Positions 1 through 64,000 of a stretch of DNA of 64,000 nucleotides are shown here, piece after piece (positions within the stretch are counted from its first letter, which is position 1; every line of letters begins with the position of its first letter). The stretch is from positions 32,853 to 96,852 of the forward strand of contig JAFVTW010000017.1 of assembly GCA_017503005.1 (NCBI GenBank), in the 5' to 3' direction. The notes under the pieces were generated by a model. That model was not told where the DNA came from, made no database searches, and saw only the letters and a program-made list of their open reading frames with translations. A program made the translations under genes and the position numbers. This stretch comes from Clostridia bacterium (GTDB lineage Bacteria; Bacillota; Clostridia; Christensenellales; UBA1242).

Positions 1-60
1 ACTCGTCTTCATGCTAGTGGCATTTTTAATTTTAGTATTACAAACTCTAGCATAAAAAAG
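1..60 (+). promoter_or_regulatory. Possible 3' end of a T-box leader upstream of valS (cut by the window edge)
   Basis: CTCGTC at 2-7 resembles the 3' strand of a T-box antiterminator. ATGCTAG (11-17) and CTAGCAT (47-53) form an inverted repeat. valS is commonly T-box controlled in Firmicutes. The T-box core itself is not in the window. Confidence 0.25.
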
Positions 61-74
61 GAAATTATATAATT

Positions 75-2693
75 ATGGAAAAATCATTTATACCTTCGAA
101 TTACGAAGAAAAAATATACAAAATGTGGTCAGAAAAAGGATATTTTAAAACTGACGACAATACAACAAAGAAACCATTTACAATCGTAATGCCACCACCA
201 AACATTACTAGTAAATTACACATAGGTCATGCTTACGGTATATCAATAATGGATAGTATTACCAGATACAAAAGAATGCAAGGTTTCGAGGCATTATTAC
301 TACCAGGTACAGACCATGCTGCATTAGCTACAGAAGTAAAAGTAGTAGAAAGATTAGCAGAAAGAGGTATTAGAAAAGAAGATATCGGTCGTGAAGCTTT
401 CCAACTAGAAATGGAAAAATGGTATGATGAATTTGGTGGACTTATTCTAAATCAATTCAAGAAAGTTGGTATTTCTTGTGACTGGGATAGATATGCTTTC
501 ACTTTAGATGAAAAAAGATGTAAAAGTGTTAGACATTCATTCTATGATTTGTACAACAAAGGACTAATCTATCAAGGTAGCAGAATTACAAACTGGTGTT
601 CTACTTGTAAAACTGCTCTTAGTGATATCGAAGTAGAATACGAAAATGATAAGGGACATATTTGGCATATCAAATATCCTATCGAAAATTCGGACAAGTA
701 CATTATAGTTGCTACAACCAGACCAGAAACAATGTTTGGTGATGTTGCGGTAGCTGTAAATCCAAAAGACAAAAGATACAAAAATCTAGTAGGCACAAAT
801 GTTATTTTGCCTATAGTAAACAAACCTATTCCTATTATTGCAGATAGTTATGTAAGTGTAGAATTTGGTACAGGTATGGTTAAGATTACTCCTGCACACG
901 ATCCTAACGACTACGAAATAGGTAAGAGACACAATCTAGAAATAATCAATGTTATCAATCTAGATGGTACAATGAACGACAATGCAGGTAAGTATGCTGG
1001 TATGACAACTACCGAATGTCGTGAAAAATTAGTAGAAGAATTAGCTGGTCTTGGCTTAATGGAGAAGATAGAGAACTATTCTCACAATGTAGGCCATTGC
1101 CAAAGATGTCATAGTGCATTAGAGCCTGTTGTTACAAAACAATGGTATGTAAAAATGGACGGATTGGCAAAGAGAGCTATTGAAAAAGTAAAAGATGGTA
1201 CAATTAAGTTCCATCCAAAAAGATTTGAAAAAATATATTTCAACTGGCTAGAAAATATTAGAGATTGGTGTATATCTCGTCAATTGTGGTCAGGTCACAG
1301 AATTCCTGTGTTTACATGTGACAAATGTGGACATCAAATGGTTGAAATCGAAGATCCTACAGTATGTTCAAAATGTGGTTGCACAAACTTAACACAAGAC
1401 CCTGATTCTCTAGATACATGGTTCAGTTCTGCATTGTGGCCATTTAGTACATTAGGTTGGCCAGAGAATACTAAGGCTCTAGAAAAATTCTATCCTACAG
1501 ACCTTATGGTTACAGCTTATGATATTATCTTCTTCTGGGTAGCTAGAATGATATTTAGTGGTCTAGAATACACAGATAAAGAACCATTTAGCGATGTGCT
1601 TATGCATGGTTTAGTTCGTGACGAACTAGGCAGAAAAATGAGTAAGAGTCTAGGTAATGGTATCGACCCACTTGACATTATCAATAAGTATGGTGCTGAC
1701 TCACTTAGATTTGCATTACTTATCGGTACAAGTGTAGGTATGGACTCTAGATTTAGCTATGACAAGGCAGAAAATGCAAGCAACTTTATCAATAAGTTGT
1801 GGAATGCTAGCCGTTTTGTTATTGAAAATGTAAATAAAGCAAATGTGGAAATCAAACCTATCAACGAATTAAAATTGAGTTTGGCGGACAAGTGGATACT
1901 TACAGAATTAAATTCTACAGTGGCAGCTATTACCAAACAATACGATAAGTACGATGTAGGTATGGCATGTAATACTATATACGATTTTGTGTGGACCAAA
2001 TACTGTGACTGGTATATCGAATCCGCTAAACCAAGTTTGTATAGCGAAGGTGAGAGTCAACAAACTACACTAAGTGTATTAGTATATGTTTTAGACAAGA
2101 TTCTAAAAATGTTACATCCTATTATGCCTTTTGTTACAGAAACAATCTATGCAGAAATTCCTGGTCATGGCGAAAGCATTATGGTTGAAAGCTTCCCAGT
2201 AGCTACAAAGGAACTTAACTTTGCTTCTGCTCATAAAACTATGAATGAAGTAATGACAGTGGTTAGAGCTATTAGAAATGCTAGAAAGGAAATGAATGTA
2301 GCAGATAATGTTAAGACAAATCTATTTGTAGAAACTACAAATCGTGAAATCAAAAACAATTTAGAAGTATTAAAGAAACTAGCTAATGGTAAAGAAATTA
2401 GCTTGATTGCAGATGCTTCTCAAGCTCCAGAAAACTGCACAATTATTGTAAATGATTTATTCAAAGTATATATTCCTAATGGCGATATGATCAATCCAGA
2501 GAAAGAATTAGAAAGATTAAATAATGAACTTACAAAGACCGAAGCAGAAATTGCTAGGGCAGAGAGAATGCTTGGTAATGCAGGATTCTTGGCTCGTGCT
2601 CCACAAGCATTAGTTGATGCAGAAAAAGAGAAATTAGTTAAGTACAACGAAATCAAATCAAACCTATTAGAAGCTATCAAAAAGTTGGGTTAA
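75..2693 (+). CDS. valS: Valine--tRNA ligase
   Basis: PPPNIT..LHIGH (HIGH), KMSKS, DWCISRQLW, C-terminal coiled-coil arm. Confidence 0.98.
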   Translation: MEKSFIPSNYEEKIYKMWSEKGYFKTDDNTTKKPFTIVMPPPNITSKLHIGHAYGISIMDSITRYKRMQGFEALLLPGTDHAALATEVKVVERLAERGIRKEDIGREAFQLEMEKWYDEFGGLILNQFKKVGISCDWDRYAFTLDEKRCKSVRHSFYDLYNKGLIYQGSRITNWCSTCKTALSDIEVEYENDKGHIWHIKYPIENSDKYIIVATTRPETMFGDVAVAVNPKDKRYKNLVGTNVILPIVNKPIPIIADSYVSVEFGTGMVKITPAHDPNDYEIGKRHNLEIINVINLDGTMNDNAGKYAGMTTTECREKLVEELAGLGLMEKIENYSHNVGHCQRCHSALEPVVTKQWYVKMDGLAKRAIEKVKDGTIKFHPKRFEKIYFNWLENIRDWCISRQLWSGHRIPVFTCDKCGHQMVEIEDPTVCSKCGCTNLTQDPDSLDTWFSSALWPFSTLGWPENTKALEKFYPTDLMVTAYDIIFFWVARMIFSGLEYTDKEPFSDVLMHGLVRDELGRKMSKSLGNGIDPLDIINKYGADSLRFALLIGTSVGMDSRFSYDKAENASNFINKLWNASRFVIENVNKANVEIKPINELKLSLADKWILTELNSTVAAITKQYDKYDVGMACNTIYDFVWTKYCDWYIESAKPSLYSEGESQQTTLSVLVYVLDKILKMLHPIMPFVTETIYAEIPGHGESIMVESFPVATKELNFASAHKTMNEVMTVVRAIRNARKEMNVADNVKTNLFVETTNREIKNNLEVLKKLANGKEISLIADASQAPENCTIIVNDLFKVYIPNGDMINPEKELERLNNELTKTEAEIARAERMLGNAGFLARAPQALVDAEKEKLVKYNEIKSNLLEAIKKLG

Positions 2694-2744
2694 TAACTAC
2701 TATGCATAACTATTATGCAAACTAAAAATTATGGCTTAAACAAT

Positions 2745-2780
2745 AGTAAAAAGACACAGTTTATGCTGTGTCTTTTTACT
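2745..2780 (+). terminator. Intrinsic terminator after valS
   Basis: AGTAAAAAGACACAG-tttatg-CTGTGTCTTTTTACT perfect inverted repeat. Confidence 0.85.
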
Positions 2781-2790
2781 TGATAAATTT

Positions 2791-2824
2791 AAAAAAAAGT
2801 TGTAGAAATTTTCTACAACTTTTT
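2791..2824 (-). terminator. Intrinsic terminator for the minus-strand TSCPD/DUF4364 pair
   Basis: A8-GTTGTAGAAATTTTCTACAAC-T5 hairpin at the stop of the 80-aa gene. Confidence 0.75.
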
Positions 2825-3065
2825 ATTTGTTTAGATATTGTTTCAAAGCTTTTGCTAGCTGGTCAGGACAAGATGTATTGCCTCTGCATTGTACACCTTC
2901 TAGTCTTTTGATTACATCTTCAACTTTCATTCCTTCTACCAGTTTGCTTATTCCTTTGGTATTGCCAGCACATCCGCCGACAAACTCTACAGATTTTATA
3001 ATTCCATCTTCAATATCGAAATTAATTACTCTAGAGCATACACCTTGAGTTTTGTATGATTGCAT
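2823..3065 (-). CDS. TIGR03905-family TSCPD-domain protein
   Basis: GVCSR..., GGCAGN, C..TSCPDQLA motifs; SD present. Confidence 0.9.
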   Translation of the reverse strand: MQSYKTQGVCSRVINFDIEDGIIKSVEFVGGCAGNTKGISKLVEGMKVEDVIKRLEGVQCRGNTSCPDQLAKALKQYLNK

Positions 3066-3077
3066 ATATTTTTCTCC

Positions 3078-3653
3078 TTAGTTGTCAATAATAGTATCGT
3101 ACAAATATTCAAAAATATTTGCTGCATTTTCTTTCCATTTTTTACAAGCAAGTATAGCAGAATGGCGGTTAGGTGCTTTTAGTTTGATTTCTAATAATGG
3201 GCTAGTAAGTACCGGTTCTTTGATTTTAAGAGTAACAGTGTGTGAACCATCTGGATTTTTAACATAATCAGATACATACTCTTGACTTCTTTTTAGATTC
3301 ATTTTGTTTTCTGTAATGAATGTAGTAATTTCTTCTCTTAGACTTTGAGGTATTCTTAAGAAGAAATGACTTAAACAGTTTCTACCATCTATTGTTATAC
3401 CATATCTTACTTCGTCTTTGTCGCTTTCATTTTTGAAAATAAATCCTACTTCTAGTAACTGCCATAGTATTTCTTTGCAGTCCATATAATTTATCCAGTT
3501 ATTACGGCTAGTACAAATATCAATGATATTGTTTTCGGTAAGAGGTATTTCCATTTTGTCTAGCAAAAACAATAGTTTTAATTTATTAATAGTACTATCT
3601 TGTGTGTATTCTAAAACCTTATCCATTTCGTTTCCTATATTTTGTATTTCCAT
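3078..3653 (-). CDS. DUF4364-family winged-helix protein
   Basis: NKLKLLFLL..PLT..I, YGIT.DG and C..W..NA..I patterns; usual neighbour of TIGR03905 genes; start moved to ATG 3653. Confidence 0.75.
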   Translation of the reverse strand: MEIQNIGNEMDKVLEYTQDSTINKLKLLFLLDKMEIPLTENNIIDICTSRNNWINYMDCKEILWQLLEVGFIFKNESDKDEVRYGITIDGRNCLSHFFLRIPQSLREEITTFITENKMNLKRSQEYVSDYVKNPDGSHTVTLKIKEPVLTSPLLEIKLKAPNRHSAILACKKWKENAANIFEYLYDTIIDN

Positions 3654-3798
3654 AGTAGAGTATATCACAACCAAAAAAAATCTACAAACAAACAATTTTA
3701 AAATAATAAAATTAATTCTGTTTTACAATTTAATTTGATTGATTAAATTTATTAAATTTAATATACTTTATTTGTAGAATTATCAATTAAGGTGAGCT

Positions 3799-4566
3799 AT
3801 GAGATATCCTGAAACTGAAAACATTAAAATAAAAAATTTCTTTGATGCTTGTAACGAAATGATACAAGGCAGATTTATTTTGTCTGATATTAAGATTTCT
3901 AAGATTTTGAAAGCTATTGCAAATTCTGAAGTTTTGTATGATTTGTTTGCACAAGTTTTGACCGATTTCAAGTTTAAAGAGGAATTTGAGAATGCCAAAA
4001 CTAACAACAAAATCAATGGTGGTTATTTTTCTGTGCCAGAACAAGACGAAAAGGTTATTGCATTAGTGTTCTGTTTGCTTTTGGAAGTAGATAATCAAAA
4101 AATGAATCTTCAAAACTTTGTAAACGATTACTTCTATAGCCCAGAAGGTTACAACATTAGCTATAGCAACTTTTCTTTAAGTGTGCTTGTTCCTTTCAAA
4201 AATGCTGTTCTAAACTTGCTAAATTGTAATGAAGATGGCACTTTAGTAGAAGAAGAGGTTATAGAGGAAGAAGATGAAGAAGAACTTCCTGTAGAGCCTA
4301 ATCACAAAGAAAAGATTATGTTTGCTAATTTGACAATGTCTCTAAATGAACTATTGTCAGTAATTAATCGTAGCAAAATTGATACAGAATCTAAGGAAGA
4401 ATTAAATATTATTATCAATGCAATTTTTGAAGCTATTCAGCTTGAGAATTTGATTATTATCAATGCATTGATTATTCCGTTAGAACATATGATAGGTAAA
4501 AATAAGCATGTAAAATTCTACTATAATGATTTTAAGGAATGTTTAGTACAATTCTATTATAGCTAA
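3799..4566 (+). CDS. Hypothetical acidic protein, 255 aa
   Basis: Long ORF with SD (AAGGTGAG) and a downstream terminator; no recognised motif; Glu-rich linker. Confidence 0.8.
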   Translation: MRYPETENIKIKNFFDACNEMIQGRFILSDIKISKILKAIANSEVLYDLFAQVLTDFKFKEEFENAKTNNKINGGYFSVPEQDEKVIALVFCLLLEVDNQKMNLQNFVNDYFYSPEGYNISYSNFSLSVLVPFKNAVLNLLNCNEDGTLVEEEVIEEEDEEELPVEPNHKEKIMFANLTMSLNELLSVINRSKIDTESKEELNIIINAIFEAIQLENLIIINALIIPLEHMIGKNKHVKFYYNDFKECLVQFYYS

Positions 4567-4569
4567 AAC

Positions 4570-4600
4570 AAAAAGTTAGAGGTGTTCTCTAACTTTTTTT
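4570..4600. terminator. Bidirectional terminator between convergent genes
   Basis: AAAAAGTTAGAG-gtgtt-CTCTAACTTTTTTT. Confidence 0.8.
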
Positions 4601-5576
4601 ATAATATAATTAATCCAAAAATATATGCTAATATCATACTTAGTATGGTGTGAGTAAACTTTTGTAGAAAGTAAAATTTTAGATTAATTTTCATTTTCTT
4701 AAGGAAAGTTAATGCCTGTAAATTTATAGATATCCCACCAAAAGAAATTATACCACTTAGTATGATGGCTGTAGTTTGTATAGGTAGATTGCATAAGCTC
4801 AAATCAAGACAACCTCTAGTCAGTTCTATAATTCCATTTAGTACAGAAATTATAGGTTTGATGGGTGTGTTTGGACTTATTTTTGATAGTAAAAATAATA
4901 TAGGGTTGTATATATTAAATGTATTAACTATGGTTATAATCATAAAAAATATTGATATATATCCACCTATTATCATTATGCTTTTTATCGAACCTAGCAT
5001 ACTTTCTTCTAGAATATTGTTGGAGGGGGTGTTGGTGATTTTTGCATCAAGATTTGATTTTTGCTTTATCATATAATTTCTATATAGTATTCCATTTAAT
5101 AAACTACCTAAAAAGTGAGAAAGTAGTATAGTATATCCTAGTGTTTTATTGCCAAACATTCCTATGGCGACTGTACCTAATATAAATAGTGGTCCGCTGG
5201 TGCTAGTAAAACTTACTATTCGGTGTGCCTCACCGATATCTATACATTTCTTTTCATATAAGTCACTAGTAAGTTTGGCTCCAACTGGGTATCCAGACAT
5301 TATGCTCATTAAATATATATAACCACTTATACCACTTGTGTTGTACAGTTTTTTTGTGAAAGGAGATATGTATTTACTTAGCTCAGTTATTAGTCCAAAT
5401 TCGCCTAGTAGCTTGGTAAAAAGGAAGAAAGGGAATAGTGCTGGCAGAATATTTGTTGCCCAGACTACAAGGCCATTTAGACATGCTGAAATCGATACAT
5501 CTGGAATAACAATCAAACAGATGATTAGTAATAAGACAAATATTGAGATAATTATATTTTGTTTTTTTATTTTCAT
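4599..5576 (-). CDS. ylbJ: Sporulation integral membrane protein YlbJ-like
   Basis: W...ILPALFPF, SGYPVGAK, GPLFILGTV and FGGISI..Q motifs; multi-TM; synteny with patatin/tmcAL. Confidence 0.85.
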   Translation of the reverse strand: MKIKKQNIIISIFVLLLIICLIVIPDVSISACLNGLVVWATNILPALFPFFLFTKLLGEFGLITELSKYISPFTKKLYNTSGISGYIYLMSIMSGYPVGAKLTSDLYEKKCIDIGEAHRIVSFTSTSGPLFILGTVAIGMFGNKTLGYTILLSHFLGSLLNGILYRNYMIKQKSNLDAKITNTPSNNILEESMLGSIKSIMIIGGYISIFFMIITIVNTFNIYNPILFLLSKISPNTPIKPIISVLNGIIELTRGCLDLSLCNLPIQTTAIILSGIISFGGISINLQALTFLKKMKINLKFYFLQKFTHTILSMILAYIFGLIIL

Positions 5577-5668
5577 TTATTTTTTACTTGATAATCAAAC
5601 TTGAATATTATATATTTACATTGATGAAAGTTGTCAATAATATATCGTATGAAACGGAGATTGTATTT

Positions 5669-6463
5669 ATGAGTGATATAAAAGTTGGTTTGGTGTTAAG
5701 TGGTGGTGGTGCTTTGGGTATGGCACATGTAGGTGTACTAAAAGCTCTTATAGAAAATGGCATATCTCCCAACATTGTTGTTGGTACATCTATAGGAAGT
5801 TTGGTCGGTGGTGTATATAGTGCAGGTGTTCCATTGGAGAATATAGAAAAAGAAGCACTTAGTATTAGCACTAAGCAACTTTTTGATGTCAATTTGAATG
5901 TGCAGGGTCTTTTGAGTGGTAAATCAGCAATCAAACTTATAAAGAATATTTTGGGTCAAGATTATATGATTGAAGATTTAAAAGTAAAGTATGGAGCTGT
6001 AGCAGTTGATATTATGGCTGCTAAGGAAGAATTATTTACATCAGGTTCTTTACTAGATGCTATTAGGGCTAGTATTAGTGTGCCGGGAGTGTTTATTCCA
6101 CATAAAATAGGCGAAAAATACTATGTTGATGGCGGAATATTGAACAATTTGCCAGAAAATTATGCTTTGGATATGGGTGCAGATTATGTTATATCTGTAA
6201 ACTTGATGTATGGTTACAAACCTAGAGCTATTCCTAAAACAGCTATTCATTCTGTAGTATATACTTCTTTTATAATGCAAAATGAGATTACTAATATGAG
6301 ACCAAAATTGTCTAATGTGAGAATAGACTTGAATTTAAATGGTTTCAAGCAACATATATTCAACAAAACTTCAGCTGAAAAACTTATTAAAATTGGTTAT
6401 GATGAAACCAAAAAACAAATAGATAAAATTAAAAAAGATATTGCAAAAATAAAAAAGCCTTAA
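5669..6463 (+). CDS. Patatin-like phospholipase (YlbK-like)
   Basis: LSGGGALG, GTSIG nucleophile and DGG motifs; GGAG SD before ATG 5669. Confidence 0.92.
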   Translation: MSDIKVGLVLSGGGALGMAHVGVLKALIENGISPNIVVGTSIGSLVGGVYSAGVPLENIEKEALSISTKQLFDVNLNVQGLLSGKSAIKLIKNILGQDYMIEDLKVKYGAVAVDIMAAKEELFTSGSLLDAIRASISVPGVFIPHKIGEKYYVDGGILNNLPENYALDMGADYVISVNLMYGYKPRAIPKTAIHSVVYTSFIMQNEITNMRPKLSNVRIDLNLNGFKQHIFNKTSAEKLIKIGYDETKKQIDKIKKDIAKIKKP

Positions 6464-6478
6464 AATTTAAGGCTTTTT
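6451..6478. terminator. Bidirectional terminator patatin/tmcAL
   Basis: AAAAAAGCCTTAAA-a-TTTAAGGCTTTTT. Confidence 0.75.
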
Positions 6479-6483
6479 GTTTT

Positions 6484-7737
6484 TTAAATTTTTATACTTT
6501 TTGTAAGTAGGTCAGGTGTGTATTCGGGAATTGAAGAGTTTTTTCTAAGTAGCATATAGTATACTTGATTTGCTCTATCTTCAATATTTGCTAATTCTTT
6601 GTAGATTTCGCTTTGTTCGCTTTCTACATTGTTTACTCTAATTATTAGGTTGGTGTTAGCACTTACACTTTTTAGTAGTTCTTGTCTGTCGTCTTTGAAT
6701 GCTAATACTTTAATAAAAGGTAGTATGTCTAAGTCGTATATTGATTTTACTGCTTTAGCATTTATTTGTAATAAGTTGCCTAAGATTATTCTTTTTATTC
6801 TTGTAAAAGTATATCTTTTAGTTTTTACTTGTAATAATAACTCGTTTAAATCTTTTGTGTTTCTACTCATTTCGTAGAATCTATTCTCTAATCCTTCTGT
6901 TACATCAAAGACTTTTCTAATTTCTTCTGGAGTAGACATTTTTAATTTGTACATACACAAATCGTTAAATAGGTTTACATCAGGCAATCCAAAAGTTTTC
7001 ACTTCTTCTTTTAATAGGGAATAGGTGAAATTAGGAACTAATTTTTTTACACTTCTTACTTTGTTGGTTTTGTATAGTCTAGCTCTAATAGCTGTGGCAC
7101 TTGAATTTTTACCAACTACTTCTTCTGAGTTGTATTCGCTATCTGCTCTAGTTGTGAATACTGGTGTGATTTTACTATTAGTATTGATCAATGCCTTTAG
7201 GTATTCAATAGCCAAAATATTGTTTGGTTGTTTTAATATATCACCAACTTCTGTGATTTCACTAATTTCTGTAGAACCATCTTTGATCATATCTTCTATA
7301 GCTTTTTGTCTGCTTGTTACTAGTGAATTGCCATCGTTTAGATATTTTCGTAATTTGTTCTTATATTCTTTTGGTTCGTTTGCAAAAAATTTAGCTAGTT
7401 CCATTAGTAGGTCAGTGCGAGTAGTTTCGCAACCAAATGCTAAGTGTGTTACATTCTCAAAGCTGTTTGCTATTTTTACTCCAGCCAAAGCAAATATTTC
7501 TGCAGTAGAAGTTGCATAGGCTGTAGGCATTTGTACTACTATGTCTGCACCAGCTTCTAATGCTATTCTAGCTCTTACATGCTTATTTAGAATTGTAGGT
7601 TCGCCTCGTTGTGTAAAGTTTCCGCTTAGTATTACCATAACAGCATCTGCACCACTTTGTCTTTTTGCATCTTGTATATGTTTCAAGTGTCCATAATGGA
7701 ATGGATTGTATTCGCTAATAATTGCACAAATTTTCAT
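6484..7737 (-). CDS. tmcAL: tRNA(Met) cytidine acetate ligase (YlbM family)
   Basis: EYNPFHYGH, SGNFTQRGEP, PNNILAIEY, SATAIR, KTKRYT; divergent from pta-ackA. Confidence 0.92.
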   Translation of the reverse strand: MKICAIISEYNPFHYGHLKHIQDAKRQSGADAVMVILSGNFTQRGEPTILNKHVRARIALEAGADIVVQMPTAYATSTAEIFALAGVKIANSFENVTHLAFGCETTRTDLLMELAKFFANEPKEYKNKLRKYLNDGNSLVTSRQKAIEDMIKDGSTEISEITEVGDILKQPNNILAIEYLKALINTNSKITPVFTTRADSEYNSEEVVGKNSSATAIRARLYKTNKVRSVKKLVPNFTYSLLKEEVKTFGLPDVNLFNDLCMYKLKMSTPEEIRKVFDVTEGLENRFYEMSRNTKDLNELLLQVKTKRYTFTRIKRIILGNLLQINAKAVKSIYDLDILPFIKVLAFKDDRQELLKSVSANTNLIIRVNNVESEQSEIYKELANIEDRANQVYYMLLRKNSSIPEYTPDLLTKSIKI

Positions 7738-7853
7738 ATTCATCACCTGTTTTAAGTTTACTACTTTTGTTTAATCATATATAATACATTATATAATAAT
7801 AACTAACATTTTAGCAAAACAAAAACAAAAAATATTTTAAAAATGGGGTAATT

Positions 7854-8867
7854 ATGGAAATTAATGGACTAAATTCTGCTTTTGAGGTGAATTTACTAGA
7901 AAAAGCGAAAGCAAATTGCAAGACAATAGTGTTGCCAGAAGCAGGACTAAATGACAATGTAATGCTAGCAGGTATCGCTGCTGCAGAGCATCAAGTTGCA
8001 AAAATTGTATTATTAGTAAGTGATGATACCAAGCTAAAAAAATACAATGTGCAAGAAAGTGAGTACTTGAGGGTTGTTGATATTACTACATCAGACTTAT
8101 TGCCAGTACTTACAAATGCTTTATATCTAAAGAGAAAAGAAAAAGGCCTTACTGAAGAGGGTGCTAAAGAACTACTAAAAAATCCAATGTACTTTGGTAC
8201 AATGATGGTAGATTTAGGACTTGTAGATGGTCAAGTGGGTGGTGCTGAATTTACTACAGCTGATACTCTTAGACCGGCACTTCAAATTATCAAAGGTAAA
8301 ACCAAAGAATCACTAATCTCTAGCTATATGATTATGATTTCTGAAAACAAAAATTTTGGTGACAATGGTGTATATGTATTGTCTGACTGTGGACTAAATG
8401 TAGACCCAACTAGTGAGCAACTAAAACAAATTTGTTTCGATACAGTTGATTCTGCAGTAAAAATTGCTGGATTTACAGACCCAACTGTAGCAATGCTTAG
8501 CTATTCTACACTAGGTAGTGCAGAAGGTGATAGTGCTATAAAGGTAAGACGAGCTACAGAGCTTATTAAAGCCGAAAATCCTACATTTAAAGTAGATGGC
8601 GAGATGCAATTTGACTCTGCTATCGTTCCTAGTGTGTGTGCTAAAAAAGCACCAAATAGCCCAGTTGCAGGCAAGGCAAATATTTTAATATTCCCAGACT
8701 TGCAAAGTGGTAATATTTCATACAAAATCATTCAAAGATTAGCTGGATTTAAGTGTATAGGACCTATTGCTCAAGGCTTTAGAAAACCTATCAATGACCT
8801 TAGTCGTGGTGCAGATGCAAATGAAATTTTGAGAGCTATAGCTATTACATCTTTGCAGTGTGATTAG
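7854..8867 (+). CDS. pta: Phosphate acetyltransferase
   Basis: IVLPE, RPALQII, MLSYSTLGSA, DGEMQFD, NDLSRG. Confidence 0.95.
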   Translation: MEINGLNSAFEVNLLEKAKANCKTIVLPEAGLNDNVMLAGIAAAEHQVAKIVLLVSDDTKLKKYNVQESEYLRVVDITTSDLLPVLTNALYLKRKEKGLTEEGAKELLKNPMYFGTMMVDLGLVDGQVGGAEFTTADTLRPALQIIKGKTKESLISSYMIMISENKNFGDNGVYVLSDCGLNVDPTSEQLKQICFDTVDSAVKIAGFTDPTVAMLSYSTLGSAEGDSAIKVRRATELIKAENPTFKVDGEMQFDSAIVPSVCAKKAPNSPVAGKANILIFPDLQSGNISYKIIQRLAGFKCIGPIAQGFRKPINDLSRGADANEILRAIAITSLQCD

Positions 8868-8937
8868 TTTGGTTGAAATTTTAAATAAAATATGTTAAAA
8901 TCACGAAGTAAATTAATAAAAAAGAAGGAAAATAATA

Positions 8938-10119
8938 ATGAAAATTTTAGTATTAAATGCTGGTAGTTCTAGTTTAAAATTTCAACTACTAAATATGGAA
9001 GATGAAAGTGTTATTGCAAAAGGTAACTGTGAAAGAATAGGTATTGATGATTCTTTCATTACATACAAAGCTAATGGTAAGGCTACTACTACAAAATGTG
9101 TTATGCCTACTCATGTAGAAGCTATGAAATATGTTTTGGGTGCTTTGACAGACAAAGAAAATGGTGTAATCAAATCTGTAAACGAAATTTCTGGTTTTGG
9201 TCATCGTGTAGTAAATGTAGGTGAAGACTACTTTGATAGTGTTGTAATTACAGAAAAAGTTTTAGAAGATTTTAGAAAAAACAAAGACTTTTCTCCATTA
9301 CATGTTCCAGGTGCAATTTCTGGTATCGAAGCATGTTTGTCAATTGCTCCAAAAATCAAAAATGTAGCTGTTTTTGATATCGGTTTCCACAAAACAATGC
9401 CTGAGCATGTATATCGTTATGCTATTCCAAAAGAAGACTATAAAAACCTAAAAATTCGTAGATATGGTGCACATGGTACTAGTCACAGATTTGTATCTCA
9501 AGAATGTGTAAAACTTCTTGGCAAAGAAAACTCAAAAATTGTTACTTGTCACTTAGGTAGTGGTAGCAGTATGTGTGCAGTTTTAGATGGTAAAAGTTAT
9601 GATACAACTATGGGATTTACTCCATTAGAAGGTTTAGTAATGGGTACCAGAAGTGGTGATATAGATGCTTCTGTTGTTAATTTCCTATGCGACAAAAAAG
9701 GTATGAAAGCAAGTGAAGTTGTAAATTATCTAAACAAAAAGAGCGGTATGCTAGGTCTTTGTGGATATAGTGATATGAGAGATGTAGAATCAAATCTAGA
9801 TACAAATGCTGATTGCAGATTGGCTTTTGATACTATGTGCTACAGAGTAACCAAATATATTGGTGCTTATGCTGCAGCTATGGGTGGACTAGATGCTATT
9901 GTATTTACAGGTGGTATCGGTGAAAGAGATCCTCTAGCTAGAGAAAGAATTCTAGAAAACCTAGGATTTATGGGTGTAGAGTTTGACAAAGAAAACAATC
10001 CAAATGTTTTTGGTGACTTTGGCGAATTGTCAACACCTAATAGTAGGGTAAAAGTTTATGTAATTCCTACAAACGAAGAATTAGTTATTGCTAGAGAAAC
10101 TCTAGATTTAATCAAATAA
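8938..10119 (+). CDS. ackA: Acetate kinase (divergent motifs)
   Basis: LNAGSSSLK, GHRVV, HGTSH, TMGFTPLEG..MGTRSG, FTGGIGE, TNEELVIA. Confidence 0.95.
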   Translation: MKILVLNAGSSSLKFQLLNMEDESVIAKGNCERIGIDDSFITYKANGKATTTKCVMPTHVEAMKYVLGALTDKENGVIKSVNEISGFGHRVVNVGEDYFDSVVITEKVLEDFRKNKDFSPLHVPGAISGIEACLSIAPKIKNVAVFDIGFHKTMPEHVYRYAIPKEDYKNLKIRRYGAHGTSHRFVSQECVKLLGKENSKIVTCHLGSGSSMCAVLDGKSYDTTMGFTPLEGLVMGTRSGDIDASVVNFLCDKKGMKASEVVNYLNKKSGMLGLCGYSDMRDVESNLDTNADCRLAFDTMCYRVTKYIGAYAAAMGGLDAIVFTGGIGERDPLARERILENLGFMGVEFDKENNPNVFGDFGELSTPNSRVKVYVIPTNEELVIARETLDLIK

Positions 10120-10142
10120 TTAAAAAATAATTAATTTTAAAA

Positions 10143-10171
10143 TTGACAAATGAACAATATTGTTCTATACT
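10143..10171 (+). promoter_or_regulatory. SigA promoter of rpmF
   Basis: TTGACA (10143-48), 17 bp, TATACT (10166-71). Confidence 0.75.
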
Positions 10172-10210
10172 TTGTAAGCGATTTAAAAATTTATTAGGAG
10201 GTGCTATTTA

Positions 10211-10408
10211 ATGGCAGTACCAAAGGGAAAGGTTTCTAAGGCAAGACGTAATTCCAGAAAAGCTAACTGGAAAGCTTCAACACCTTCTATTGTTGAATGT
10301 CCACATTGCCATGAACTTGTTGCTCCACATAGAGTTTGCAAAAAATGCGGATACTATGATGGTGTAGAAGTTAAAAAGGTTGGCAAGGAAAACAAGGAAA
10401 CTAAATAG
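10211..10408 (+). CDS. rpmF: 50S ribosomal protein L32 (Zn-ribbon type)
   Basis: MAVPK.K.SK.RR, CPHC...PHRVC..CG.Y. Confidence 0.97.
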   Translation: MAVPKGKVSKARRNSRKANWKASTPSIVECPHCHELVAPHRVCKKCGYYDGVEVKKVGKENKETK

Positions 10409-10444
10409 TTTCAGTTTTAGAAAACAGAATAATTAAGTAAAATC

Positions 10445-10469
10445 TCGCACATATAATGTGCGATTTTTT
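10445..10469 (+). terminator. Terminator after rpmF
   Basis: TCGCACAT-ata-ATGTGCGA-TTTTTT. Confidence 0.75.
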
Positions 10470-10593
10470 ATTGCCCAAAATAGTCCATTTTTTAGATGTT
10501 TTTAAATAAATATTTAAAAAAGGTGACTATTTGTTTTTTTTAATTTTGTAAATGTGTTAAAATTGTAGTTGATTATATATAATTGGAGTAATT

Positions 10594-11622
10594 ATGACCA
10601 AAATTGTTGTAGATGTAAATGGTGGAGATTATTCACCAAGTGAGCCTATTTTAGGTGCTATAAAAGCAATAAAAAATATTGAAGATTTAAGTATTATTTT
10701 TTGTGGACCAAAAGCAGAGATAGAACAAGTTTTGACTAGCAATAATTGTGATATGTCAAGAGTTGAAATTATAGATGCTCCAGACACAATTACAAATATG
10801 GATATTCCTACAGTTGCTATCAAACAAAAAACAGAGAGTTCTATGTATCATGCATTTGAGCAACTTAGGACAAATGACGAAACTTGTGGTTTGGTAAGTT
10901 GTGGCTCTACTGGTGCACTACTTACTGGTGCTTTTTTAAGATTAGGCAGAATCAAAGGTGTATCTAGACCAGCACTATGTCCTATACTTCCTACAATCAA
11001 TGATGAACACCCTATAGTTTCTATAGCAGATTGTGGGGCAAATGTAGATAGCAAGCCTATCAATTTGGTGCATTTTGCTGTTATGGGTAATGCATATTTA
11101 AAAGCTGTGTATGGTATAGAAAATCCTAGAATCGCACTTTTGAGCAATGGTACCGAAGATAAAAAAGGTAACGAACTTACTCATGCAACTTTTCCTATTT
11201 TGAAAGGTTTAGAAGATATCAATTTTGTTGGTAATATGGAAGCTAGAGATTTGTTAAATGGTGTTGCAGATTTGATTGTTACTGATGGGTTTGCTGGTAA
11301 TGTATTATTAAAGAGTACTGAGGGTGCAGTTTTAAATTTGCTTAGTCTACTTAAATCTGAAATTAAAAGCAGTGTAGTGTCTTCTATCGGTGCTTTGTTT
11401 ATGAAGAAGACATTTAAAAATTTAAAATCAAAATTAGACTACAATCAAAAAGCTGGTGCAGTGCTATTGGGAACCAAAAAGATTGTTGTAAAATCTCATG
11501 GTAATAGCAAGGCTGAGAGTATTTATTTGAGTATTAAATTGGCATATGATATGCACAAAGCAAATTTGTGTAAGATTATAGAAGAAGAAGTAAGCAAGGT
11601 AAAAGTGGAAGTTGATGAGTAA
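10594..11622 (+). CDS. plsX: Phosphate acyltransferase PlsX
   Basis: VD..GGD..P, G.TGAL, RIKGVSRPAL, D.GAN.D, TDGF.GNV.LK, KSHG. Confidence 0.95.
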   Translation: MTKIVVDVNGGDYSPSEPILGAIKAIKNIEDLSIIFCGPKAEIEQVLTSNNCDMSRVEIIDAPDTITNMDIPTVAIKQKTESSMYHAFEQLRTNDETCGLVSCGSTGALLTGAFLRLGRIKGVSRPALCPILPTINDEHPIVSIADCGANVDSKPINLVHFAVMGNAYLKAVYGIENPRIALLSNGTEDKKGNELTHATFPILKGLEDINFVGNMEARDLLNGVADLIVTDGFAGNVLLKSTEGAVLNLLSLLKSEIKSSVVSSIGALFMKKTFKNLKSKLDYNQKAGAVLLGTKKIVVKSHGNSKAESIYLSIKLAYDMHKANLCKIIEEEVSKVKVEVDE

Positions 11623-12277
11623 TTTAGAAGAATTTGAAAAATTAATCAATTATACTTTTAAAGACAAATCTTTGTTGCAGACAGCATTGAGCCATAGCTC
11701 TGCTTCTAGTAGTGACAACTATGAACGAATGGAGTTTTTGGGCGATGGATTGTTGTCTATAATTGTTGCAGAGCATTTATTTTTAACTACTAAGGATAAA
11801 GTTGGCAAGATGAGTGTGTTTAGAAGCAATCTTGTATCTACCGATGCTCTTAGTCAAGTAGTTATAGAAAATGGTTGGGACAAGTATGTTGTAGTAGGTC
11901 AAAGTGTTTTGGGTACACATACTATTGCTAAAAATATTTTGGCAGATGTGTTTGAAAGTATTACGGCTGCTATATATTTGGATTCTAACTTTGAAACAGC
12001 AAAAAGCTTTGTTGCAAAATATATATTAAATCATGTGTCAGGTTGTGTAGGTGTTGACTACAAAACCAAGTTGCAAGAGTATCTAGCTAAAATAAATCCG
12101 GACTTTACATTGAAGTATGAGGTGCTAGCTAGTAGTGGTCCTAGCCACGATATGAGATTTAGTATAGGTCTAAAGTATAATGGCGAATTAGTTTCTCAAG
12201 CAGAAGGAAGTAGTAAGAAGTCTGCTGAGCAACAATGTGCACAAATGTTTTTGGAAAAACTAACAAAAATGGCTTAA
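11615..12277 (+). CDS. rnc: Ribonuclease III
   Basis: ERMEFLGD signature, ADVFES..AAIYLD, dsRBD DYKT.LQE...SKK.AEQ. Confidence 0.95.
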   Translation: MSNLEEFEKLINYTFKDKSLLQTALSHSSASSSDNYERMEFLGDGLLSIIVAEHLFLTTKDKVGKMSVFRSNLVSTDALSQVVIENGWDKYVVVGQSVLGTHTIAKNILADVFESITAAIYLDSNFETAKSFVAKYILNHVSGCVGVDYKTKLQEYLAKINPDFTLKYEVLASSGPSHDMRFSIGLKYNGELVSQAEGSSKKSAEQQCAQMFLEKLTKMA

Positions 12278-12367
12278 TTTATTGATAAATTTGCTATTTC
12301 AAATTGTGAAATAGTGTGGTATAATATCAATGTGTTTATTTTATAAAACTTTTCGGAGGAAATTGTC

Positions 12368-15300
12368 TTGAACTTTAAACAAATCGAAATGGTGGGTTTC
12401 AAATCGTTTGCCGATCCTATCAAAGTAACATTCGAGCAAGGTATTACTGCTATCGTAGGACCTAATGGTTGTGGTAAGAGTAATGTTGCCGATGCTATTC
12501 GTTGGGTATTAGGTGAACAAAGTAGCAAAATGCTTCGTGGTACCAGTATGCAAGATGTTATCTTTAAAGGTACAGAAAAAAGAAAAAGTATGTCTTTTTG
12601 CGAAGTGTCACTACTATTTGACAACTCAAACAAAATTTTTAAAACAGACTATGATGAAATATGTATAACTCGTAAACTGTATCGTAGTGGCGAAAGTGAA
12701 TATATGCTTAACCACACAAACTGCAGATTAAAAGATATTGTAGAAATTTTGCATGATAGTGGTATAGGTAAGAGCGGTTATAGTATTATCGGTCAAGGTA
12801 AAGTAGAAGAAATTATCAATTCTAAACCAATAGACCGTCGTGCTATTTTTGAAGAAGCTGCTGGTATTGCTGGTTTCAAAGCTAAGAAGGTAGAAGCAGA
12901 AAGAAAATTAGAACGAACTCAAGATAACTTGGTTAGAATCACTGATATTGTTTCTGAAATTGACAGACAATTAAAACCTCTTAAACATCAAGCAGAAGTG
13001 GCTAGAAAGTATCTAGAACTTAAAGAAAAACTTAAATCTTTAGAAGTTAATGCTTATATCTATCAATACGACTATGCTGCAGCTAATAAAGCAGAAATTG
13101 AAGAGAAAATCAATGCAATATTAGAAGAAATGAACCATAGACAAGGTCAACTTGACAAAGTTATTTTGGATTATAACAATACCTTTGAAAAGGTTGATTC
13201 TATCGATGGCGATATTTCAAAATTGAGAGATGTTATCTTAAATATTACTGTTGAATTGGAAAAACAAGCAGGTCAAAACAATCTTATAAATGAAAAGATT
13301 CAATCAAAAACTATCGAAGCAAATCGTTTAAAAGATGAATTAGAAAAGATTAATCAAAATGAATTAGCTTTCAATAAGGAATTGAATGCTAGACAAACAG
13401 ATATTGCTACAAAGAAAGATAAGTTGAATCAGTTGAATGATAGAATTGCTGATGTAACTGTTAATTATGATAAGATTAATAGCGAACTTACTAAGAGTGA
13501 AGATGATGCAAAAGAAACTCAAAGAAAATTGTTCGAAGCTTTGAGTAAGTTGGGTGATGTTAAGGCTCAAATTAGTGCTTTAAATGCTGAAAAAACCACA
13601 TATTTAGAGCAATTAAAGAATCTGGAAGCTAACTTAAACAATGCTAAATCAAAACTTGCTGAAAGCAAGCAAAATGTAAATGATTCTAAGCAAAAGATTG
13701 AGGTTTTGAATCAAAAGAATAATAGCCTAAATAATATTGTTAATGATAATTTAGCAGAACAAAACAGACTAGATATTGACTTTAAACAAGCCCAAAACAA
13801 CCTTAATACTATTAGTTCAAATATTCTTTCATTAGAACATCGTAAGAAAATGTTGGAAGATATGCAAAGAGAATATGAGGGCTTTAATGGTAGTGTAAAA
13901 AGATTGCTTACTGATGCAGAACACAATGCTAGTCTTAAATCAAAAATTGTAGGTGTATTAGCATCACTTATTAAGGTTCCTCAAGACTATCAATCAGCTA
14001 TCGAAATGGCATTAGGTAATGCCGTTCAAAACATTGTTACATATAGTGATGATGGGGCAAAGGAGCTTATTGCATATCTAAAACAAAAAGAGTATGGTAG
14101 AATTACATTCTTGCCTATCAACACGGTAAAAGATCGTTATTTTGATTCAAGTTATCGTAAATTGTTAAATAGTCAAGGTGTGTATGGTGTTGCTAGTGAA
14201 TTAATTTCATACAACAAAAACATATCAAATATTATTTCTAGTTTGTTGGGTACTACTGTGATTGTAGACAATACAAATACAGCTGTTTCATTAGCTAGAC
14301 AAACCAAATATGCTTTTAGAATTGTTACACTAGATGGTGATGTTATTAATCCGCAAGGTAGTATAACTGGTGGTAGCAAAAAATCACAAGTTGCAAACTT
14401 ACTATCTCGTGAAACCGATATCGAAAATTCTAACAAAGCTATTCAAAAACTACTTGCAGAAAAAGAAGCTGTATCTAATACAGTTCAAAATTTAACAAGT
14501 AAGTTAAATGCAATTAGTGAAGTTATCAAACAAAAAAGTGCAGAACTTCGTGATGCTGAAATTAGCTTGGCTGCAGAAAAAGAAAGATACGAAAAGTACA
14601 ATTCTATTAGTTTAAGCTTAGAAGCTGAAGTAAATTCATTGACTGGTGAAATTGCTAAGTCGAATCAAATTGTAGAAGCTATTACTAGTGAAGTTGCAAA
14701 GATTAGTAATACCGAAGATTTGGAAGAAAATCCAACTACAACTTTAGAAGAGAACAATAGCCAATTTAGTCAAATGAGGGCACAAAGAGACAGCTATGCA
14801 AATGAGCTTACAAACTTAAAAGTTGAAACAGCATCAATCTCTAGTGAGATACTAAGTTTGGAAAGCGACATAGAGAGAATCAAGTTTGCTATTAGTAGTA
14901 ATGCTGGTCTTCGTGTAGAAGTGGAAGCAGCTATAGAAGAAAATAATAATCAATTATCATCACTTAAAAATATTATGGGTGAAGCTAGTCAAAGCAACAA
15001 TGTAAACCTAGATATCAAAAAGTTAGATGATACAAAAATTGAAGTTGAAAAATTGTCTAATGAAAAAATTAACTTGCAATCAAATTTGAGAGCTTTAGAA
15101 GAAGAAAGAATGAATTTGACTAATGAAGTTAATAAATTACAAGATAGAAAACATCAACAAGATATTAATTTATCAAAAATTGATACAGATATCGAAACAT
15201 TGCAAGAGAGAGTATGGACTGAATATGAATTGACATATAGTACAGCTCAAGACTATAAATTGCCAGAATTTGATGTAAAACAAGGACTTTTAGACATAAA

Positions 15301-15946
15301 CACATTACGAAAAGAAATAAACAAATTAGGTAATGTAAATGTAAATGCTATCGAAGATAGCAAATTGTTAGAAGAAAGACATGGTAATTTGTATACTCAA
15401 GCTCAAGATCTAATCAAAGCTGAAGACGATTTGAAACAAATCATTAAAGAATTGTCTGACGAAATGACAGCTAGATTTGATGATGCATTCAACCAAATTA
15501 ATTCAAACTTTGGTGTAGTATTCAAAGAACTATTTGGTGGCGGTAGTGCTAGACTTCAATTAGTTCAATCTGAAGATATGTTGGAAGCAGGTGTAGATAT
15601 CGTGGCTGAGCCTCCTGGAAAGAAATTGAGTAACATTACACTTCTTTCTGGTGGTGAAAAATCATTGACAGCTATTGCAATTTTATTTGCAATTTTGAGA
15701 TTGAGACCAATGCCATTCTGCTTGTTGGACGAAATTGAGGCAGCTCTGGACGAAGCCAATGTTGCTAGATTTGCTGCTTACTTAAGAAGATATTCTGCTG
15801 AGACTCAATTCATTGTTATTACTCACAAAAAGCCAACTATGGAACATGCTGATGCATTGTTTGGTGTAACGATGGAAGAGAAAGGTGTAAGTAAAGTTGT
15901 TTCTGTTAAACTTACAGAAGCTATTAAAAATATAGAGGAAGATTAA
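12368..15946 (+). CDS. smc: Chromosome segregation protein SMC
   Basis: GFKSF, GPNGCGKSN, hinge GR.TFLP, LSGGE, LDEIEAALD; TTG start after GGAGG. Confidence 0.97.
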   Translation: MNFKQIEMVGFKSFADPIKVTFEQGITAIVGPNGCGKSNVADAIRWVLGEQSSKMLRGTSMQDVIFKGTEKRKSMSFCEVSLLFDNSNKIFKTDYDEICITRKLYRSGESEYMLNHTNCRLKDIVEILHDSGIGKSGYSIIGQGKVEEIINSKPIDRRAIFEEAAGIAGFKAKKVEAERKLERTQDNLVRITDIVSEIDRQLKPLKHQAEVARKYLELKEKLKSLEVNAYIYQYDYAAANKAEIEEKINAILEEMNHRQGQLDKVILDYNNTFEKVDSIDGDISKLRDVILNITVELEKQAGQNNLINEKIQSKTIEANRLKDELEKINQNELAFNKELNARQTDIATKKDKLNQLNDRIADVTVNYDKINSELTKSEDDAKETQRKLFEALSKLGDVKAQISALNAEKTTYLEQLKNLEANLNNAKSKLAESKQNVNDSKQKIEVLNQKNNSLNNIVNDNLAEQNRLDIDFKQAQNNLNTISSNILSLEHRKKMLEDMQREYEGFNGSVKRLLTDAEHNASLKSKIVGVLASLIKVPQDYQSAIEMALGNAVQNIVTYSDDGAKELIAYLKQKEYGRITFLPINTVKDRYFDSSYRKLLNSQGVYGVASELISYNKNISNIISSLLGTTVIVDNTNTAVSLARQTKYAFRIVTLDGDVINPQGSITGGSKKSQVANLLSRETDIENSNKAIQKLLAEKEAVSNTVQNLTSKLNAISEVIKQKSAELRDAEISLAAEKERYEKYNSISLSLEAEVNSLTGEIAKSNQIVEAITSEVAKISNTEDLEENPTTTLEENNSQFSQMRAQRDSYANELTNLKVETASISSEILSLESDIERIKFAISSNAGLRVEVEAAIEENNNQLSSLKNIMGEASQSNNVNLDIKKLDDTKIEVEKLSNEKINLQSNLRALEEERMNLTNEVNKLQDRKHQQDINLSKIDTDIETLQERVWTEYELTYSTAQDYKLPEFDVKQGLLDINTLRKEINKLGNVNVNAIEDSKLLEERHGNLYTQAQDLIKAEDDLKQIIKELSDEMTARFDDAFNQINSNFGVVFKELFGGGSARLQLVQSEDMLEAGVDIVAEPPGKKLSNITLLSGGEKSLTAIAILFAILRLRPMPFCLLDEIEAALDEANVARFAAYLRRYSAETQFIVITHKKPTMEHADALFGVTMEEKGVSKVVSVKLTEAIKNIEED

Positions 15947-15950
15947 TTGT

Positions 15951-16841
15951 ATGGGGTTCTTTTCAAAACTGTTTGCTGGACTAAAGAAGACTAAAGATAG
16001 TATTGCTAGCAAATTAAATTCAATATTTGTTGGCGAACTAGATGACGAGTTTTATGAAGAATTAGAATATGTATTAATAAGTTCTGATATCGGTGCAGAA
16101 GCTACCGAAGAAATTATTGAAGAAGTGAAAGCAAAGGCAAAAAAAGAGAAAATCAAAACTGTTGATGATTTCAAAGCTTTGCTTAGAACTGTAATGATTG
16201 AAATTTTAAACGAGGCCAAAGATGAAGAGTTGGAGTATCCTGCACTAATTACTTTTGTAGGGGTAAACGGTGTAGGTAAAACAACTGCTATAGGTAGACT
16301 GGCTCACAAGTTTAAATCAGACAAAAAGTCTGTTTTGATGGTGGCAGGAGATACATTTAGAGCTGCTGCTAGTGATCAGCTTACAGAGTGGTCAAAAAGA
16401 GCAGGGGTTAGAATTGTAAAATATACCGAAGGTGCTGACCCTGGTGCTGTTGTATTTGATGGTATTACAAGTGCCAAAGCAAAGAAAGATGATGTGGTGC
16501 TTGTAGATACTGCAGGTAGATTACACAATAAAGCTAATCTTATGGAAGAATTAAAGAAGATATCAAAGGTTATAGGTCGTGAGTGGGAAGGAGATTACAA
16601 GAACTATCTAGTAATTGATGCTACCACTGGTCAAAATGCTTTGTCTCAAGTAGAAACATTCAATGAATGTGTGGGTATTGACGGTATAGTGCTTACTAAA
16701 CTAGACGGCACAGCCAAAGGTGGTATAGTGTTTGCTATAGCCAAAGAATACGGTATACCTGTAAAATATGTAGGTGTAGGCGAAGGAATTGACGATATTG
16801 TTGACTTTGATCCAGAAGAATTTGTTAATGGTATAGTATAA
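15951..16841 (+). CDS. ftsY: SRP receptor FtsY
   Basis: GVNGVGKTT, DTFRAAA, DTAGR, TKLDGTAKGG. Confidence 0.97.
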   Translation: MGFFSKLFAGLKKTKDSIASKLNSIFVGELDDEFYEELEYVLISSDIGAEATEEIIEEVKAKAKKEKIKTVDDFKALLRTVMIEILNEAKDEELEYPALITFVGVNGVGKTTAIGRLAHKFKSDKKSVLMVAGDTFRAAASDQLTEWSKRAGVRIVKYTEGADPGAVVFDGITSAKAKKDDVVLVDTAGRLHNKANLMEELKKISKVIGREWEGDYKNYLVIDATTGQNALSQVETFNECVGIDGIVLTKLDGTAKGGIVFAIAKEYGIPVKYVGVGEGIDDIVDFDPEEFVNGIV

Positions 16842-16867
16842 AACTTGTATATTTATTAAATAATTAT

Positions 16868-16903
16868 AAAACATCAACCAAACAATAGGGTTGATGTTTT
16901 TTT
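16868..16903 (+). terminator. Terminator after ftsY
   Basis: AAAACATCAACC...GGTTGATGTTTTTTT. Confidence 0.75.
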
Positions 16904-16933
16904 GATTTTGTAATAAAAATATCAAACAAATTA

Positions 16934-16961
16934 TTGACAATATTTTATTTTTAAGTATAAT
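16934..16961 (+). promoter_or_regulatory. SigA promoter of ylxM-ffh
   Basis: TTGACA (16934-39), 16 bp, TATAAT (16956-61). Confidence 0.8.
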
Positions 16962-17004
16962 ATCTTATGTAAAGTAATTTTGCTTTACATTAAAAGGTTT
17001 TGAT

Positions 17005-17325
17005 ATGACTTTAGAAGAAACAATTTATATTAGTTCACTGTACAATATCTATGGCAAATTGTTGACTGATAAGCAACAACAAATTTTTGAAAATTATGTT
17101 TTTGAGAATTTGAGTTTGGCAGAAGTTGCTGAGAATGTTGGTATATCTAGACAGGCTGTTTTGGATTGTGTAAACAAATGTTGTACTATTCTAAATAAAT
17201 ACGAAAAATCGTTAGGTATTTGTAAGAGTAATGAGAGGGTAAAAGAGATTTTACTAGAAGCGAAACAAAACCTTACTAATGAGAAATTGATTAAAAAAAT
17301 CAATGATTTATTGACTAATATATAA
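17005..17325 (+). CDS. ylxM: YlxM-family HTH protein
   Basis: YG.LLT.KQ, LSL.E.AE..GISRQAV.D; directly upstream of ffh. Confidence 0.92.
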   Translation: MTLEETIYISSLYNIYGKLLTDKQQQIFENYVFENLSLAEVAENVGISRQAVLDCVNKCCTILNKYEKSLGICKSNERVKEILLEAKQNLTNEKLIKKINDLLTNI

Positions 17326-17334
17326 GGAGAGTAT

Positions 17335-18654
17335 ATGGCTTTATTTGGTTCATTAAGCGAAAAATTATCACATGTTTTTTCGAAGCTTACCAAAAGGGGT
17401 GTGCTAACTGAACTTGAAATCAAAAATGCAATGAGAGAAATAAGAATTGCATTACTTGAAGCTGATGTAAACTTTTTAGTTGTTAAAGATTTGGTTTCAA
17501 AGATTTCTGAAAAATGTACAGGTGAAAGAGTTCTAAAAAGTTTAACACCTGGTCAACAAGTTATCAAAATTGTAAATGAAGAATTGACTGCTTTGATGGG
17601 TAGTACAAATTCTAAACTAACAATAGCTAGCAAGCCTCCTACAATTATATTGATGTGTGGTTTGCAAGGTGCAGGTAAAACCACAATGTGTGGTAAGCTT
17701 GCTAAAATGCTTAAAAAGCAAGGTAAAAAACCATTACTAGTTGCTTGTGATATCTATAGACCTGCAGCTATCAACCAATTAAAGGTGGTAGGTAAATCTG
17801 TAGATGTAGAAGTATACGATGAAGGTACAAACAAACCTGAAAAAACAGCTGTTAATTCTTTAAAGTATGCAGAAAATAAGGGTTATGATGTAGTAATCAT
17901 AGATACTGCTGGTAGACTGCATATAAGTGAAGAATTGATGGATGAACTTAAAGACATTAAGAAAGCAGTTAAGCCTACAGAAATTTTGCTTACAGTTGAC
18001 TCAATGACAGGTCAAGATGCTGTTACAGTAGCAGAAGGGTTTAACAATGAGTTAGATATCACAGGTGTAATTCTTACCAAATTAGATGGTGACACTCGTG
18101 GTGGTGCTGCACTTAGTATCAAGGCTGTCACAGGTAAACCTATCAAATTCTGTGGTGTTGGTGAAAAAATGGACGATATCGAGCCATTCCACCCAGACCG
18201 TATGGCTTCTAGAATTTTGGATATGGGAGATGTATTGACCCTTATCGAAAAAGCTCAAACAATGGTTGATGAAGAAGAAGCTAAAAAATTCGAAAAGAAA
18301 TTTAGAGAAAATTCATTTACATTTGAAGATTACTTAGCTCAATTTGACCAAGTAAAGAAAATGGGAAATATATCAGACCTATTAAATATGATACCTGGTG
18401 CAAGTAAGTTTAAGTTTAATGCAAATATGATAGATGAAAAGCAAATAGCTAGAAACAAAGCGATTATTCAAAGTATGACACCATACGAAAGAAGAAATCC
18501 TGATTGTATCAAAGGTAGTCAAAAGAAGAGAATTGCTGCAGGTTCTGGTACATCTATCCAAGAAGTAAATGCTCTTATCAAAAACTTCTATCAATCAAAA
18601 GAATTGATGAAGCAAATGTCTAATGGTAAAGGCAGATTTAGATTACCATTTTAA
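17335..18654 (+). CDS. ffh: Signal recognition particle protein
   Basis: ALLEADV, GLQGAGKTT, DTAGRL, M-domain SMT..ER. Confidence 0.98.
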   Translation: MALFGSLSEKLSHVFSKLTKRGVLTELEIKNAMREIRIALLEADVNFLVVKDLVSKISEKCTGERVLKSLTPGQQVIKIVNEELTALMGSTNSKLTIASKPPTIILMCGLQGAGKTTMCGKLAKMLKKQGKKPLLVACDIYRPAAINQLKVVGKSVDVEVYDEGTNKPEKTAVNSLKYAENKGYDVVIIDTAGRLHISEELMDELKDIKKAVKPTEILLTVDSMTGQDAVTVAEGFNNELDITGVILTKLDGDTRGGAALSIKAVTGKPIKFCGVGEKMDDIEPFHPDRMASRILDMGDVLTLIEKAQTMVDEEEAKKFEKKFRENSFTFEDYLAQFDQVKKMGNISDLLNMIPGASKFKFNANMIDEKQIARNKAIIQSMTPYERRNPDCIKGSQKKRIAAGSGTSIQEVNALIKNFYQSKELMKQMSNGKGRFRLPF

Positions 18655-18720
18655 TTAGTTTTTAAATTTTTTTGGTTCAAAAAAATTGTATATATACAAA
18701 TTTAAAAAAGGAGAAAATTT

Positions 18721-19017
18721 ATGGCAGTTAAAATTAGATTAACTCGTTTAGGAGACAAGAAATCACCATTCTATCGTGTTGTAGTAGCTGATTCAAGAAC
18801 ATCAAGAGATGGTAAAGTTATCGACAAAATCGGTACATACGATCCAAAAACAGATCCTGCTGAAATCAAAATTGACACTGAAAAAGCAAAAGAATGGTTA
18901 GTTAAAGGTGCTCAACCAACAGAAACAGCTAAAACTATCCTAGTTAAAGCTGGTGTTATTGCAGCTACTGATAAAAAGACAGCTCCAAAGTCAGACAAAA
19001 AGAAAAAACAAGCATAA
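18721..19017 (+). CDS. rpsP: 30S ribosomal protein S16
   Basis: [29 protein letters not shown]. Confidence 0.98.
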
Positions 19018-19033
19018 TTAAAGGGGACTAAAC

Positions 19034-19264
19034 ATGGAACAATTAATTAGTTATATTGTTAAATCATTAGTTGATAACCCTGACAAAGTTGAAGTTTCAA
19101 CCGAAAACGAAAGTGAAAAGGTTATTATCTTAAAAGTGGTTGTTGATCCATCTGATTTAGGAAAAGTAATCGGTAAGGGTGGCAAAATTGCTAGCTCTAT
19201 CCGTACAATAGTTAAGTCAGCTAGTGCAAAATCTGGCCGTCGTTTTATTGTTAAAATTTCTTAA
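19034..19264 (+). CDS. khpA: KH-domain RNA-binding protein KhpA
   Basis: LVDNPD.V, D.GKVIGKGG...IRT; between rpsP and rimM. Confidence 0.93.
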   Translation: MEQLISYIVKSLVDNPDKVEVSTENESEKVIILKVVVDPSDLGKVIGKGGKIASSIRTIVKSASAKSGRRFIVKIS

Positions 19265-19269
19265 AATAT

Positions 19270-19296
19270 AAAAGTGCTATAGTTAGCACTTTTTTT
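19270..19296 (+). terminator. Terminator after khpA
   Basis: AAAAGTGCTA-tagt-TAGCACTTTTTTT. Confidence 0.75.
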
Positions 19297-19399
19297 ATTT
19301 GTTAAAACTAAAGTTGTATGCTAAAATAAAAAAGTAATTTAGTACTGTGCAAACATTTCAAAATTGCACAAATATAGGCTTATTTTAAAGGTGAAACAT

Positions 19400-19870
19400 A
19401 TGAATAAAATTGAAATAGGAATGCTTACTAAACCTCAAGGGCTTAAAGGAGAATTTAGAGTAAAACACAAGATGGAAGCTATCAAGGTTTTTTTTGATTT
19501 GAAACAGGTAGAAATCAATCGTGTAACTTACGATGTTTTAAAGGTTGTAGACAGAGGTGGGTTTTTTATTTTAAAAACTAAACAACTTACAGATATCAAT
19601 CAAATTGAACCTCTAAGAACAGCTAAGGTGTATGCTTATGTTTCTGAAGAAGTGGCAAATGATGTAAATCATAATTTGGGTTACAAGGTTGTGGCTGATG
19701 GTGTAGAACTAGGTACTATTGTAGATGTAAACAATTATGGCTCTACTGATGTGTATTTCTTAGGTACAGGTCAATCTTTTGCTGCCATTCCTAATTTGAT
19801 TGAAAGAATTGATGATGAAAATAAGGTTATGTATGTTGACTCTAATTTAATCAAAGAGGTAATTCTATGA
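19400..19870 (+). CDS. rimM: Ribosome maturation factor RimM
   Basis: IG....PQGLKGE, PRC-barrel G.I.DV...G..DV; synteny. Confidence 0.85.
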   Translation: MNKIEIGMLTKPQGLKGEFRVKHKMEAIKVFFDLKQVEINRVTYDVLKVVDRGGFFILKTKQLTDINQIEPLRTAKVYAYVSEEVANDVNHNLGYKVVADGVELGTIVDVNNYGSTDVYFLGTGQSFAAIPNLIERIDDENKVMYVDSNLIKEVIL

Positions 19871-20544
19871 AAATAACCATTCTAACATTGTTTCCTAAGA
19901 TGTTTGAAGCTCTTAATGAAAGCTTGATAGGTAAAGCTATCGCTAAGGGTGCACTTGATATTGATGTTGTCAATTTTAGAGATTTTTCACTAGACAAGCA
20001 CAAAAGGGTGGATGATTATGCTTTTAGTGGTGGTGCGGGATTAGTTCTTACTCCACAGCCTATTTATGATGCTATTCAAAGTGTGCTTACACCAGATAGT
20101 TATGTGGTATATATGTCTCCAAAGGGAACACCACTTACTCAGGCTAAAGTTAAACAAATTTCTACAGATATCAAGCATTTAGTTGTTATTTGTGGTCACT
20201 ACGAAGGGTTAGATGAAAGAGTAATTGAACTATGTGTAGATGAGCAAATAAGTGTGGGTGATTTTGTGCTAACTGGTGGCGAAATACCTGCTATGGCACT
20301 TGTTGATTCTGTTAGTAGATATATTGATGGTGTGCTACACAATCCGGAAAGTGTAGAAGATGAAAGTTTTTCGGATAATTTGCTAGAGTACCCACAATAT
20401 ACTAGACCTAGAGAGTTTATGGGTTTAAAAGTCCCAGAAGTTCTACTAAACGGCAATCACAAAGCTATAGAACAATGGAAGCAAGAGCAAAAACTTGCCG
20501 AAACTAAGAAATATAGGCCAGATTTATTAGATAAAAAGGATTAA
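19867..20544 (+). CDS. trmD: tRNA (guanine37-N1)-methyltransferase
   Basis: LTLFP, CGHYEG.DER, SVGDFVLTGGE, LLEYPQYTRP. Confidence 0.97.
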   Translation: MKITILTLFPKMFEALNESLIGKAIAKGALDIDVVNFRDFSLDKHKRVDDYAFSGGAGLVLTPQPIYDAIQSVLTPDSYVVYMSPKGTPLTQAKVKQISTDIKHLVVICGHYEGLDERVIELCVDEQISVGDFVLTGGEIPAMALVDSVSRYIDGVLHNPESVEDESFSDNLLEYPQYTRPREFMGLKVPEVLLNGNHKAIEQWKQEQKLAETKKYRPDLLDKKD

Positions 20545-20546
20545 TT

Positions 20547-21434
20547 ATGATAATTCAATGGTTTCCAGGGCATATGACCAAGGCCCTTAGAATGATGGAA
20601 AAAGAAATAAAGGTAGTAGATGCTATTATTTATGTTCTAGATGCTAGAGCTCCTTTTTCTTGTGTAAACCCTAAACTAAACACTATAATAGGTGACAAAC
20701 CTATTATCTATATTTTAAATAAGTGTGATTTAGCAAATACTGAGTATACCAAACAATGGCAAGAATATTTTGCTAAATTTGGTGCTACTTGTATTATGTT
20801 GAATTCTACCGAAAGTGGCACAGCTAAGAAGGTTGAAAATGCTATTAAAAGTGCACTTGTTAACAAGGTTGATAAATTAAAACAAAAAGGTATCAATACT
20901 ATTTTAAGAGCGATGGTTTTGGGTGTGCCAAACAGTGGTAAAAGTACACTTATAAACAACCTGTGTGGTGTGGCAAAAACTATTACGGGCAATAGACCTG
21001 GTGTTACTAAGGGGAAACAGTGGGTAAAGATTGCTAGCGGTATTGAAATTCTAGATACTCCTGGTACTTTGTGGCCAGCATTTGACAACAATCAAGTGGC
21101 TCATCATTTAGCTTATATCGGCTCAATCAAAGAAGAAGTATTAGATGTGCCTAGTTTGAGTCTTGACCTAATTACAGACCTAAATAAGATTGATAAGCAA
21201 ATATTGGAGAACAGATACAATATTGAAATATTTGAAGATGATGAACCTATTATGATTTTGGAAAAAATTTGTGAAAGTCGTGGCTACTTACTGAAGAAAC
21301 AAGAGCTTGACTACGATAGGGGGGCTTTTGCAATCCTTAATGATTTCAAGAGTAATAGATTGGGTAAGATATCACTAGAAAGGGTAGAAGATATCAAAAA
21401 ACTGAAGATAAAAGATAGGAAACAAGATGCTTGA
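20547..21434 (+). CDS. ylqF: Ribosome biogenesis GTPase YlqF/RbgA
   Basis: IQWFPGHM.KA, NKCD, G.PNSGKSTLIN, DTPG. Confidence 0.96.
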   Translation: MIIQWFPGHMTKALRMMEKEIKVVDAIIYVLDARAPFSCVNPKLNTIIGDKPIIYILNKCDLANTEYTKQWQEYFAKFGATCIMLNSTESGTAKKVENAIKSALVNKVDKLKQKGINTILRAMVLGVPNSGKSTLINNLCGVAKTITGNRPGVTKGKQWVKIASGIEILDTPGTLWPAFDNNQVAHHLAYIGSIKEEVLDVPSLSLDLITDLNKIDKQILENRYNIEIFEDDEPIMILEKICESRGYLLKKQELDYDRGAFAILNDFKSNRLGKISLERVEDIKKLKIKDRKQDA

Positions 21435-22032
21435 TTATGAATTAGAGTACTTTAATAATGGTGTTAAATTGATAGCTGGTGTTGATGAAGCTGGTCGTGG
21501 GCCATTGGCTGGACCTGTATGTGCTGCAGCTGCAATTATGCCTTTAAATAAAGACAAAATAATAGAAGAAATAAATGATAGTAAGAAACTTACTGAAAAA
21601 AAGAGAGAAGCTTTGTATGATAAGATTATTTCTACCGCTATAGCCTACAAAATCGTCTTAATTGACGAAAAGACTATAGATGAGATAAATATTCTTAATG
21701 CAACCAAAAAAGGCATGAAAGAGGCGATTTTGGGCTTGAGTGTAAAACCTGAATTGGTTTTGCTTGATGCTGTTAATTTGGATTTAGATATAAAAAGTGA
21801 AAGTATTATAAAAGGCGATGCAAAGAGTTATAATATAGCAGCAGCTTCTATACTGGCTAAAGTGACTAGAGATAGGCTAATGATGGAACTTGATAAAATA
21901 TATCCTGAGTATAATTTCAAAAAGCATAAAGGATACGGAACAAAAGAACATATAGAAAATTTAAAAAAATATGGTAAGTGTGATATTCATAGAGATAGTT
22001 TTATAAAGAATTTTGTGGGTGGCAATGAATAA
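21427..22032 (+). CDS. rnhB: Ribonuclease HII
   Basis: GVDEAGRGPLAGPV, DSKKL, IAAASILAKV.RD, HKGYGT. Confidence 0.97.
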   Translation: MLDYELEYFNNGVKLIAGVDEAGRGPLAGPVCAAAAIMPLNKDKIIEEINDSKKLTEKKREALYDKIISTAIAYKIVLIDEKTIDEINILNATKKGMKEAILGLSVKPELVLLDAVNLDLDIKSESIIKGDAKSYNIAAASILAKVTRDRLMMELDKIYPEYNFKKHKGYGTKEHIENLKKYGKCDIHRDSFIKNFVGGNE

Positions 22033-22357
22033 AGTTGGTGTTAGTGGCGAAGTACAAGCAAAAGAGTATTTGATAAAAAAGAAATACAAAATTTTGGCTT
22101 GTAACTATACTACAAAGTTGGGTGAGATAGATATTATAGCCAAGTACAAAAATGTTGTAGTTTTTGTAGAGGTAAAATCTAGAAATAGTGTAAAATATGG
22201 ATTGCCTAGAGAGGCTGTAACAACACATAAACAAGTAAAAATAAAACAGGTTGCCACACAGTATCTACTATCAAATCAATTATTGGATTCTAATGTTAGA
22301 TTTGATGTTATTGATATTTTGGATGGCGAATTAACACATATAGAGAATGCATTTTAG
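22025..22357 (+). CDS. yraN: YraN-family nuclease
   Basis: GE..A..YL, GEIDIIA, FVEVKSR, RFDVI, HIENAF. Confidence 0.93.
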   Translation: MNKVGVSGEVQAKEYLIKKKYKILACNYTTKLGEIDIIAKYKNVVVFVEVKSRNSVKYGLPREAVTTHKQVKIKQVATQYLLSNQLLDSNVRFDVIDILDGELTHIENAF

Positions 22358-22425
22358 AATTTGATATATATGACTATTTAAAGGCAAAAACTTTAAAATA
22401 TTTACGAATATTTTGTAAAAAATAC

Positions 22426-22454
22426 TTGTATTAATATAATTGTTATGTTATTAT
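22426..22454 (+). promoter_or_regulatory. SigA promoter of rplS
   Basis: TTGTAT, 17 bp, TG-n-TATTAT extended -10. Confidence 0.6.
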
Positions 22455-22467
22455 ATTCTAGTGACTT

Positions 22468-22508
22468 CGGTTGGTCCGCTGATAACTATATGTGTCATGA
22501 ACAACTAA
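22468..22508 (+). ncRNA. Ribosomal protein L19 leader (cis-regulatory RNA)
   Basis: GGTTGGTCCGCTG...ATGAACAACT closing stem with the CCGCUG core typical of the Firmicute L19 leader; directly 5' of rplS. Confidence 0.7.
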
Positions 22509-22535
22509 TAAAATATTAGGAGGAAATTGTAAGTC

Positions 22536-22895
22536 ATGAATTTAATCGATTTAATTGAAAAAGAAAACTTAAAACCTGAACTTCCAGAATTTGCTGTTGG
22601 TGACACTGTTAGAGTGTTCATTAAGATTGTTGAAGGAGATAAAGAAAGACTTCAAGCATTTGAAGGTGTTGTTATCGCTAAGAGACATTCAAGTGTAAGA
22701 GAAACATTTACAGTTCGTCGTGTATCTTTCGGTGTAGGTGTTGAAAAGACATTCCCATTACACAGCCCAAGAATCGATCACATCGAAGTATTGAAGAAAG
22801 GTAAAGTTAGAAGAGCTAAATTGTATTACTTACGCAATTTATCAGGTAAAGCAGCTAAAATTAAAGAAAAACAAACAACAAAAACTGCTGAATAA
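22536..22895 (+). CDS. rplS: 50S ribosomal protein L19
   Basis: [41 protein letters not shown]. Confidence 0.98.
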
Positions 22896-22905
22896 CAAAA
22901 AATAT

Positions 22906-22934
22906 CCGTATATGTTTTCATATACGGTTTTTTT
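22906..22934 (+). terminator. Terminator after rplS
   Basis: CCGTATATG-tttt-CATATACGG-T7. Confidence 0.85.
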
Positions 22935-23100
22935 GTGCCTTTTTATATTATATATATAATAAAGTATAATATTATATATATTATATAAACTTTAGTTTAT
23001 GTTTTTTAACTTTGAATTATTTTGTTGTTAAAATTATATTTATTTGATATCATATTAATCGTAGTATTTTTTATAATTATTTTAGGAGTATAATAAATTT

Positions 23101-24636
23101 ATGCTTTCAATTACAAAGAGTTTTGGACTTAGTGGTATAGAAGGATATGAAGTTAGAGTAGAGACAGATATCAATGCAGGACTACCTGGCTACGACATTG
23201 TAGGGCTAGTAGGTACTGCTATTAAGGAGAGTAAAGAAAGGGTAAGAAGTGCTATCAAAAATAGTGGTTTAGATTATCCTATCAATAAAATTACAGTTAA
23301 TCTTGCTCCTGCTGATACCAAAAAAGAAGGTCCAGTTTATGACCTTGCTATAGCTGTGGGATTGCTTGCTGCAACTAAGCAGGTTGATATCAAAAAATCT
23401 AAAGAATATGTTTTCTTAGGAGAATTATCTTTAGACGGTACAGTTAGAAAAATAAATGGTGTATTGCCTATATTGATATCTGCAAAGCAAAAGGGTTTAA
23501 ATAATATTATTATTCCTGCAGACAATCAAAACGAAGCAAGTTATTTGAGTGGATTAAATGTATATGCAGTTTCATCACTAAGTGAGGTTGTTAAATTTTT
23601 AAATGGTGAGTATGTTATTGAGCCAGTTAAATTTAATGATTACAACGAAAAAGTGAATAATTTTGAAAATCCATACAATTTCAAAAATGTTAAAGGTCAA
23701 AACAATGCTAAAAGGGCATTAGAAATAGCTGCTGCTGGTGGGCACAATCTTCTTATGGTGGGCCCTCCTGGTTCGGGTAAGACATTACTTGCAAAGTGTT
23801 TTCCTAGTATATTGCCAAAGTTGACTTTTGAAGAGGCTTTGGAAGTGACCAAGATACACAGTGTTGCAGGAGTATTAGATGGTTCTGTGGGCATTATATG
23901 TGCTAGACCATTCCGTTCTCCGCATCACACAGCTACAACCATAGCTCTTACCGGTGGTGGTAGAACAGCTAAACCAGGCGAAATTAGTTTGGCTCACAAT
24001 GGAGTGCTATTCTTAGATGAATTGCCAGAGTATTCTAGACAATCTATCGAAACTCTTAGACAACCATTGGAAGATGCTGTTATCAATGTTGCTAGATTAG
24101 AGTCTACAGTAGAATATCCTGCGAACTTTACACTTATAGCTAGTATGAATCCTTGTCCATGTGGTAATTATGGCAACAAGGAAAAAGAGTGTAAATGTAC
24201 ACCTCAACAAATTCATAAGTATTTAGCTAAGCTTTCAGGTCCACTTATGGATAGAATAGATATGCATATCGAAGTGGACAATGTAAAATATGCTGATTTA
24301 CAATCAGAATCACTAGAAGAGAGTAGTGAATCAGTAAAGACTAGGGTAGACAGTGCTAGACAAATACAATTAGAAAGATTTAAACAAAGTAAGAATTACA
24401 GTAATTCAAAGATGAATGATGTTCAATTAAAGAAGTATTGTAAATTAGATGAAGAAAGTCAAGATGTGCTAAAATTAGCTTTTGAAAGTTATGGTTTAAG
24501 TGCTAGAGCATATAGTAGAATACTAAAGGTTGCTAGAACTATAGCTGACCTAGATGGTAAACCAAATATTGAGTTAGAACACATAATGGAAGCTATATCG
24601 TATAGAACATTAGACAAAAAATATTGGAATAATTAA
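23101..24636 (+). CDS. comM: ComM/YifB MCM-like AAA+ helicase
   Basis: ESKERVRSA, NLAPAD, GPPGSGKT, PFRSPHH, GEISLAHNGVLFLDE, NPCPCG, VARTIADL. Confidence 0.95.
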   Translation: MLSITKSFGLSGIEGYEVRVETDINAGLPGYDIVGLVGTAIKESKERVRSAIKNSGLDYPINKITVNLAPADTKKEGPVYDLAIAVGLLAATKQVDIKKSKEYVFLGELSLDGTVRKINGVLPILISAKQKGLNNIIIPADNQNEASYLSGLNVYAVSSLSEVVKFLNGEYVIEPVKFNDYNEKVNNFENPYNFKNVKGQNNAKRALEIAAAGGHNLLMVGPPGSGKTLLAKCFPSILPKLTFEEALEVTKIHSVAGVLDGSVGIICARPFRSPHHTATTIALTGGGRTAKPGEISLAHNGVLFLDELPEYSRQSIETLRQPLEDAVINVARLESTVEYPANFTLIASMNPCPCGNYGNKEKECKCTPQQIHKYLAKLSGPLMDRIDMHIEVDNVKYADLQSESLEESSESVKTRVDSARQIQLERFKQSKNYSNSKMNDVQLKKYCKLDEESQDVLKLAFESYGLSARAYSRILKVARTIADLDGKPNIELEHIMEAISYRTLDKKYWNN

Positions 24637-24638
24637 TT

Positions 24639-25721
24639 ATGTTAAATAAACAAGAAAAAGCAATTTTGTTTTTGACTGGTTGCGATTTTATTACTTACAA
24701 GAAACAACTTAAAATAGTGGAAGAAGTAGTATTAGATAATCTATTTGATAACTTTACTCAGTTTATAGAAGATGTGTCTACAATCTTAACACAAAAAGAA
24801 ATAGACAAGCTTAAAGAAGAATTTGATGAAGTTAAACTAAATAACTACATTTCAAACTTAAATAGTGCAAATATATCTGTGGTTACTATTATGTCTAGTA
24901 ACTATTCAAAATTATTAAAAGAAATTGATAATCCACCTTTACTATTGTATGCCAAAGGTGATGTATCGCTATTGAACTCTACTTGTGTAGCTATAGTGGG
25001 TACTCGTAGGGCATCTAGATATGGTAAAGATGTTACAGAACAATTTAGTAGTGCACTTGCAAAATCTGGTGTTACTATTGTGAGTGGATTAGCTGATGGT
25101 GTAGATACTTTCTCACATCAATCGTGTGTAAATGCTAAAGGAAAAACCATTGCAGTTTTAGGTGGCGGAATAAACAATATTTATCCTGCTACAAATACAA
25201 ATTTAGCAAACAAAATTATAGAAACAGGTGGACTTATTGTTAGTGAATATAAACCTAATGAAAAGCCACAAACATATTATTTCCCTGTAAGAAATAGGAT
25301 TATTGCAGGACTAAGCAAAGCAGTGCTTATTACAGAAGCTACCGAAAAGAGTGGTAGTATGCACACTAAAAATTATGCTTTAGAATTTGGCAGAGAAGTT
25401 TTTGCAGTGCCAGGTAGAATAAATGATATATATTCTAGTGGTTGCAACAAAATTATAAAGACTTGTCAAAGTGCTATTGCACTAGAGCCAAATGATGTGT
25501 TAAACTTTTTGGGCAAGAATTTTGTAGAAAACCAAACAAAAGTTGTACAGTATAGTTTAACAGACAAAATTATTTTAGATATAATAGATGTTAATGAAGT
25601 TCACTATGAAGAAATCCTGGCTAAGAGTGGATTAGATAGTAAAGAACTTAATACTAATTTAATTAGGTTAGAACTTAAAAATCTAATTAAGAAATTACCA
25701 GGGAATTTTTATAGCAAATAG
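24639..25721 (+). CDS. dprA: DNA-processing protein DprA
   Basis: AIVGTR, IVSGLA.GVD, FP.RNRIIAG, SGS..T, GREVFAVPG. Confidence 0.95.
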   Translation: MLNKQEKAILFLTGCDFITYKKQLKIVEEVVLDNLFDNFTQFIEDVSTILTQKEIDKLKEEFDEVKLNNYISNLNSANISVVTIMSSNYSKLLKEIDNPPLLLYAKGDVSLLNSTCVAIVGTRRASRYGKDVTEQFSSALAKSGVTIVSGLADGVDTFSHQSCVNAKGKTIAVLGGGINNIYPATNTNLANKIIETGGLIVSEYKPNEKPQTYYFPVRNRIIAGLSKAVLITEATEKSGSMHTKNYALEFGREVFAVPGRINDIYSSGCNKIIKTCQSAIALEPNDVLNFLGKNFVENQTKVVQYSLTDKIILDIIDVNEVHYEEILAKSGLDSKELNTNLIRLELKNLIKKLPGNFYSK

Positions 25722-25732
25722 TTGGAGGAATA

Positions 25733-27856
25733 ATGAACTTAGTAATTATAGAAGGTGTTGGTAAACAAGATACAATCAAAAAGTATTTGGGTAGCAACTT
25801 CGAAGTTGTGGCAACAAAGGGTCATGTAAGAGATTTACCAGAAAAAAGTCTTGGTGTAAATTTGTATGAAAATTTTAGACCACAATATGAGATAATGCCA
25901 GACAAGAAAGATGTTGTTAAAATGTTGCAAGAAAAAGCTAAAAAGGCTGACAAAATATATCTAGCAACCGACCCAGATAGAGAGGGGGAAGCTATTAGCT
26001 GGCACTTATGCAATATTTTAGGATTAAACGAAAATGATCCAGTTAGAATTACATTTAACGAAATTTCAAAAAATGCTATCAATAAGGGTTTAGAAAATCC
26101 TAGAGGAATAGATTTGAAACTTGTAAATGCACAACAAGCTCGTCGTGTTTTAGATAGATTAGTGGGTTACAAAATATCTCCTATTCTATGTAAAAAAATA
26201 CAACCTAGACTAAGTGCTGGTCGTGTACAAAGTGTAGCATTGAAATTAGTAGTAGATAGAGAACATGAAATTCAAAAGTTTGTACCTACTGAGTACTGGA
26301 CATTAAATGCTGACTTATATCCAAACAATATAAAAGATATATTTAAGGCTACTCTTACAAAGTTTAAAGGCAAAAAAGCTGTTATTGAAAATAAAGAACA
26401 AATGGATAATGCTTTAAACGAACTTAATGGTAATAAGTTTGAAGTAAAATCTGTAAAAAAGACTGTTCAAAAGACTCATGCTCAAGCTCCATATACTACA
26501 TCTACAATGCAACAAGAAGCTCTAAACAAATTAGGTTTCAATCTAAAAAAAGCTAGTTTCTGTGCTCAAGAATTGTACGAAGGTGTAAACTTGGGTGAAG
26601 AGGGCAAAGTGGCTCTTATCACATATATTCGTACTGACTCTGTTCGTGTAGCACCAGAAGCTATGGAGATGGCTAAACAACACATATTGGCAACCTATGG
26701 TGAAAAGTATTATCCTAGCAAACCAAATTTCTACAAAACAAAAGATAGTGCTCAAGATGCCCACGAAGCTATCCGTCCTATTTCTTTGGATCGCACACCA
26801 GAAAAGGTAAAGCCTTATTTAAATGCTGATAATTATAAATTGTACAAACTAATATATAACAAGTTTGTAGCCAGCCAAATGGCAGAAGCTACACACAACC
26901 TTGTTGTGGCTGAAATTCAAAATGGGGAGTATACTTTCAAGGCTAGTGGTAAAACACCTGTTTTTGACGGATTTATGGCTGCATATAGCATAGATAAGAA
27001 GTCAAATAAGAAAGTTGATAACGAAGAAAATGAAGAAGAAGGATTAAATGATAAATTGCCACCACTACAAGAAGGTGATGTATTAAATTTAGATAAGTTT
27101 ATTCCTGCTCAAAAGTTTACAAAACCACCACAAAGATTTACAGAAGCTACACTAGTTAAGGAAATGGAAGACAAGGGTATAGGTCGTCCTGCTACATATA
27201 CACCTACTATTACATTATTAGCTAGTCGTCATTATACAGACAAAGATGGCAAATATCTAAAACCTACAGAATTAGGTGAGAAGATTAATGAATTATTAGA
27301 GTCATATTTTAGTGATGTAATCAATGTAAAATTTACAGCTAAAATGGAAAGCCAACTAGATGATGTTGCTACTCAAGGTATCGACTGGCAAGATATGGTA
27401 GGTATATTCTACAAGGATTTTTCTAAGCTGTTATATGCTTGTGATAAAGATAGTGTAAAATTCAAAATACCACCTAAAGAAACAGATGTTGTTTGTGAAA
27501 AATGTGGTTCTAAGATGGTTATAAGAACTGGTAAATATGGCGAATTCTTAGCTTGCTCAAATTATCCTGAATGTAAGCATATTCAATCTATAACCAAAGA
27601 AGTAGCTAAATGTCCAAAATGTGGTAAACCAGTTTTGGAAAGAAAGAGCAAAAAGGGTAAGATTTTCTATGGTTGTTCTGGATATCCGGAATGTGACTTT
27701 GTTTCTTGGGAAATGCCTACAGAATACAAATGTCCAAAATGCGGTGAGTATCTTACAAACAAAAAGACATATGGCACATCTAGATATAAATGTTCAAATC
27801 CAGAATGTGATTATACAAAAGTAGTAAAAAAACCTAAAGAAAGCGAAGAAAAATAA
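25733..27856 (+). CDS. topA: DNA topoisomerase I
   Basis: GHVRDL, ATDPDREGEAI, SAGRVQS, ITYIRTDS (catalytic Tyr), C-terminal Zn ribbons. Confidence 0.97.
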   Translation: MNLVIIEGVGKQDTIKKYLGSNFEVVATKGHVRDLPEKSLGVNLYENFRPQYEIMPDKKDVVKMLQEKAKKADKIYLATDPDREGEAISWHLCNILGLNENDPVRITFNEISKNAINKGLENPRGIDLKLVNAQQARRVLDRLVGYKISPILCKKIQPRLSAGRVQSVALKLVVDREHEIQKFVPTEYWTLNADLYPNNIKDIFKATLTKFKGKKAVIENKEQMDNALNELNGNKFEVKSVKKTVQKTHAQAPYTTSTMQQEALNKLGFNLKKASFCAQELYEGVNLGEEGKVALITYIRTDSVRVAPEAMEMAKQHILATYGEKYYPSKPNFYKTKDSAQDAHEAIRPISLDRTPEKVKPYLNADNYKLYKLIYNKFVASQMAEATHNLVVAEIQNGEYTFKASGKTPVFDGFMAAYSIDKKSNKKVDNEENEEEGLNDKLPPLQEGDVLNLDKFIPAQKFTKPPQRFTEATLVKEMEDKGIGRPATYTPTITLLASRHYTDKDGKYLKPTELGEKINELLESYFSDVINVKFTAKMESQLDDVATQGIDWQDMVGIFYKDFSKLLYACDKDSVKFKIPPKETDVVCEKCGSKMVIRTGKYGEFLACSNYPECKHIQSITKEVAKCPKCGKPVLERKSKKGKIFYGCSGYPECDFVSWEMPTEYKCPKCGEYLTNKKTYGTSRYKCSNPECDYTKVVKKPKESEEK

Positions 27857-27899
27857 TATTGCATAGCAGTATGCATAGTAGTATAAAGGATAAACAAGT

Positions 27900-29216
27900 A
27901 TGGTAAAAGAAGTCAATATTATTGGTGCTGGTTTAGCTGGTAGCGAAGCTTGTTATCAATTGTTAAAAAGAGGATACAAAGTTAATTTGTTTGAGATGAA
28001 ACCAAACAAATTTTCTGCTGCTCACAAAAATAAAAATTTTGCTGAACTTGTTTGTTCTAATTCGCTAAAATCAAACGATGTTACATCAGCTTGTGGACTT
28101 TTAAAAGAAGAACTTAGAATGTTAGACTCACTAGTAATCAAGGTTGCAGATAGAGTTAGTGTTCCTGCAGGTAGTGCTTTGGCTGTGGATAGAGAAATGT
28201 TTAGCCAACAAATTACTGACGAGCTAAAATCTTATCCAAACTTAAATGTGGTTAATACTGAAGTTGAAAGCTTTGATTTGACTAAGCCTACTATAGTTGC
28301 TACAGGCCCTTTGACATCTGACAGTTTAGCAAGTTTTTTAAAAACAGTATTTAATGATGATTATTTGTATTTCTTTGATGCTATAGCTCCTATCGTAAGC
28401 TATGATGGAATTGATTTTGATAGTGCATTTGTAGCAGATAGATATGACAAAGGTACAGGCGATTATATCAACTGTCCTATGAATAAAGAAGAGTATGAAA
28501 TTTTCTACAACGAACTAGTAAAAGCAGAATCTGTACAACTAAAAGATTTTGAAAATTCAAAAGTTTTTGAAGGTTGTATGCCTGTAGAAGTTTTGGCTAA
28601 AAGAGGTATAGATGCACTTCGTTTTGGCCCACTAAAACCAGTAGGACTTACAGACCCTAAGACTGGTAGATATCCTTATGCTTGTGTACAACTTCGTAGG
28701 GAAACAAACAATCTAGATATGTTTAATATGGTAGGATTTCAAACTAATCTTACATTTAAAGAACAAGATAGAGTGTTTAAGCTTATACCAGCACTTAAGA
28801 ATGCTGAATTTTTAAGGTTTGGTGTTATGCATAGAAACACCTTTATAAATGCACCTACTATTTTAAATAGATATTTCCAAGTTAAGGCATATCCAAATGT
28901 GTTTGTTGCTGGTCAATTAAGTGGTGTAGAAGGGTATGTAGAAAGCATAGCTGGTGGATTGTTGTGTGCTATAAATATTGACAAACACTTAAACAATTTG
29001 TCTATGGTAGATTTTACAAATCAAACTATGATAGGTGCATTGTCAAACTATATAGAATGTGCTAATCCAAAACATTTTCAACCTATGGCTAGTAATATGG
29101 GTATATTAAATGGTGTTGGTGAAAGAATAAAAGATAAAAAAGAAAAATACAAAAAATTAAGTGATATTGCATTAAACAAAATGAAAGAAATTATCGAAGA
29201 AAATTCTATTAATTAA
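27900..29216 (+). CDS. trmFO: Methylenetetrahydrofolate--tRNA-(uracil-5-)-methyltransferase
   Basis: [39 protein letters not shown]. Confidence 0.96.
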
Positions 29217-29226
29217 GGAGAGTATT

Positions 29227-30555
29227 ATGGAATTATCACCAAAGCAAATTGTTGTAGAATTAGACAAATACATTGTGGGTCAAAGCAGTGCAAAAAGGGC
29301 AGTTGCTGTTGCACTTAGAAATAGATATCGTCGTAGCAAATTGCCTAAAGAAATGCGAGATGAAATTACACCAAAGAATATCATAATGAAAGGACCTACC
29401 GGTGTAGGTAAAACAGAAATTGCTAGAAGATTAGCGAAATTAGTCAAAGCTCCTTTTGTAAAGGTAGAAGCTACCAAGTTTACCGAAGTTGGTTATGTAG
29501 GTAGAGATTGTGAAAGTATGATTAGGGATTTGGTTGATGTTTCTGTAAGACTAGTGAAAGAAGAAAAACTTCACGAAGTTGGTGTAAAAGCCGAAGAAAA
29601 TGTAAACAACAAAATATTAGATGTAATTTATGCTAATCGTAGACAAGACAATTTAGACAAAGATGTAGATGTTTTAAGACAAGAAATTTTAGATGATATT
29701 AAGTCTGGCAAATTAGATAATGAAATTATTGAAATTGCAGTTCAAGATGCTGGTAAACCTATAGGTGTTATGGCTGGTATGGGAGCAGAACTTGATTTGG
29801 GGAATATGCTAGGTTCTATATTCCCACCACAAAAGAAGAAAAAGAAATTAACTGTAGAAAAAGCTAAAGAACTCCTTATGATAGAGGAAAGTGATAAGCT
29901 TATAGATACTGACAATCTTAATGCAGAAGCTATTAGAAGAGCAGAGCAAGAAGGCATTATATTTATTGATGAAATAGACAAGATTGCAGGTAAAAACTCA
30001 AAAGGTCCCGATGTAAGTAGAGAGGGTGTTCAAAGAGATATTTTACCACTAGTAGAAGGCTGTAATGTAACAACCAAATATGGTGTAATTAAGACTGACT
30101 ATATTTTATTTGTAGCAGCAGGTGCATTCCATATTACTAAGGTGGACGACTTGATTCCTGAGTTCCAAGGAAGATTCCCTATTAGAGTAGAATTAAACAA
30201 TCTAACCAAAGATGATTTCTACAATATTCTTACACAACCAAAGAATGCTCTTACAAAGCAATATTCCCAAATGTTAAGTGTAGATAATATTAATTTGTCA
30301 TTTACAGAAGATGCACTTAAAGAAGTTGCTCGTATAGCAGAGTACGAAAACGAAAATGATGAAAATATAGGTGCTAGAAGATTGCACACTATATTAGAAC
30401 TATTACTAGAAGATATTTCATTTAATGCAGATGGTAGTCATCCTATGTTGGATGTGGTTATAAACAAAGAGTATGTAGAAAAGGTTTATAAGGAGTCTGG
30501 ATTAAAGAATTCTAAGAAAAAAATTCCATTAGGATTTAATGTTTTAAATGAATAA
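29227..30555 (+). CDS. hslU: HslU/ClpY-type AAA+ unfoldase with atypical C-terminus; no adjacent hslV
   Basis: [22 protein letters not shown] pore loop, FIDEIDK, GVQRD.LP, PE.QGRFP, GARRLHT. Confidence 0.95.
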
Positions 30556-32650
30556 AGATGTACTAAAAGAAGAAAAAGAATATTTAAATACAGTTCAATC
30601 AGATATAGCAGAAAAGATAGAGAGTCTATCTAACTTTTTGGATGCCGAAAAGATGCAGATTCAAGAAGAAAAGTATCTAATGAGAGATAACTATGCTACA
30701 GCAACTGATGTAGATGATACTTTCTTGGATATATATCTTCGCTCTAATGAATATGATGAAAAGGTGAAAGAAAAAAATCAACTTATCCGTATGCAAAAAA
30801 ATCCATATTTTGCTAGAGTTGATGTAAAAGAAGATGGAGCCGGTCAAGCTTATCATAACTATATAGGTTATAGAAGTTTGACAGATAAAGATGGCGGATT
30901 TTATATTATTGACTGGAGAGCCCCTTTTGCTAGTCTGTTCTATGACTATGACAAGGGTAAATATTCTTATTCTACTATTAATGGTACAATCAAAGGTGAG
31001 ATATTAAACAAAAGACAATTCAAAATTGAAAATAAAGAATTAAAGTATTATTTTGATGCTGATATCAAAGTTGATGATGATATTTTGCAAGAAACATTGT
31101 CAGGTACAACAAATGAAAAAATGAAAAACATTGTTGCGACTATTCAAAGAGAGCAAAACCAAATTATAAGATGTAGTGAAAAATTTAACACACTTGTACT
31201 AGGGGTTGCTGGTAGTGGCAAAACAAGTATTGCTTTGCATAGAGTAGCTTATTTGTTGTACAAACTAAAAGGAAAACTAAAGAGTAGTGAAGTTATGATA
31301 CTTTCACCAAATGATATGTTTTCTGCCTATATTTCTGAGGTGTTGCCAGAGCTTAATGAAGAGAATGCTCTAAATACTACTTTTGAAAAAATACTAGCAA
31401 ATGAGCTAGGACCAGAAATCGAATTTGAAACAAAAAAAGAACAAGTTGAAAGAAAAATATTCAATAAGATTCCTTGTGATGAGTCAAAAAATAGTTATGA
31501 GTTTTTGGTTCAATTATATAAGTATTTAATTAAATATTTCACAAAAGCATTTAAGCCTACTAATATCAAAATAGGGGCATACAATATACCTGAAACAAAG
31601 ATTGCAGGAATGTATTTCAAATCATTTTCAAAAGTTTTGCCATACAAAAGAATTGAGTGGATTATCGAGAATTTAATTGATACATATTTTGCTAGTTTTG
31701 AAAAATTAGAATTTAAATTACAAGAATTTTTGAAAGCAAAACTATATAGAATGTTTGTAAATAATAATCCAGTGGTTATATATAAACTGTTTCTAAAATC
31801 GTTAGGTAAAGAAATGTCTTTGGTTAATCATAAGATTAAGTACGAAGATATAGTTCCTATTTTGATGATTAACTATTTCTTGTATGGTAGTATTGATTAT
31901 ACTTCATTCAAACATGTAGTTATCGATGAATCACAAGATTACAATGCTATACAAATGTTTTTGCTTAACAGTTTCTTTAATTGTACAAAAACTATTGTGG
32001 GTGATGTGGGTCAATCATTGAATGTTGATAGCAGTTCTAATGTTGTAAGCAACATTGAACAAATCTTTAGTTTGTCTAATGCTGAACACAAACTTACAAA
32101 TCCAGATAAGTTTGAAACAAAAGAAATGTTAAAATTAAGTTTAAGCAAGAGTTATAGATCAAGTTATCAAATAACAAATCTAGCAAATTCTATACTAAAA
32201 AGAACTGACTGTGAGCCTATTAAAAGATTGGGCGAAAAGCCACAACTGGTAAAAATTGCAACAAAAAAGCAATTAATTGACAGAATTGGACAATTAATTG
32301 ATAGTTACAAGGCTAAAGGTTACAATAATATTGGTATTATTACTAAAACTACAAAGAATGCAGGTGAACTATACAATATTATAAAAGACGATATTTCTGG
32401 TGTTGATTTGGTTACTAACAACGGAGACTATCTAAATGGTGTAGTGGTTTTAGACTCATTTAGTTCTAAAGGATTAGAATTTGATGCTGTTATTTTATTT
32501 AATGTAAATGCTGTAGAATATGCCAACGAACTAGAGAGACAACTGCTTTATGTTGCAGTTACTAGGGCTTTGCACGAAATATATTTATTGTATACAAATA
32601 CTCCAAGCGAATTTGTTTTGGATTATTTTAATAACGAAACTAAAGAATAG
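30548..32650 (+). CDS. helD: HelD-family (UvrD-like) RNA polymerase recycling ATPase
   Basis: [67 protein letters not shown]. Confidence 0.88.
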
Positions 32651-32663
32651 AAGGTTAGAAAAA

Positions 32664-33347
32664 ATGTCTATCTTTGAGAGAACTTCACAATTAATAGGTG
32701 AACATAATATTGAAAAACTTAATAATAGCCATGTTGCAGTTTTTGGTGTCGGTGGTGTGGGTGGACACACTGTTGAATTTTTAGTGAGAACAGGTGTGGG
32801 CGAAGTAACTATTGTTGACTTCGATACTGTATCTGAGTCCAACATTAATAGACAAATAATCGCATTACATTCTACAGTGGGCAAATTGAAAGTAGATGTT
32901 TTTAAAGATAGACTTTTAGATATTAATCCTAATTTGAAAATTAATGTGTTTCCTATCAAGTTTTGTGGCGAAAGTATTCATCAAATATTTTCAAAAAATT
33001 TTGATTATGTAGTTGATGCTATTGATGATGTTTCAAATAAAGTATTACTTATTCAAACTTGTAAAGAGAAAAATATTCCTATTGTAAGTGCAATGGGTGC
33101 AGGTAATAGATGTGATATACCTAATTTTCAGGTAGAAGATATTTTTAAAACATACAACGATGGATTGGCTAAAGTAATGAGAAAAAGACTAAGAGATGTA
33201 GGTATAGATAAGCATACTGTTGTATTTACAAAATCCATAAGCAAACCTGCTGGAAATGTGGTAGGAAGTATAGCTTATTATCCATCAATGTGTGGTTGTG
33301 TGTTGTCTGCTTATGTTATAAATCAATTAATAGGAGAGGATTTATGA
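32664..33347 (+). CDS. tcdA: ThiF-family tRNA threonylcarbamoyladenosine dehydratase-like
   Basis: GVGGVGG, D.D.V..SN.NRQ, VDAID, S.MGAG, LAKVMRK.L. Confidence 0.85.
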   Translation: MSIFERTSQLIGEHNIEKLNNSHVAVFGVGGVGGHTVEFLVRTGVGEVTIVDFDTVSESNINRQIIALHSTVGKLKVDVFKDRLLDINPNLKINVFPIKFCGESIHQIFSKNFDYVVDAIDDVSNKVLLIQTCKEKNIPIVSAMGAGNRCDIPNFQVEDIFKTYNDGLAKVMRKRLRDVGIDKHTVVFTKSISKPAGNVVGSIAYYPSMCGCVLSAYVINQLIGEDL

Positions 33348-33664
33348 TAAGCAAAATTGCAGACGAAAAAATATATAATGTTATAAATGAAAATGACACA
33401 GTTTTGATATCTTTTTTTAGTCCTATGGATATGGCGAGTGGCTTAGTAAACAAAAATTTAAATGTGGTTGATTCTGATTACGGAGATAAGTTGCAAATTG
33501 TATTGGTAGACACATTTGAGGCTAAAGAACTTGTCAAAGAGTTTAAAATTTTGGTCGTACCTACCATTATTGTTTTTAAAGAAAAAAGACTAATAGATAG
33601 GGTGCATGGTTATATGCCATTAGACAAAATAACATATATGTTGTCTAGATATATAAAAAAATAA
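33344..33664 (+). CDS. Thioredoxin-fold protein with no cysteines
   Basis: 106 aa; Trx pattern VLISFFSP..., VD......L...F.I..VPT...FK......G; the WCGPC position reads MDMAS; ATGA-coupled to tcdA. Confidence 0.7.
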   Translation: MISKIADEKIYNVINENDTVLISFFSPMDMASGLVNKNLNVVDSDYGDKLQIVLVDTFEAKELVKEFKILVVPTIIVFKEKRLIDRVHGYMPLDKITYMLSRYIKK

Positions 33665-33686
33665 AATCGGTTATGCCGATTTTTTT
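33663..33686 (+). terminator. Terminator ending the topA...trx-like run
   Basis: AAAATCGG-ttatg-CCGATTTTTTT. Confidence 0.75.
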
Positions 33687-33717
33687 GTTTTTGTTTGTAT
33701 TTTGAAAAAAGTTCATA

Positions 33718-33746
33718 TTGACTTTTATTTGATTTATTATTATACT
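33718..33746 (+). promoter_or_regulatory. SigA promoter of iscS
   Basis: TTGACT, 17 bp, TATACT. Confidence 0.7.
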
Positions 33747-33785
33747 ATTTGTGGTAAAAATAAATAAAAACAAAGGAAATTTCTT

Positions 33786-34958
33786 ATGAACAAGAGAATT
33801 TATTTGGATAATGCAGCTACTACACAAGTTAGTGGAGATGTGTTAAATGAAATGATGCCATATTTTACTAGTATATATGGAAACTCAAATAGTCTACATA
33901 GCTTTGGTAGAGAAGCAGACAATGGTGTTGACATGGCTAGAGATAGAATTGCTAAAGCTATCAATGCTACTAGCTCCGAAATTTATTTCACTAGTGGTGG
34001 AACAGAGGCTAACAACTGGGCTATTCGTGGTGTGGCTTATGCTAACCAAAATAGAGGTAAACATATCATTGTATCTTCTATCGAACATCATTCTATTATA
34101 GAAACCTGCAAGGATTTGCAAAAAGAAGGATTTGAGGTTACTTATCTTCCTGTAGATGAAACAGGTCTAGTATCAGTAGAAGAATTGTTGCACGAACTTC
34201 GTCCAGACACAATTTTGGTATCTATAATGGCTGTAAATAATGAAGTTGGTACAATTCAACACATTAGAGCTATTGGCGAAATTGTAAAGGATTTCAAAGC
34301 TTATTTTCATACAGATGCTGTTCAAGCTTTGGGTTCTATCGATATAAATGTTCAAGAGATGAATATTGATGTTATGTCCCTATCAGCACACAAGATTCAT
34401 GGTCCTAAGGGTGTTGGTGCTCTATATGTTAAAAAGGGTGTTCCTATCAAAAAACTAGTGTATGGTGGCGAACAAGAAAGCAACAAAAGAGGTGGCACTA
34501 CAAATGTACCTGCCATTGTTGGATTTGGTAAAGCTTGTGCAAATGTAAAGAGAGACTTAAAAATTTGCAACAAAAAGTTAAACGAAATTGCTACTTACTT
34601 TATCAAGAAAGTAGAGTACGAAATTCCAAATATTAAGTTTAATGGTAATTTCCGTCAAAAAGCTCCTGGTATCGTAAATGTATCTTTCAAATATGTAGAT
34701 AGTGAAAGTGTTCTTATCAAATTAGATTTGAAGGGTATAGCAGTTTCTGCTGGTTCTGCTTGTGCTTCAGGTAGTTTAGAAAAATCTCATGTATTAAAAG
34801 CTATGGGATTGGTTGCTGAAGATTTAAATGGTGCTGTTAGATTCTCATTTGGTGTAGATGTAACAAAAGATGATGTTGACTATGTGGTAAGAACACTTGT
34901 TGATATTATAGAAGAATTGAGAGAGATGAGCCCTATCAACAAAAAAGTAAAAAAGTAG
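33786..34958 (+). CDS. iscS: Cysteine desulfurase IscS/NifS
   Basis: [25 protein letters not shown] (PLP Lys), SAGSACASG (catalytic Cys). Confidence 0.96.
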
Positions 34959-34967
34959 GTTTTGATT

Positions 34968-35414
34968 ATGTATAATGAAATAGTTATTGATCATTTTAAT
35001 AATCCTAGAAATGTAGGCGAATTAAAGGGTTGTAACGGCATTGGTACTTCTAAAAGCAAAGAATATGGCGATGTTGTAAAATTGTTTTTAAAAGTAAATA
35101 CAAATGTTGTTATAGAGGAAGCTTCATTCAAAACAGTAGGTAATGTTGCAACTATTGCAATTAGCTCAGCTCTTACAGAAAAATTAGTAGGATTAACAGT
35201 AGATAAAGCAACCAAATTAACAGCTGCTGATTTGTGCGAATTAGTGGGTGGTTTGCCAGAAGGCAAGAAATATAGTGCAATTATAGTAAAAGAAGCTGTA
35301 GATGATGCAGTAAAAAATTATCGCAAAAGATTAATGAAAGGTGCTGGATTGCACAAAACAATCTTAAAACCAGAACTTATTACAAAAATTGCTAATATGA
35401 AAAAGAAAAAATAG
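34968..35414 (+). CDS. IscU/NifU-N-like scaffold homologue lacking the three Cys ligands
   Basis: MY...V.DHF.NPRNVG and GGLP..K framework, but EYGD, VGNVA and KYSA in place of CGD, GCG and HCS. Confidence 0.85.
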   Translation: MYNEIVIDHFNNPRNVGELKGCNGIGTSKSKEYGDVVKLFLKVNTNVVIEEASFKTVGNVATIAISSALTEKLVGLTVDKATKLTAADLCELVGGLPEGKKYSAIIVKEAVDDAVKNYRKRLMKGAGLHKTILKPELITKIANMKKKK

Positions 35415-35437
35415 AAGGTAACCCCTTCTATTTTTTT
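35406..35437 (+). terminator. Terminator after the iscU-like gene
   Basis: AAAAAATAGAAGG-taacc-CCTTCTATTTTTTT. Confidence 0.75.
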
Positions 35438-35533
35438 ATGCATTAAAATCCGTTGTTTGGGCACAATAATAGTAACAAATTTGTTTTTGTTGAAAAATGG
35501 AAATATTATCCATACATTCAAAGGAGGAAAATT

Positions 35534-35668
35534 ATGAAAGATTGTTTGTTAGTAGGTATGGCTTTGGGGTTGATTGCTGGTGCATTGATAGTTACACACA
35601 ATAAAAAGGCTGAACAACTTGTAGAAAAAGGTAAAAAAGCCATAAAGAAACAAGTTGAAAAATTTTAA
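35534..35668 (+). CDS. Small membrane-anchored protein (YtxH-like pattern), 44 aa
   Basis: Strong SD AAGGAGG; LLVGMALGLIAGALIV hydrophobic helix followed by a basic amphipathic helix. Confidence 0.7.
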   Translation: MKDCLLVGMALGLIAGALIVTHNKKAEQLVEKGKKAIKKQVEKF

Positions 35669-35720
35669 ATCAAACACTTTTTAATTTGATTAATAGTTTG
35701 AAATATGATATTATAATGCT

Positions 35721-36155
35721 ATGGAAAGTACTTATTACAAAACAATGGCATTAGACCTTGGAGAAAGAAGAATAGGAATAGCATTGAGCGATTTAATGGG
35801 TATTATCGCTAGTGGGTTAGAAACTTACGAGCGAAAGAATATCCAGACAGATTGTGATTATATTTCTAAGCTTGCAGTAAAACATGGTGTAAAAGAAATT
35901 GTTATGGGTCTTCCTAAAAATATGGACGGCACTAGTGGTGTTCGTGTAGAGAAAACCTATGAATTTGCTGAGGAATTAAAAAAATTAACTGATGCAAAAA
36001 TTGTTTTTTATGACGAGCGATTGACTACTGTTGCAGCTGAAAAATTGCTGATTTCGGCAGATGTGTCCAGACAAAAAAGAAAAACCGTAATAGATAAATT
36101 GGCAGCAACAATTATATTACAAGACTATTTAAACTTTAATCAAAGGGGAAAGTAA
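35721..36155 (+). CDS. ruvX: Pre-16S rRNA nuclease YqgF/RuvX
   Basis: ALDLGERRIGIALSD, GLPKNMDG, DERLTT, D..AA..ILQ.YL. Confidence 0.95.
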   Translation: MESTYYKTMALDLGERRIGIALSDLMGIIASGLETYERKNIQTDCDYISKLAVKHGVKEIVMGLPKNMDGTSGVRVEKTYEFAEELKKLTDAKIVFYDERLTTVAAEKLLISADVSRQKRKTVIDKLAATIILQDYLNFNQRGK

Positions 36156-36473
36156 ATGGATAAAGAACAAAGAAGTCAAATTGAAATGTTATTGGATGAA
36201 AACAATACAGAAAATCTAAAACTTTATGATGAAAACAACAAAGAAACAGAGTTTGAACAAGTTGCAGTTATTCCACTAAATGAAAAGATTTATGCAATTT
36301 TGAAACCTGTTACAAAAATTGCTGGTGTTAATGATGATGAAGCTTTGGTTTTCGTTATTGAAGAAATTGAAGATGAAGACTGCTTAGTAATTGTTGATGA
36401 TGAAAAAATCGTTGACGATGTATTCAAAGAATACTATGATTTACTAAAAGCAGAAGGTATCAATGTTGACTAG
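36156..36473 (+). CDS. DUF1292-family acidic protein
   Basis: L.DE...E.EFE......Y..L.P pattern; usual neighbour 3' of ruvX. Confidence 0.75.
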   Translation: MDKEQRSQIEMLLDENNTENLKLYDENNKETEFEQVAVIPLNEKIYAILKPVTKIAGVNDDEALVFVIEEIEDEDCLVIVDDEKIVDDVFKEYYDLLKAEGINVD

Positions 36474-36495
36474 TCAATAAATATCTTTAAAATAT

Positions 36496-36524
36496 GAAAG
36501 GGTGTAGAAACCCTTTCTTTTTTT
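36496..36524 (+). terminator. Terminator
   Basis: GAAAGGGT-gtagaa-ACCCTTTC-T7. Confidence 0.75.
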
Positions 36525-36590
36525 GTCTAATTTTGTTGTGTGATATTTTTTAAGTTGCTATAATATTCATAGTTTATGGAGGGATTTTTG

Positions 36591-37337
36591 ATGAGTATAT
36601 TAAACTATATAGGACTAGAATATTATTCTCCAACACATATACTTATGTTGTTAGCTGCACCTATTATATTTTGTATTTTTTATTTTTCGCTTAGAAATAG
36701 AACAGAAAAAACAAAAAGGGTAGTGCTACTTTGTTTAGCTATATTTAATGCTTTGATTTATATAGCCTATAAGATTGTAATGGCATTTACCTTTGATGTG
36801 TTTATTATATTGAAAGAATTACCATTGCATTTGTGTAATTTGAATTTGATATTGATTCCTTTGGCAATACTTACAAATAATAAGCTGTTAATGTCATACT
36901 TATATTATGTAGGATTGTTGGCGGCATTTGCTGGAATTATGTTTTTTGATTCAGTATTTTTGGGTAAAAATGTATTTTCATTTGTTGTGCTTGTGTATTT
37001 TATTTATCATGCAATTTTACTTGTGTTTCCATTACTGCTTGTGTCACTTAAGTTGTTTACTCCAAGCTTAAGTTATGTGTGGAAAGCTCTTGTTGTTTTA
37101 GTTTCTTTGGCTTTGATTATGCATTTAGTAAACCTATTATTTATACACACAGGCTGGTGTGTAGAGGCTAATTATTTCTATACAATGGGTATGCCTGACA
37201 ATCCGGTATTAGGTATGCTTATGAAGTTAATACCTATTCCATTTTTGTATTACTTGCCTGTTGCACCTGTATTGTACGGCTTCGATGTATTAATCACATT
37301 GCCACAGATTTTGATTGAAAAACGAAAAAATAAATAA
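36591..37337 (+). CDS. YwaF/TMEM164-family integral membrane protein
   Basis: LPLHLC and ANYFY motifs; multiple TM helices; GGAGG SD before ATG 36591. Confidence 0.75.
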   Translation: MSILNYIGLEYYSPTHILMLLAAPIIFCIFYFSLRNRTEKTKRVVLLCLAIFNALIYIAYKIVMAFTFDVFIILKELPLHLCNLNLILIPLAILTNNKLLMSYLYYVGLLAAFAGIMFFDSVFLGKNVFSFVVLVYFIYHAILLVFPLLLVSLKLFTPSLSYVWKALVVLVSLALIMHLVNLLFIHTGWCVEANYFYTMGMPDNPVLGMLMKLIPIPFLYYLPVAPVLYGFDVLITLPQILIEKRKNK

Positions 37338-37339
37338 GT

Positions 37340-37368
37340 AAAAAACCACCAAATATAGGTGGTTTTTT
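37340..37368 (+). terminator. Terminator
   Basis: AAAAAACCACC-aaatata-GGTGGTTTTTT. Confidence 0.8.
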
Positions 37369-37462
37369 GTTTGTTTGCATACCAGTTTGAATAGTAGTAA
37401 AAATGTGGGTATATATGTAATATATAAATTAAAAAAATTTAAAATAAATTGTTGTTATTAGG

Positions 37463-37491
37463 TTGAAAATTGTAATTAGTTGTGTTACAAT
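37463..37491 (+). promoter_or_regulatory. SigA promoter of rpsB-tsf
   Basis: TTGAAA, 17 bp, TG-n-TACAAT. Confidence 0.7.
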
Positions 37492-37507
37492 ATATCGTTT
37501 GAAAATT

Positions 37508-37578
37508 ACACACCCAGTACAATTTGCTGACTGTTGCCAGTTTTGGTGGTTGGCAGAGCTATAAAGTGTTGGGGAGGA
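37508..37578 (+). ncRNA. Structured rpsB 5' leader (probable S2 autoregulatory element)
   Basis: ACACAC start, outer stem CCCAGUAC/GUGUUGGG, inner stem UUGCUGAC/GUUGGCAG, ending GGAGG, as in Firmicute rpsB leaders. Confidence 0.6.
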
Positions 37579-37600
37579 ATAAAAACAAGGAGGAAATAAA

Positions 37601-38355
37601 ATGGCTGTAATTTCAATGAAACAATTACTTGAAGCTGGTGTACACTTTGGTCATCAAACAAGAAAGTGGAATCCAAAAATGAGTAAATACATTTTTACCT
37701 CTAGAAATGACATTCATATCATTAACCTAGAGGACACTGCAGTATTAGTAGAACAAGCTTATGCTTTCGTTCGTGATGCTGCTAACGAAGGTAAAACAAT
37801 TTTATTTGTTGGTACCAAAAAACAAGCTCAACAAGCTATCGCTGATGAAGCTAAAAGATGCGGAATGTACTATGTTAACTCTCGTTGGTAGGTGGTACAC
37901 TTACAAACTTCAGAACAATTCGTTCTAGAGTTGAAAGATTGAACAAAATCAATCAAATGGAAAAAGTTGGTGAATTCAACCTATTACCAAAGAAAGAAGT
38001 ATTAAAACTTCAAGCTGAAAGAGACAAATTGGAAAAATACCTTGGTGGTATCAAAGATATGACTAAGCTTCCAGATGTTATGTTTGTTGTAGACCCTAAG
38101 AAAGAACACATTGCTGTTAAAGAAGCTCGTGCTCTAAACATTCCTATCGTTGCACTAGTTGATACAAACTGTGATCCAGATGTTATCGATTATGTAATTC
38201 CAGGTAATGACGATGCTATCCGTGCAGTTGCTCTTATTGCTGGTGTTATGGCTAATGCTGTAATCGAAGCTAAAGAAGGTGTTGTAGTTAATGTTGAAGA
38301 CGAACCTGCTGCAGAAGAAGTTCAAGCAGAAGCTCAAACACAAGACGAAGAATAA
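37601..38355 (+). CDS. rpsB: 30S ribosomal protein S2, split by a one-base frameshift at about 37888 (ORFs 37601-37891 and 37885-38355)
   Basis: [17 protein letters not shown]...YVNSRW continues as GGTLTNF...[15 protein letters not shown] in the -1 frame. Confidence 0.95.
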
Positions 38356-38377
38356 TTTATTTTAAGGGGAAATTAAA

Positions 38378-39028
38378 ATGGCAACAACCGAAGATATTGT
38401 TAAACTAAGAAAAAGAACAAATTGCGGTATGATGGACTGCAAAAATGCTCTAGATGCTTGCGATGGTGACATTGACAAAGCTACAGAATGGTTAAGAGAA
38501 AAAGGTATGGCTAAAGCTGCTAAGAAAGCAGACAGAATCGCTGCTGAAGGTTTAGTTACATCTTATATTCACATGGGTGGCAAAATTGGTGTATTACTAG
38601 AAGTTAACTGTGAAACAGACTTTGCTTCTAAGAGTGAACAATTTGCTCAACTATGCAAAGATATTGCTATGCACATCGCTGCTGCAAATCCTAGCTATGT
38701 AAACCGTGAAGAAGTTCCTGCTGCAGTTCTAGAACATGAAAAAGAAATCCTAAGAGCTCAAGCATTGAACGAAGGGAAACCTGCTGCTATCGTTGAAAAA
38801 ATGATTGAAGGTAGAATCAAAAAATACTACGAAGATGCTTGTCTATTAGATCAAGCTTTTGTTAAAAATCCAGACCAAACAATTACAGATTTAATCAATG
38901 AAACCGTTTTAACAATCGGTGAAAAGATTAATGTAAGAAGATTTGTTCGTTTTGAAATGGGCGAAGGTCTAGAAAAGAGAGTTGATAACTTCGCAGAAGA
39001 AGTTATGAACCAAGCTAAAGGTAACTAA
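38378..39028 (+). CDS. tsf: Elongation factor Ts (short form)
   Basis: LR..T..GMMDCK.AL, AAKKADR.AAEG, EVNCETDF, RRFVRF..GEG. Confidence 0.97.
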   Translation: MATTEDIVKLRKRTNCGMMDCKNALDACDGDIDKATEWLREKGMAKAAKKADRIAAEGLVTSYIHMGGKIGVLLEVNCETDFASKSEQFAQLCKDIAMHIAAANPSYVNREEVPAAVLEHEKEILRAQALNEGKPAAIVEKMIEGRIKKYYEDACLLDQAFVKNPDQTITDLINETVLTIGEKINVRRFVRFEMGEGLEKRVDNFAEEVMNQAKGN

Positions 39029-39038
39029 TTTATAAATT

Positions 39039-39069
39039 AAAAAAATCACTCGTTTTGAGTGATTTTTTT
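39039..39069 (+). terminator. Terminator after tsf
   Basis: AAAAAAATCACTC-gtttt-GAGTGATTTTTTT. Confidence 0.85.
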
Positions 39070-39238
39070 GTTTTGCATTGAGTATTTTTAAATAAATAAT
39101 ATGTTAATAATTATTTGTTAATAATTGTGACTATTTTGTTAAAACTTTTGTTTGCTATTATATTGAAATTTTAGTAAAATAAATGTGGTATAAAAGATAT
39201 TTTATATTTAAAAAAATAAAAAATAAAGGGCGGTTTAT

Positions 39239-39805
39239 ATGACAGAAGCTGTTGATATGAATTTATTAGAATACGAAGAAAGTATTGAAAAAGCAATTGA
39301 CTATTTAGTAGGAGAGCTGGGTGTTATTAGAGTTGGTAGAGCTAACCCTAAAATTCTTGATAAAATTTTGATTGATTACTATGGAACAATGACTCCTATT
39401 AATCAAATGGCAAATATTTCTGTGCCAGAAGCTAGAATGATGCTTATTTCTGTATGGGATATGTCTCAAGTTAAAGCTATTTCTAAAGCTATTGAGGCTG
39501 CAAATTTAGGTGTAAACCCATCTGATGACGGTAAAGTTATTCGTTTGGTTTTCCCAGCATTGACAGAGGAAAGAAGAAAAGAAGTTGTAAAAGAAGTAAG
39601 TAAGCTTTCAGAAAGTGCAAAGGTTGCTTGTAGAAATTGTCGTAGAGATGTTTTGGATGAATTTAAGAAAATGAAAAAGAACAACGAACTAACTGAAGAT
39701 GAGTTGGCTGTTCTTGAAAAGGAAGTTCAAAAGACTCTAGATTCTGCGATCGAAAAAATTGAAAAATTAATTCAATCAAAAGAAAAAGAGGTTATGGAAA
39801 TTTAG
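39239..39805 (+). CDS. frr: Ribosome recycling factor
   Basis: IR.GRANP, YYG..TP..Q.ANIS.PEAR, NP.DDG..IR..FP.LTEERRK. Confidence 0.96.
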   Translation: MTEAVDMNLLEYEESIEKAIDYLVGELGVIRVGRANPKILDKILIDYYGTMTPINQMANISVPEARMMLISVWDMSQVKAISKAIEAANLGVNPSDDGKVIRLVFPALTEERRKEVVKEVSKLSESAKVACRNCRRDVLDEFKKMKKNNELTEDELAVLEKEVQKTLDSAIEKIEKLIQSKEKEVMEI

Positions 39806-39861
39806 TCAATAGACTAAATTTTTCATAATATAATAAAACTTGATTTGATTAAGGAGAACAA

Positions 39862-40797
39862 ATGAAAACTAGAATCATTACAAGTGTATATTTGGTAGTA
39901 GCACTTATCGTAGCATTTGCTTCTAGAGTACTTACACCATATATTTTTGACTTGCTTATAGGTGCTATGGCTATAATGGGTGCTGTAGAAATGGGCAGGG
40001 TATTTGAGAGAAGTAAACAATACAACAATATTTATCTTGTAGGAACTTTTCCTGCAGTACTATATGTAGGTTTTGTGGTTGCTTTTACTAATTACTGGCA
40101 ATGGCAATACTATCTACTTTTAGTATTAGGTTTAATGGCTGTTTATTTTGTTATTTCCTTCTTAATTTCTGTTATTTTCAAAAAACATACAGAAAATGAA
40201 ATTTCAAAATATCAATCACCTGATAATGTATGTGTTTTTGCTCTAAAAAAGGCAATAAATACATCAATAATTGTTGTATATCCTACATTATTGTTTGCAA
40301 CAATGTTTTTACTAAATCATTTATTTGATTTGAGAATTAGTGAGAGATTGATTAATGCTCCATTTGATTACTATCTACTACTAACAGTGTTTATTGTTAC
40401 AATGTTTACAGATTCATTAGCATTGATTGTGGGTAGATTAGTAAAAGGGCCTAAATTGTGTCCTAGAATCAGCCCAAACAAAACTATTAGTGGTGCTATA
40501 GGTGGTTTGGCAGGTGGTGTATTAGGTGCATTTGTGGTGTATTGGATATTTACTATAAATGCTAATTTTGTAACAGTATTTAGTTCTGTTGCAAGTATTT
40601 GGACGGTTGTGCTATTTGGTTTGATTGGTTCTATAATCAGTCAATTAGGCGACCTGTTTGCTAGCTTTATAAAGCGCCGTGCTCGTGTTAAAGATTATGG
40701 TACATTGTTCCCAGGACATGGTGGAATTATGGACAGATTTGATGGTACGATTTTTAACTCAGCATTTGTTATGCTTTATATTTTGATTTTGTTGTAA
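39862..40797 (+). CDS. cdsA: Phosphatidate cytidylyltransferase
   Basis: KL.PRISPNKT..GAIGG, GDL..S.IKR...VKDYG...PGHGG..DRFD. Confidence 0.93.
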   Translation: MKTRIITSVYLVVALIVAFASRVLTPYIFDLLIGAMAIMGAVEMGRVFERSKQYNNIYLVGTFPAVLYVGFVVAFTNYWQWQYYLLLVLGLMAVYFVISFLISVIFKKHTENEISKYQSPDNVCVFALKKAINTSIIVVYPTLLFATMFLLNHLFDLRISERLINAPFDYYLLLTVFIVTMFTDSLALIVGRLVKGPKLCPRISPNKTISGAIGGLAGGVLGAFVVYWIFTINANFVTVFSSVASIWTVVLFGLIGSIISQLGDLFASFIKRRARVKDYGTLFPGHGGIMDRFDGTIFNSAFVMLYILILL

Positions 40798-40848
40798 TAA
40801 ATCACTTATTTAAATAATAAAATTTTATGAGAATATAAAAAGGAGTTC

Positions 40849-41916
40849 GTGTTGTATAGTAATTTATTAGGCATTTTTGATGGTGTGATAAAATTTGGTT
40901 ACATTTTAATAGCTATATTAATTTTGATGCTAATGATTACTATTCACGAATTTGGTCATTATTTAGCAGGTAAACTATTAAAGTTTAAAATTAACGAATT
41001 TTCTATCGGTTTTGGTAAGGCATTGTATACCAAAAAGAAAGAAAATGGCGAGATATTTTCTATAAGAGCTATTCCTTTAGGTGGTTATTGTGCATTTGAT
41101 GGTGAAGACACTCCTGATGAAAGTGCTGATTCATTCAATGCCCAAGCTCCATGGAAAAGATTGATTGTTTTGTTCTGCGGTGCATTCTTTAATTTCTTGT
41201 CTGCTATAATATTTAATATTGCATTGCTTGCAGTAATCGGTAATGGATATATCATGATTACCGATATAAAAGGTGTAAATAATGCTCCAGATAAATTGCA
41301 AAATGGTGACATTGTTACACATATAAATGGCGAAGAATTATCATTCTTTAATGGTGGAATAGGTGGTATTACTCAAGATATAAAAATAGGTGATGATATC
41401 ACTTTTACAATAAAGAGAAATGGTGAGATTCAAAAAGTTGTTGTTCAAAAATTTGCCGTTTTAGAAGATGGTAGCGAAGTAGGAAAACTAGGTGTTAATG
41501 GGCAAGCTTATGTAAGATTAAGTGTAGGTAATGCTATGCTAAAATCTGTACCATTTACATTTGAAATGTCGTGGGAAATTCTAGTAACATTCTTTGATTT
41601 GTTGACCGGTAAATATGGCATTGATGCTTTAGGTGGTCCTGTAACTACAATAGGTGCTATGGCTAATGCTGGTGCTACAAACTGGCTAAATTTGCTATTG
41701 TGGGTTCCTATGATAGCTGCTAATTTAGCAGTGTTTAACTTACTGCCTATTCCTGCTTTAGATGGTTCAAAAATGGTGTTTGTAGCTATAGAGTGGGTTA
41801 GAGGTAAACCTATAGATAGAGACTTAGAAAATAAAATCCATATGGTGGGTATTTTAGTATTGTTTGGTATTGTTATACTTGCAGATGGACTTCATATATT
41901 AGATTTTTTTAGATAA
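40849..41916 (+). CDS. rseP: Site-2 intramembrane metalloprotease RseP/RasP
   Basis: HEFGH, FSIGFG, PLGGY, PDZ-like middle, NLLPIPALDG. Confidence 0.95.
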   Translation: MLYSNLLGIFDGVIKFGYILIAILILMLMITIHEFGHYLAGKLLKFKINEFSIGFGKALYTKKKENGEIFSIRAIPLGGYCAFDGEDTPDESADSFNAQAPWKRLIVLFCGAFFNFLSAIIFNIALLAVIGNGYIMITDIKGVNNAPDKLQNGDIVTHINGEELSFFNGGIGGITQDIKIGDDITFTIKRNGEIQKVVVQKFAVLEDGSEVGKLGVNGQAYVRLSVGNAMLKSVPFTFEMSWEILVTFFDLLTGKYGIDALGGPVTTIGAMANAGATNWLNLLLWVPMIAANLAVFNLLPIPALDGSKMVFVAIEWVRGKPIDRDLENKIHMVGILVLFGIVILADGLHILDFFR

Positions 41917-41918
41917 AT

Positions 41919-43490
41919 ATGGATAAATTATTAGATTATTTAAAACTAAATGCTTCAAAGTTATTTGAATCAATAAAAATTGTTAATATTTCATACAACA
42001 AAGCCACTAATTCGTTAGTGGTTAAAGTTGTTTATTTGCCTGAATTTGATTTTAATCAAGATTGTAAAAATCAACTATGTGATTTGATAAATAAATTCCT
42101 TAGTTTGCCAGGACTTAAAATTGATATAAAATGCAAAAAGAGTATTGTTGACGACTCTGTGGCTAGAGAATTAGTTGAGTATTATTTAAACAAGTATTAT
42201 GCAAGTATTTTTACTACTATGCAAAAGAATGATTTGTCTTTTGATATAGCCGAAAATAATGTAAGAGTTAATATAAAAGTTGTTAATATTTTCAAGGATT
42301 ATTTACATAATAAAAACTTTGAAATTGACTTAAAAACATTTTTGGAAAAAACTTATTTTCAGTTGTTTGAAGTTAAACTTTATTCAAAGGAAGAGAGTAG
42401 TGGCTTTAGTGAAGAACTAGATGAATCTGCAAAACTATTTGAAGAAAAAGTGCAAAGTGATTTTGCAGAAATAGTTCCTGTTACATACGAATTGATTAAT
42501 TTGGAAGATTATCTGGGTGCTAAGACTGAAAATATTGCACTTGCTTCTACATCTCTTACTCCTAGTCACGAGAATATAACGGTAGCTGGTACTATCAGTT
42601 TTATTACAAAGAAAACTTTCATTTCTAAAAGAAAGAGTTCTAATGGTGAAGAAAAAGAGTATTTCAATTTTGTATTGAATGATAATTATGGTAAAGTAAA
42701 TTGTGTTTATTTTCCCCCAAAGGATTCTAAAGAAAAGTTTGAGGAGCTGACTGATGGTATGGTTATTGCTGTGGTTGGTGATGCAGAAGAATTTAATGGT
42801 AGAATGAATTTTAAGGTTAAAGGAATTGCAAAGTGTGAACTTCCAGAAAAGGAAGTTGTTGAGGTAGAGCAAAAATTTGAGAATGAAGAATATTTGTTTG
42901 TAAAACCTGAACCATATGTTAGTTTGGCTCAAGCAACTCTGTTTGATGTGGAAGTTGTAAATACAAATAAGTTTCTAAAAGAAAATGATTGTGTGGTATT
43001 TGATGTTGAGACCACTGGTCTAGATGCAAATACTTGTGAAATTATTGAATTTGGTGCAGTAAAGGTAAGAGATGGCAAAATGATAGAAACATTTAGTTGC
43101 TTGCTTAAACCGTCTGAACCTATTCCAGATGAAATTATAGAGTTGACCGGCATTACTAATGAAATGGTTGCAAACTGCTATGGCATTAAAGATGTTCTAC
43201 AAGATTTCTATAAATTTACTAGAGATTCGGTATTGGTTGCCTATAATATTGCATTTGACTATAAGTTTATTTATCTAGCAGGAGCAGCTCAAGGATACAA
43301 ATTTGACAACCAGCAAATTGATGCTATGGTTTTGGCTAAAAACAAACTAAAAGGTATAAAAAACTACAAATTAAAAACAGTTGCTACTGCATTAAATGTT
43401 TCTCTAGAAGGTGCACATAGAGCTGTAAACGATGCTATAGCGACAGCAGAAGTATTTGTGAAATTGGTTGATTCTGATACTGTGCTGTAA
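41919..43490 (+). CDS. PolC-derived protein: PolC N-terminal region, OB fold and DEDDh 3'-5' exonuclease; no PHP or polymerase domain
   Basis: Occupies the polC slot (rseP-X-rimP). OB-like stretch ITVAG.I...F.L.D..G...C..F....G..I.V.G. ExoI VVFDVETTG, ExoII VAYNIAFD, ExoIII HRAVNDA. Ends at 523 aa. Confidence 0.8.
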   Translation: MDKLLDYLKLNASKLFESIKIVNISYNKATNSLVVKVVYLPEFDFNQDCKNQLCDLINKFLSLPGLKIDIKCKKSIVDDSVARELVEYYLNKYYASIFTTMQKNDLSFDIAENNVRVNIKVVNIFKDYLHNKNFEIDLKTFLEKTYFQLFEVKLYSKEESSGFSEELDESAKLFEEKVQSDFAEIVPVTYELINLEDYLGAKTENIALASTSLTPSHENITVAGTISFITKKTFISKRKSSNGEEKEYFNFVLNDNYGKVNCVYFPPKDSKEKFEELTDGMVIAVVGDAEEFNGRMNFKVKGIAKCELPEKEVVEVEQKFENEEYLFVKPEPYVSLAQATLFDVEVVNTNKFLKENDCVVFDVETTGLDANTCEIIEFGAVKVRDGKMIETFSCLLKPSEPIPDEIIELTGITNEMVANCYGIKDVLQDFYKFTRDSVLVAYNIAFDYKFIYLAGAAQGYKFDNQQIDAMVLAKNKLKGIKNYKLKTVATALNVSLEGAHRAVNDAIATAEVFVKLVDSDTVL

Positions 43491-43570
43491 TAGATGGCTT
43501 TTTATGTGAAATTTTGAGAGCTATAAAATTTAAATTTTGGCTTGTATTAGCATATTTTTTATGATAATAC

Positions 43571-43599
43571 TTGAAATATGTGTATATGTATGATATACT
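43571..43599 (+). promoter_or_regulatory. SigA promoter of rimP-nusA-infB
   Basis: TTGAAA, 17 bp, TG-n-TATACT. Confidence 0.7.
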
Positions 43600-43622
43600 T
43601 ATAATGCTAATAATAACTATGC

Positions 43623-43651
43623 TAGGAGTGGGATAAGAAATCCCACTCCTA
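43623..43651 (+). ncRNA. rimP leader hairpin
   Basis: TAGGAGTGGGAT-aagaa-ATCCCACTCCTA; the GAGUGGG/CCCACUC stem is typical upstream of rimP in Firmicutes. Confidence 0.7.
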
Positions 43652-43667
43652 TTATTTAGGAGAGAAT

Positions 43668-44144
43668 ATGAACGGAAAGAAGGTAGTTACTGCTGTAAAA
43701 GAAATGGCAGGACAAATTGTTAGCGAATTAGGATATGTGCTTGTAGATGTTGAGTACAAGAAGCAAGTAAGTGGTATGGTTCTAGAGTTGTTTATAGATT
43801 CTAGCAATGGTATTACACTTGAAGATTGTGAAAAGGTATCTCGTGCACTTGATCAGCCATTAGATGAATTGAATCCAACAGCAGATGTTCCTTATTCGTT
43901 AAACATATCATCATTAGGTCTAGATAGACCATTAACAACAGAATATCAATTTCAAAAATACAAAGGTGAAGATGTAGAGTTGAAATTTTATCAACCATTA
44001 GCACCATTCAATAGAAAATTGATAGAATCCAAACTATTAGACTGGAATGATGAAAGTGTTACAGTTTTGGTAAATCCAGAAAATGAAACAGTTACAATAC
44101 AAAAAAAGATAATTGCACAAATTGTGCCAGTTATAAAATTTTAA
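43668..44144 (+). CDS. rimP: Ribosome maturation factor RimP
   Basis: L.DVEY.K, L..FID...GITLEDCE.VSR, Y.L..SS.GLDRPL. Confidence 0.93.
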   Translation: MNGKKVVTAVKEMAGQIVSELGYVLVDVEYKKQVSGMVLELFIDSSNGITLEDCEKVSRALDQPLDELNPTADVPYSLNISSLGLDRPLTTEYQFQKYKGEDVELKFYQPLAPFNRKLIESKLLDWNDESVTVLVNPENETVTIQKKIIAQIVPVIKF

Positions 44145-44156
44145 GGAGAAAATATA

Positions 44157-45290
44157 ATGATTAATAAAGATTTCTTTCAAGCATTAGACGATTTAGAAGT
44201 TCAAAAGGGAATTAACAAAGAGTTTTTTATGGCTGCACTAGAAGCAGCTTTGACAAGTGCATATAAGAAAAACTTTGGTGAAGCAAAAAGTGCTGCTGTT
44301 AAACTTAACCCTGAAAAACACAGTATCAAAATTTATTCTTACAAGACTGTAGTTGAAGAAGTGCTAGATCCAGACAAGGAAATGTCTTTAGCTGAAGCTA
44401 AGGCTATCAAGAAAAGTCATAAAGTTGGTGATGTTGTTCAACAAGAAGAAACACCTAAGAACTTTGGTAGAATAGCTGCTCAAACTGCAAAACAAGTTGT
44501 TATGCAAAGATTGAGAGAAGCAGAAAGAGAAAAAATTATGGGTGAAGTAAACACTAAACAAGATGAACTTTTGACCGGTGTAGTTAGAAGAGTTGAAGGT
44601 GAAAATGTTTATGTTGATTTAGGTATTACACAAGTAGAAGGTGTATTAGGACCTAAAGACAGAATCCCTGGCGAAAGATATACTATCAATAGTAGAGTAA
44701 AAGTATATGTAAAACAAATCAAAGAATCTTTCAATATGCCATATGTTCAATTAACAAGAACAAATCCTGGTTTTGTTAAAAAATTATTCGAAATCGAAGT
44801 TCCAGAAATTCAAACTGGTGAAGTTGAAATTAAGAGCATTGTTAGAGAAGCTGGTTATAGAACAAAAATTGCTGTTACATCATCTAATCCAAATTTAGAT
44901 TGTATAGGTGCTTGTGTTGGTAACAAAGGTATGAGAGTAAATGCAATCGTTAACGAATTAAATGGTGAAAAGATTGATATCGTTCCTTGGAGCGAAAACC
45001 CTGCTGAATTTATAGCTGCAGCTTTAAGTCCAGCAACCGTACTACATGTAAGTACAAATCTATTAGAAAAAACCAGTTTGGCTGTAGTTCCTGATGATAA
45101 ATTATCATTAGCTATAGGTAAGAGTGGTCAAAATGTAAGATTAGCTGCTAAACTTACAAACTGGAAAATCGATGTTAAGGCAAAATCTGCTGTTCCTTCA
45201 TTAAATTTAGATACCGAAGAAGATGAACAAAAAGGAAACGAATTTGGTAACCTATTTGATGATGAAGATGCTTTTGGCGATTTAAATTAA
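44157..45290 (+). CDS. nusA: Transcription termination factor NusA
   Basis: FGRIAAQTAKQV, FE.EVPEI, REAG.RTK.AV, LSLAIGK.GQN.RLAA.LT.WKID. Confidence 0.97.
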   Translation: MINKDFFQALDDLEVQKGINKEFFMAALEAALTSAYKKNFGEAKSAAVKLNPEKHSIKIYSYKTVVEEVLDPDKEMSLAEAKAIKKSHKVGDVVQQEETPKNFGRIAAQTAKQVVMQRLREAEREKIMGEVNTKQDELLTGVVRRVEGENVYVDLGITQVEGVLGPKDRIPGERYTINSRVKVYVKQIKESFNMPYVQLTRTNPGFVKKLFEIEVPEIQTGEVEIKSIVREAGYRTKIAVTSSNPNLDCIGACVGNKGMRVNAIVNELNGEKIDIVPWSENPAEFIAAALSPATVLHVSTNLLEKTSLAVVPDDKLSLAIGKSGQNVRLAAKLTNWKIDVKAKSAVPSLNLDTEEDEQKGNEFGNLFDDEDAFGDLN

Positions 45291-45308
45291 TTTTTGGGTG
45301 AATTAATT

Positions 45309-45581
45309 ATGAGCGAAAAGAAACAACCAACAAGAACATGTATCGCATGTCGTAAACAAAATGATAAAAGAAATTTAGTTCGTATCGTAAAATCCGAAAC
45401 AGACATTAGGCTAGATTTTTCTGGTAGAATGAATGGTAGAGGAGCATATATTTGTAATGACATTGCTTGTGTAGAAAAGTGCATTAAGTCAAAAGCTTTA
45501 AATAGAGCATTTTCTTGCAATGTAGAAGCGGGTGTTTACGATAAGTTGAAGGAGGATTTCCTTGCAGGAAACAATCAATAA
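45309..45581 (+). CDS. ylxR: YlxR/RnpM family protein
   Basis: P.RTC..CR...K..L.RIV, GRGAY.C, L.RAF. Confidence 0.92.
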   Translation: MSEKKQPTRTCIACRKQNDKRNLVRIVKSETDIRLDFSGRMNGRGAYICNDIACVEKCIKSKALNRAFSCNVEAGVYDKLKEDFLAGNNQ

Positions 45582-45867
45582 ATTAAAATCATATTTTGGA
45601 TTTTCTATCAAAAGCAATTCAATATTGTTTGGTTCTGATAATATTATCAAGACTAGAAAAAATCTTGATGTCGTGATTTTTTGTAGTACTGCTACTGACA
45701 AACATATTTATCCTATACAAAACAAAGGGGTAAAATGTGTAAAACTAAAAAGTATTTTGTTGAGCGAATTAGTTGGAAGAGATAATGTTAAAGTTGTTGG
45801 TATAAAAAATTTAGGATTATCAAAGGCGATACTTTCGTTTAAAGATATGTTTGAGACATTAGAGTAA
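45562..45867 (+). CDS. Divergent L7Ae/YlxQ-family RNA-binding protein
   Basis: Position between ylxR and infB; G...K......G and L...VG......V.I...G.S..I pattern. Confidence 0.65.
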   Translation: MQETINKLKSYFGFSIKSNSILFGSDNIIKTRKNLDVVIFCSTATDKHIYPIQNKGVKCVKLKSILLSELVGRDNVKVVGIKNLGLSKAILSFKDMFETLE

Positions 45868-45881
45868 AAGAGGTATTATAA

Positions 45882-48335
45882 TTGGAAAATAAAAAACAAC
45901 AAACAAATAAACCCGTTGTGGATTTCACAAACTTAAAATCTTTGAATCAATTAATTTCTGGAAATGAAATTAATAGTTTTGCTGTGGGATTAAAAAAGGC
46001 TAAACAAACTTTAGATGCTTATTGTAAGCAGCTAAAAGAGGTTTATGCTAAAAAGAAAGAGGAAAAGCCAGTTGCAAAAGCTGTACCTAAGGTTGAAGAA
46101 AAAGTTGTAGAAACAACTAAAGTTGTTGAGACAACACAACAACCTAAGAAAACTTTTGAAAACAAGCAAACCTTTAACAAAAACACAGCAGAAAAGAAAC
46201 CATTCAATCGTAACAATGATGGTGGTCAACCAGATAAGAAGTTTAATCAAAACAACGGTGATAAAAAACAATTCAATAAAGATTTCAACAAACCTCAACA
46301 ATCAAGAGGACAACAAGCAAATTCTTCTACTCCAAAGGCATTAGGTCCTAAGAGTACATTTGTGCCTCGTGGTGAAGTTATTAGTTTTGTACCTAAAGCT
46401 GACAACAAGAGAGACAAAGACAAATCTAAAAAGAACTTTGATACAGAGAAAAAAGGACTTAATATCAAAGCTAAGATTAGAATGGGTGTTGTTGAATTTG
46501 ATGATGATGACAATGAAGATAGAATTGGCAGAGTAAGAGTAAAAAACAAAAAACAAGCTAAGACTGTAGCACCAGAAAAGGTTGAGATTACAAATGCTGT
46601 AATTACTACTGACAACCTAACTGTTAAAATTTTATCAGAAAAAATCGGTAAACCTGTTGCTGAGCTTGTTAAGAAGTTTATGCTTTTGGGTATGATGTTG
46701 AATGTTAATAGTTCTATTGACTTTGCTACAGCAGAGCTAGTTGCTAGTGAATTTGGTATTACACTTGAAAGAAATGTAGGTAAGACAGCTGAGCAAACAT
46801 TGCTTGAAAGCTTTGATAATGTAGATGAATCTGCTATGACAAGTCGTCCGCCTATTGTAACAGTAATGGGTCATGTAGACCATGGTAAAACATCATTACT
46901 AGATGCTATCAAGAAAACAAATGTTATCAATTCTGAAGCCGGTGGTATTACACAACATATTGGTGCTTATTCTGTAAATGTAAACGATAGAAAGATTACA
47001 TTTATCGACACACCTGGTCACGAAGCTTTTACTGCTATGAGAGCTCGTGGTGCTCAAGTAACTGATATTGCTGTTTTGGTAGTTGCTGCTAACGATGGTA
47101 TAATGCCTCAAACAGTTGAAGCTATCAACCATATCAAAGCTGCAAAAGTTCCTATGATTGTTGCTATCAACAAAATTGATGTTCCAGAAGCAAATATTGA
47201 TAGAGTTAAACAACAGTTGACAGAACATGAAGTTGTCCCAGAAGAATGGGGTGGAGATGTAATCTGTGTTCCTATTTCTGCAAAAAGAGGTATGAATATT
47301 GACAAATTACTTGAAATGATATTGCTTGTGGCAGATGTAGAAGATCTAAAAGCTAATTATAATACTCCTGCAGAAGGTACCGTAGTAGAAAGTAAGGTTG
47401 ATAAAGGTAGAGGTATTGTGGCTACAATTATCATCAAGAATGGTACTTTGAAAGTTGGTGATTATGTATTGTGTGGCCTAAGTTGTGGCCGTGTAAGAGC
47501 TATGATGGATTATACAGGTAAGAATGTTCAAAAGGCAGAGCCAAGTATGGCTGTATCTGTAGTAGGTCTAAACCAAGTGCCTGATGCTGGCGAACAAGCT
47601 TATGTTGTAGACGAAAAATTAGCAAAAGAAATTCTTTACGAAAGACAAACAAAACTACAACAAGAAAAAGCAAAACAAAATAATGCTATGTCTTTAGAAG
47701 ATTTCTTGCAACAATCTGCAGATAGTGAAATGAAGGTTTTAAATATTATTGTTAAAGCCGATGTTCAAGGTAGTGTAGAGGCTGTTAAACAAACTCTAGA
47801 AAAGGTAAGAAATGACGAAGCGAGAGTACACTGTATTCATAGTGGTGTAGGTAGTATTACAGAAAGTGATGTTGTATTAGCAAAAGCAAGTAATGCTATC
47901 ATTATAGGTTTCAATATTAAACCAGAAACAAAAGCTAAAACATTAGCAGAAAGAAACTCTGTAGAAATTAAATTATATAGAGTTATTTATGAAGCTTTAG
48001 ATGAAGTTACAAGAATTATTACAGGTATGCAAGCACCTAAATTCGAAGAGAATGTAATAGGACATGTAGAGATTAGAAGAGTATTTAAAGTAAGTGCTTT
48101 GGGTAACATTGCTGGTTGTTATGTTCTAGATGGTGTTGTAAATCGTAATGCTACAGTAAGAGTACTTAGAGACAAGGAAGAAATTGGTAAAACCACAATC
48201 GAATCATTACAACAAAGCAAAGATGATGCTAAACAAGTAAAAGAAGGCTTTGAGTGTGGTATTAAACTAAAGGGCTTTAATGATATCAAAGAAGGCGATA
48301 TAATTGAAGTTTACGAAGAAGTTCAAATTAATTAG
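45882..48335 (+). CDS. infB: Translation initiation factor IF-2
   Basis: RPP.VTVMGHVDHGKT, GGITQHIGAY, DTPGHEAF, NKID, KADVQGS.EA, ECGI. Confidence 0.98.
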   Translation: MENKKQQTNKPVVDFTNLKSLNQLISGNEINSFAVGLKKAKQTLDAYCKQLKEVYAKKKEEKPVAKAVPKVEEKVVETTKVVETTQQPKKTFENKQTFNKNTAEKKPFNRNNDGGQPDKKFNQNNGDKKQFNKDFNKPQQSRGQQANSSTPKALGPKSTFVPRGEVISFVPKADNKRDKDKSKKNFDTEKKGLNIKAKIRMGVVEFDDDDNEDRIGRVRVKNKKQAKTVAPEKVEITNAVITTDNLTVKILSEKIGKPVAELVKKFMLLGMMLNVNSSIDFATAELVASEFGITLERNVGKTAEQTLLESFDNVDESAMTSRPPIVTVMGHVDHGKTSLLDAIKKTNVINSEAGGITQHIGAYSVNVNDRKITFIDTPGHEAFTAMRARGAQVTDIAVLVVAANDGIMPQTVEAINHIKAAKVPMIVAINKIDVPEANIDRVKQQLTEHEVVPEEWGGDVICVPISAKRGMNIDKLLEMILLVADVEDLKANYNTPAEGTVVESKVDKGRGIVATIIIKNGTLKVGDYVLCGLSCGRVRAMMDYTGKNVQKAEPSMAVSVVGLNQVPDAGEQAYVVDEKLAKEILYERQTKLQQEKAKQNNAMSLEDFLQQSADSEMKVLNIIVKADVQGSVEAVKQTLEKVRNDEARVHCIHSGVGSITESDVVLAKASNAIIIGFNIKPETKAKTLAERNSVEIKLYRVIYEALDEVTRIITGMQAPKFEENVIGHVEIRRVFKVSALGNIAGCYVLDGVVNRNATVRVLRDKEEIGKTTIESLQQSKDDAKQVKEGFECGIKLKGFNDIKEGDIIEVYEEVQIN

Positions 48336-48343
48336 GAGTAATT

Positions 48344-48709
48344 ATGAGAATTTTAAAAATAAATTCTGAAATAGAAAAAGCTATCAGTGAAATACTAACA
48401 TATGAGCTAAAGAATCCTGCTATTACAGGAATTATTTCAGTTACAAAAGTAGATACAACAAACGACTTAGAATACTGTAAAGTATATGTTAGTATTTTTA
48501 CACCTGGTGGTGACAAAGAAGAAGTGTTTAACCAAATTAAACATTCTGCTGGTTTTATTCGTCGTGAGTTGTGTAAAAAGGTACAACTTAGAAAAGTTCC
48601 ATTTTTAACATTTTATCTAGATGATAGCTATACTTATGGCGAAAAAATCGAAGATAAAATTGAAGAGATTCAAAAATCAAGAAAGGAAAACGAAAATGGA
48701 AATCAATAA
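48344..48709 (+). CDS. rbfA: Ribosome-binding factor A
   Basis: SVT.V....DL...KVYVS, GFIR.....LRKVP.L.F..D.S. Confidence 0.92.
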   Translation: MRILKINSEIEKAISEILTYELKNPAITGIISVTKVDTTNDLEYCKVYVSIFTPGGDKEEVFNQIKHSAGFIRRELCKKVQLRKVPFLTFYLDDSYTYGEKIEDKIEEIQKSRKENENGNQ

Positions 48710-49661
48710 AGATATTGTTAAGCAGTTACAAGAAAGTAACAAGGTTGCAATATTTGTTCACATTAATCCAGATGGTGACTGTGTTGGATCTGCTAGTGCA
48801 TTAAAACAAATGCTTGTATCAATGGGTAAAACTGTAGATATTTATTCTGACACACAACCTAGCGAAAATTATAGATTTATAAAACATGTAGATGAGATTA
48901 AGAGCGATGCTTATGAAGGTGGTTATGATTTACATGTAGCTGTAGATTGTGCTGATTTAAAGAGAACAGGTAAATATTCTGGTGTATTTAATAAGGTAGA
49001 CAAAACAATCTGCTTAGACCACCACAAAACAAATGATGGATTTGCAAAACTAACTCATATAGAAATTGTTTCTAGTGCAGCTTTGCTTATTTATCAATAT
49101 ATCAAGGCTATGTCAGAACTAAATGCTGATATAGCAGCAGCATTGTATGCAGGTTTATCTTCTGATACGGGTTGTTTTTTACATTCAAATACAACAAGTT
49201 TGGAACATAAAGTTGCTGCAGAACTAATTGATTACGGATTTGACTTAGACTATGCAAATAGAATGCTATTTAAATATACTACAATGGCTAAGTTTGAGCT
49301 TACAAAAAGAGCACTTAGTAGTACAGAATTCTTTGCAAATGGTAAAGTTGGTATCTTTAAATTAACTAGAAAAGATTTAGAAGAGACTAATGCGAATATA
49401 AGCGACACTACAGGCCTTGTAAATGAGATTACTAATGTGAATTGTTGTGAAGTTGGTATTATTATTTACGAACAAGAAAGAGGTTTGTTTAGATGTAGTT
49501 TAAGAAGTAAAAGTTGTGTGGATGTGTCTGCAATTGCCGATCAGTTTGGTGGTGGTGGACACGAAAGAGCTGCAGGTTGCAACATATTTGGTTGTTTAAA
49601 AACTGCTAAAAACAAAATTGTTTCAGCTTGTATTAAGGAAGTACATAAAGCAGGTTTATAA
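48696..49661 (+). CDS. nrnA: DHH/DHHA1 nanoRNase / pAp phosphatase
   Basis: H.NPDGD..GS, DHH, DTG.F, SLRS, FGGGGH.RAAG. Confidence 0.92.
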   Translation: MEINKDIVKQLQESNKVAIFVHINPDGDCVGSASALKQMLVSMGKTVDIYSDTQPSENYRFIKHVDEIKSDAYEGGYDLHVAVDCADLKRTGKYSGVFNKVDKTICLDHHKTNDGFAKLTHIEIVSSAALLIYQYIKAMSELNADIAAALYAGLSSDTGCFLHSNTTSLEHKVAAELIDYGFDLDYANRMLFKYTTMAKFELTKRALSSTEFFANGKVGIFKLTRKDLEETNANISDTTGLVNEITNVNCCEVGIIIYEQERGLFRCSLRSKSCVDVSAIADQFGGGGHERAAGCNIFGCLKTAKNKIVSACIKEVHKAGL

Positions 49662-49662
49662 T

Positions 49663-50526
49663 ATGATAGGTTTTTTTAATGTATATAAACCTACAGGTAT
49701 GTCTAGTGCGGCTGTTGTAGGTAAATTAAAAAGAAAGTTAGGGGTCAAGAAAATAGGGCATATGGGCACTCTTGACCCTTTAGCTTGTGGAATTTTGCCT
49801 ATAGCAGTAGGTAAAGCTACTAGAATGTTTGATTATTTCTTAAATAAAGATAAAACATACATAGTTGAGGCAGAGTTTGGCTACCTTACACCTAGTCTAG
49901 ATTTGGGCACAGAGATTTCAGAAACTACAACAGTTATACCAAATTTGGATGATATAAGGGGTGGTTGTCTTAGTTTTATAGGAAAAATTGAGCAATATCC
50001 ACCGATTTATAGTGCTAAAAGTGTAAATGGTGTAAGAGCTTATGATTTAGCTCGAAAAGGCGAAAGTGTAGATTTAAGACCTGCCGAAGTCAATATTTTA
50101 AGATTTGAATGTCTAAGACAAATTTCTAATACTAAATTTGAGTTTTTGATTAATTGTTCTAGTGGAACATATGTAAGAAGTTTGATTTATGATTTATCAA
50201 AAAAATTGAATTCACTTGCTACTGTTACTAAGCTAGAAAGAGTAAATTCTGGATATTTCGACAAAGAAGATTCTATAGGATTAGATGAGTTGCTGGATTG
50301 CGAAAATCCTAATTTGCATTTAATAGATATTACAAATGTGTTTAGAAATTATGATATTATAAATATAAGTGATGATGATTTTTACAAAATAAGAAATGGT
50401 ATTGCTATAAATACTAATTTGGAAAACAAAGACAATGTTTTTGTAAAATACAATAGCGAATTGATTGGTGTTGGAATAATTAACAACAATCAATTAAGAT
50501 TAAAAACATTTTTACTACAAGATTAA
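49663..50526 (+). CDS. truB: tRNA pseudouridine-55 synthase
   Basis: KIGH.GTLDP.A.G.LP, Q.PP.YSA, CSSGTYVRSL. Confidence 0.95.
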   Translation: MIGFFNVYKPTGMSSAAVVGKLKRKLGVKKIGHMGTLDPLACGILPIAVGKATRMFDYFLNKDKTYIVEAEFGYLTPSLDLGTEISETTTVIPNLDDIRGGCLSFIGKIEQYPPIYSAKSVNGVRAYDLARKGESVDLRPAEVNILRFECLRQISNTKFEFLINCSSGTYVRSLIYDLSKKLNSLATVTKLERVNSGYFDKEDSIGLDELLDCENPNLHLIDITNVFRNYDIINISDDDFYKIRNGIAINTNLENKDNVFVKYNSELIGVGIINNNQLRLKTFLLQD

Positions 50527-50536
50527 AGGAATATAT

Positions 50537-51382
50537 ATGATAAAATTTGGACCTGCGGGAAACTGCAAAACATTTTATGAGGCTGGCAACAAAAAGTCTA
50601 TTCAAGCACCTCAATGGTTGAAAAGTATAGGATTGTCTGCATATGAATATAGTTTTGGTAGAGGTATCACATTAAATGATGAAACTGCTATCGAAATTGG
50701 TGAAGAAGCAAAGAAGTATCAAATTGAAGTAAGTATTCATGCACCATATTATATTAACTTTGCAAATCCTGACGATGAAATGGTAGAGAAAAGTTATATG
50801 TATGTATTAAATTCTTTACATAAATTGAAGTTAATGGGTGGTAAAAGACTTGTTGTTCATCCAGCATCTTGTGGTAAATTGCCTCGTGAAGAAGCCGTAG
50901 AACTGACAAGAAAGAGACTTCATATATTAAAAGAGAAATTAGAAGAAGCTGGTTATAGTGATTATCTTATTTGTTTAGAAACTATGGGTAAACCGGCTCA
51001 AATAGGCACATACAAAGAGATTATAGATATGTGTACAATTAGTCCTAATTATATACCAACACTTGATTTTGGGCACATAAATGCCTTAACACATGGTGGG
51101 TTAAAAACAAAGGAAGATTATAGAGAAGTTATTGAGTATTTATTCAAAGTTTTAGGTGAAGAAAAAGCTAAAAAAGTACATATACATTTTAGTAAAATTG
51201 AGTATGGAGATAAAGGAGAGATAAGACATCTTACTTTAGAAGATCAAAAATATGGTCCAAATTTTGAGCCATTAGCAGAACTTATAAAAGAATATGGTAT
51301 GGAACCTTATATAATTTCAGAATCAAGTGAAATTATGGCTCATGATGCTTTAATCCTAAAGAATATATACGAAAAAGTATAA
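50537..51382 (+). CDS. TIM-barrel endonuclease IV-like protein (archaeal-type Nfo pattern)
   Basis: HAPYYIN, VVHP, ETMGK, DFGH..A, HIHFS.IEY..KGE.RHL, ISES. Confidence 0.8.
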   Translation: MIKFGPAGNCKTFYEAGNKKSIQAPQWLKSIGLSAYEYSFGRGITLNDETAIEIGEEAKKYQIEVSIHAPYYINFANPDDEMVEKSYMYVLNSLHKLKLMGGKRLVVHPASCGKLPREEAVELTRKRLHILKEKLEEAGYSDYLICLETMGKPAQIGTYKEIIDMCTISPNYIPTLDFGHINALTHGGLKTKEDYREVIEYLFKVLGEEKAKKVHIHFSKIEYGDKGEIRHLTLEDQKYGPNFEPLAELIKEYGMEPYIISESSEIMAHDALILKNIYEKV

Positions 51383-51420
51383 TTGTCTAGATTATTGTAG
51401 AAAATTTAATTATTTTATTT

Positions 51421-51458
51421 AAAATTGTTAAACAAAACTGTGTTTGACAATTTTTTTT
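51421..51458 (+). terminator. Terminator before the spoIIIA operon
   Basis: AAAATTGTTAAACA-aaactg-TGTTTGACAATTTTTTTT. Confidence 0.7.
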
Positions 51459-51525
51459 GTTTTCAAACTTCTTTAAATCTCTTAATTTTAATATATATTT
51501 ACAAATAATGATGTGGGGTAAGATT

Positions 51526-52419
51526 ATGCAAAATATTTTGCCAGACTATGTTTACAATTCACTCAATAATATAAATCTTGAATTGTTAAACGAGGTTCGA
51601 CTGCGAAAAGGGAAAGTTGTAGTTGTTTGTGTAAATGGTAGGAATTATTATTTGGGAGCACATGGAATTACTAACGACATTTCAAAAGGTATAATTTGTG
51701 ATATAAGCCTGATCAAATATGTTGTATCTAAGATTAGTAATGATTCTTTCTATACTATAAACGAGCAGATTATTAAAGGTTATATTACATACAAAAATGG
51801 GATAAGAGTAGGTGTTTGTGGTGAATTTGTGTATGAGAATGGACTTATTCGTACAATAAAAAACATTAATTCATTAAATATTAGAATTCCACATCAAATA
51901 AAAAATTGTAGTTTAAATTATTTTAATTATATTGTGGATAGTAATCGTTTGTATTCAACTTTGATTATATCAAGTCCAGGGGCAGGCAAAACAACTTTTG
52001 TTAGAGATATTGTGTATCAGCTATCCAAAAGAACGAATTATAACATATTTGTTTTAGATGAACGAGGAGAAATAACTGGAAACAATTCATTAGAATTAGG
52101 TGGGGCAGATGTAATGCTGAATTGTTCAAAACTGTATGGTTTTGAGTGTTCAATAAGGAATATGAATCCCGATGTGATTGTGACTGATGAAATTAATTTT
52201 GATACTGACATTGAGGCAATCAAACAAGCACTTACATGCGGGGTGAAAATTATAGCAACTATACATGCACAAAATATTGATGAGTTAAAACAAAAGAAAA
52301 TGTTTTTTGACCTTATAAAATCGAAAATGTTTGAAAGGTATATAGTTTTAAATTCGGCATTGGGGTTGGGCACTGTGGAGAGTATATATAATGAAAATTT
52401 GGATTGTATATATTATTGA
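51526..52419 (+). CDS. spoIIIAA: Stage III sporulation ATPase AA
   Basis: E.RLR, GYIT...G.RVG.CG, SLNIRI, PGAGKTT..RD, DERGEI, R.M.PDVI..DEI. Confidence 0.9.
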   Translation: MQNILPDYVYNSLNNINLELLNEVRLRKGKVVVVCVNGRNYYLGAHGITNDISKGIICDISLIKYVVSKISNDSFYTINEQIIKGYITYKNGIRVGVCGEFVYENGLIRTIKNINSLNIRIPHQIKNCSLNYFNYIVDSNRLYSTLIISSPGAGKTTFVRDIVYQLSKRTNYNIFVLDERGEITGNNSLELGGADVMLNCSKLYGFECSIRNMNPDVIVTDEINFDTDIEAIKQALTCGVKIIATIHAQNIDELKQKKMFFDLIKSKMFERYIVLNSALGLGTVESIYNENLDCIYY

Positions 52420-52883
52420 TTAGATTTTTTATTTTAATTCTTATTTGTGTATGTGTATTTTGTTTTGGACTGTATATTTCTAATTATCACAAAAGAAGAT
52501 ATAAAATTTTTTTAGATATGATAAAGTTTTGTGAATTGTACGAAATAGAAGTTCGGTTTTCTAAATGTAACTTAAAAGAAATTGTAACTAAAAATAGAGA
52601 ATTGTTTAGTGTTGAGTTTTACAATATGATTTACTCATATTTTTTTAATAATAAAATACTTTATTCTGATTGTTTGAAAGATGAAGAAATTAAACTTTTT
52701 GGAAGTGTATTTTCAAGTTTAGGACAGCTAGATGTTTGCGGTGAAGTAGAGAACATAAATAATCACAAATTGAAGATATTGCAATACAAAAATGATATTA
52801 AAGTTTCTTGTGACAAGGTGTCACTATTAAGCTTAAAGTTGGGGCTATTTGGTGCAATGCTAGTGTTTATAATATTTATATAG
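52404..52883 (+). CDS. spoIIIAB: Stage III sporulation protein AB (divergent; start uncertain)
   Basis: N- and C-terminal TM helices, LG..D motif, position in operon. Confidence 0.7.
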   Translation: MYILLIRFFILILICVCVFCFGLYISNYHKRRYKIFLDMIKFCELYEIEVRFSKCNLKEIVTKNRELFSVEFYNMIYSYFFNNKILYSDCLKDEEIKLFGSVFSSLGQLDVCGEVENINNHKLKILQYKNDIKVSCDKVSLLSLKLGLFGAMLVFIIFI

Positions 52884-52890
52884 GAAAGTT

Positions 52891-53088
52891 ATGGGAGTAG
52901 ATATAATATTTAAAATTGCTGCTATAGGTATATTAATTTCAGTAACAAATCAAATATTAAAACATTCTGGTAAAGATGAATTAGCAACTCTAACTACACT
53001 TGCTGGAGTAGTTATTGTTTTATTTATGATTGTTGATATGGTTAGTAAATTATTTATCACTATAAAAGACTTATTTTCTTTGTATTAG
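52891..53088 (+). CDS. spoIIIAC: Stage III sporulation protein AC
   Basis: D.IFKIA.IGI......ILK..G..E.A....LAG...VL. Confidence 0.92.
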   Translation: MGVDIIFKIAAIGILISVTNQILKHSGKDELATLTTLAGVVIVLFMIVDMVSKLFITIKDLFSLY

Positions 53089-53094
53089 GTATAT

Positions 53095-53481
53095 ATGGAA
53101 GTATTTAAATTGATAGGTATAGGTATACTTGTTTGCATAACTGTTGTTGTGGTAAAACAAGTAAAACCTGAATTTGCTATTTTAATAACAATATCGTCAT
53201 CTATTATAATGTTCTTTATGATTATAGGTTATGTTGACAACATTATGGTAGTATTTGACAAAATAATATCAAATACAAACATAAATATGGATTTGTTTAA
53301 AGTTGTATTAAAAATTGTTGGTGTTGGATATTTGATAGAATTTGCTGCAAATTTGTGTATTGATTCTGGAAGTCCTGCTATTGCAGATAAAATAATTTTG
53401 GGTGGTAAGCTTGTTATTTTATCTTTATGTATGCCTATTATTAACAGTTTGTTAGATGTTATTTTAGGATTGTTAGTATGA
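53095..53481 (+). CDS. spoIIIAD: Stage III sporulation protein AD
   Basis: KPEFA, LKI.G..Y..EF...LC.D.G...IA.KI..GGK..I. Confidence 0.92.
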   Translation: MEVFKLIGIGILVCITVVVVKQVKPEFAILITISSSIIMFFMIIGYVDNIMVVFDKIISNTNINMDLFKVVLKIVGVGYLIEFAANLCIDSGSPAIADKIILGGKLVILSLCMPIINSLLDVILGLLV

Positions 53482-54656
53482 AAAAAATAGTAATTTTTTT
53501 GATTGTATGTGTTGTTGGTTTTTTTAATGTTGATCCATATATTGTTCATGCTAAGAGTGAGAATTCAAAATTAGAATTGGAGTTAAATTCACAAATTATT
53601 AAAGATTTGTCGAATCTGGATTTTGACAGTCTTGATGATTGTTTAAACAATGTTTTAAATGATTTTGGTCTTAGTTATAACTCTTCGATTAAAGATGTTG
53701 TTTTGTCTATAACTAGTGGTAAATATTTTGATAACTATGACTCTTTGTTTGATGGGGTGTTGGCTTTTATTTTTAAGAATATAAAATCAGTGATTCCTCT
53801 TATTATGATGATTATTGCTGTTTCTATTTTGAGTTCTATTTTAAATTCTATAAAATCATCGTCACATTCATCAATTTCTAATCTTATACATCTAGTTTGT
53901 TTTATTGTTGTTGTTTTGTTACTAACTACTAGTATTGCGAATGTTGTCAAGATTACAAAAAACACTCTTAGTAATTTGACCGGTCAAATGCAAACTATTT
54001 TTCCTATAATGCTGACTTTGCTTACAGCTTCTGGTGGATTAACTAGTGTGACAATATATAAGCCGATTGTATCAATATTGTGTAGTGCTAGTTCGGTTGT
54101 GTTTTCAAATTATTTATTTCCACTATTCGTATTGTCATTTATTTTTTTAATATTAGGAAACTTAAGTAAAAATATAAAATTAAATAAATTTAATGATTTA
54201 ATAAATTCAATATTTAAATGGTCGTTAGGTTTTGTTTGTACATTTTTTACTATATTTATGTCTATTCAAGGCATAAGTGCTAGTAAATTTGATAGTTTAA
54301 GTATTAGGTCAACGAAGTTTGCTGTAAAGAGCTATATACCGTTAGTGGGTAGTTTTATTTCGGACGGGTTTGATTTGATTCTTTTTTCTAGCATTTTGAT
54401 AAAAAATGCTGTTGGTGTGGTTGGTGTGATTTTGATTGCTTTTACTATTTTGGCTCCCATTATTCAAATATTAGCATTAAAGTTTGGTTTGCAATTGGTA
54501 TCTGCTATTTTGCAACCAGTGGGTAATTCACAAATAGGTGATTTTTGTTCTGGTTGTTCTAAAGTCTTAGTTTATCCTATTGTTTTGATTTTAGTTTTAT
54601 CATTTATGTTCTTTTTGAGTATGGGACTTGTAATGGTTACAGCTAATTTGGTTTAG
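53478..54656 (+). CDS. spoIIIAE: Stage III sporulation protein AE
   Basis: P...TLL...GG, K.....IP.VG, KNAVG..G; multi-TM. Confidence 0.88.
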   Translation: MKKIVIFLIVCVVGFFNVDPYIVHAKSENSKLELELNSQIIKDLSNLDFDSLDDCLNNVLNDFGLSYNSSIKDVVLSITSGKYFDNYDSLFDGVLAFIFKNIKSVIPLIMMIIAVSILSSILNSIKSSSHSSISNLIHLVCFIVVVLLLTTSIANVVKITKNTLSNLTGQMQTIFPIMLTLLTASGGLTSVTIYKPIVSILCSASSVVFSNYLFPLFVLSFIFLILGNLSKNIKLNKFNDLINSIFKWSLGFVCTFFTIFMSIQGISASKFDSLSIRSTKFAVKSYIPLVGSFISDGFDLILFSSILIKNAVGVVGVILIAFTILAPIIQILALKFGLQLVSAILQPVGNSQIGDFCSGCSKVLVYPIVLILVLSFMFFLSMGLVMVTANLV

Positions 54657-54658
54657 AT

Positions 54659-55120
54659 ATGAAAGAATGGATTTTGAGTATTGTTGGGATTGTTTTTATT
54701 TGTGTTGTAGTAGAAATAATAATCCCTGATGGTAAAATGTGCGGTTTTATAAAGCACTCATTAAGTTTGTTTATTTTGTTTGTAATGTTTCAACCGATAT
54801 CAAACTTTTTTAATAATGTTAAGATTGACTCTAACGATGTGAACTTAGATTCTAATTTCTTATATAATTCTAATCAGGAAAAAATAAATTTGCTTGAAAA
54901 AGATATTGTTTTGGAGTTGGAGAAACAATCTATAAATGGAGCTTGTGTGATAATAAATGCGAATATTTTTGCAGAAAGTTTTGTCGTTGATTCGGTGTAT
55001 GTTGATGCAACAAGTGTTGATTGTGGTGAGAACAAATTTGATTTGAAGAACAGAATAATTGACACTGTTTTGAAATTTTTGGATATAGAAAAGGGTAGTG
55101 TGGTTGTGTATGGGGTCTGA
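54659..55120 (+). CDS. spoIIIAF: Stage III sporulation protein AF
   Basis: W...I......E...P.G....., two N-terminal TM helices, position in operon. Confidence 0.8.
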   Translation: MKEWILSIVGIVFICVVVEIIIPDGKMCGFIKHSLSLFILFVMFQPISNFFNNVKIDSNDVNLDSNFLYNSNQEKINLLEKDIVLELEKQSINGACVIINANIFAESFVVDSVYVDATSVDCGENKFDLKNRIIDTVLKFLDIEKGSVVVYGV

Positions 55121-55838
55121 TTTGGTAGTTGAAAATTTAAGTAATAACAAACAAGATAAAATTGTTACATCTACAAAAAACATCAAAAATATGGATAAAA
55201 ACAGCGAAAAACAATCAATTTTTAGTAAATTTTTTAATATTTTTAATAAAACTGATAATTTTGTTGATGGTGATAAATCTTTGATAAATTCAAAAAAATC
55301 TACAAAAGGAGGTGTTTTTTACTTTTTAAAAAACAAGCAAATTAAATCACTAATTGTTGTTCTAATTTTTGCTTTATTAGCATTTATAATACTAAGCAGT
55401 TCTTTTGGAGAAGATTTAACTACTGTAAATAAGAATGAAAAATCATATAGCTATACTTCTAGTTTGGAGTACTGTGAAAAGTTGGAAGAAAAACTCGAGG
55501 AGGTGTTGGGTGGAATAAGTGGTGTAGGAAAATTAAAAGTGATGGTTACAGTAGATAGTGGACCAGAATTAAAGTATGCTACTAATTCACAAGAGAAAAG
55601 CAATCATTCTAGTATGGGTGAAAATTCAACAACAAGTACTACGATATTGGACGAACCTATTATACTTACTTCGTCTGGTTCAAAGGTTCCATTGATTGTT
55701 ACAGAAATATCGCCTAAAGTTACTGGTGTGGTTGTGGTTGCTAGTGGTGCAAAAGATGTGGGCATCAAATTAGATTTGATGCAGGCAGTTATGGTGTTGC
55801 TAAATATATCTAGCAACAAAGTTCAAATATATAGTTAA
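55110..55838 (+). CDS. spoIIIAG: Stage III sporulation protein AG
   Basis: LE..L..I.GVG...VMVT, P.V.GV.VVA.GA. Confidence 0.88.
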   Translation: MGSDLVVENLSNNKQDKIVTSTKNIKNMDKNSEKQSIFSKFFNIFNKTDNFVDGDKSLINSKKSTKGGVFYFLKNKQIKSLIVVLIFALLAFIILSSSFGEDLTTVNKNEKSYSYTSSLEYCEKLEEKLEEVLGGISGVGKLKVMVTVDSGPELKYATNSQEKSNHSSMGENSTTSTTILDEPIILTSSGSKVPLIVTEISPKVTGVVVVASGAKDVGIKLDLMQAVMVLLNISSNKVQIYS

Positions 55839-55848
55839 GGAGTGTTTT

Positions 55849-56328
55849 ATGTTATCAAAGAAAAAGAAATTGTTTATTATTTCAGGCTTTTGTTTGTTAT
55901 TGGTAATTACTGGTTGTTTAAACATTTTTTTAAATAATAAAATTGCTAGTGAAGCTAGTGGTGGTAATGTTGTTACTGCTGGTAACTTCTTTAGTACATA
56001 TAGGACTGATAGAACAGATACTAGAAATGAGGAAATTTTATATTTAGATGCAATTATAGCTAGTTCTAGTGCAAGTGCTGAAAGTAAAACTGCTGCTGAA
56101 ACAAAAAAGACAGAATTAATTGCACTTATGGAGACAGAGTTGGCTTTAGAGGGTTTGATTAAGGCTAAAGGTTTTGAAGATGTTGTGGTTTCTACTTCTA
56201 CATCAAATATTAATGTAATTGTAAAAAGTGCAGAACTTCAAGAAAGTGAAGTTGCTCAAATTGTAGATGTTATTAAAGGTCAAACAGAATACGACTTAGA
56301 TAATATTAAAATATTCCCAGTAGAATAA
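55849..56328 (+). CDS. spoIIIAH: Stage III sporulation protein AH
   Basis: FF..YR..R...R, E...E.LIKAKGFED.VV, ..QI.D.I. Confidence 0.88.
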   Translation: MLSKKKKLFIISGFCLLLVITGCLNIFLNNKIASEASGGNVVTAGNFFSTYRTDRTDTRNEEILYLDAIIASSSASAESKTAAETKKTELIALMETELALEGLIKAKGFEDVVVSTSTSNINVIVKSAELQESEVAQIVDVIKGQTEYDLDNIKIFPVE

Positions 56329-56384
56329 TTGCAAAAATAAAAAAATGATGCTATTATTATATGTAATGTAAAAAGGGGAATTCT

Positions 56385-56771
56385 ATGTTATATACAAACA
56401 ATAATTCTACAAACAAAGTAACAAAAGGTAATGTTACATTTAATAAAAACATCATTTTATCAGTTGTAAACTTGGCTGCAAAGGAAATTTCCGGAGTAAG
56501 TTCTTTGGTTGCAAACTTTGGTTCTGCATTGAAGAGATGGTTTGGTAGCAATAATTATTATGAGGGTGTTAAGCTAACAAATAATAATGGTAAATATAGT
56601 GTAGATGTGTACATCAATGTTTACTATGGCTACAATGTTTCTGAAATTTCATATAAGGTACAAGAAAATATAAAAAACAGTCTATCAAGTATGATAGATG
56701 TTGAAATTGAAAAAGTTAATGTTCATGTTTTAGGTGTTGACTTTATAAAAGAAGAGGAAGATAAAAATTAA
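56385..56771 (+). CDS. Asp23/Gls24-family protein (YqhY-like)
   Basis: AA.EI.GV, GV, D.Y..V.YG.......VQE.IK....M.......VNVHV; directly before nusB. Confidence 0.85.
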   Translation: MLYTNNNSTNKVTKGNVTFNKNIILSVVNLAAKEISGVSSLVANFGSALKRWFGSNNYYEGVKLTNNNGKYSVDVYINVYYGYNVSEISYKVQENIKNSLSSMIDVEIEKVNVHVLGVDFIKEEEDKN

Positions 56772-56798
56772 CCAGCAATTTGCTTGGTTAATTTTTTT
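56766..56798 (+). terminator. Terminator after the asp23-family gene
   Basis: AATTAACCAGC...GCTTGGTTAATTTTTTT. Confidence 0.6.
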
Positions 56799-56892
56799 AT
56801 TATATTTATATAAAATAATTTAGTAATATTTAATGAAATTTAAAAAAATATGTGCTATACTAGATGTGTTAAATTTACGAGGTGTTAAACTT

Positions 56893-57288
56893 ATGAGTAG
56901 AATATTAGCTAGAGAAACTGTTTTTAAACTAACATTTGAGTTGTGTTTTCACAAACCCGAAGATAGTTGTTATTATGAAGAATTTTTAAAAGACAACAAT
57001 TTTGATGAGGAAAATTTAGCATTTATCAAAACTTTTTATGAGGGGATTGTGGCTCATTTTGATGAGTTGAAAGACATTGTTTCTAAAAATATAAAAGGCT
57101 ATACTTTGGATAGATTGTTTAAGGTTGACTTAGCTATTTTGATTATGGTTGCTTATGAATTGAAATTTTATAAGGAAAACCCTGTAAAAATTGTGGCTAA
57201 TGAGGCTGTAGAACTTGCCAAAAAATTTAGTACAGAAAAGAGTTATTCGTTTATAAATGGTGTAATTGCTAGTATTGCTAAAAATTAA
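56893..57288 (+). CDS. nusB: Transcription antitermination factor NusB
   Basis: R..ARE, RL..VD.AIL...YE, NEAVELAK.F...S..FING; GAGG SD before ATG 56893. Confidence 0.93.
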   Translation: MSRILARETVFKLTFELCFHKPEDSCYYEEFLKDNNFDEENLAFIKTFYEGIVAHFDELKDIVSKNIKGYTLDRLFKVDLAILIMVAYELKFYKENPVKIVANEAVELAKKFSTEKSYSFINGVIASIAKN

Positions 57289-57291
57289 TTT

Positions 57292-58461
57292 ATGAGTGAA
57301 CAATATTTAAGTGTAGGACAAGTTAATAATTATATAAAAAATATTTTTGAAGCAGAAGGTATGCTTCATAATATTTGTATATATGGTGAAGTAAGCAGTT
57401 ATAAGATTTCTAATAATATTGCTTACTTCAATCTTACAGATGAAACAGGATTGTTGTCCTGTGTTCTTTTTAATGCTAATAAGTTTGATGTTCCACAAAT
57501 AGGCGATGTTGTTTTGGTTGTGGGTACCGTGTCTTATTATGCTAAAGGGGGCAAACTTTCTTTTAATGCTTATCAAATTGCTCCTTATGGTAAGGGTGTT
57601 CTATACGAAAAATTTTTAAAATTAAAAGCAGAGTTGGAAGGAAAGGGTTACTTTGATATTTCTAGAAAAATACCACTTCCCGAAAGGGTGACTAAAGTTG
57701 GTGTAGTTACAAGTGCTACAGGTGCTGTTATACAAGATATTATTAATGTAACTACTAGAAGAAATCCTACTGTAAACATTGTTTTGTATCCTGTGAAGGT
57801 ACAAGGTGTTGGTGCTGAGACTGAGATTGTTAAAGGTATAGAGTTTTTTAACAATTATGATGTTGATGTGGTAATAGTGGCTAGAGGTGGTGGAAGTATA
57901 GAAGATTTGCAGCCGTTCAATACTGAGGTTGTTGCAACTGCGACTTATAGTTCTACAAAACCGATAGTTTCTGCTGTTGGTCATGAAACTGATTTTACAA
58001 TAATTGACTTTGTGGCTGATTTGAGAGCTCCTACACCGTCTGCTGCTGCAGAATGTGTCGTAAATTTGTTGGCAGACGATTTTATGTTGATTGAAAGTTA
58101 TGTAAACACTATGTATGATGCTGTTTCTTCTAAAATAAACAATTATTATATTGAATGTGAAAATAGTGCTAACAGAATGTGTTATGCTGTGTCAGGTGTG
58201 CTTACAAAAATTGAATCAACAGCCAAGTCTTATATGGATAAATTTGGTTATTTGATATCGTCAAAAATAGATAGTTGTGAGCATAAATTGGAGATTTTGA
58301 AATCAAAAATTGAATCGCTAAACCCTATGAATATTTTAAATAAAGGGTATGCAAAAATTGAAAAAGATGGAAGAACTATCAAGTCTAGTAAGCATATGAA
58401 GTCTGGTAATAAATATGATATTGTGTTTGCTGATGGTAAAACCGAAGTTGTGGGAGTGTAA
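57292..58461 (+). CDS. xseA: Exodeoxyribonuclease VII large subunit
   Basis: GEVS, VTS.TGAV..DI, VQG..A, ARGGGSIEDL..FN, SAVGHETDFTI.DFVAD.RAPTPSAAAE. Confidence 0.95.
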   Translation: MSEQYLSVGQVNNYIKNIFEAEGMLHNICIYGEVSSYKISNNIAYFNLTDETGLLSCVLFNANKFDVPQIGDVVLVVGTVSYYAKGGKLSFNAYQIAPYGKGVLYEKFLKLKAELEGKGYFDISRKIPLPERVTKVGVVTSATGAVIQDIINVTTRRNPTVNIVLYPVKVQGVGAETEIVKGIEFFNNYDVDVVIVARGGGSIEDLQPFNTEVVATATYSSTKPIVSAVGHETDFTIIDFVADLRAPTPSAAAECVVNLLADDFMLIESYVNTMYDAVSSKINNYYIECENSANRMCYAVSGVLTKIESTAKSYMDKFGYLISSKIDSCEHKLEILKSKIESLNPMNILNKGYAKIEKDGRTIKSSKHMKSGNKYDIVFADGKTEVVGV

Positions 58462-58462
58462 T

Positions 58463-58672
58463 ATGAATATTGATGAAAAATTGAAAAAATTGCAAGAAAT
58501 TGCTGAAAAATTAGATAAAAATGAGGTAACTTTGGAAGAAAGTATTAAATTGTTTGAAGAAGGAAATGAAATTGTAAAAGAATTGTATTCCGAATTAAAC
58601 AAGGCAAAAGGTAAGGTTACTATTTTAAAACAAGATTTAGATAAATTTAAAGAAGAAGGATTAGAGGTATAA
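58463..58672 (+). CDS. xseB: Exodeoxyribonuclease VII small subunit
   Basis: L.EI...L......LEES..LFEEG..........L..A...V. Confidence 0.9.
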   Translation: MNIDEKLKKLQEIAEKLDKNEVTLEESIKLFEEGNEIVKELYSELNKAKGKVTILKQDLDKFKEEGLEV

Positions 58673-58673
58673 A

Positions 58674-60101
58674 ATGAAAAATAAAGCAATTACAGATAGA
58701 GAAGTTGACTTTGCTCAATGGTATACAGATGTTGTTAAGGCTGCACATTTGGCAGAGTATTCAAATGTTAAAGGTTGTATAGTGTTTGAGCCAAATGGAT
58801 ATGCTATTTGGGAAAAGATGCAATCAGTGTTGGATAAGATGTTTAAGGAAACAGGTCACCAAAATGTATATATGCCTATGTTTATTCCTGAAAGTTTATT
58901 AAAGAAAGAGGGTGAACTGATTGAGGGTTTCGCTCCAGAATGTGCTTGGGTTACACAAGGTGGCGCTGGTAATGCACTAGAAGAGAGAATGGCTGTTAGA
59001 CCTACTAGTGAGACATTGTTTAGTGATTATTATAGTTCAAAGATTAATTCATACCGTGATTTGCCTAAATTGTATAATCAATGGTGTAATGTTGTTAGAT
59101 GGGAAAAGGAAACTAGACCTTTCTTAAGAACAAGAGAATTTTTGTGGCAAGAAGGTCATACTATTCACGAAACAGCAAAAGAGGCGGAAGAAGAAACTCT
59201 TAGAATGTTAAATGTATACAAAACATTCTTTGAAGAATATTTAGCTATTCCTGCTATTACTGGTAGAAAAACTGAAAAAGAGAAATTTGCTGGGGCAGAG
59301 TATACATATACTATTGAATCTTTGATGTATAATGGTGTGGCTCTTCAAAGTGGAACTACACACTACTTTGGTCAAAAGTTTAGTAAAGCATATGATATTA
59401 AATTTTTAAATAGAAACAATCAACAAGAATATGTGTACCAAACATCATGGGGTGTTACAACCAGAATGATAGGTGCACTTATAATGGTTCATAGTGATGA
59501 GAATGGTTTGGTATTGCCACCAAAAATTGCTCCAAGACAAGTTGCCATTGTTCCTATTGGTAATGATGAACAAATTGTTCAATTAGCTAATTCAATTTGT
59601 GATAAATTAAAAGCAAGTGGTGTTACTGCATTTGTTGATACTACAGATAGAACTCCAGGCTATAAATTTGCAGAACATGAAGTAAATGGAATACCTGTTA
59701 GGGTAGAGCTAGGTAAGAGAGATTTTGAAAATGGTGTAATCACTCTAGCTAGAAGAGATACTAGAGAAAAAATTACTGTTGATATGAATTGTGATATTGT
59801 TAATGAAGTAAAAACTTTGTTAGATAATATTCAATCAAACTTGTATGACAGGGCATTAAAAAGAAGAGATGAACTTACATATGTTTGCCAAAATATGGAA
59901 GAGGTAGAAAAGATAATGAATACTAAGCCTGGTTTTGTAAAAGCTATGTGGTGTGGTGATCAAGAATGTGAATTGAAAATGAAAGAAATTCGTGGTACAA
60001 AATCTCGTTGTATTTTAGAGAATGAAGAACCTGTGGGTGATAAGTGTGTGTGCTGTGGTAAGAAGGCAAAACACCTTGTTGTATGGGGTATTCAATACTA
60101 A
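58674..60101 (+). CDS. proS: Proline--tRNA ligase, archaeal/eukaryotic type
   Basis: DF..WY..V, RPTSET, QW.NVVRWE...RPFLRTREFLWQEGHT, SWG.TTR, C-terminal Zn-binding Cys and terminal Y. Confidence 0.96.
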   Translation: MKNKAITDREVDFAQWYTDVVKAAHLAEYSNVKGCIVFEPNGYAIWEKMQSVLDKMFKETGHQNVYMPMFIPESLLKKEGELIEGFAPECAWVTQGGAGNALEERMAVRPTSETLFSDYYSSKINSYRDLPKLYNQWCNVVRWEKETRPFLRTREFLWQEGHTIHETAKEAEEETLRMLNVYKTFFEEYLAIPAITGRKTEKEKFAGAEYTYTIESLMYNGVALQSGTTHYFGQKFSKAYDIKFLNRNNQQEYVYQTSWGVTTRMIGALIMVHSDENGLVLPPKIAPRQVAIVPIGNDEQIVQLANSICDKLKASGVTAFVDTTDRTPGYKFAEHEVNGIPVRVELGKRDFENGVITLARRDTREKITVDMNCDIVNEVKTLLDNIQSNLYDRALKRRDELTYVCQNMEEVEKIMNTKPGFVKAMWCGDQECELKMKEIRGTKSRCILENEEPVGDKCVCCGKKAKHLVVWGIQY

Positions 60102-60171
60102 TTTTTATGCACATCAAATAAATTTGTATAATTTGACCAAATGTATTTTTTGAATATTTTTAAGCAAATAT

Positions 60172-60210
60172 GGAAAGAAGTAGTTATGATTTAACTACTT
60201 CTTTCTTTTT
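60172..60210 (+). terminator. Terminator after proS
   Basis: GAAAGAAGTAGTTA-tgatt-TAACTACTTCTTTC-TTTTT. Confidence 0.85.
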
Positions 60211-60243
60211 GTTTGTTGTTAAAAAATGGCTTAATAAAGCCAT

Positions 60244-60377
60244 TGTATATTTATGCAGAATATTTATACAGCGTGCAATTTATAAATATAAAATGTTGTG
60301 AATAAAAATAAAAAGTAAAATGTATAAATATGCAAAAAGCACTTGCATAAAAAATTGTGATAATGTATAATTATGTT
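60244..60377 (+). promoter_or_regulatory. ARG-box array overlapping the SigA promoter of argR
   Basis: TGTATATTTATGCA (60244), TGAATAAAAATAAA (60299), TGTATAAATATGCA (60321), TGCATAAAAAATTG (60344), TGTATAATTATGTT (60364); promoter TTGCAT-17-TATAAT (60343-60371). Confidence 0.7.
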
Positions 60378-60432
60378 GCTTTCAAAATTTTTGAATGTAT
60401 AAAAATTAATTTACTTAAAAAGGATAAGGCAA

Positions 60433-60891
60433 ATGGCAAGAAACTCTCGTCAATCAAAAATTTTAGAATTAATCGGTGCAAAGGAAATTGAAACCCAAGA
60501 AGAATTAGTGGCAGAACTTAAGGCTGCTAGTTTTGATGTAACTCAAGCAACAATTAGCCGTGATATCAAAGAGTTAGGTTTAATTAAGATTTTAACAGAT
60601 TCTAAAAAATATAAATATGCTATTGTTTCTGCTCCTAGTCAAGCTGTATCCAATAAGTTTTTGAATATATTTAAAGAATGTGTAATATCAGTAAAGAATG
60701 CTATGAATCTAGTTGTACTAAAAACCCTTAGAGGTACTGCTAGTATGGTTAGTTCTTTTATTGATCAACTATCACTAAATGCTGTTTTGGGTTGTACATA
60801 TGGTGACGATACTGTAATGGTCATTACAGTTGATGTTGAAGATGCATTTATGGTTCAACAAAAACTAAATGAAGTTTTAATTAGTGAATAA
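60433..60891 (+). CDS. argR: Arginine repressor
   Basis: RQ.KI..LI....IETQEEL, VTQAT.SRD.KEL, GDDT. Confidence 0.95.
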   Translation: MARNSRQSKILELIGAKEIETQEELVAELKAASFDVTQATISRDIKELGLIKILTDSKKYKYAIVSAPSQAVSNKFLNIFKECVISVKNAMNLVVLKTLRGTASMVSSFIDQLSLNAVLGCTYGDDTVMVITVDVEDAFMVQQKLNEVLISE

Positions 60892-60899
60892 TAAAATTT

Positions 60900-60924
60900 A
60901 GCACACTATTTAGTGTGCTTTTTT
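60900..60924 (+). terminator. Terminator after argR
   Basis: AGCACACTA-tt-TAGTGTGCTTTTTT. Confidence 0.75.
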
Positions 60925-61003
60925 ATTGCTAATATTTTTTGATTGTTATTTTTTTTATTATTTGATAGAATTTATTTGTATTACATATATAAAGGTAAAT
61001 TAA

Positions 61004-62713
61004 ATGATTTCTAGTTTAAAGATAAACAATATAGCCTTAATAGAAGAAAACATAATTAAACTTGGTGAGGGGTTTAATACTCTTACTGGTGAAACTGGTG
61101 CAGGTAAAAGTATTATCATAGATTCTCTTAATTTTGTTTTAGGTTGTAAAGCTGACAAAACTCTTATTAAAACAGGTAAGGATTTTGCAAAGGTAGAAGT
61201 TGTATTTGATTTACCGTGTTTAAATGATGCGATTACTAGTTTTTTTGAGAGTATTAATTGTGAGCCTGAAACAACTATTATTATTTCGAGATACTATAAT
61301 ACTAATGGTAAAAATGAAGTTAGAGTAAATGGTGAAGCTGTTACTTTGGGAATGCTAAAAAAGCTTACTATTAATTTGGTTGATATACATGGTCAACATG
61401 ATCATCAAGCATTGTTAGATGCTAAAAATCATATTAAAATTTTAGACACATTGGATCCTTATATAGACAAGTTAAAAGATGATTTAGGTGTTCAATTAGA
61501 TAAGGTTAAAGATATTAACAATCAAATCGCTGAGCTTGGTGGCGAAGGTGAAGATAAGGTTAGAAATATTAAATTATTAGAGCACGAAATAAATGAAATT
61601 GAGTTGGCTGAGCTTAAGGTTGGAGAAGAAGATGAACTTATTCAAAAACGAAAATATTATGCTAATTCAGAAAAATTATCTAGAAATCTAAACGATAGCT
61701 TTAATGCGATATATGGTAGTGATTGTAATGTTGTAAATCAGCTAAAAACTGCTAGTTATACTCTAGGTTTGATTAGTGATATTTCTCCACAAATAGAAGA
61801 TCTTAAAAACAGAGTAAATTCTGTAATGTATGAGATTAATGATGTTAGTGAATCTATTTCAGATCTTATAAATTCGACTGATTATGATGAACAAGAAGTG
61901 AATGAATTAGAAGAAAGATTAGATTTAATTAAAGATCTAAAAAGAAAGTTTGGTGGTTCTGTAGAATCTGTACTTGAATATTTAGAAAAAGCAAAGATTA
62001 AGTTAGAAAATCTATTAAATTCAGAACAAGCACTTATTAAGCTTAATAGTCAAAAATCTATAGTCCTAAAAGAAGTGTTTTCTTTATGTGAAAAGCTTAC
62101 TGCTAAAAGAAATGAGATGGGTGCTTGGTTAAGAGATAGATTGCTAAATGAATTGAAATATCTAGGTATAAAAAATGGCTTGTTTGAGGTTAATTTTGCA
62201 AATGATTACAATTTGTCAAACATAGAGAAAAAGGCAACAAAAAATGGTGCAGACAATGTTGAATTTTTATTTAGTGCAAACCCAGGAATTGAACTTAGAC
62301 CATTATCAAAAATTATCTCTGGTGGTGAGATGAGTAGGTTTATGTTGGCATTTAAGTGTGTAGTGCAAGATACATCTGGTATTAAGACTATGATATTTGA
62401 TGAAATTGATGCTGGAATAGGCGGTCTAATCGGTGTAGAAGTAGGCAAGAAGATTGCTGATATATCAAAATATAATCAAGTAATTTGTATTACACATTTA
62501 GCCCAAATTGCAGCATTTGCGGACTCTAATTTTAAGATTGAAAAGTCTGTAGATAACGATATTACATCTTCATCAGTTTCGCTTTTAGATTCTAATGGTA
62601 GAATTAAAGAGATAGCTAGAATGTTGGGCTTAAATGCTAATACAAAAACTGCAGAGGCTAGTGCATTAGAACTTATACAAATGGCAGATGAATATAAAAA
62701 TACACAAGCTTAA
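61004..62713 (+). CDS. recN: DNA repair protein RecN
   Basis: LTGETGAGKSIIID, DIHGQH, SGGE.SR.ML, FDEID.GI.G, QV.CITHL.QIA. Confidence 0.96.
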   Translation: MISSLKINNIALIEENIIKLGEGFNTLTGETGAGKSIIIDSLNFVLGCKADKTLIKTGKDFAKVEVVFDLPCLNDAITSFFESINCEPETTIIISRYYNTNGKNEVRVNGEAVTLGMLKKLTINLVDIHGQHDHQALLDAKNHIKILDTLDPYIDKLKDDLGVQLDKVKDINNQIAELGGEGEDKVRNIKLLEHEINEIELAELKVGEEDELIQKRKYYANSEKLSRNLNDSFNAIYGSDCNVVNQLKTASYTLGLISDISPQIEDLKNRVNSVMYEINDVSESISDLINSTDYDEQEVNELEERLDLIKDLKRKFGGSVESVLEYLEKAKIKLENLLNSEQALIKLNSQKSIVLKEVFSLCEKLTAKRNEMGAWLRDRLLNELKYLGIKNGLFEVNFANDYNLSNIEKKATKNGADNVEFLFSANPGIELRPLSKIISGGEMSRFMLAFKCVVQDTSGIKTMIFDEIDAGIGGLIGVEVGKKIADISKYNQVICITHLAQIAAFADSNFKIEKSVDNDITSSSVSLLDSNGRIKEIARMLGLNANTKTAEASALELIQMADEYKNTQA

Positions 62714-62748
62714 CATTATTTACCAGAATAAAAATTTTAATAATAATT

Positions 62749-62785
62749 AAACTACTTTTGGATAAATTTCAGGAGTAGTTTTTTT
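62749..62785 (+). terminator. Hairpin/terminator after recN containing the spoIVB SD
   Basis: AAACTACTTTTG-gataaattt-CAGGAGTAGTTT-TTTT directly before ATG 62786. Confidence 0.6.
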
Positions 62786-63997
62786 ATGAGAATTTCACGA
62801 AAAAGTATTGTGTTTTTTCTATTGTGTTCGATGTGTGTTTTGCTGTGTATTTCTTTTCCTTATCGTGAAATAATGATGCTAAACAGTGGAGATATCGTTA
62901 CGGTTGAAGAATTTGAGAAACTTACTAAATGTTTTGATTTTTTGAATGTAAATGTTGCTTGTGTAAGTGGTGGTACAGACGATAATGATGTAAAAGAATA
63001 TGATGTGAAATTTAAGTTGTTTAATTTATTTAATATAAAGAACCTAAAGGTGTCGGTAGTTGAGGATGAAAAAGTATTTTTAGGTGGAGATTGTGTAGGA
63101 TTATCTTTAAAGAGTAATGGGGTAATAGTTGTTGGTAGTAATTATGTGATTACAAAGAATGGAAATATTGCACCTATTCAAAGTTCTGGTTTGAGTATAG
63201 GAGATAGAATTACTCATTTAAATGGATTAGAAGTTAATTCGCTTAAAGATATTCAATCGGTACTCTCTAACTATAATGGTGGTATTATTGAAGTGAAGTA
63301 TATAAGAAAAAATATTGAGTATTTTACCGAAATAAAACCAGAATTCGATATTCAAACTAATAGTTATAAATTAGGTATTTGGATAAGAGACGATGCGGTT
63401 GGTGTAGGAACTCTAACTTTTGTTAAACCTGATTCACTTAGGTTTGGGTCATTAGGACATGCTATTACTGACTCTGATACTGGTGAGAATTTCAGTATCA
63501 AAGAGGGTGAAATATACAAATGTAATGTGGTCGGGGTCAAAAAAGGTGTTAAAGGGGCTCCTGGTGAAATTTTAGGATTATTTTTGCAAGGTAAAAATCC
63601 ACAAGGTGTTGTGGACAAAAATATAGAATATGGTGTGTATGGTAATTTAAGTGAAGATAGCGAGTTTGTGTTAGGTAAATCAAAAATTGATATAGGTGGA
63701 AAACTGAGTGCTAAGCCAGGCAAAGCTACAATTCTTACATGTGTAGATGGTACAAATATTCAAGAATTTGATGTGGAACTTATCAAGACAAATTATCAAA
63801 TCGGTGCCAAAAGTAAAAGTATGGTTATTAAGATAACGGACGAGGAGTTGTTAGAAAAAACGGGTGGAATAGTACAGGGTATGAGTGGCAGTCCTATTAT
63901 TCAAAATGGGAAAATTGTAGGGGCTGTAACACATGTGTTTGTAAATGATCCAACAAAGGGATTTGGATTGTATATTGACTGGATGTTGGATGAATAA
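62786..63997 (+). CDS. spoIVB: SpoIVB serine peptidase
   Basis: PDZ GD.I...NG, G.W.RD...GVGTLTF, LGH.I.D, TGGIVQGMSGSPI.QNG..VGAVTHV. Confidence 0.95.
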   Translation: MRISRKSIVFFLLCSMCVLLCISFPYREIMMLNSGDIVTVEEFEKLTKCFDFLNVNVACVSGGTDDNDVKEYDVKFKLFNLFNIKNLKVSVVEDEKVFLGGDCVGLSLKSNGVIVVGSNYVITKNGNIAPIQSSGLSIGDRITHLNGLEVNSLKDIQSVLSNYNGGIIEVKYIRKNIEYFTEIKPEFDIQTNSYKLGIWIRDDAVGVGTLTFVKPDSLRFGSLGHAITDSDTGENFSIKEGEIYKCNVVGVKKGVKGAPGEILGLFLQGKNPQGVVDKNIEYGVYGNLSEDSEFVLGKSKIDIGGKLSAKPGKATILTCVDGTNIQEFDVELIKTNYQIGAKSKSMVIKITDEELLEKTGGIVQGMSGSPIIQNGKIVGAVTHVFVNDPTKGFGLYIDWMLDE

Positions 63998-64000
63998 TAA

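Follow-up and report, generated by a model that had tools for sequence, protein, structure and literature searches.

Mini-PolC is a 523-aa protein. Profile comparisons support that it keeps the N-terminal domain (NTD), the OB fold, and the DEDDh 3'-5' exonuclease of PolC, arranged as in PolC, and that the PHP domain and the polymerase core are lost. Its gene was found in a 64,000-nucleotide stretch (the window) of contig JAFVTW010000017.1 from a Clostridia bacterium (GCA_017503005.1). It is almost certainly a direct descendant of polC, and the ancestor of the clade would have lost the PHP domain and the core and kept NTD-OB-Exo. A DnaE-type enzyme is the sole replicative polymerase left in this clade, a large group of small-genome gut Clostridia within one order. 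As far as sequence can predict, mini-PolC is most likely a replisome-associated accessory 3'-5' exonuclease.

Locus and domains of mini-PolC

The window contains the following features at this locus.

40849..41916, + strand: rseP (M50 site-2 protease), the upstream neighbor of mini-PolC
41919..43490, + strand: mini-PolC (PolC remnant), whole gene, 523 aa plus stop codon; full-length homologues exist
41919..42146, + strand: N-terminal subdomain a, residues 1-76, alpha-beta-beta-alpha-beta, type II KH-like (AF2, hhalign)
42147..42389, + strand: N-terminal subdomain b, residues 77-157, alpha-beta-beta-alpha-alpha-beta, type II KH-like (AF2, hhalign)
42483..42839, + strand: OB fold, residues 189-307 (Pfam PF01336, hhalign, Foldseek)
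42840..42983, + strand: flexible linker, residues 308-355 (48 residues), in the place of the PHP N-half, without PHP similarity
42891..42917, + strand: conserved linker island Y325-x-x-V-x-P330-E-P-Y333, with P330 invariant in 42/42 family members
42930..42944, + strand: Q338-A-T-L-F342, candidate beta-clamp-binding motif inside the flexible linker
42984..43472, + strand: DEDDh 3'-5' exonuclease, residues 356-518 (Pfam, TIGR00573, PDB matches)
43002-43004, 43008-43010, 43257-43259, 43416-43418, and 43431-43433, + strand: catalytic D362, E364, D447, H500, and D505, respectively
43571..43599, + strand: TTGAAA-17-TATACT with TG, promoter-like by consensus match alone and within chance expectation here
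43623..43651, + strand: 12-bp stem-loop directly 5' of the rimP ribosome-binding site, without an Rfam family
43668..44144, + strand: rimP, the downstream neighbor, followed by nusA, ylxR, and infB

The mini-PolC gene begins 2 bases after the rseP stop codon, and its translation contains no internal stops. A preliminary description of this DNA had placed a clean 523-aa ORF in the usual polC slot between rseP and rimP, and the relatives bear this out. Loci with the full gene have the order cdsA-(dxr)-rseP-(ispG)-X-rimP-nusA-ylxR-infB, where X is a polC of 1,331 to 1,491 aa, in 13 of the 20 relatives examined; the remaining 7 lack rimP-nusA adjoining polC. Short-form loci contain an X of 502 to 550 aa in the same gene order at 18 of 20 other loci and in the window, with rseP missing from the stretch examined at two loci and rimP missing at one. 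Mini-PolC is supported as the positional orthologue of polC. Database titles for its homologues are only "exonuclease domain-containing" or "hypothetical."

The rimP promoter described earlier as lying within about 100 bp of the stop codon was retained in part. The gap to rimP measures 177 bp. A promoter-like site does occur 81 to 109 bp past the stop codon, but such sites number 21 in the region versus 20.3 expected from shuffles. The sole Rfam match of the hairpin before rimP was a chance snoRNA model (E 0.043).

The two NTD subdomains were modeled by AF2 with a pLDDT of 87 to 93. In hhalign, subdomain a aligned with PolC NTD columns 9 to 76 (E 7.9e-7) and subdomain b with columns 89 to 163 (E 2.6e-6). 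The whole NTD aligned with the PolC NTD over 147 collinear columns (E 3.2e-11). The reference was built from 20 full PolCs of the window genome's order, and all 22 off-target domain pairs used as controls scored E >= 0.019. A PolC-like N terminus had been proposed at the outset and was recovered here, though Pfam is largely blind to it: among 42 family members, the PolC NTD model DNA_pol3_a_NII matched one and NI matched none. A PDB search with the family profile left the NTD unmatched; it matched the exonuclease and, weakly, the OB fold (to YhaM). The NTD was recovered solely by profile-profile comparison with same-order PolCs. Foldseek with the NTD model found no match at E <= 0.001, and the best was an archaeal NusA tandem KH (2e-3). 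VIA gave a Z of 8 to 9 for subdomain a to RimP-N, S3 KH, and KhpB and of 9.9 and 8.6 for subdomain b to Era-type KH domains. Its Z scores of 8 to 10 to KH-like domains overall (Era, S3, RimP, KhpB) are close to the tool's background of 7 to 8; they agree with the modeled KH-like fold without being specific for it.

The OB fold contains a tRNA_anti-codon match (PF01336) at residues 221 to 303 (E 8.5e-9), which is present in 40/42 family members. It also aligned with the PolC OB fold in hhalign (E 4.9e-19), in keeping with the OB-like segment first noted. The best structural match of mini-PolC in Foldseek was PolC 9qpc_A, over 398 columns.

The linker was modeled with a pLDDT of 63 to 74 and without secondary structure. 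On its own it gave an E of 0.23 against the PolC PHP-N, which is not significant, and a search of residues 304 to 355 for the HxH motif found none. A candidate PHP vestige, "FVKPEPY" over PolC "QAFPDAY" in a global profile alignment, was rejected on the linker-only value. At the other end, the protein stops 5 residues past the last helix of the exonuclease fold, so the loss of sequence on both sides of the exonuclease, as originally proposed, stands. The Pfam scan matched the OB and RNase_T domains of mini-PolC; PHP (PF02811) and DNA_pol3_alpha (PF07733) were both absent, and PF02811 was also absent from the 42 family members. Against the full PolC family model, mini-PolC scored 173 bits, with a cutoff of 873.

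The exonuclease contains the three motifs reported from the first inspection, FDVETTG at residues 361 to 367, YNIAFD at 442 to 447, and HRAVNDA at 500 to 506. It matched RNase_T at residues 359 to 513 (E 1.4e-34), TIGR00573 (111.5 bits versus a cutoff of 71.5), PDB entry 2p1j (E 7e-33), and, in hhalign, the exonuclease of same-order PolCs (E 5.4e-73). D362, E364, D447, H500, and D505 are invariant in 42/42 family members.

Polymerase content and evolution of the clade

The window genome is a 24-contig draft that is 94% complete. It encodes one C-family polymerase, a 1,175-aa DnaE with a C-terminal OB fold. A whole-genome search found no full polC, and the matches of the PolC model were confined to the exonuclease and to the PHP and palm of the DnaE type. 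Apart from mini-PolC, no RNase_T-type exonuclease was found there. The genome also encodes MutS, MutL, and PolA.

We surveyed 101 sampled genomes of the order. The short form (about 500 to 560 aa) was present in 44 genomes from 16 families, and variants of it were present in 4 more genomes from 2 families, which gives 48 short-form genomes. Full PolC was present in 53 genomes from 24 families, all of which also contain DnaE. No family among the 101 genomes mixed the two forms. In a wider set of 150 genomes of the class, 24 gave no exonuclease match. PF07733 had 2 to 7 matches in all 53 full-PolC genomes and exactly one in 46/48 short-form genomes (G058 had none and G081 had two stretches). The lone PF07733 protein of those 46 genomes has its domains arranged as in DnaE and ends in an OB fold. 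Replication with DnaE, suggested initially for this lineage, fits this polymerase content. The PHP metal site of DnaE1 was complete (HHDHEHCDH signature) in 41/41 sequences checked.

Two trees place the shortening of polC on a single branch, as one event. One branch with an SH-aLRT of 100 splits the short from the full forms in the DnaE tree (41 rows) and again in the NusA+RimP+RseP+CdsA tree (39 rows).

The architecture is conserved, and purifying selection on it is supported. The dN/dS of mini-PolC was 0.064, below 1 as had been anticipated, in the one unsaturated pair (L131/L134) of four congeneric pairs; the other three were saturated (dS > 1.5). By domain, this pair alone gave 0.080 for the NTD, 0.043 for the OB fold, 0.150 for the linker, and 0.036 for the exonuclease. 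The neighboring genes had values of 0.009 to 0.061. Mini-PolC evolves fast, with 30 to 32% identity within the window's own family versus 59% for DnaE. The NTD is 15 to 21% identical across families. The best 150 homologue clusters at 50% identity were all 257 to 573 aa, mostly full-length matches of about 500 to 547 aa. A pattern scan of metagenome contigs for close relatives yielded none among its 75 pattern matches.

Two variants were found. In family f26 (3/3 genomes), all DEDDh residues are lost, yet a protein of 485 to 504 aa persists, so the nuclease activity is dispensable in at least one lineage. The f26 proteins are 28 to 30% identical to each other with saturated dS. In hhalign, they retain the NTD (1.4e-21), the OB fold (1.3e-19), and an exonuclease domain that is still homologous (6e-13). 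The G038 variant lacks the OB fold and retains the NTD. Every variant, these two among them, has the NTD.

It might be argued that the gene is a mis-assembly, a recent polC pseudogene fragment, or a split polC with its polymerase half elsewhere, in a genome that is after all an incomplete draft. We consider this extremely improbable. The same architecture was found in 44/101 genomes, several of which carry it on contigs of 0.2 to 0.6 Mb. A contig of 5,532 bases, obtained independently in another study, covers positions 40800 to 44300 with 44 substitutions and no gap, and 15 of the 20 differences listed are synonymous. Two other sequencing runs bridge each gene junction. These independent assemblies exclude the mis-join that the preliminary description had named as a refutation. 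The low dN/dS and the PF07733 and PolC-model searches above also count against this reading. This reading is already refuted as far as the sequence data allow. Two joints in run X11 (41084>43037 and 41106>43232) were considered as deletions and rejected because their sides were of 21 and 27 letters, and other organisms or repeats can give such joints. The 24 sequencing runs listed included no RNA run.

Predicted role and significance

The linker encodes a putative clamp-binding motif. Q338 is invariant in 42/42 family members; 36/42 contain Q..[LMIF]F, and the remaining 6 contain QxNFL. Among genome-derived members, Q-x-x-L-F is present in 18/21 and absent from 3/21. Its surroundings are otherwise variable, low-pLDDT linker. 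The linker QATLF fits the clamp-binding pentapeptide type Q-x-x-[LMI]-x?-F and has the same form as the QCSLF of the same genome's DnaE and the Q-x-S/T-L-F at the C terminus of the relatives' PolC. The DnaE of the same genomes contains G-Q-x-S-[LMF]-F in 40/41 aligned rows; G068 has QFDMF at this place, and G095 has a gap within the motif. The full PolCs of the order contain Q-x-[STC]-[LF]-[FL] within the last 5 to 14 residues in 20/20 cases, and 11/20 terminate on it. The linker motif resembles the clamp-binding motifs of its own DnaE and of its relatives' PolC C terminus. In Bacillus subtilis, QLSLF of PolC and QMGLF of DnaE are experimentally used clamp-binding motifs (PMC12309361). Prediction of a complex of DnaN with whole mini-PolC gave no answer (score 0.00 in two runs), which counts neither for nor against binding.

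In the mechanism that we propose, the Q-x-x-L-F peptide of the disordered linker would dock mini-PolC on the beta clamp. It would replace the clamp-binding motif of PolC's extreme C terminus, which disappeared together with the polymerase. The OB fold would bind the single-stranded template, and the active DEDDh site would act in trans on DnaE1 products, removing 3' ends that are mispaired or frayed. The NTD probably supplies a protein contact; all variants retain it, even the dead-exonuclease f26. Several findings weigh against this mechanism. The DnaE1 PHP signature is full in 41/41, so mini-PolC need not be the only proofreader and its nuclease is not obviously needed for fidelity. DnaE1 may proofread by itself, as mycobacterial DnaE1 does. 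Mini-PolC has no epsilon-like C-terminal polymerase-binding tail. The nuclease loss in f26, the three motif-less members, and the fast evolution also count against it. The prediction that mini-PolC is an accessory replisome factor is evenly balanced on these data. Taking polC descent and an accessory replisome role together, we lean slightly toward the combination.

Mini-PolC may instead be mainly a noncatalytic replisome organizer, in which the NTD and OB fold are essential and the exonuclease is an optional extra. These two parts could maintain a contact once made by PolC, to a partner such as DnaX (the clamp loader), DnaE, primase, helicase, or single-stranded template DNA. Family f26 keeps the NTD and OB fold without a DEDDh residue, the NTD remains even in the OB-less G038 and has a dN/dS of 0.080, and B. 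subtilis DnaX binds PolC according to a review (PMC13220808). However, the DEDDh residues are intact in 42/42 family members and 22/25 genome-derived sequences, and the exonuclease is the most constrained domain. The low identity of the NTD across families would be unusual for a strict protein interface. The PolC NTD has no known partner and is not resolved in any solved structure, cryo-EM included (PMC12592400). We judge this organizer role unlikely. A clamp-recruited 3'-5' exonuclease for DNA repair or end processing, unconnected to the fork and with the locus as a historical leftover, also seems improbable. It might act in MutS/MutL mismatch excision or 3' flap trimming. Repair nucleases recruited by the clamp likewise combine an OB fold, a DEDDh nuclease, and a clamp-binding-like motif. 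MutS, MutL, and PolA are encoded in the genome, and DnaE1 carries its own PHP proofreader signature. Against repair, the PolC-specific NTD has no known repair role and is retained in all variants, a pure nuclease role leaves the persistence of f26 unexplained, and the precedent is a PolC exonuclease that proofreads DnaE in trans (PMC5627055).

The replisome accessory role admits a fuller version, which we put forward tentatively. PolC may have survived the loss of its polymerase as a new subunit, both clamp-tethered trans-proofreader and organizer for DnaE1. An essential contact of the NTD, to a partner such as DnaE or the clamp loader, would be why the gene cannot be lost. If true, this would be a fourth bacterial replicase layout, DnaE1 plus a PolC remnant, and a natural dissection of PolC's accessory functions.

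Surveys would score the short-form clade as DnaE1-only, yet three PolC domains stay under selection. This layout is not described in the available text of the replicase surveys PMC3919608 and PMC12926913. The clade is a natural experiment in which the PolC NTD, OB fold, and exonuclease are separated from the polymerase, so a small soluble protein allows direct tests of the role of the NTD and of trans proofreading. A clamp motif apparently re-created elsewhere in the protein and the dead-nuclease lineage illustrate the conversion of an essential enzyme into an accessory factor. Antibiotics that target PolC are in clinical development, and their described range is low-GC Bacillota (PMC13003532; PMC12592400). 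A widespread gut Bacillota clade without the PolC polymerase lacks this drug target, which matters for reading the microbiome effects of these drugs.

Comparison with known systems

Replicase surveys recognize three polymerase sets, DnaE1 only, PolC plus DnaE1, and PolC plus DnaE3 (PMC3919608; PMC12926913). Timinskas et al. (2014, PMC3919608) report that PolC differs in domain architecture among Clostridia and that some of these bacteria contain a single DnaE1 and no PolC. The variants given there are PolCs without the exonuclease, the opposite of mini-PolC, and the accessible part of that paper does not mention a retained NTD-OB-Exo protein. The preliminary description had called the replisome layout undescribed. 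We likewise found no published PolC-derived NTD-OB-Exo protein in the literature searched, passages of PMC3919608 and PMC12926913 included.

Mini-PolC shares with full PolC (B. subtilis; Enterococcus faecium 9QPC) the rseP-polC-rimP locus and an identical succession of double KH-like NTD, OB fold, and DEDDh exonuclease. Unlike full PolC, whose OB fold precedes a PHP domain that the inserted exonuclease splits, it contains no PHP domain, palm, thumb, fingers, HhH, or C-terminal clamp motif. It is 523 aa versus about 1,400 aa and cannot polymerize DNA.

The DEDDh fold and catalytic residues are shared with Escherichia coli DnaQ (epsilon) and with stand-alone DnaQ-like exonucleases. Like epsilon, mini-PolC accompanies a DnaE-type polymerase as a polypeptide of its own. 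Epsilon carries a short clamp-binding peptide adjoining its nuclease domain, and mini-PolC has a candidate clamp-binding-like peptide next to its own. In contrast to epsilon, the candidate motif stands before the nuclease and not after it, and mini-PolC contains no C-terminal segment of the kind with which epsilon binds the PHP domain of alpha. It derives from PolC, not dnaQ, and has an NTD and an OB fold in front. We know of no theta or HOT partner of mini-PolC.

A possible functional parallel is trans proofreading in B. subtilis. There, the PolC exonuclease acts on DnaE-made 3' ends in a DnaE-PolC-template complex (Paschalis et al. 2017, PMC5627055). The B. subtilis PolC is complete and essential, and its DnaE is the PHP-inactive DnaE3. 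In the short-form clade, the PolC polymerase is gone, and mini-PolC would have as its partner a DnaE1 with an intact PHP site; trans proofreading is an activity that mini-PolC could have retained.

The gene and its family

Mini-PolC is an NTD-OB-Exo protein (PolC-like N-terminal domain, OB fold and DEDDh exonuclease). It is encoded by a clean frame of 523 codons in the polC slot, as the preliminary description held, and the exonuclease motifs quoted there are present in the sequence.

Features of the mini-PolC locus and protein
40849-41916, rseP (M50 protease), upstream; its stop is 2 bases 5' of the mini-PolC ATG
41919-43490, + strand, mini-PolC
43623-43651, 12-bp G+C-rich stem-loop, ending 16 bases 5' of the rimP start codon
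43668 (start), rimP, downstream, then nusA, ylxR and infB
Residues 221-303, OB fold (Pfam, E 8.5e-9)
Residues 359-513, RNase_T/DEDDh exonuclease (Pfam, E 1.4e-34)
Residues 1-76 and 77-157, two alpha/beta subdomains with type II KH-like topology (AlphaFold model)
Between the KH-like subdomains and the OB barrel, a long helix (AlphaFold model)
Residues 189-307, OB barrel (AlphaFold model)
Residues 308-355, disordered linker (AlphaFold model)
Residues 356-518, nuclease (AlphaFold model)
Y325..V.P330-E-P-Y333, linker island 1 (alignment of short proteins)
Q338-x-N/T-L-F342, linker island 2 (alignment of short proteins)

The Pfam scan of mini-PolC found no domain besides the OB fold and RNase_T. 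The top NCBIfam model was PolC (NF001688), but mini-PolC scored 173 bits where the cut-off is 873, and the match was confined to model positions 415-586. The spacer before rimP contains a single promoter-like site and the 12-bp hairpin. A rimP promoter had been placed within about 100 bp after the gene; a promoter-like site is present, but such sites are not enriched and the spacer is 177 bp. The stem-loop overlaps the approach to the rimP ribosome-binding site and matched no Rfam family. It may serve the rimP-nusA-infB operon as a leader or attenuator, or it may be the terminator of the preceding gene. A 101-aa ORF (45562-45867) lies between ylxR and infB. It had no Pfam match at E <= 1e-5, and its position is kept in most short-form loci.

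A word-indexed search retrieved 315 relatives. Those among the matches listed were 430-551 aa with identity down to about 32%; most spanned the whole query, and their database names were generic, e.g., "exonuclease domain-containing protein." The 150 clusters (50% identity) listed from an exhaustive profile search were all 257-573 aa with E <= 8e-109, and most were full-length matches of about 500-547 aa. In the ESM Atlas, the identical domain set was present in at least 11 clusters (506-530 aa), all from Bacillota. The DEDDh residues (D362, E364, D447, H500 and D505) were invariant in 42/42 aligned members.

Only one congeneric pair had a dS short of saturation (0.67); its mini-PolC dN/dS was 0.064, below the mark of 1 that had been suggested as a check. 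By domain, the same pair gave 0.080 for the NTD, 0.043 for the OB, 0.150 for the linker and 0.036 for the exonuclease; the adjoining genes gave 0.009-0.061. The three remaining congeneric pairs were saturated, yet dN was far below dS. The mini-PolC stretch was present, whole or in part, in 20 of the 24 sequencing runs listed, from nine animal gut metagenome studies. Assembly was checked in four runs, one from each of four studies and none marked as a potential source. One 5,532-base contig covers 40800-44300 gap-free, with 44 substitutions. The rseP/mini-PolC junction was bridged by a second run and the mini-PolC/rimP junction by a third. Within mini-PolC, 15 of the 20 differences listed were synonymous. 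The spanning contig, the bridged junctions and the synonymous excess exclude a mis-join or a decaying polC fragment.

Descent from polC and distribution

Loci were fetched from 20 genomes with the long gene and 20 with the short gene, all from the same order. The order cdsA-dxr-rseP-ispG-X-rimP-nusA-ylxR-infB is common to both sets, where X is 1331-1491 aa or 502-550 aa. The short architecture is kept at rseP-rimP in related genomes, a check that had been suggested. In seven of the 20 long-gene loci, rimP-nusA is not next to polC, and in three short-gene loci the stretch fetched contains no rseP or no rimP.

The domains of 21 short proteins were compared with those of 20 PolCs of the order, profile against profile. 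The NTD matched over 147 collinear columns (E 3.2e-11; halves compared singly, 7.9e-7 and 2.6e-6), which bears out the PolC-like N-terminal region of the preliminary description. The OB matched at 4.9e-19 and the exonuclease at 5.4e-73. The linker (308-355) did not match the N-half of the PHP (E 0.23), and all 22 off-target domain-pair controls were at E >= 0.019. Sequence is therefore missing from both flanks of the exonuclease, as had been described. In the AlphaFold model (pLDDT 87), the top Foldseek match in the PDB was Enterococcus faecium PolC (9qpc_A), with 398 columns from the OB and exonuclease. The NTD could not be compared directly, because it is unresolved in the 9qpc structure (PMC12592400). 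The NTD model alone gave weak KH-like matches to NusA (E 2e-3) and to Era, S3, RimP and KhpB (Z 8-10).

We sampled 101 genomes from 42 families of the order. The short form was present in 44 genomes (16 families) and variants of it in 4 (2 families). The remaining 53 (24 families) contained a frame of >1100 aa, or its fragments in two poor assemblies. None of the 42 families mixed short and long forms. Of the 48 short-form genomes, 46 had exactly one PF07733 match; G058 had none and G081 had two stretches, the one listed sitting in a 1291-aa DnaE-length frame. Each of the 53 PolC genomes had 2-7 matches. Among 150 scored genomes from across the class, full-length matches were restricted to the six from this order. 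In the other 144, matches spanned the exonuclease part alone, mostly within frames of 1300-1600 aa. The exonuclease profile had no match at E <= 1e-15 in 24 of the 150, which include whole families (e.g., f43, f56, f65, f82 and f86). These may be DnaE1-only lineages that kept no remnant, or they may have the Exo-less PolC known from the literature.

A DnaE tree was built from the fetched genomes: 21 short-form (the window's own and 20 of the 43 others), 19 of the 53 PolC and 1 f26 (variant family). A second, independent tree of NusA, RimP, RseP and CdsA contained 21 short rows and, after removal of two that lacked columns, 18 long ones. One branch (SH-aLRT 100) separates short from long forms in each unrooted tree, so one change suffices. 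Because the other sampled Clostridia carry full PolC, we treat the short form as derived. We conclude with high confidence that mini-PolC descends from polC and was reduced once to NTD-OB-Exo, early in a large gut clade.

The remaining replication genes

The genome containing the window has a completeness of 94.3% and totals 1.23 Mb over 24 contigs. Its single DNA_pol3_alpha match is a 1175-aa protein on contig C17 with the DnaE domain order, a PHP motif at the start and an OB fold near the C terminus. The PolC model matched the mini-PolC exonuclease and the DnaE PHP and palm, and nothing else. The suggested genome-wide search thus yielded no other polC and one DnaE, and mini-PolC is the sole RNase_T-type exonuclease detected. 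The genome also encodes dnaN, dnaX, holB, polA, mutS and mutL. We have high confidence that DnaE1, the DnaE-type polymerase with a C-terminal OB and its own PHP site, became the sole replicative polymerase of the short-form clade.

Strong strand bias is usually associated with PolC-bearing genomes. The window has 51 long ORFs on the + strand versus 3 on the - strand, and cumulative GC skew climbs throughout. Across the genome, a rough ORF-based estimate is that about 76% of 960 long ORFs run in the direction of the local GC skew. This genome has lost the PolC polymerase, and its gene orientation is strongly biased.

Other families of the order, short-form and PolC-bearing alike, have dxr placed between cdsA and rseP and ispG (GcpE) between rseP and polC. 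The window (39862-41919) and three more genomes of its family lack both genes at this locus (L117, L119 and L123, compared with L096 and L118). A search of the window's whole genome (94% complete) gave no GcpE, which hints that this 0.9-1.2 Mb lineage lost the MEP isoprenoid pathway.

Proposed role and known systems

All 20 full PolCs have Q-x-[STC]-[LF]-[FL] close to the C terminus, in the last 5-14 residues (terminal in 11). This clamp motif was lost from the short form because the polymerase part was lost. The linker of the short proteins is variable and disordered except for the two conserved islands. Q338 is invariant (42/42). Q..[LMIF]F is present in 36 of 42 members (18 of 21 genome-derived sequences), and the remaining six contain QxNFL. 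DnaE has an internal G-Q-x-S-[LMF]-F clamp-binding motif in 40 of 41 aligned rows, and in the window QATLFD of mini-PolC is close to QCSLFD of its own DnaE. By its sequence, the Q338-F342 island may be a newly placed clamp-binding motif.

Two families contain variants. The f26 form (485-504 aa, 3/3 genomes) retains the NTD (hhalign 1.4e-21) and the OB (1.3e-19). Nuclease homology persists in its C-terminal domain (6e-13), where every DEDDh catalytic residue is replaced. In one f26 genome (G025), further exonuclease ORFs, of 450 and 193 aa, lie apart from this gene. In the f38 form (one genome, 85% complete), a low-complexity S/T/P/Q-rich stretch replaces the OB.

Variant proteins
L192:1024-2481, - strand, f26, catalytically dead exonuclease domain
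L197:964-2478, - strand, f26, catalytically dead exonuclease domain
L194:913-2415, - strand, f26, catalytically dead exonuclease domain
L193:1486-2832, - strand, f38, 448 aa, NTD and intact DEDDh nuclease, OB absent

With f26 lacking the catalytic residues and f38 the OB, the NTD is the one part common to all forms. If the NTD made a protein contact, that would account for the gene never having been lost, the dead-nuclease form included.

We propose with moderate confidence that mini-PolC would have kept a role at the replication fork, where it would be tethered to the clamp and serve DnaE1 as an accessory 3'-5' exonuclease. It may instead be chiefly a structural subunit, or a repair nuclease recruited by the clamp. 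A strict epsilon-like reading is argued against by DnaE1, which appears able to proofread itself. All nine residues of its PHP metal site (HHDHEHCDH) are present in 41/41 sequences from both clades, a signature that a recent survey, as far as consulted, takes to mark an active PHP proofreader (PMC12926913). Epsilon also has a C-terminal polymerase-binding tail, whereas mini-PolC has none.

In the portions of the literature consulted, errors made by DnaE of Bacillus subtilis are proofread in trans by the PolC exonuclease, within a complex of DnaE, PolC and template (PMC5627055). Published work already covers DnaE1-only Clostridia as well as PolC variants without the exonuclease (PMC3919608), and the survey of >3000 complete genomes describes three polymerase sets (PMC12926913). 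Full-text searches and the portions consulted gave no description of a retained NTD-OB-Exo protein; supplementary tables might hold a mention. The exonuclease type itself is known, and we rate as new the clade-wide stand-alone architecture of this PolC- and DnaQ-type exonuclease.
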